Positions 1 to 29,518 of a stretch of 29,518 bases of DNA are shown here, in pieces (positions within the stretch are counted from its first letter, which is position 1; every line of letters starts with the position of its first letter). The DNA comes from Anaerolineales bacterium (GTDB lineage Bacteria > Chloroflexota > Anaerolineae > Anaerolineales > UBA6663): contig JAYUUW010000081.1 of assembly GCA_043754665.1 (NCBI GenBank), positions 1-29,518 of the forward strand, read 5' to 3'. The translations under genes and the position numbers were made by a program. Under the pieces are notes generated by a model. The model was not told the DNA's origin. It saw nothing but the letters and a program-made list of their open reading frames with translations, and did not search any database.

Positions 1-14101: not shown

Positions 14102-16246
14102 CTAGCCCATCTTGCCGTGGCCGTTCGTCGGCTGCGACTCAAAGTCGGTGCCAATTACCATGCGGCCGATCTTCTGGTATTCGCGCTTGGTGGCTTGCAG
14201 CATGTGCGCCATCGTCACGCGCCGCCCATCGGCCGCCGCCAAGAACGCCGACGCCACCGCGATGTTGCGAATGTGCCCGCCGGTGATCTTGAACTTGCGC
14301 GCCAGGTAGTCCAGGTCCACATCCGGCCCCAACGGCAGTTCGGGCGGCAGCGCCACCCGCCAGATGCGGCGGCGGTCTTCTTCCTCCGGCATGGGGAAGT
14401 CGATGACAAACTGCATCCGGCGCACGAAGGCGTCATCCAGGTTCATCTTGAGGTTCGTCGCCAGGATGACCGCGCCGGAATACTCTTCCATCTTTTGCAG
14501 CAGGTAGGCGGTCTCGATGTTGGCGTAGCGGTCGTGGGCGTCTTTGACCTCCGAGCGCTTGCCGAACAGCGCGTCGGCCTCGTCAAAGAACAAAATCGCG
14601 TTGGCGCTCTCGGCCTCGGCAAAGATGTGGTTGAGGTTCTTCTCGGTCTCGCCGATGTATTTGCTCACCACGCCCGATAGGTCGATCTTATACAGGTCCA
14701 GCCCCAGCGCGTTCGCGATGATGTCGGCCGCCATGGTCTTGCCGGTGCCCGAGCTGCCCGCGAACAGGCTCATCAGTCCCTTGCCCAGCGCCAGCCGCCG
14801 CGCAAAGCCCCACGTTTGAAACACCAGGTGGCGGTGCTCCATTTGCAGCGCGATCTCGCGCAACTGCTGCACGGTATCGCTCGGCAGCACGATGTCGTCC
14901 CAGTAATAATGGGGCACGATCTTGCGCGCCAGGCTGTTGAGGATGGGGGTGGACTGGGTGCGCGCCGCCGAGTACAGGTCGTCGGCCGTCACCAGCGGCG
15001 CGTCGGGGCTGCGCCACATAGCCGCCGCCCGCGCCGCCGTCACTGCGTCGGCGATCTGCCCGGTGCTAAGGCTGAACTTCTCGGCCAGCGCCTCGATCAC
15101 CTCGGGCGCCAGCCCGGCGGCCAGGTCGCCCAACCGGTGGCCCCACAGCGCCCGCCGCGCGTCGAAGTCCGGCGCGGGCAAGTTAATCATCAAGCCCGGC
15201 CAGTTGAAGCCGCCGTCGGAGCACAAGATGGTCAGCGGGGCCAGGTGGTTGGTTTGCAGCCGCTGGCGCAGCCAGGCCACGTCTTCGGCTTTGAGCTTGT
15301 GTAGGTCTTGCAGCAGCAGCGCCGCCGGCTGCAAGGCCGCCTCGCGCTCGGCCAGCGTCAGCGCCGCCTCGATGCCCTGCGCGGCGGCCAGCCCCGGCAG
15401 GTCCACCGCCAGCAGCCGCAGCGCTGTGCTGCCGATCAGCCGCAGCGCCGCCTGCCGAAAGTCGGCCGCGTGCCGCCCGTTGAAGTACAACACGGGCGGC
15501 GTCAGCCGGGTGGGGGGCAGGCTTGCCAATTGGTCGATCTGCGCCACCAGGCGCGGCGTAAACGGCAGCGGCACCGCCGTCTGCCCGCCTTCATGCAGTT
15601 GCGCGAAGCCGCGCAGCGCCTCGTCCGGGCTGCTTAGGCCCAGTAAGAACCCGGCGATGCGCGGGTTGAGCCCCAGCGTTTGCGACGGCAGCGGCGTAAA
15701 CGGCTGCCCCGGCTCGTTGTACAGGTTGACCAGCAGCATTCGCCGCAGTGGTGCGCCCGCCGCGAACCCCCGGCGCACGGCGTCACGGTCGGCGCGCTCG
15801 GCCAGCAGGCGGATGGCGATTTCCACGCGCGGCCGGCGCTTGGTCACGTCGTCCTGCACGTAGGCATACAGGCGCTCCATGCGGCTGTCGGCTTCCAGCG
15901 CCAGACCCAGCAGCACACAGCCCACGTCAAACGCGTCGAGCTGCGCCAGCCGGATCAAGTCGCCCAGCGGCCCGCCGGCACTCTGTGTCAGCCGGGCCAG
16001 CGCGGCGCGCTCCTCGCTGAGCGCTGTCTCGTAACTTTCCACCGCCTCCGGGCCTTGCAGCCGTGGCCCCAGACCCAGCAGTTGATCTACCTCTTCATCA
16101 GAGATGTACAGCCCCCGGTATTCATCCTGCCCGGCCGGTAGCCCCATGGCGCGCAGCCGCGCAATCTCCAGCCGGATCAGGCGTTCGATCAGCCGCAGCC
16201 CCTCGGGCACGCCAGGTTGTTGCCCCTCGGTGGGGTTGGCCGTCAC
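14102..16246 (-). CDS. AAA+ ATPase, Afp15/Pvc15-type (CIS-associated)
   Basis: Walker A GSSGTGKT, Walker B ILFFDEAD, KYIGETEKNL, DAHDRYAN, SRH LATNL..NLDDAFVRR; N-terminal helical region and a degenerate first AAA module. Confidence 0.93.
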   Translation of the reverse strand: MTANPTEGQQPGVPEGLRLIERLIRLEIARLRAMGLPAGQDEYRGLYISDEEVDQLLGLGPRLQGPEAVESYETALSEERAALARLTQSAGGPLGDLIRLAQLDAFDVGCVLLGLALEADSRMERLYAYVQDDVTKRRPRVEIAIRLLAERADRDAVRRGFAAGAPLRRMLLVNLYNEPGQPFTPLPSQTLGLNPRIAGFLLGLSSPDEALRGFAQLHEGGQTAVPLPFTPRLVAQIDQLASLPPTRLTPPVLYFNGRHAADFRQAALRLIGSTALRLLAVDLPGLAAAQGIEAALTLAEREAALQPAALLLQDLHKLKAEDVAWLRQRLQTNHLAPLTILCSDGGFNWPGLMINLPAPDFDARRALWGHRLGDLAAGLAPEVIEALAEKFSLSTGQIADAVTAARAAAMWRSPDAPLVTADDLYSAARTQSTPILNSLARKIVPHYYWDDIVLPSDTVQQLREIALQMEHRHLVFQTWGFARRLALGKGLMSLFAGSSGTGKTMAADIIANALGLDLYKIDLSGVVSKYIGETEKNLNHIFAEAESANAILFFDEADALFGKRSEVKDAHDRYANIETAYLLQKMEEYSGAVILATNLKMNLDDAFVRRMQFVIDFPMPEEEDRRRIWRVALPPELPLGPDVDLDYLARKFKITGGHIRNIAVASAFLAAADGRRVTMAHMLQATKREYQKIGRMVIGTDFESQPTNGHGKMG

Positions 16247-16247
16247 G

Positions 16248-16613
16248 CTATTTCACCATGCTCACATTCCCTTGCTCGGTGGGGTCAATTTCCGTCGGCG
16301 CGTCGTCGGGCCGGTCGGGTGGGGGTGGGGCGCTCTCGCCCGCGTCGCCGCCGCTTGGTCGGGCGCGCTGGGCCGTCTGCAGGCCGCGGATCAGGCGCTG
16401 CACCGAGGCGTTGCCGCGGCGCTGCTGAATGTGCAAGAGCTGATTTTGCCGCAGCGCGTTCGCGGTGGGGTGGGTAGGCAGGCCGCTCAGGCTGCGGCCT
16501 GCCGGCGCAAGTGCGCCGCCCAGCGGTTCGAGGCTGGGGGCGGCGGAATCGGGCCGCGCCTGGGTGGCATCGGGCTCAAGGTCGTGGTTGGCGGTCTCGC
16601 GGGCGTCCATCAC
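16248..16613 (-). CDS. Small hypothetical protein consisting mainly of the DUF4157-cargo-type N-terminal leader motif
   Basis: 121 aa, low-complexity apart from LLHIQQRRGNASVQRLI, which resembles the leaders of the two large cargo genes; stop is 1 nt before the ATPase GTG; start could be ATG 16610. Confidence 0.65.
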   Translation of the reverse strand: MMDARETANHDLEPDATQARPDSAAPSLEPLGGALAPAGRSLSGLPTHPTANALRQNQLLHIQQRRGNASVQRLIRGLQTAQRARPSGGDAGESAPPPPDRPDDAPTEIDPTEQGNVSMVK

Positions 16614-16630
16614 TTCGCCTTCGCGCGTGC

Positions 16631-16652
16631 CTTCATTGTGGCTTCATTGTGG
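16631..16652. repeat. Perfect 11-bp tandem direct repeat (CTTCATTGTGG x2) just upstream of the CIS operon
   Basis: Seen directly at 16631-16641 and 16642-16652. Confidence 0.85.
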
Positions 16653-16708
16653 AAGGAATCTGGGCCACCCTGGATAGTACGCTAGGTCTAGCTTGCCAAT
16701 CATGCCGA

Positions 16709-17752
16709 CTAGCTCAAGATACTATCATGGTCAGCAAATCGACGCAAAAACGCGACGGCATTTTCGGCCAGCGTGTCGAGGCGGTAGCCGCCCTCCTGCA
16801 CCAGCACCGTCGGCAGGCCCAGCGCGGCAATCGCCTCGCCCACCGCGCCCAATCCGCCGGGGGTGAGCGTGAAGCCGCCCACCGGGTCGCCCACGGCCGT
16901 GTCGAACCCCACCGACACCACCAGGTACTCCGGCGCGTAGTCGGCGATCACCGCCAGCGCTTCCTCCAGCGTCGCCAGGTAGCCCGCGTCGTCGGTGCCC
17001 AGCGGCAGCGCCCAGTTGCGGTTGTAGCCCAGCCCCGCGCCCTCGCCGCGCTCGTCCGGCCCGCCCCAGTAGAAGGGGTAGTCCTCGTTTGGGTCCGCGT
17101 GCAGTGAGCAAAACAGCACGCCGGGGTCGTCGTAGAAGATCATCTGCGTGCCGTTGCCGTGGTGGTAGTCAATATCCAGCACGGCCACGCGCCCGCCGCT
17201 CTGCGCCCCCAGCCAGCGCGCCGCAATGGCCGCATTGTTCAGATAGCAAAACCCGCCATACAGCGCCGCCGCCGCGTGGTGGCCGGGCGGCCGGCACAGC
17301 GCATAGGCCGACTGCGCCCCGGCCCGCACTTGGGCCGCCGCCGTCACCGCGCATTGCGCCGCCAGGTAGGCCGCCTCCCACGTGCCTTCCAGCGTGGGGC
17401 TGCCCACGTCAAACGCGTAGTAGCCCACCAGCCCCAGAAAGCCGCTCGGCTTGTGCCGCGCCCCGCGGGCCGCAAACGTGGAGGCGAACACCGGGCTGCC
17501 CGCCTTGTAGTAGGCCGTGTGGTTGGCGTACAGCGTGCGCAGAAAGTCTACGTACTCGGCGTCGTGCACCGCCAGAATCGGGGCCAGGCCGAAGTCAGTG
17601 GGCGCTTCCACCGGCCCCAGCCCGGCCGCCCGCACCGCCGCCACAATGATCTCGGCCCGCACTGGCACCTCATCGGTCACGAACGGATGCCCCTCCAGGC
17701 GCACGCCAGCGGTGTCATGCAACTGATGCTTGTCCGTGTAAATAGTAATCAT
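16709..17752 (-). CDS. Histone deacetylase family protein, acetylpolyamine amidohydrolase-like
   Basis: RPPGHHA, GGFCYLNNAAIAA, LDIDYHHGNGTQ, VSVGFD, QEGGY motifs. Confidence 0.93.
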   Translation of the reverse strand: MITIYTDKHQLHDTAGVRLEGHPFVTDEVPVRAEIIVAAVRAAGLGPVEAPTDFGLAPILAVHDAEYVDFLRTLYANHTAYYKAGSPVFASTFAARGARHKPSGFLGLVGYYAFDVGSPTLEGTWEAAYLAAQCAVTAAAQVRAGAQSAYALCRPPGHHAAAALYGGFCYLNNAAIAARWLGAQSGGRVAVLDIDYHHGNGTQMIFYDDPGVLFCSLHADPNEDYPFYWGGPDERGEGAGLGYNRNWALPLGTDDAGYLATLEEALAVIADYAPEYLVVSVGFDTAVGDPVGGFTLTPGGLGAVGEAIAALGLPTVLVQEGGYRLDTLAENAVAFLRRFADHDSILS

Positions 17753-17759
17753 GCGCGCG

Positions 17760-17765
17760 ATTATA
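17760..17765 (-). promoter_or_regulatory. -10 hexamer TATAAT, 7 nt upstream of the deacetylase ATG (leaderless-type promoter)
   Basis: Minus strand TATAAT-CGCGCGC-ATG; no Shine-Dalgarno in between. Confidence 0.55.
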
Positions 17766-17789
17766 GATTAACTCGCCCCCAGCTCGCTT

Positions 17790-17827
17790 AAACAAAAACC
17801 GAGCGCTTCCACGCGGGAAGCGCCCGG
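17790..17827 (-). terminator. Rho-independent terminator after trmI
   Basis: Minus strand CCGGGCGCTTCC-CGCGT-GGAAGCGCTCGG followed by TTTTTGTTT. Confidence 0.75.
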
Positions 17828-17869
17828 TCAAGGGCGTGGCTGTAATGCCAGCATATCGCGGTTTGGAGC

Positions 17870-18763
17870 TTACAGCGTCCCGCCGTCGTCGCCGCCATCC
17901 ATCAAGTCCGGCGCGTCCAACGGCCCATCGTCGGGGATCAGTTCAGGCGGCGCGCTCTCGCCGGCGGCCTCGGCGGCGGGCACCGGCACTTGGGCGCGCG
18001 TCACTGGCCGCCCAAAGATCAGGTAGCCGGTGTGGGCCACCATGCGGTCCACTGGCCGCAGCCGCTCGGGCACCGTCTTGTAATAGCGCAGCAGCACTTC
18101 GCACACCTCGACGAACTCATAATCGTCACGCTCCAGCGCCACCAGCAGGGTCGACACCTGGTTGGCGGTCGGCAGGATGCTGCCAAAGAACCCGCCGCCC
18201 TTCAGCGCCTTGCGCACCACGCCGGTGTAGTCCCACGGGTTGGGCACATCGAGGAAGAAGGCGTCAACGTCGGTCTCATCTATCCCCTCGCCAATGTCGC
18301 GCCGCTTGAACGTCACCCGCTCGGCCAGGCCCACCCGCTCCATGTTGCGCGCCGCCAGCTTCTGCATGTCTTCGCGGACGTCATAGCTAATCACCCGCCC
18401 GGTCGGCCCTACCGTCTGCGCCAGCACCGTCGTCATGCCGCCGCTGCCCGTCCCGGCCTCCATCACCGTCTGCCCCGGCTTGATCGAGAGCTTCATCAAG
18501 ATAAAGCCACTGTCCTTGGGGTAGATGATCTGCGAGCTGCGTTTGATATCGCGGATCAGGTCGTCGGTGGACGGCTCCACCAGAAAAAAGGCGTGGCCCA
18601 GGTGGCTGAAGACCTCGTTGCCCAGCGGCTGCCCGATCAGGGCGTCGTGCAGGATGATGCCGCGATGCGTCTCCAGCCGGTGGCCGGGCGTCAGCCGGAT
18701 GATGAAATACTTGTTGTCGCGTCCGACCAACTGCACGACTGCGCCGGCTTGAGTAAGGGCCAT
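17870..18763 (-). CDS. trmI: tRNA (adenine(58)-N1)-methyltransferase
   Basis: SQIIYPKD, EAGTGSGGMT (SAM-binding), SYDVRED, FFLDVPNPW, LRPVDRMVAHTGYL. Confidence 0.92.
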   Translation of the reverse strand: MALTQAGAVVQLVGRDNKYFIIRLTPGHRLETHRGIILHDALIGQPLGNEVFSHLGHAFFLVEPSTDDLIRDIKRSSQIIYPKDSGFILMKLSIKPGQTVMEAGTGSGGMTTVLAQTVGPTGRVISYDVREDMQKLAARNMERVGLAERVTFKRRDIGEGIDETDVDAFFLDVPNPWDYTGVVRKALKGGGFFGSILPTANQVSTLLVALERDDYEFVEVCEVLLRYYKTVPERLRPVDRMVAHTGYLIFGRPVTRAQVPVPAAEAAGESAPPELIPDDGPLDAPDLMDGGDDGGTL

Positions 18764-18800
18764 GACATTCCTTTTGCCTGAGATACGCGGTTGAACGAGG

Positions 18801-18806
18801 ATTATA
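18801..18806 (-). promoter_or_regulatory. -10 hexamer TATAAT for trmI
   Basis: Perfect TATAAT 37 nt upstream of the trmI start, in the divergent spacer; no clear -35. Confidence 0.45.
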
Positions 18807-18841
18807 CCTGCAACGCCTTGGCAATCCGGCCCGATTTCCTG

Positions 18842-18850
18842 TGGTACACT
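18842..18850 (+). promoter_or_regulatory. Extended -10 (TGnTACACT) for the response regulator operon
   Basis: TGGTACACT 29 nt upstream of ATG 18880, with GGAGG Shine-Dalgarno between. Confidence 0.5.
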
Positions 18851-18879
18851 ACGTTGGCATCAGCCGCTCGGAGGTTGGC

Positions 18880-19281
18880 ATGGCCAACGGCAAACGTGTC
18901 GTTTGCATTGAGGATGAACCTGAAATGATTGACCTTGTGAAGCTCATCCTGAGCCGCAAGGGATTTCAGGTCGTCGGCGCGATGGGCGGGCGCGAAGGCC
19001 TGGAGGCCATCCACCGCGAGAAGCCCGATTTGGTGCTGCTGGACATCATGATGCCCGACATGGACGGCTGGGAAGTCTACCAGCGCATGAAGGCCGATGA
19101 CACCACCAAGGCCATCCCCGTCATCATGGTGACGGCCAAGGCCCAGAGCATCGACAAAGTGCTTGGCCTGCACATTGCCAAGGTCGACGACTACATTACC
19201 AAACCGTTTGGCCCGCAAGAGCTGCTCGAAAGCGTCGAAAAGGTGCTGGCCCGCCAGTCTCAAAGCCAGAACGTGGCATGA
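18880..19281 (+). CDS. Single-domain response regulator (CheY-like receiver)
   Basis: VVCIEDE, PDLVLLDIMMPDMDGWEV, IPVIMVTAK, DYITKPF; start set at ATG 18880 with GGAGG. Confidence 0.93.
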   Translation: MANGKRVVCIEDEPEMIDLVKLILSRKGFQVVGAMGGREGLEAIHREKPDLVLLDIMMPDMDGWEVYQRMKADDTTKAIPVIMVTAKAQSIDKVLGLHIAKVDDYITKPFGPQELLESVEKVLARQSQSQNVA

Positions 19282-19360
19282 GTTGTCGGGGCCGCCGCGC
19301 TGTGTCCGCCCATTGGCCGGGGGTGGCTCGCCTGAGCTGCCCCCGGTTTGCGTGCCGCTG

Positions 19361-19747
19361 ATGCCCACGCGCTACGCCGCCCTGCGCCACCGCCACACCG
19401 GCGCGCTGCTGCTGCCGCGCGTGCGCCTGTGCACCTCCTTCCTCAGCCGGGGGCGCGGCCTGATGTTCCGGCGCGCGCTGGAGCCGGGCGAGGCGCTGCT
19501 GCTGGATGAGCGGCGCGACAGCCGCGTGGCCACCGCCATCCATATGTTCTTTGTGCCCTTTGCCATCGCCGCCGTGTGGATTGACAGCACCGGCCGCGTG
19601 GTTGACAAAACGTTGGCGCTGCCCTGGCGGCCCTTTTACGGCCCCCGCGCCCCCGCCCGCTATATCCTGGAAACAGAGCCGGCCTTCCTCGACCGGATCA
19701 CCCTTGCTGATGAAGTGGATTTTGAACCGAGCCCGCCCCGCGCTTAA
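19361..19747 (+). CDS. DUF192 family protein
   Basis: SFLSRGRGLMFR, IHMFFVPFAIAAVWID..GRVV, ARYILE; start set at ATG 19361 within track ORF 19163..19747. Confidence 0.85.
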   Translation: MPTRYAALRHRHTGALLLPRVRLCTSFLSRGRGLMFRRALEPGEALLLDERRDSRVATAIHMFFVPFAIAAVWIDSTGRVVDKTLALPWRPFYGPRAPARYILETEPAFLDRITLADEVDFEPSPPRA

Positions 19748-21137
19748 CGCTCGCCGCGCCGCCGCCCTCCTGTTCGTTGCCGTGGCTCTCGCCCTGGGCG
19801 CTCCGCTCCGGCCGGTGCGCGCGCAGGCGGGCGGGCCGCAGTACATCGTGCTGGCCGGCGAAGGGCTATCCGTCATCGCCAACCGCTTTGGCGTCACCAT
19901 CGACGCCCTGGTCGCCGCCAATCCCGACCTCAACCCCGATAACTTGCAGGAAGGCGCGCATCTTACCATCCCCGGCAGCCCCACGCTGGCCGGCTTTGTG
20001 GCCGCGCACCCGCTGGAGCCGGGCGAAACCCTCGCCAGCCTCACTTTCCGCCTCGGCCAACAGCCCGCGAGCCTGGCGCAGCTCAACGGCGTGCTCAACC
20101 CTGAACAGCTCTATTTCAATCAAGAAATCGTCTACTTGGAGCCAGGCGACGCCGCGCCGGCTATCCCCACCGGCCGCGCCTACCCGGCCACTGCGGAGCT
20201 TGGGCTGGTTGGGCTTGCCGCCGCGCACAATCAAAATCCCTGGGTCTTGGCCGCCGCCAACCGGCTCAACCCGGCGCGCCTCACGCCGCAAGCGCTCGTA
20301 TATATCCCCGGCGGCGACCGGCCCTTGCTGGGCCTGCCCGCCCCGATCAGTGAACTGCAGGTCGGCCCGCTGCCGGCGCTGCAAGGCAGCACGCTCTCCA
20401 TCGCGCTCACCACCGAGACGAGCGCCACAGTGCGCGGCACACTCGGCCCGTGGACGCTGACCTTCAACGCTGACCCCGCCGCGCCCAACACCCACTACGC
20501 TTTGCAAGGGCTGCCGCGCTTCCTCCCTGCTGATCTCTACCCCTTGGTGCTCACTGCCACGCTGCCCTCGGGCGAGGTGGTCAGCCTGGTGCAGCGGCTG
20601 CCCACCAAGGACGGCGACTTTCTCAACGACGGCCCGCTGACGGTGGATCCCGCCACCATTGACCCGGCCGCCACCGAGCCCGAGAACGCCCTGGTAGCGG
20701 CGGCCGTCGCGCCGGTGACGCCTGAGCGCTATTGGCTCGGCCCGTTCGTTCTGCCCTCGGTCGGGGTGGAGCGCTCGGTCTACGGCTCGCTCCGCGTCTA
20801 CAACGGCGGCGCGCTCACCGGCTTTCACACCGGCGTCGACTACGCCGGCCAAGATGGCCAGCCCATCACCGCGCCCGCCGCCGGCGTGGTTGTGTTCGTG
20901 CAGGCGCTTACGGTGCGCGGCAACGCCACCATCATTGACCACGGCTGGGGCGTCTATACCGGTTATTGGCATCAGAGTGTGCAGTACGTCAGCGTGGGCG
21001 ACCGCGTGGAAACGGGCCAGGTCATCGGCGAAAACGGCCACACTGGCCGCGTGACCGGCCCACACCTGCACTGGGAGCTGTTCGTGGCCGGGGTGCAGGT
21101 AGACCCCCGCCAGTTCACGACCTGGACCTTTCCTTAA
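19710..21137 (+). CDS. Secreted M23 family metallopeptidase with N-terminal LysM domains
   Basis: Signal peptide (AAALLFVAVALALGAPLRPVRA), LysM (YIVLAGEGLSVIANRFGVTIDALVAANP), HTGVD, TIIDHG, YWHQS, TGPHLHWE; start uncertain (ATG 19710 or TTG 19722). Confidence 0.9.
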   Translation: MKWILNRARPALNARRAAALLFVAVALALGAPLRPVRAQAGGPQYIVLAGEGLSVIANRFGVTIDALVAANPDLNPDNLQEGAHLTIPGSPTLAGFVAAHPLEPGETLASLTFRLGQQPASLAQLNGVLNPEQLYFNQEIVYLEPGDAAPAIPTGRAYPATAELGLVGLAAAHNQNPWVLAAANRLNPARLTPQALVYIPGGDRPLLGLPAPISELQVGPLPALQGSTLSIALTTETSATVRGTLGPWTLTFNADPAAPNTHYALQGLPRFLPADLYPLVLTATLPSGEVVSLVQRLPTKDGDFLNDGPLTVDPATIDPAATEPENALVAAAVAPVTPERYWLGPFVLPSVGVERSVYGSLRVYNGGALTGFHTGVDYAGQDGQPITAPAAGVVVFVQALTVRGNATIIDHGWGVYTGYWHQSVQYVSVGDRVETGQVIGENGHTGRVTGPHLHWELFVAGVQVDPRQFTTWTFP

Positions 21138-21415
21138 GGCTCGGGCGCGCCCGCGTCGTCCCCAGCCGCGGCGTCAGCGCCGGTCTCCAGGTCACCGCGC
21201 TGCATCGCGGCCAGCAGCGCCTCGGCCTCGGCCGCCCGCGCCTCGGTCACCAGGATGTCCACCAGGCCCAGCGGACCGACTGTGAAGCCATACGCCGCCC
21301 CGGCCCCTTCCTGCGAGGTCTGCGCTGGGATGCCGGCCGCTTCTAGCAGCGCTTGAATAATCGCCGCCTGGCCGCCGCCGGTGGTGGTGAACACGACTAC
21401 GAGTTTGTTGGTCAT
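21134..21415 (-). CDS. DUF2007-like putative signal-transducing protein
   Basis: AAIIQALLEAAGIPA...VDILVTEARAAEAEALL; start set at ATG 21415. Confidence 0.75.
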   Translation of the reverse strand: MTNKLVVVFTTTGGGQAAIIQALLEAAGIPAQTSQEGAGAAYGFTVGPLGLVDILVTEARAAEAEALLAAMQRGDLETGADAAAGDDAGAPEP

Positions 21416-21452
21416 CGGGCCTCGCTTGAAATTGTTACGGGCGATGGTTGAG

Positions 21453-21481
21453 TTTACAAGCCCCACAGGCCCGAGTATAAT
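21453..21481 (+). promoter_or_regulatory. Sigma70-type promoter for the 21572 operon
   Basis: TTTACA (21453-21458), 17-nt spacer, TATAAT (21476-21481). Confidence 0.7.
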
Positions 21482-21571
21482 ACTTACCCGTCCTTCATCC
21501 AATGATGGATTAACGTTCGTGGCCGGCGCCTCCGCGTGGCCGTAATCGCTATTTGAATTTGAGGTTCATCT

Positions 21572-23152
21572 GTGACTGATCGCGAAACCCAGAATGCTGC
21601 CTATTGGGGGGAGGCTTTCGATGTCGAGGAAAGCGACCTCGACTACCTGTACAACCTGCTCCTCGAAGAAGAGACACCCCTTAGCACCGGCGAGATGGCC
21701 CTCTCGATCATTGAGCGCCGCGTCGAGCGCGAAGCCCAAGCCGCCAAGCGGCGCGAAGCCGGCACCACCCTCTTTCGGCCCCGAGACGCGTACGCCGTCG
21801 GCCAAGTGCTGGTGTTTTCAGCCCTCGACTATGCTACCGGCACAGTCGCGGCGGTGCGGCCCGGCCGCAATCCCGATATCGTTGACTTCGATGTGGTGCA
21901 GGTCGACTTTGGCGAAGGCCGCCCCACGCGCGAGTTCGCCGCCCGCCTCGAACAGCATCGGCTCAACCAGGAGCAGCAGTCCAGCAGCATGGGCGAGCTC
22001 AAAGCGCCCGAAGACCTGTTTGCCGAGTACGGCCCGGTTATTTCGGCCAAGCTCGAAGCGCGCCTCGACGCCAACCCCGACATTGTGCGGCTGGCCGGGC
22101 GCTGGTTCCCCCGCGCGCTGCTGGCCTCGGTGAACATCGGCCACCTCAACCTGGCCGAAGCCGTGCTCGACATGGCCGGCGGCGAGCCGCTGCCCACCGA
22201 CGATCTGCTCAAAGACACCGGCCTGCCCACCAACATCAACCCGCGCCTGCAAGCCTTTTCGCTGCACTACGCCTTGCAGGAAGACTCGCGCTTCGACGAG
22301 GTTGGCCCCTCTGGGCAGGTGCTGTGGTATCTGCGCCGCCTGGAACCCGTGGAGGTGGTGCAGCCGAGCAAGCGCCTGGAGAACACCGCCCCGCCCACCG
22401 ACCTCAGCCGGCTCTCGCCCACGCTGGTCGATCTGGTGTACGAACTCGATGACGAATTTTCGCCGGCCGCGCCCGGACACGCGCCGGCCGATGAGGTCAC
22501 GGTCACGTTGACCTTCCCGCACCGCCGCATGGGCACCCTGCCGATCTCGCCGCGCCTGGCGCACCTCTTCCCCACCGCGCTCGAGTCGCCGCGCGTGCGT
22601 TTTAGCCTGCTGGACGCCGACTCGAATGAGGCCATCCCGGCCTGGGTGGTGCGCTCCGGCCGCTACGTGTTCGGCCTGGCCGAGTGGTATCACCGCCATG
22701 AGTTCCCCGCCGGCGGCCATCTCACCCTCCAGCGCGGCAGCCGCCCCGGTGAGGTCGTCATTCGCGCCCTCAAGCGCCGCCCCAACCGCGAATGGGTGCG
22801 CACCGCCGCCGCCGGTTCCGACGGCCGCCTGGCCTTCTCCATGCAGAAGCAGCTCATCGGCGTCGAGTACGACGATCTGATGATGGTCGCCGCGGGCAAT
22901 CAGGCCCAGGTGGACGAGGCCTGGCAGCGCAGCCAGTCGCTGCCGTTCCCGCGCCTGGTGGCCGATGTGTTCCGCGAGTTAGCCAAGCTCAACCCGCAGA
23001 GCGCGGTCCATGCTAAGACCCTCTACGCCGGCGTGAACGTCGCGCGCCGCAGCCCGCCCGGCCCCATCTATGCCGAGCTGGTCTCGCACCCCTATTTTGC
23101 CTTGGTCGGCGACGCCTATTGGCGCTTCGACCAGACCCAGTGGACGGAGTAA
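21572..23152 (+). CDS. Conserved hypothetical protein, 526 aa, with winged-helix (HARE-HTH-like) and B3-like segments
   Basis: Long ORF with typical codon usage, GAGG before GTG; ALQEDSRFDEVG...LWYL and ELVSHPYFALVGDAYWRF resemble HARE-HTH ends. Confidence 0.8.
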   Translation: MTDRETQNAAYWGEAFDVEESDLDYLYNLLLEEETPLSTGEMALSIIERRVEREAQAAKRREAGTTLFRPRDAYAVGQVLVFSALDYATGTVAAVRPGRNPDIVDFDVVQVDFGEGRPTREFAARLEQHRLNQEQQSSSMGELKAPEDLFAEYGPVISAKLEARLDANPDIVRLAGRWFPRALLASVNIGHLNLAEAVLDMAGGEPLPTDDLLKDTGLPTNINPRLQAFSLHYALQEDSRFDEVGPSGQVLWYLRRLEPVEVVQPSKRLENTAPPTDLSRLSPTLVDLVYELDDEFSPAAPGHAPADEVTVTLTFPHRRMGTLPISPRLAHLFPTALESPRVRFSLLDADSNEAIPAWVVRSGRYVFGLAEWYHRHEFPAGGHLTLQRGSRPGEVVIRALKRRPNREWVRTAAAGSDGRLAFSMQKQLIGVEYDDLMMVAAGNQAQVDEAWQRSQSLPFPRLVADVFRELAKLNPQSAVHAKTLYAGVNVARRSPPGPIYAELVSHPYFALVGDAYWRFDQTQWTE

Positions 23153-23156
23153 CAGC

Positions 23157-23603
23157 GTGAGTTTGCCCCCCTCTCCGACAATCAACCGGCTGATCAAGCC
23201 GACCCTTAAGACCAAATATCATATTGATTTCAACTGGTGGGAGCGCGAGAGCCGCGAGTTCCGGGTCTACCTGACCAGCCACCTGTGCTCGGAGCACCAG
23301 GCCGCTTTTGCCGGTCTCGAATCAGGTGAGGTGGTGGACGTGATCGACGCCGAGACGGCCGAAATCCGCTCGGAGGACGGCGTGCAGCACACGCTGCGCA
23401 CCCACTGCTCGCAGCAGCCCGGCTTTATCACCGCGCACACCTCGTTGGTCGACGCCGTCTTTCGCGTCTTCATCGCCAACGCCAACACGCCGCTCTCGCC
23501 CGAGGAACTGGCTGACCGCATCATGCGTCCCGGCCAGGCCATCACCATCCTCAAGACCCTCAGCGGGGCGCGGGTGTATAAGGGGCTGCGGCCGGTTTAC
23601 TAA
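23157..23603 (+). CDS. Hypothetical protein with C-terminal HTH-like segment
   Basis: GTG 4 nt after the previous stop; KPTLKTKYHIDFNWW, HLCSEH, VDAVFRVFIANANTPLSPEELADRI. Confidence 0.75.
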   Translation: MSLPPSPTINRLIKPTLKTKYHIDFNWWERESREFRVYLTSHLCSEHQAAFAGLESGEVVDVIDAETAEIRSEDGVQHTLRTHCSQQPGFITAHTSLVDAVFRVFIANANTPLSPEELADRIMRPGQAITILKTLSGARVYKGLRPVY

Positions 23604-23606
23604 GCC

Positions 23607-23858
23607 GTGCGCGTGTCGGTCAAGCTCTACGCGCTGCTCCGTAAGCACCACCCCGGCCCCAACCGCTCCGTGCCGCTGGTGGTTGAGTTGCCCGCCGGGG
23701 CCACCGTGCAGGCGCTGGCGGCGCAGTTGGGCGAGACCATCGGCCTGCCGGTCGCCATCGTCAAGAGCGCGTTCGTCAATAATCAGGCCGCCACCCTCGC
23801 CACCGTCCTCAACGACGGCGACCAAGTCGGCCTCTTTCCGCCCGTTGTCGGCGGGTAG
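23607..23858 (+). CDS. MoaD/ThiS family sulfur carrier protein
   Basis: VSVKLYALLR...LPAGATV..L...FVN...LNDGDQVGLFPPVVGG with C-terminal GG. Confidence 0.9.
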   Translation: MRVSVKLYALLRKHHPGPNRSVPLVVELPAGATVQALAAQLGETIGLPVAIVKSAFVNNQAATLATVLNDGDQVGLFPPVVGG

Positions 23859-23874
23859 GGCGGTCTACAACACA

Positions 23875-23904
23875 AAGCGCCGATCCATTCTCGGACCGGC
23901 GCTT
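23875..23904. terminator. Hairpin between convergent genes, possible bidirectional terminator
   Basis: AAGCGCCG (23875-82) / CGGCGCTT (23897-904) with inner TCC/GGA; 16 nt after the MoaD stop; short A/T flanks only. Confidence 0.5.
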
Positions 23905-23943
23905 ACATTTCCCCAATCGGCTGTCAAAACTTCGCATAGCCAC

Positions 23944-24011
23944 TAGGGCAGGTTAGCTGGCTCAGGCACGCCTGCCCGAGCAATTCGAGGCTATACGCAT
24001 TCCTGCCCTAC
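23944..24011. repeat. REP-like inverted-repeat element
   Basis: TAGGGCAGG (23944-52) ... CCTGCCCTAC (24002-11), with a third internal CCTGCCC at 23971-77; begins GTAG on the minus strand. Confidence 0.45.
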
Positions 24012-24040
24012 AAACGCCTATTCGCACCCGCCAAAACCCC

Positions 24041-25132
24041 TCAGTCGAGCAGGGCGTAGGCTTCCTCGGCCATCGCCACCTCGAAGCACGGGGGCGGATC
24101 ATCGGCGGGTGCCGCCTTCGGCTCATCCGGCCTGAGCGTCTGGCCCAACAAGAACACCTGAAACAAGCCTACCCGCAGCGCCGCCGAGGCCGTATACCCC
24201 AGGCGCACCGTCCGCCGGTCGAGCGTGCAGCCGCTGTCGCGCAGGCCCGCCAAGTAGCCCACAAATAGGGCCGCGTCCACGTCCTCGCGCGGGGTGGTGC
24301 TCAGGTTCGTGTGCGCGCCAAACACCAGTTGCCCCAGGTCGTCGCCCACCGGCGCAATGCCCATCAGCGCCCAATCCAGCGCCACCGTTTGCGGCTCGGT
24401 TCCCGCCGCCACCCGCGCCTTGAAGTTGGTGGGATACGTGTCGCCGTGGCAGATCGTCTGCGGCAGCCGGTCCAGTTGGGCCAGGAAGCGCTCACTCTCC
24501 AGCAGCAACCGCCGGAAGGCGTTGGCCTCGGGCCGGGGGTAGCGTGCCCGCACTTGCGGATGGTCCCAGGGCAAGTCCCGCCACGGGATCAGGTTGACCC
24601 ACGTTCGGGCGCGCCGCCGTGCCAGCCAGGGCAGCGCCGGCACGGGCCGCCCGGCATATAGGCCGTTCAGCCGGCCCAGGTGGCGCGCCGTCAGCGCATA
24701 GCGCTCCAGCGTCCACGCGCCCGGCTCGTCGTCGCGGATGTCTTCGAGCCAGAGCCAGGCCGTGTTCCCCGGCTGCTCGCTCACGCCAAAGCAGCGCGGC
24801 GCCACCAGGCCGGCCGGCAGCGCCGCCAGCAGTTCGGAGGGGTAGGCGTACAGCTCCCGTTTCCAATAGTTCCAGTGGCTCTGGTCGTCGCCCTCGCCCA
24901 TGTCCACCTGGCCCACATTGGCGGGCGACTGCACGATTTTGAGGATCACCGACCAGCCCTCGCCCGCGGCGCGATACAACCCCAGGCTCACCGGGTTGCC
25001 GGCCCCGCCGCCGAGCTGGCTGACCTGCCACTCGCCGGCCAGCGCATCGGCGCGGCCGGTCGCCTGCCGCACAATCGGCGTCAAGGTTGCGGCGTCAATC
25101 GCTTGCAGGGCGGCCGGGCGTGGCGGTTCCAT
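24041..25132 (-). CDS. Aminoglycoside/choline phosphotransferase (APH) family kinase
   Basis: VILKI, WLWLEDI, Brenner motif CHGDTYPTNF, ALDW. Confidence 0.85.
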   Translation of the reverse strand: MEPPRPAALQAIDAATLTPIVRQATGRADALAGEWQVSQLGGGAGNPVSLGLYRAAGEGWSVILKIVQSPANVGQVDMGEGDDQSHWNYWKRELYAYPSELLAALPAGLVAPRCFGVSEQPGNTAWLWLEDIRDDEPGAWTLERYALTARHLGRLNGLYAGRPVPALPWLARRRARTWVNLIPWRDLPWDHPQVRARYPRPEANAFRRLLLESERFLAQLDRLPQTICHGDTYPTNFKARVAAGTEPQTVALDWALMGIAPVGDDLGQLVFGAHTNLSTTPREDVDAALFVGYLAGLRDSGCTLDRRTVRLGYTASAALRVGLFQVFLLGQTLRPDEPKAAPADDPPPCFEVAMAEEAYALLD

Positions 25133-25297
25133 GGCGTGATGTGTCCCCGGTGCGGTCAGCTAAAAGCGTTCCACCGACACAGGCACCTCCCAAATCGCGT
25201 GCGTCAGCCCGAACTGCCTGAAAATGCGGCGCTGCTGATGGTCTGAGCGGTCATAGGCCCGCTCTCCATGTCTGCCCGTCGAGGGCCGGCCGGAATG

Positions 25298-25897
25298 TTA
25301 CTCGGCTTTGCTCGGCTGCCGCCACTGGTTGGCGCGGATGTTTTTGGCGGCCAACGCCACTGTTTCGGCCACGCGCTTGGCCCGCGTTTCCGGCCGCTTG
25401 GCCGACAAAAGCCACTCTAGAATCCCTCGCTTGGCCGAGCGTGGAAACGCCTCGAACCGCTGCCGCGCCGTTGGGTTCGCGGCCAGCGCCTGCGCCAGGT
25501 CCGGCGGGATTTCCAAATCCTCCACGCCGTCCAGCGCCGCCCAAGAGCCGTCGCGCTTGGCCGCCTCGATCTTGGCCAGGCCCGCTGGCGTCATGCGCCC
25601 GGCGGCGATCAGCGCCGCCACACGCAGCTTGTTCGGGCGCGACCAGCCGCTGCGCGCCCTGCGCGGCGCGAACCACAACATGGAGCGTTCCTCATCCAGC
25701 TTGTTCCCTTTGCTGTCGACCCACCCGAAACACAAGGCTTCTTCGACCGCTTCCCCATATTCAAAGCGCGGCCGGCCCGTGGCCTTTTTGTAGCTGATCA
25801 GCCATACCCCTTCCGTCTGGGTATGGTGCTGCTCCAGCCACTGCCGCCATTCGGCCAGTGTTTTTGGGTGAGTTGAGTTCGGCGGGGGCGTGGGCAT
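25298..25897 (-). CDS. YdeI/OmpD-associated family protein
   Basis: EWRQWLEQHH...GVWLISYKK, EEALCFGWVDS, WSRPNK, GRMTPAGL, IPPDLAQAL, AKRPETRAKRV; start ATG 25897 (TTG 25915 possible). Confidence 0.9.
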   Translation of the reverse strand: MPTPPPNSTHPKTLAEWRQWLEQHHTQTEGVWLISYKKATGRPRFEYGEAVEEALCFGWVDSKGNKLDEERSMLWFAPRRARSGWSRPNKLRVAALIAAGRMTPAGLAKIEAAKRDGSWAALDGVEDLEIPPDLAQALAANPTARQRFEAFPRSAKRGILEWLLSAKRPETRAKRVAETVALAAKNIRANQWRQPSKAE

Positions 25898-25915
25898 GGT
25901 CTGGCACTCGCTCAA

Positions 25916-27271
25916 TTACTGGGGCAGCGGAATGCTCAGGACGGTGCCTTCGATCAATACATCGGGGTCGGTGATACGGTTGGCGCTGATGAGGTTTTCC
26001 AGGGTCACGCCATAGGCGCTGGCGATGCCCGAGAGGGTGTCGCCCGCCTGCACGGTGTAGTACCGTACGCCCGGGCCGGCCGGCGTTCCGGCGGCGCTGG
26101 CGCGCGTGGCCAACGGCGTGAGGCTCGGGCGCGGGGTTTGCATGAGGTTGGGGCCGATGTCCACCTGCGGCAGCGCCAGACCCGCGTAGCCGGGGTCGGC
26201 ATGGGCCAGATCGAGCGCGGCAATCGCCTGGGCCGTCAGCGCTTCGTAGTCGCCGGCGTTGTCGGTCGCCCGGTCGGCCAGGGAGGCGATCAGCCGCACG
26301 GCCAGGTACTCGGCCAGGTAGTCTTGCCCGGCCGCCGTGGTCGGTTGGCCGGCGATTTGCGGTGACGGCACACTCAGAAAATAGTTTGCCGCCAGCGCGC
26401 CGGTGCCGTCGCCAAACTCCACCCGCACTTCCACGTTCGAGAGCGGGTCGTACTCCAGCGACCCCACATAGCCGGAAAGGTACAGCTTAGCGGGCAGCAC
26501 GCCGGCGCAGCGGTCCTGCCACAGCCCGCACGCCGCCGCCAGCCAGGCCTCTACGCGTGGGGCTACAACCGCTACCAGGGCTGCGTCGCGCTCCGAGTGG
26601 TGCACCTGCAAGTACTCCGCGCGCCAATCGACCCATTGGCCCCAAAACTGGCCCGGCGGCGCTGTCCGCTGCCAGTCATCTAGCCCGCGCCGCCGGTAAA
26701 ACTGCGGCAGCACAAACGGCAGCGTTTGCCCATCCGGCGCGGAAAATTCGCGCCGCACCAGCGCCGTCACAAAGTCGCCGTCAATGGCTGTCACCGCGTC
26801 CACGGCGAAGGCATGCGAGGCCGGCGTCAGCATGGGTAGCGGGGCGGGCGCGGGCAATGCGGCTTCTAGTTGGTCGCGGCGCACGCTCAGCCAGTCGCGG
26901 TTGTCGGGGTCCTGCACGAACAGCGCCAGGTTCACGTCGCCCGCGTAGGCGGCCTCTTCCTCGTAGCGCACCAGCGCCTCAATGTCCGCTTGAATGCGCT
27001 GCCAACCTTGCCGCGACACATACCAGGTGGCCGTCAAGGCGACGCCCGCCAGCGCCAACAGCGCCAGCAGCGGCCAAGACCAGCGGCGGCGGGCGCTTTG
27101 CGGTTGTGGGGTTGTGGTTTGGGTGGTGGCCGCCCGTGTCAGCGTGGCGGCGGGCGGGGGCGCGGCCGGCGCTGAGGCGGCGGCCGGCGTTCGGTTAGTC
27201 GGCGGGGCGCGATTCAACTTCCCCGTGTCGTCCGGGGCATCGGTGACTTCCCAATCGAGCTTAATCGACAT
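25916..27271 (-). CDS. Membrane-anchored protein with C-terminal LysM domain
   Basis: TM segment WSWPLLALLALAGVALTATWYV; C-terminal YYTVQAGDTLSGIASAYGVTLENLISANRITDPDVLIEGTVLSIP. Confidence 0.85.
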   Translation of the reverse strand: MSIKLDWEVTDAPDDTGKLNRAPPTNRTPAAASAPAAPPPAATLTRAATTQTTTPQPQSARRRWSWPLLALLALAGVALTATWYVSRQGWQRIQADIEALVRYEEEAAYAGDVNLALFVQDPDNRDWLSVRRDQLEAALPAPAPLPMLTPASHAFAVDAVTAIDGDFVTALVRREFSAPDGQTLPFVLPQFYRRRGLDDWQRTAPPGQFWGQWVDWRAEYLQVHHSERDAALVAVVAPRVEAWLAAACGLWQDRCAGVLPAKLYLSGYVGSLEYDPLSNVEVRVEFGDGTGALAANYFLSVPSPQIAGQPTTAAGQDYLAEYLAVRLIASLADRATDNAGDYEALTAQAIAALDLAHADPGYAGLALPQVDIGPNLMQTPRPSLTPLATRASAAGTPAGPGVRYYTVQAGDTLSGIASAYGVTLENLISANRITDPDVLIEGTVLSIPLPQ

Positions 27272-27291
27272 CCGTCACCCGCGGGGTGCCG

Positions 27292-27582
27292 CTACTTCTT
27301 GCGGGGCGCGGCCTGCGTTTCCGGGGTAAAGTCTTCCGGCACCTGCGCGCCATCGCCGAAGAAGAACTGCTCGAGCTGTTCCATGAGGAATTTCTGGGCG
27401 GCGGGGTCGCGCAGATTGAGGCCGTAGTGGTTGATCAGCAGCGTCGACTGCTGCTGCCATAGGTTCCAGCCGTCTTGCGAGACGTTTTCAAACACGCGCT
27501 TACCCAGCGCGCCGCCGAACGGGGCGCGCGGCAGGCCGGGGAGTTCCCGCCCGAGTTTGACACATTGCACCATACGGGCCAT
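27292..27582 (-). CDS. yggX: Fe(II)-trafficking / oxidative damage protection protein
   Basis: MARMVQCVKLGRE..GL...GKRVFENVSQDGW..W......LINHYGLNL.DP.A.KFLMEQLEQFFFG; AAAGGAG Shine-Dalgarno upstream of ATG 27582. Confidence 0.9.
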   Translation of the reverse strand: MARMVQCVKLGRELPGLPRAPFGGALGKRVFENVSQDGWNLWQQQSTLLINHYGLNLRDPAAQKFLMEQLEQFFFGDGAQVPEDFTPETQAAPRKK

Positions 27583-27619
27583 TGGTCGCTCCTTTACGCT
27601 GTTTTCAACAGCTTGCCGG

Positions 27620-28795
27620 CTAAGGCGCGCCGCCCGCCCACACAAAATCGTGGATCGTGCTGGTCGCGCCGGCGGGGTCAAATTCTGGCTGCACACTGGT
27701 GTTCGGCCGCTGGCGCACCGTGGTAACGGTCCAGCGGTACACGTGAATGGTCGCGTCGGTGTGCCGGAACGTGCTCGGCACAATGAGCTTGGTGTCGGTG
27801 GTCGGCTGCCGGTAGAACCGCGCGCAGTTGCAGCTCACGTCCTCGATCACCACTTGGTAAAACTCGTCTGTCCGCAGTGCGCCCACCGAAGTCCATTGCA
27901 GCGTTACCACGTCGCCGGCGTTAAAGGCCTGCCCGTCGGTTGGCAGCAGTTGGTTCGGCGCGGGCCATGGCGGGAAGGGTGTGGGCGTCGGCGACGGCCC
28001 CGGCGTGACAATGCGGTCCACCGGAATGATCAGCACCTGGTCCTCCCGGATGCTGGCCGGATCGTCGATGCCGTTCACTTCCATCAGGTCGGCCACGGTC
28101 ACGCCGTAGAAATTGGCGATGCCCAACAGCGTGTCGCCCGCATGCACGGTGTAGGTCAGGTTCGGCGGCACAGTCGCCACCTGCTGGCCCAACGTGGCCG
28201 TCGGCAGGGGCGTGGGCGTGCCAGTAGGCACGGGAATCAGCAGCACCGTGCCCACGCTTAGGTTGCAGTTCGGGTCCAGGCGGTTAAGCGCGATGATGCT
28301 GGCCGAAGAGACCTGATATTCGGCCGCCAGGGCCACGCAGGTGTCGCCGGCCACCACCGTATACTGGCTGGGCGGCTCCGGCGTGCCGGTCGGCGCGGTG
28401 GTCTCGGTGGCGCTCGGCAGCGGCGTAAACGTGGGCGGCTGGGTCAGGGTGGCCGTGGCCGTCGTGACGACCGCCACCTGCACCGTGGCCGTTGTCTCTC
28501 CGCTGCCGGCAAACGGATTCGCTACTTTGATCGCCCCGCTGTAGATCAAATAGCCCGCCGTGAGGCCCACCACGATCAGCAGCGAGAGCACCACCATCAG
28601 CACAATGGGCGGGCGGGCCCCCTCGCGGGCGGCGCTGCCGGCCAGGGAGCGGGTTTTCGGAGCGGCCCGACCGCCCGCTTTGACGGTCAGGTCGGCGCCG
28701 CACACCAGGCATTTGGTAGCGGCGGCGCCCACGCGGGTGCCGCACGTCGGGCACAAACGGGGCGCGGCAGTTGAAGGAGCAGGTGATTTCGTCAT
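27620..28795 (-). CDS. Zinc-ribbon / TM / double-LysM protein with C-terminal beta-sandwich
   Basis: CPTC...CLVC, TM helix, Thr/Pro-rich linker, two LysM repeats (YTVVAGDTC..., YTVHAGDTLLGIANFYGV), VTLQWTS...FYQVVIE. Confidence 0.88.
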   Translation of the reverse strand: MTKSPAPSTAAPRLCPTCGTRVGAAATKCLVCGADLTVKAGGRAAPKTRSLAGSAAREGARPPIVLMVVLSLLIVVGLTAGYLIYSGAIKVANPFAGSGETTATVQVAVVTTATATLTQPPTFTPLPSATETTAPTGTPEPPSQYTVVAGDTCVALAAEYQVSSASIIALNRLDPNCNLSVGTVLLIPVPTGTPTPLPTATLGQQVATVPPNLTYTVHAGDTLLGIANFYGVTVADLMEVNGIDDPASIREDQVLIIPVDRIVTPGPSPTPTPFPPWPAPNQLLPTDGQAFNAGDVVTLQWTSVGALRTDEFYQVVIEDVSCNCARFYRQPTTDTKLIVPSTFRHTDATIHVYRWTVTTVRQRPNTSVQPEFDPAGATSTIHDFVWAGGAP

Positions 28796-28807
28796 AAGGC
28801 AGGCGGT

Positions 28808-28816
28808 ATTATACCA
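28808..28816 (-). promoter_or_regulatory. Extended -10 (TGGTATAAT) for the LysM/yggX operon
   Basis: TGGTATAAT 12 nt upstream of ATG 28795. Confidence 0.55.
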
Positions 28817-28922
28817 TTCGGGTTTGGCCGGCTACGGGGGGCGGCGTCCAATCAGCGGCCAGCCGCCCGACGAACGCCTGGAAAACGCCCGCCAGCGCCA
28901 GCTTGCCGGGGGCCGCGCCGTG

Positions 28923-29498
28923 CTAGGTGGTGGGCGGGGCGCTCCCTTCCAGGCCCAGCGCCGGCGCAATCGCCCGCATGGCCGAAATGACCGTGGTAAT
29001 GTGGTCCGTCAGGTCCACGCCGAGTTCCTGCGCGCCCTGCTCGATGTCGGCCCGGTTCACCCCGGCGGCGAAGGCTTTGTCTTTCCACTTGCCCTTGACC
29101 GACTTGGCGGTCAGGTCATACAGGCTGCGGCTCGGCCGCACCAGAGAGCAGGCCGTGATCAGCCCCGTCAGCTCGTCCACGGCAAACAGCGCCTTCTCGC
29201 GCTGCGTCACGCGCGGCACATGGGTATGCTCGGCGTGGCTCAAAATGCACTGAATCACATCTTCCGGCACGCCCCGCGCGCGCAAGATCGGCGCGCCGTC
29301 CTGTGGGTGCTGCTCCAGCGTCGGGTGGATTTCCCAGTCAAAATCGTGCAGCAGGCCGGGCAGGCCCCAGGCGTCGGGGTCTTCGCCGTACTTCACGGCG
29401 TACCCGCGCATGGCGGCCTCGACCGAGAGCATATGCTTGACCAGGCCCTCATTTTTCACGTACTCGGTGACGATGGCGTAAGCGGTTGAGCGGTCCAT
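28923..29498 (-). CDS. HD superfamily (HDIG-type) predicted phosphohydrolase
   Basis: KHMLSVE, GLLHDFDWE, ILSHA, LFAVDELTG, FAAGVNR. Confidence 0.88.
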   Translation of the reverse strand: MDRSTAYAIVTEYVKNEGLVKHMLSVEAAMRGYAVKYGEDPDAWGLPGLLHDFDWEIHPTLEQHPQDGAPILRARGVPEDVIQCILSHAEHTHVPRVTQREKALFAVDELTGLITACSLVRPSRSLYDLTAKSVKGKWKDKAFAAGVNRADIEQGAQELGVDLTDHITTVISAMRAIAPALGLEGSAPPTT

Positions 29499-29518
29499 GG
29501 TGGAGTTGGCAGCCTGTC

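Follow-up and report, generated by a model that had tools for sequence, protein, structure and literature searches.

The 120-aa leader-only open reading frame (ORF) at the head of this operon for a phage-tail-like injection system (CIS) very probably arose when a leader-bearing gene for a toxin-like cargo protein of about 980 residues lost about 860 codons by an in-frame internal deletion, and it would thus be a gene relic. This reading comes from sequence comparison and is based on the homology of both ends of the ORF to a full-length gene, on synteny, on a conserved junction with the ATPase gene, and on the nesting of this genome next to the metagenome contig L100. On present evidence, the leader-only gene is neither a dedicated adaptor nor a new kind of component. 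The window, by which we mean the whole stretch of 29,518 nucleotides analyzed, is contig C81 of the metagenome-assembled genome (MAG) G000, which has 993 contigs and 67% GC and is 79% complete.

The genes of the operon all lie on the minus strand. In transcription order, they encode a histone deacetylase family protein (16709 to 17752; Pfam PF00850 at 6e-71), the 120-aa ORF (16248 to 16610), a 714-aa Pvc15-like AAA+ ATPase with WHD and AAA domains (14102 to 16246; PF22977 at 4.7e-28 and PF00004 at 1.4e-27), a 1048-aa cargo protein (10940 to 14086), a 2283-aa cargo protein (4070 to 10921), the Pvc16_N cap (3154 to 3972), and the sheath (1426 to 2985). The two large cargo proteins each match the DUF4157/eCIS_core family PF13699 and carry HExxH, the domain lying at aa 65 to 142 in the 1048-aa protein (1.3e-26) and at aa 863 to 940 in the 2283-aa protein (8.1e-27). 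Streptomyces CIS loci have the gene order ATPase, cargo, cap, sheath, and the order in the window is like theirs. By synteny, the deacetylase gene is the left neighbor in all relatives, namely, in the contigs of G001, G003, L094, L100, L101, and P0006. The window ATPase is 85 to 88% identical to its closest set of relatives, the nearest of which has the NCBI name "Anaerolineales bacterium." Over its first approximately 1,200 aa, the 2283-aa cargo shares 74% identity with a G001 protein of 1206 aa (L099:6256-9873), beyond which the window protein extends for about 1,080 more residues at its C terminus, so that congeners differ in their cargo content.

The small ORF spans 120 aa from an ATG at 16610, and the GTG at 16613 chosen in the initial annotation is one codon upstream. 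Its GC contents at the three codon positions (0.77/0.56/0.83) are coding-like and resemble those of the cargo leaders. The protein matched no Pfam or NCBIfam family and has neither PF13699 nor HExxH. A single-sequence AlphaFold2 model predicted one helix at residues 50 to 82 (16365 to 16463; pLDDT 82 to 91), which contains the leader box LLHIQQRRGNASVQRLI, and no regular structure in residues 1 to 49 and 83 to 120 (pLDDT 56 to 68). The AlphaFold2 model of the 1048-aa protein had a helix at residues 36 to 60 followed by the DUF4157 domain at residues 62 to 141 (pLDDT 93 to 98), and a Foldseek comparison of this leader-plus-DUF4157 model with the PDB gave no match at an E value of ≤0.001. Searches for a relative of similar length to the small ORF returned none in 60 related genomes and only the ORF itself in a word-indexed search of 5.8 billion proteins. 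An exhaustive phmmer search of 1.84 billion representatives gave one short homologue, P0125, a 115-aa protein that is 60% identical over residues 1 to 95 and is a protein-level (Plass) assembly fragment of the long form. By blastn and tblastn, the assembled genome contains no donor or second copy.

The nearest relatives of the locus are two metagenome contigs, L101 and L100, the latter found by scanning metagenome contigs with the pair as query. In L100, the deacetylase gene is followed after an 85-nt gap by a 982-aa ORF that has no Pfam family and no PF13699 (P0131), and this cargo protein is 60% identical to the small ORF over residues 1 to 81 (tblastn). In blastn, the window matched L100 positions 1377 to 1761 at 70% identity over 387 nt, including the 3' end of the deacetylase gene and the intergenic region. 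L101 is a 28-kb contig with a noisy assembly and many frameshifts, in which the deacetylase gene is followed by the leader-bearing cargo P0133, the sequence TAG-C-GTG, a WHD-plus-AAA ATPase gene, further genes, and Pvc16_N. The P0133 protein is 77% identical to the L100 protein over 87% of its length. The L100 payload has no close copy elsewhere in the assembled G000 genome, where we found only a 35% paralogous stretch in the 2283-aa cargo.

Both ends of the small ORF are homologous to the full-length gene at the same locus, and the middle is missing. The retained 5' part (16338 to 16610) holds the start codon, the disordered N terminus, the leader, and the start of a Gly-rich linker, as delimited by blastn and by a codon-level comparison that extends to about aa 91; a Gly-rich linker also follows the leader in L100, L101, and P0125. 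Homology to L100 resumes at about residue 101 (PDDAPTEID versus IDDEPTHVD) with the retained 3' tail (16248 to 16310; PDDAPTEID...MVK and the stop), whose sequence GACGACGCGCCGACGGAAATTGAC agrees with the L100 tail at 18 of 24 positions, and the last 31 nt of the ORF are 84% identical to L100 positions 4437 to 4466. The breakpoint can be placed within the zone between the last 5' and the first 3' homology (16311 to 16337), where about 860 codons are missing compared with L100. Because the two ends match the L100 gene and the middle is absent, an internal deletion is the reading that these alignments point to, and since the ORF ends on the same stop codon as the L100 gene, the deletion of about 860 codons would have been in frame.

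The 3' end of the ORF also forms the junction with the ATPase gene (16244 to 16257), which consists of a Shine-Dalgarno-like GGTGA, AAA, the stop codon TAG, a single C, and the GTG start of the ATPase. This junction, GGTGAAATAGCGTG, is identical in L100 and L101 even though the amino acids encoded just upstream differ, and the last codons of the L100 gene together with it match window positions 16265 to 16235. The adjacent stop and start and the shared GGTGA are thus, as features of the sequence, those of a putative translational coupling. Beyond the cargo gene, L100 continues for 34 nt of the ATPase gene to the contig end. The ATPase N terminus reads VTPNPTPGRTAGVPDGLRLIERL in L101 and VTANPTEGQQPGVPEGLRLIERL in the window.

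On the other side of the ORF, the intergenic region (16611 to 16708) has blocks that are conserved in G001, L094, and L100, as seen in three-way alignments and in blastn to L100. This conserved region contains an 11-nt tandem duplication (CACAATGAAGC and CACAATGAAGG on the coding strand; window positions 16627 to 16648) that is present as a single copy in G001 and L094 and may affect a -10-like element. A consensus scan of positions 16100 to 16800 found neither a sigma-70 promoter nor a terminator. Histidine-kinase, response-regulator, and GerE-type genes lie 5' of the deacetylase gene in the P0006 contigs and in L101:1-3722. In a P0006 contig, these regulatory genes sit between the TrmI and deacetylase genes, which are adjacent in G000 and G001.

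From these comparisons we propose the following history. In the nearest relatives, a cargo gene stands first after the deacetylase gene and appears to be translationally coupled to the gene for the Pvc15-like ATPase. In the G000 lineage, an in-frame deletion of about 860 codons would have removed the whole payload, with its 5' break in the low-complexity linker that separates the leader from the payload. Three parts would have survived: the start with the disordered N terminus, the leader helix up to the Gly-rich linker, and the last 20 or so codons, which would supply the Shine-Dalgarno-like GGTGA and the stop next to the ATPase GTG. The two ends presumably persisted because they hold the translation start of the operon and the start signals of the ATPase gene, and any deletion that kept ATPase expression would have had to keep both. 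The relic peptide would still be made when the operon is expressed, and translation of the ATPase would depend on the relic ORF. The peptide keeps the tag common to the cargo of the system, and for that reason the machine could still load it as an empty passenger. Several points limit this reading: the ATPase gene behind the L100 cargo gene is seen over only 34 nt, L101 is a noisy assembly, one deletion in three would stay in frame by chance alone, and the only runs that cover the deletion junction (X1 and X2) may themselves have been the source of the assembly.

Relatives without a cargo gene at this site show what else can stand between the deacetylase and ATPase genes. In P0006, L094, G001, and G003, the ATPase gene follows the deacetylase gene after 95 to 181 nt with no ORF between them, and none of these contigs has an orthologue of similar length at the position. 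The ATPases are 88% (P0006), 87% (P0007, in L094), 85% (P0008, in G001), and 66% (G003) identical to that of the window. The opening residues are MDTRET in the G001 ATPase and MSARET in the L094 ATPase, and the small ORF opens with MDARET, in the same codons and of the MDxRET type. Either the cargo gene was deleted there with its start fused to the ATPase gene, or the common ancestor of G000, L100, and L101 acquired the cargo by insertion after ATPase codon 6; the arrangement in G001 and L094 looks like a second solution to keeping ATPase expression. On the DNA of the deacetylase gene, G000 is 81.7% identical to L100 (83% at the protein level), 75.9% identical to L101, and 74.9% identical to G001, and L100 and L101 are 72.7% identical to each other. 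Since G000 is sister to L100 and the long gene is present in both L100 and L101, the long form would be ancestral, and the simplest history suggested by these sequences is a long ancestral gene with an internal deletion in the G000 lineage. The loci taken together would form a deletion series at one site, from the full cargo gene in L100 and L101, through leader and tail in G000, to the first six codons retained as the ATPase N terminus in G001 and L094, and would show how a cargo gene can be lost while the ATPase expression signals are kept.

The initial annotation had described a leader of the form LQxxxGNxxVxxL common to three proteins of the operon, and we found the box in all three, at aa 58 to 74 of the small ORF (16389 to 16439), at aa 41 to 57 of the 1048-aa protein (13916 to 13966), and at aa 73 to 89 of the 2283-aa protein (10655 to 10705). 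An Asp/Glu/Pro/Ala-rich stretch precedes each of the three boxes, and the invariant Gly-Asn and the VQRL core are kept in the small ORF. Its account of the small ORF as continuing to AQR and then only through low-complexity residues was also accurate, with 38 such residues before the stop.

The initial annotation had suggested a genome-wide HMM search with the motif, and such a search proved the leader to be specific. We built a leader HMM from 27 leaders taken 5' of DUF4157 domains, with the small ORF excluded from training, and ran it on the 64,648 six-frame open frames of at least 40 aa in G000. Six frames matched, and the next frame had an E value of 0.41. Four of the six are PF13699 proteins with E values of about 1e-10 (strong by construction), of which two lie outside the window, on C222 and C763; the others are an ORF truncated by the end of contig C974 (1.8e-5) and the small ORF itself (1.5e-4 genome-wide; 3.3e-4 with leader profile A1). 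The box is present in all four DUF4157/eCIS_core proteins of G000. Among the relatives, it lies upstream of the domain in 26 of 30 DUF4157 loci, at distances of 15 to 304 residues, and two of the four loci that lack it are cut by the locus edge; in the 2283-aa protein, the distance is about 780 residues. Because the small ORF, P0131, and P0133 carry the leader without DUF4157, the leader is a separate module.

The leader box is thereby of practical use for marking the cargo of this class of CIS, with three more candidates in G000 on other contigs. These candidate orphan cargo genes off the CIS contig, all of them leader-bearing, are at C222:1727-3508(+), C763:479-3739(-), and C974:2533-3165(+). 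The first two have open frames of 594 and 1,087 aa that include DUF4157, and the third runs off the end of its contig, with no DUF4157 in the 70 aa after the box. Elsewhere in G000, contigs C181 (1-429 and 2174-2662) and C775 (3459-3944) hold a fragment of a second ATPase (58% identical) and two more Pvc16_N matches, one of which has an in-frame TGA. These matches suggest that the genome has one or more additional CIS loci.

In a sample of the phylum, leader profile A1 matched 38 of 401 genomes, and the cap family Pvc16_N was found in 78 of the 401. The cap family was present in 36 of the 38 leader-positive genomes versus 42 of the 363 leader-negative ones; related genomes are not independent, and these counts describe an association rather than a test statistic. 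The two leader-positive genomes without Pvc16_N have the weakest leader scores. The initial annotation had named an equal frequency of the motif outside CIS as grounds for giving up its proposal, and the motif was not equally common in genomes without the cap gene. Leader-bearing frames range from 96 to 2,289 aa and occur with and without PF13699.

About one-tenth of the leader matches in the phylum sample sit in frames shorter than 200 aa. L067 has an isolated 96-aa leader ORF. At L070:542-1645(-) (G411:C324), a 120-aa leader-only ORF lies directly 5' of a 224-aa protein that consists only of leader and DUF4157; no called CIS gene is near this tandem of two minimal leader proteins on its short contig. 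In L095, a 78-aa leader ORF directly follows an ATPase gene and overlaps a 251-aa frame, resembling a frameshifted cargo gene. These nonorthologous short leader ORFs fit a background of cargo-gene decay better than they fit a leader-only class of genes. A different small ORF of about 95 to 130 aa lies 5' of the ATPase genes of other CIS loci in relatives (L014, L016, and L019), where it shares the pattern ...W.E....WRG.IE.VG....YF... and has no leader box; in L014 and L016, a large ORF precedes it.

The initial annotation had left two options for the payload-free copy next to the ATPase gene, a remnant that lost its toxin or an adaptor, competitor, or filler. The former gained ground with the full-length gene of about 980 aa at the same position, to which both ends are homologous, and the latter lost ground, as no relative has a short ORF there. 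We nevertheless weighed the possibility that selection maintains the leader-only protein for a role in its own right, whether by priming, regulating, or competing for the ATPase, by filling the lumen, or as an adaptor, and we consider it unlikely. The ORF is intact after an in-frame deletion, it retains the Gly-Asn and VQRL core and a confidently modeled helix, it immediately precedes the ATPase gene, its stop being coupled to the ATPase start, and other short leader frames (96 aa in L067 and 120 aa in L070) occur in the phylum. Against these points, the short form is seen in this organism only, that is, in the MAG, in the runs that are its probable source, and in one near-identical partial contig from another study (X3), whose 360 nt cover 16495 to 16854 with 4 differences and stop short of the junction. 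The closest relatives carry the long form or nothing, and no orthologue of similar length, as a conserved accessory gene such as an adaptor or chaperone would have, occupies the position, where L100 and L101 have the gene of about 980 aa. The sole short homologue among the 1.84 billion representatives is the Plass fragment of the long form, and the other short leader ORFs are nonorthologous, with at least one looking frameshifted.

Substitution rates bear on the same question. Over the 78 to 86 retained codons, pairwise dN/dS was 0.48 for G000 and L100, 0.38 for G000 and L101, and 0.29 for L100 and L101; the value for the deacetylase gene was 0.17. The two values below 0.5 that involve G000 speak for a function of the short protein, but most of the divergence that they measure may predate the deletion. 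A three-taxon split gave the G000 branch a dN of 0.137 and a dS of 0.189, with a bootstrap range of dS that reaches zero and with L101 being noisy. Some constraint may act on the retained leader, dN/dS being below 1.

It is similarly improbable that the relic now serves as a natural minimal loading tag, made of leader helix and tail and still engaged by the ATPase, so that it acts as an empty passenger, a brake, or a primer of loading. If true, the relic would mark the smallest sequence that the machine recognizes, and the first cargo gene and the ATPase gene would be a coupled unit.

A reversed order of events has very little probability. On that reading, the short form would be an ancestral "empty cassette" made up of start, leader, and tail, and the long genes of L100 and L101 would have gained their payload modules later by insertion. 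The modular architecture, the low-complexity linkers at both borders, and the cargo content that differs between congeners would all suit this order. However, the deacetylase-gene DNA places G000 together with L100 and leaves L101 outside, and because the L100 and L101 proteins are alike over most of their length, the same payload would have had to be inserted twice if the short form were ancestral.

Least probable of all is a collapsed or chimeric join made in assembly or binning, which the fragmentation and incompleteness of the MAG and the collapse-prone Gly-rich repeats of the deleted gene would favor, but which is countered by a separate Logan contig of run X2 that spans 15000 to 18000 with zero differences, by the presence of all sampled words in run X1, and by the absence of listed joints or loose ends at the junction; the X2 contig without a difference and the 4 differences in X3 thus make an assembly artifact unlikely.

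We also considered and rejected an insertion of about 340 nt into the 5' end of the ATPase gene, as L100 and L101 show a full-length gene there. The start codons shared with the G001 and L094 ATPases had suggested it, with a direct repeat as its flanks that has 13 of 15 matching positions, 352 nt apart, at 16586 to 16600 and 16234 to 16248, where ETAN near the start of the small ORF is paralleled by VTAN at the start of the ATPase. Such a repeat has a chance of about 0.008 in G000, and by eye no comparable repeat is present in L100 or L101. It is probably a coincidence.

Returning to the internal-deletion relic, the question is what the retained leader does. The leader most likely serves to address the cargo in this class of CIS, much as the N-terminal loading sequences do in AlgoCIS and PVC, and we infer, in line with the initial annotation, that its helix may be a loading or ATPase recognition signal. 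The shared leader fits such a tag in being N-terminal, in forming a helix within a disordered stretch, in its variable distance from DUF4157, in its occurrence also on proteins that lack DUF4157, and in being nearly confined to CIS-bearing genomes. It has the features of an eCIS leader in that it is N-terminal in proteins of a CIS locus, lies in a disordered N-terminal region, and heads unrelated payloads. In AlgoCIS, loading requires the N-terminal domains of Cgo1 and Cgo2 as well as the AAA+ protein Alg15 but does not require DUF4157 (bioRxiv 10.64898/2026.05.27.728243). Homology among PVC signal peptides is rare, and their loading is Pvc15 dependent (PMC11495950). Loading sequences are described as not conserved between systems (bioRxiv 10.64898/2026.05.27.728243), and eCIS signal peptides are reported to show no specific conserved sequence (PMC11297309). 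Because the literature thus presents eCIS loading sequences as lacking a conserved sequence, the box deserves a proper description. A full-text literature search for forms of the leader box returned nothing relevant.

Among known systems, AlgoCIS of Algoriphagus machipongonensis is similar in several respects. Its cargo proteins Cgo1 and Cgo2 fill the tube, and in both a disordered N-terminal domain is combined with DUF4157 and a C-terminal domain that varies (PMC8894135). The cargo studied here likewise combines a disordered N terminus, an optional DUF4157, and a variable C-terminal domain, and in both systems the cargo genes lie inside the CIS locus together with a gene for a Pvc15-like AAA+ ATPase, which AlgoCIS requires. 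The two differ in that no loading sequence is conserved across systems according to the preprint, whereas here a discrete helix box is present in nearly all cargo of the clade, and in that a natural payload-free derivative is absent from the descriptions of AlgoCIS (PMC8894135; bioRxiv 10.64898/2026.05.27.728243). The Photorhabdus PVC resembles the present system in that payloads with nothing else in common are directed into the tube by N-terminal leaders about 50 residues long, assisted by the ATPase, and in that these leaders fall into sequence groups (PMC11495950; Jiang et al. 2022, as cited in PMC11297309). Unlike here, leader homology is reportedly rare in that system, and the present locus has the Streptomyces-like order of ATPase, cargo, cap, and sheath genes.

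DUF4157 is a known eCIS marker (PMC8213781), and the 1048-aa and 2283-aa proteins, with PF13699, HExxH, and long linkers, are typical members of the DUF4157 or PVC-metallopeptidase eCIS toxins (Geller et al. 2021, PMC8213781; PMC11297309). The small ORF, P0131, and P0133 differ from these toxins in having the leader without DUF4157. The Streptomyces CIS (PMC11126660) has a similar giant DUF4157 protein, the tape-measure-like effector Tme, which contains hydrophobic hairpins and whose gene stands between those for the ATPase and for the cap and sheath, a resemblance by description; in contrast to the present locus, neither an ATPase-coupled cargo gene at the head of the operon nor a leader-only relic is described there.

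The relic in the window offers a natural payload-free leader construct for asking what the ATPase recognizes. Internal-deletion gene remnants upstream of a coupled gene generally keep both ends and lose the body, with a stop that abuts the next start. The remnant at the head of this operon follows the same plan but differs from them in that its frame is intact and the part retained is a recognizable functional module, which may still be a substrate of the machine.
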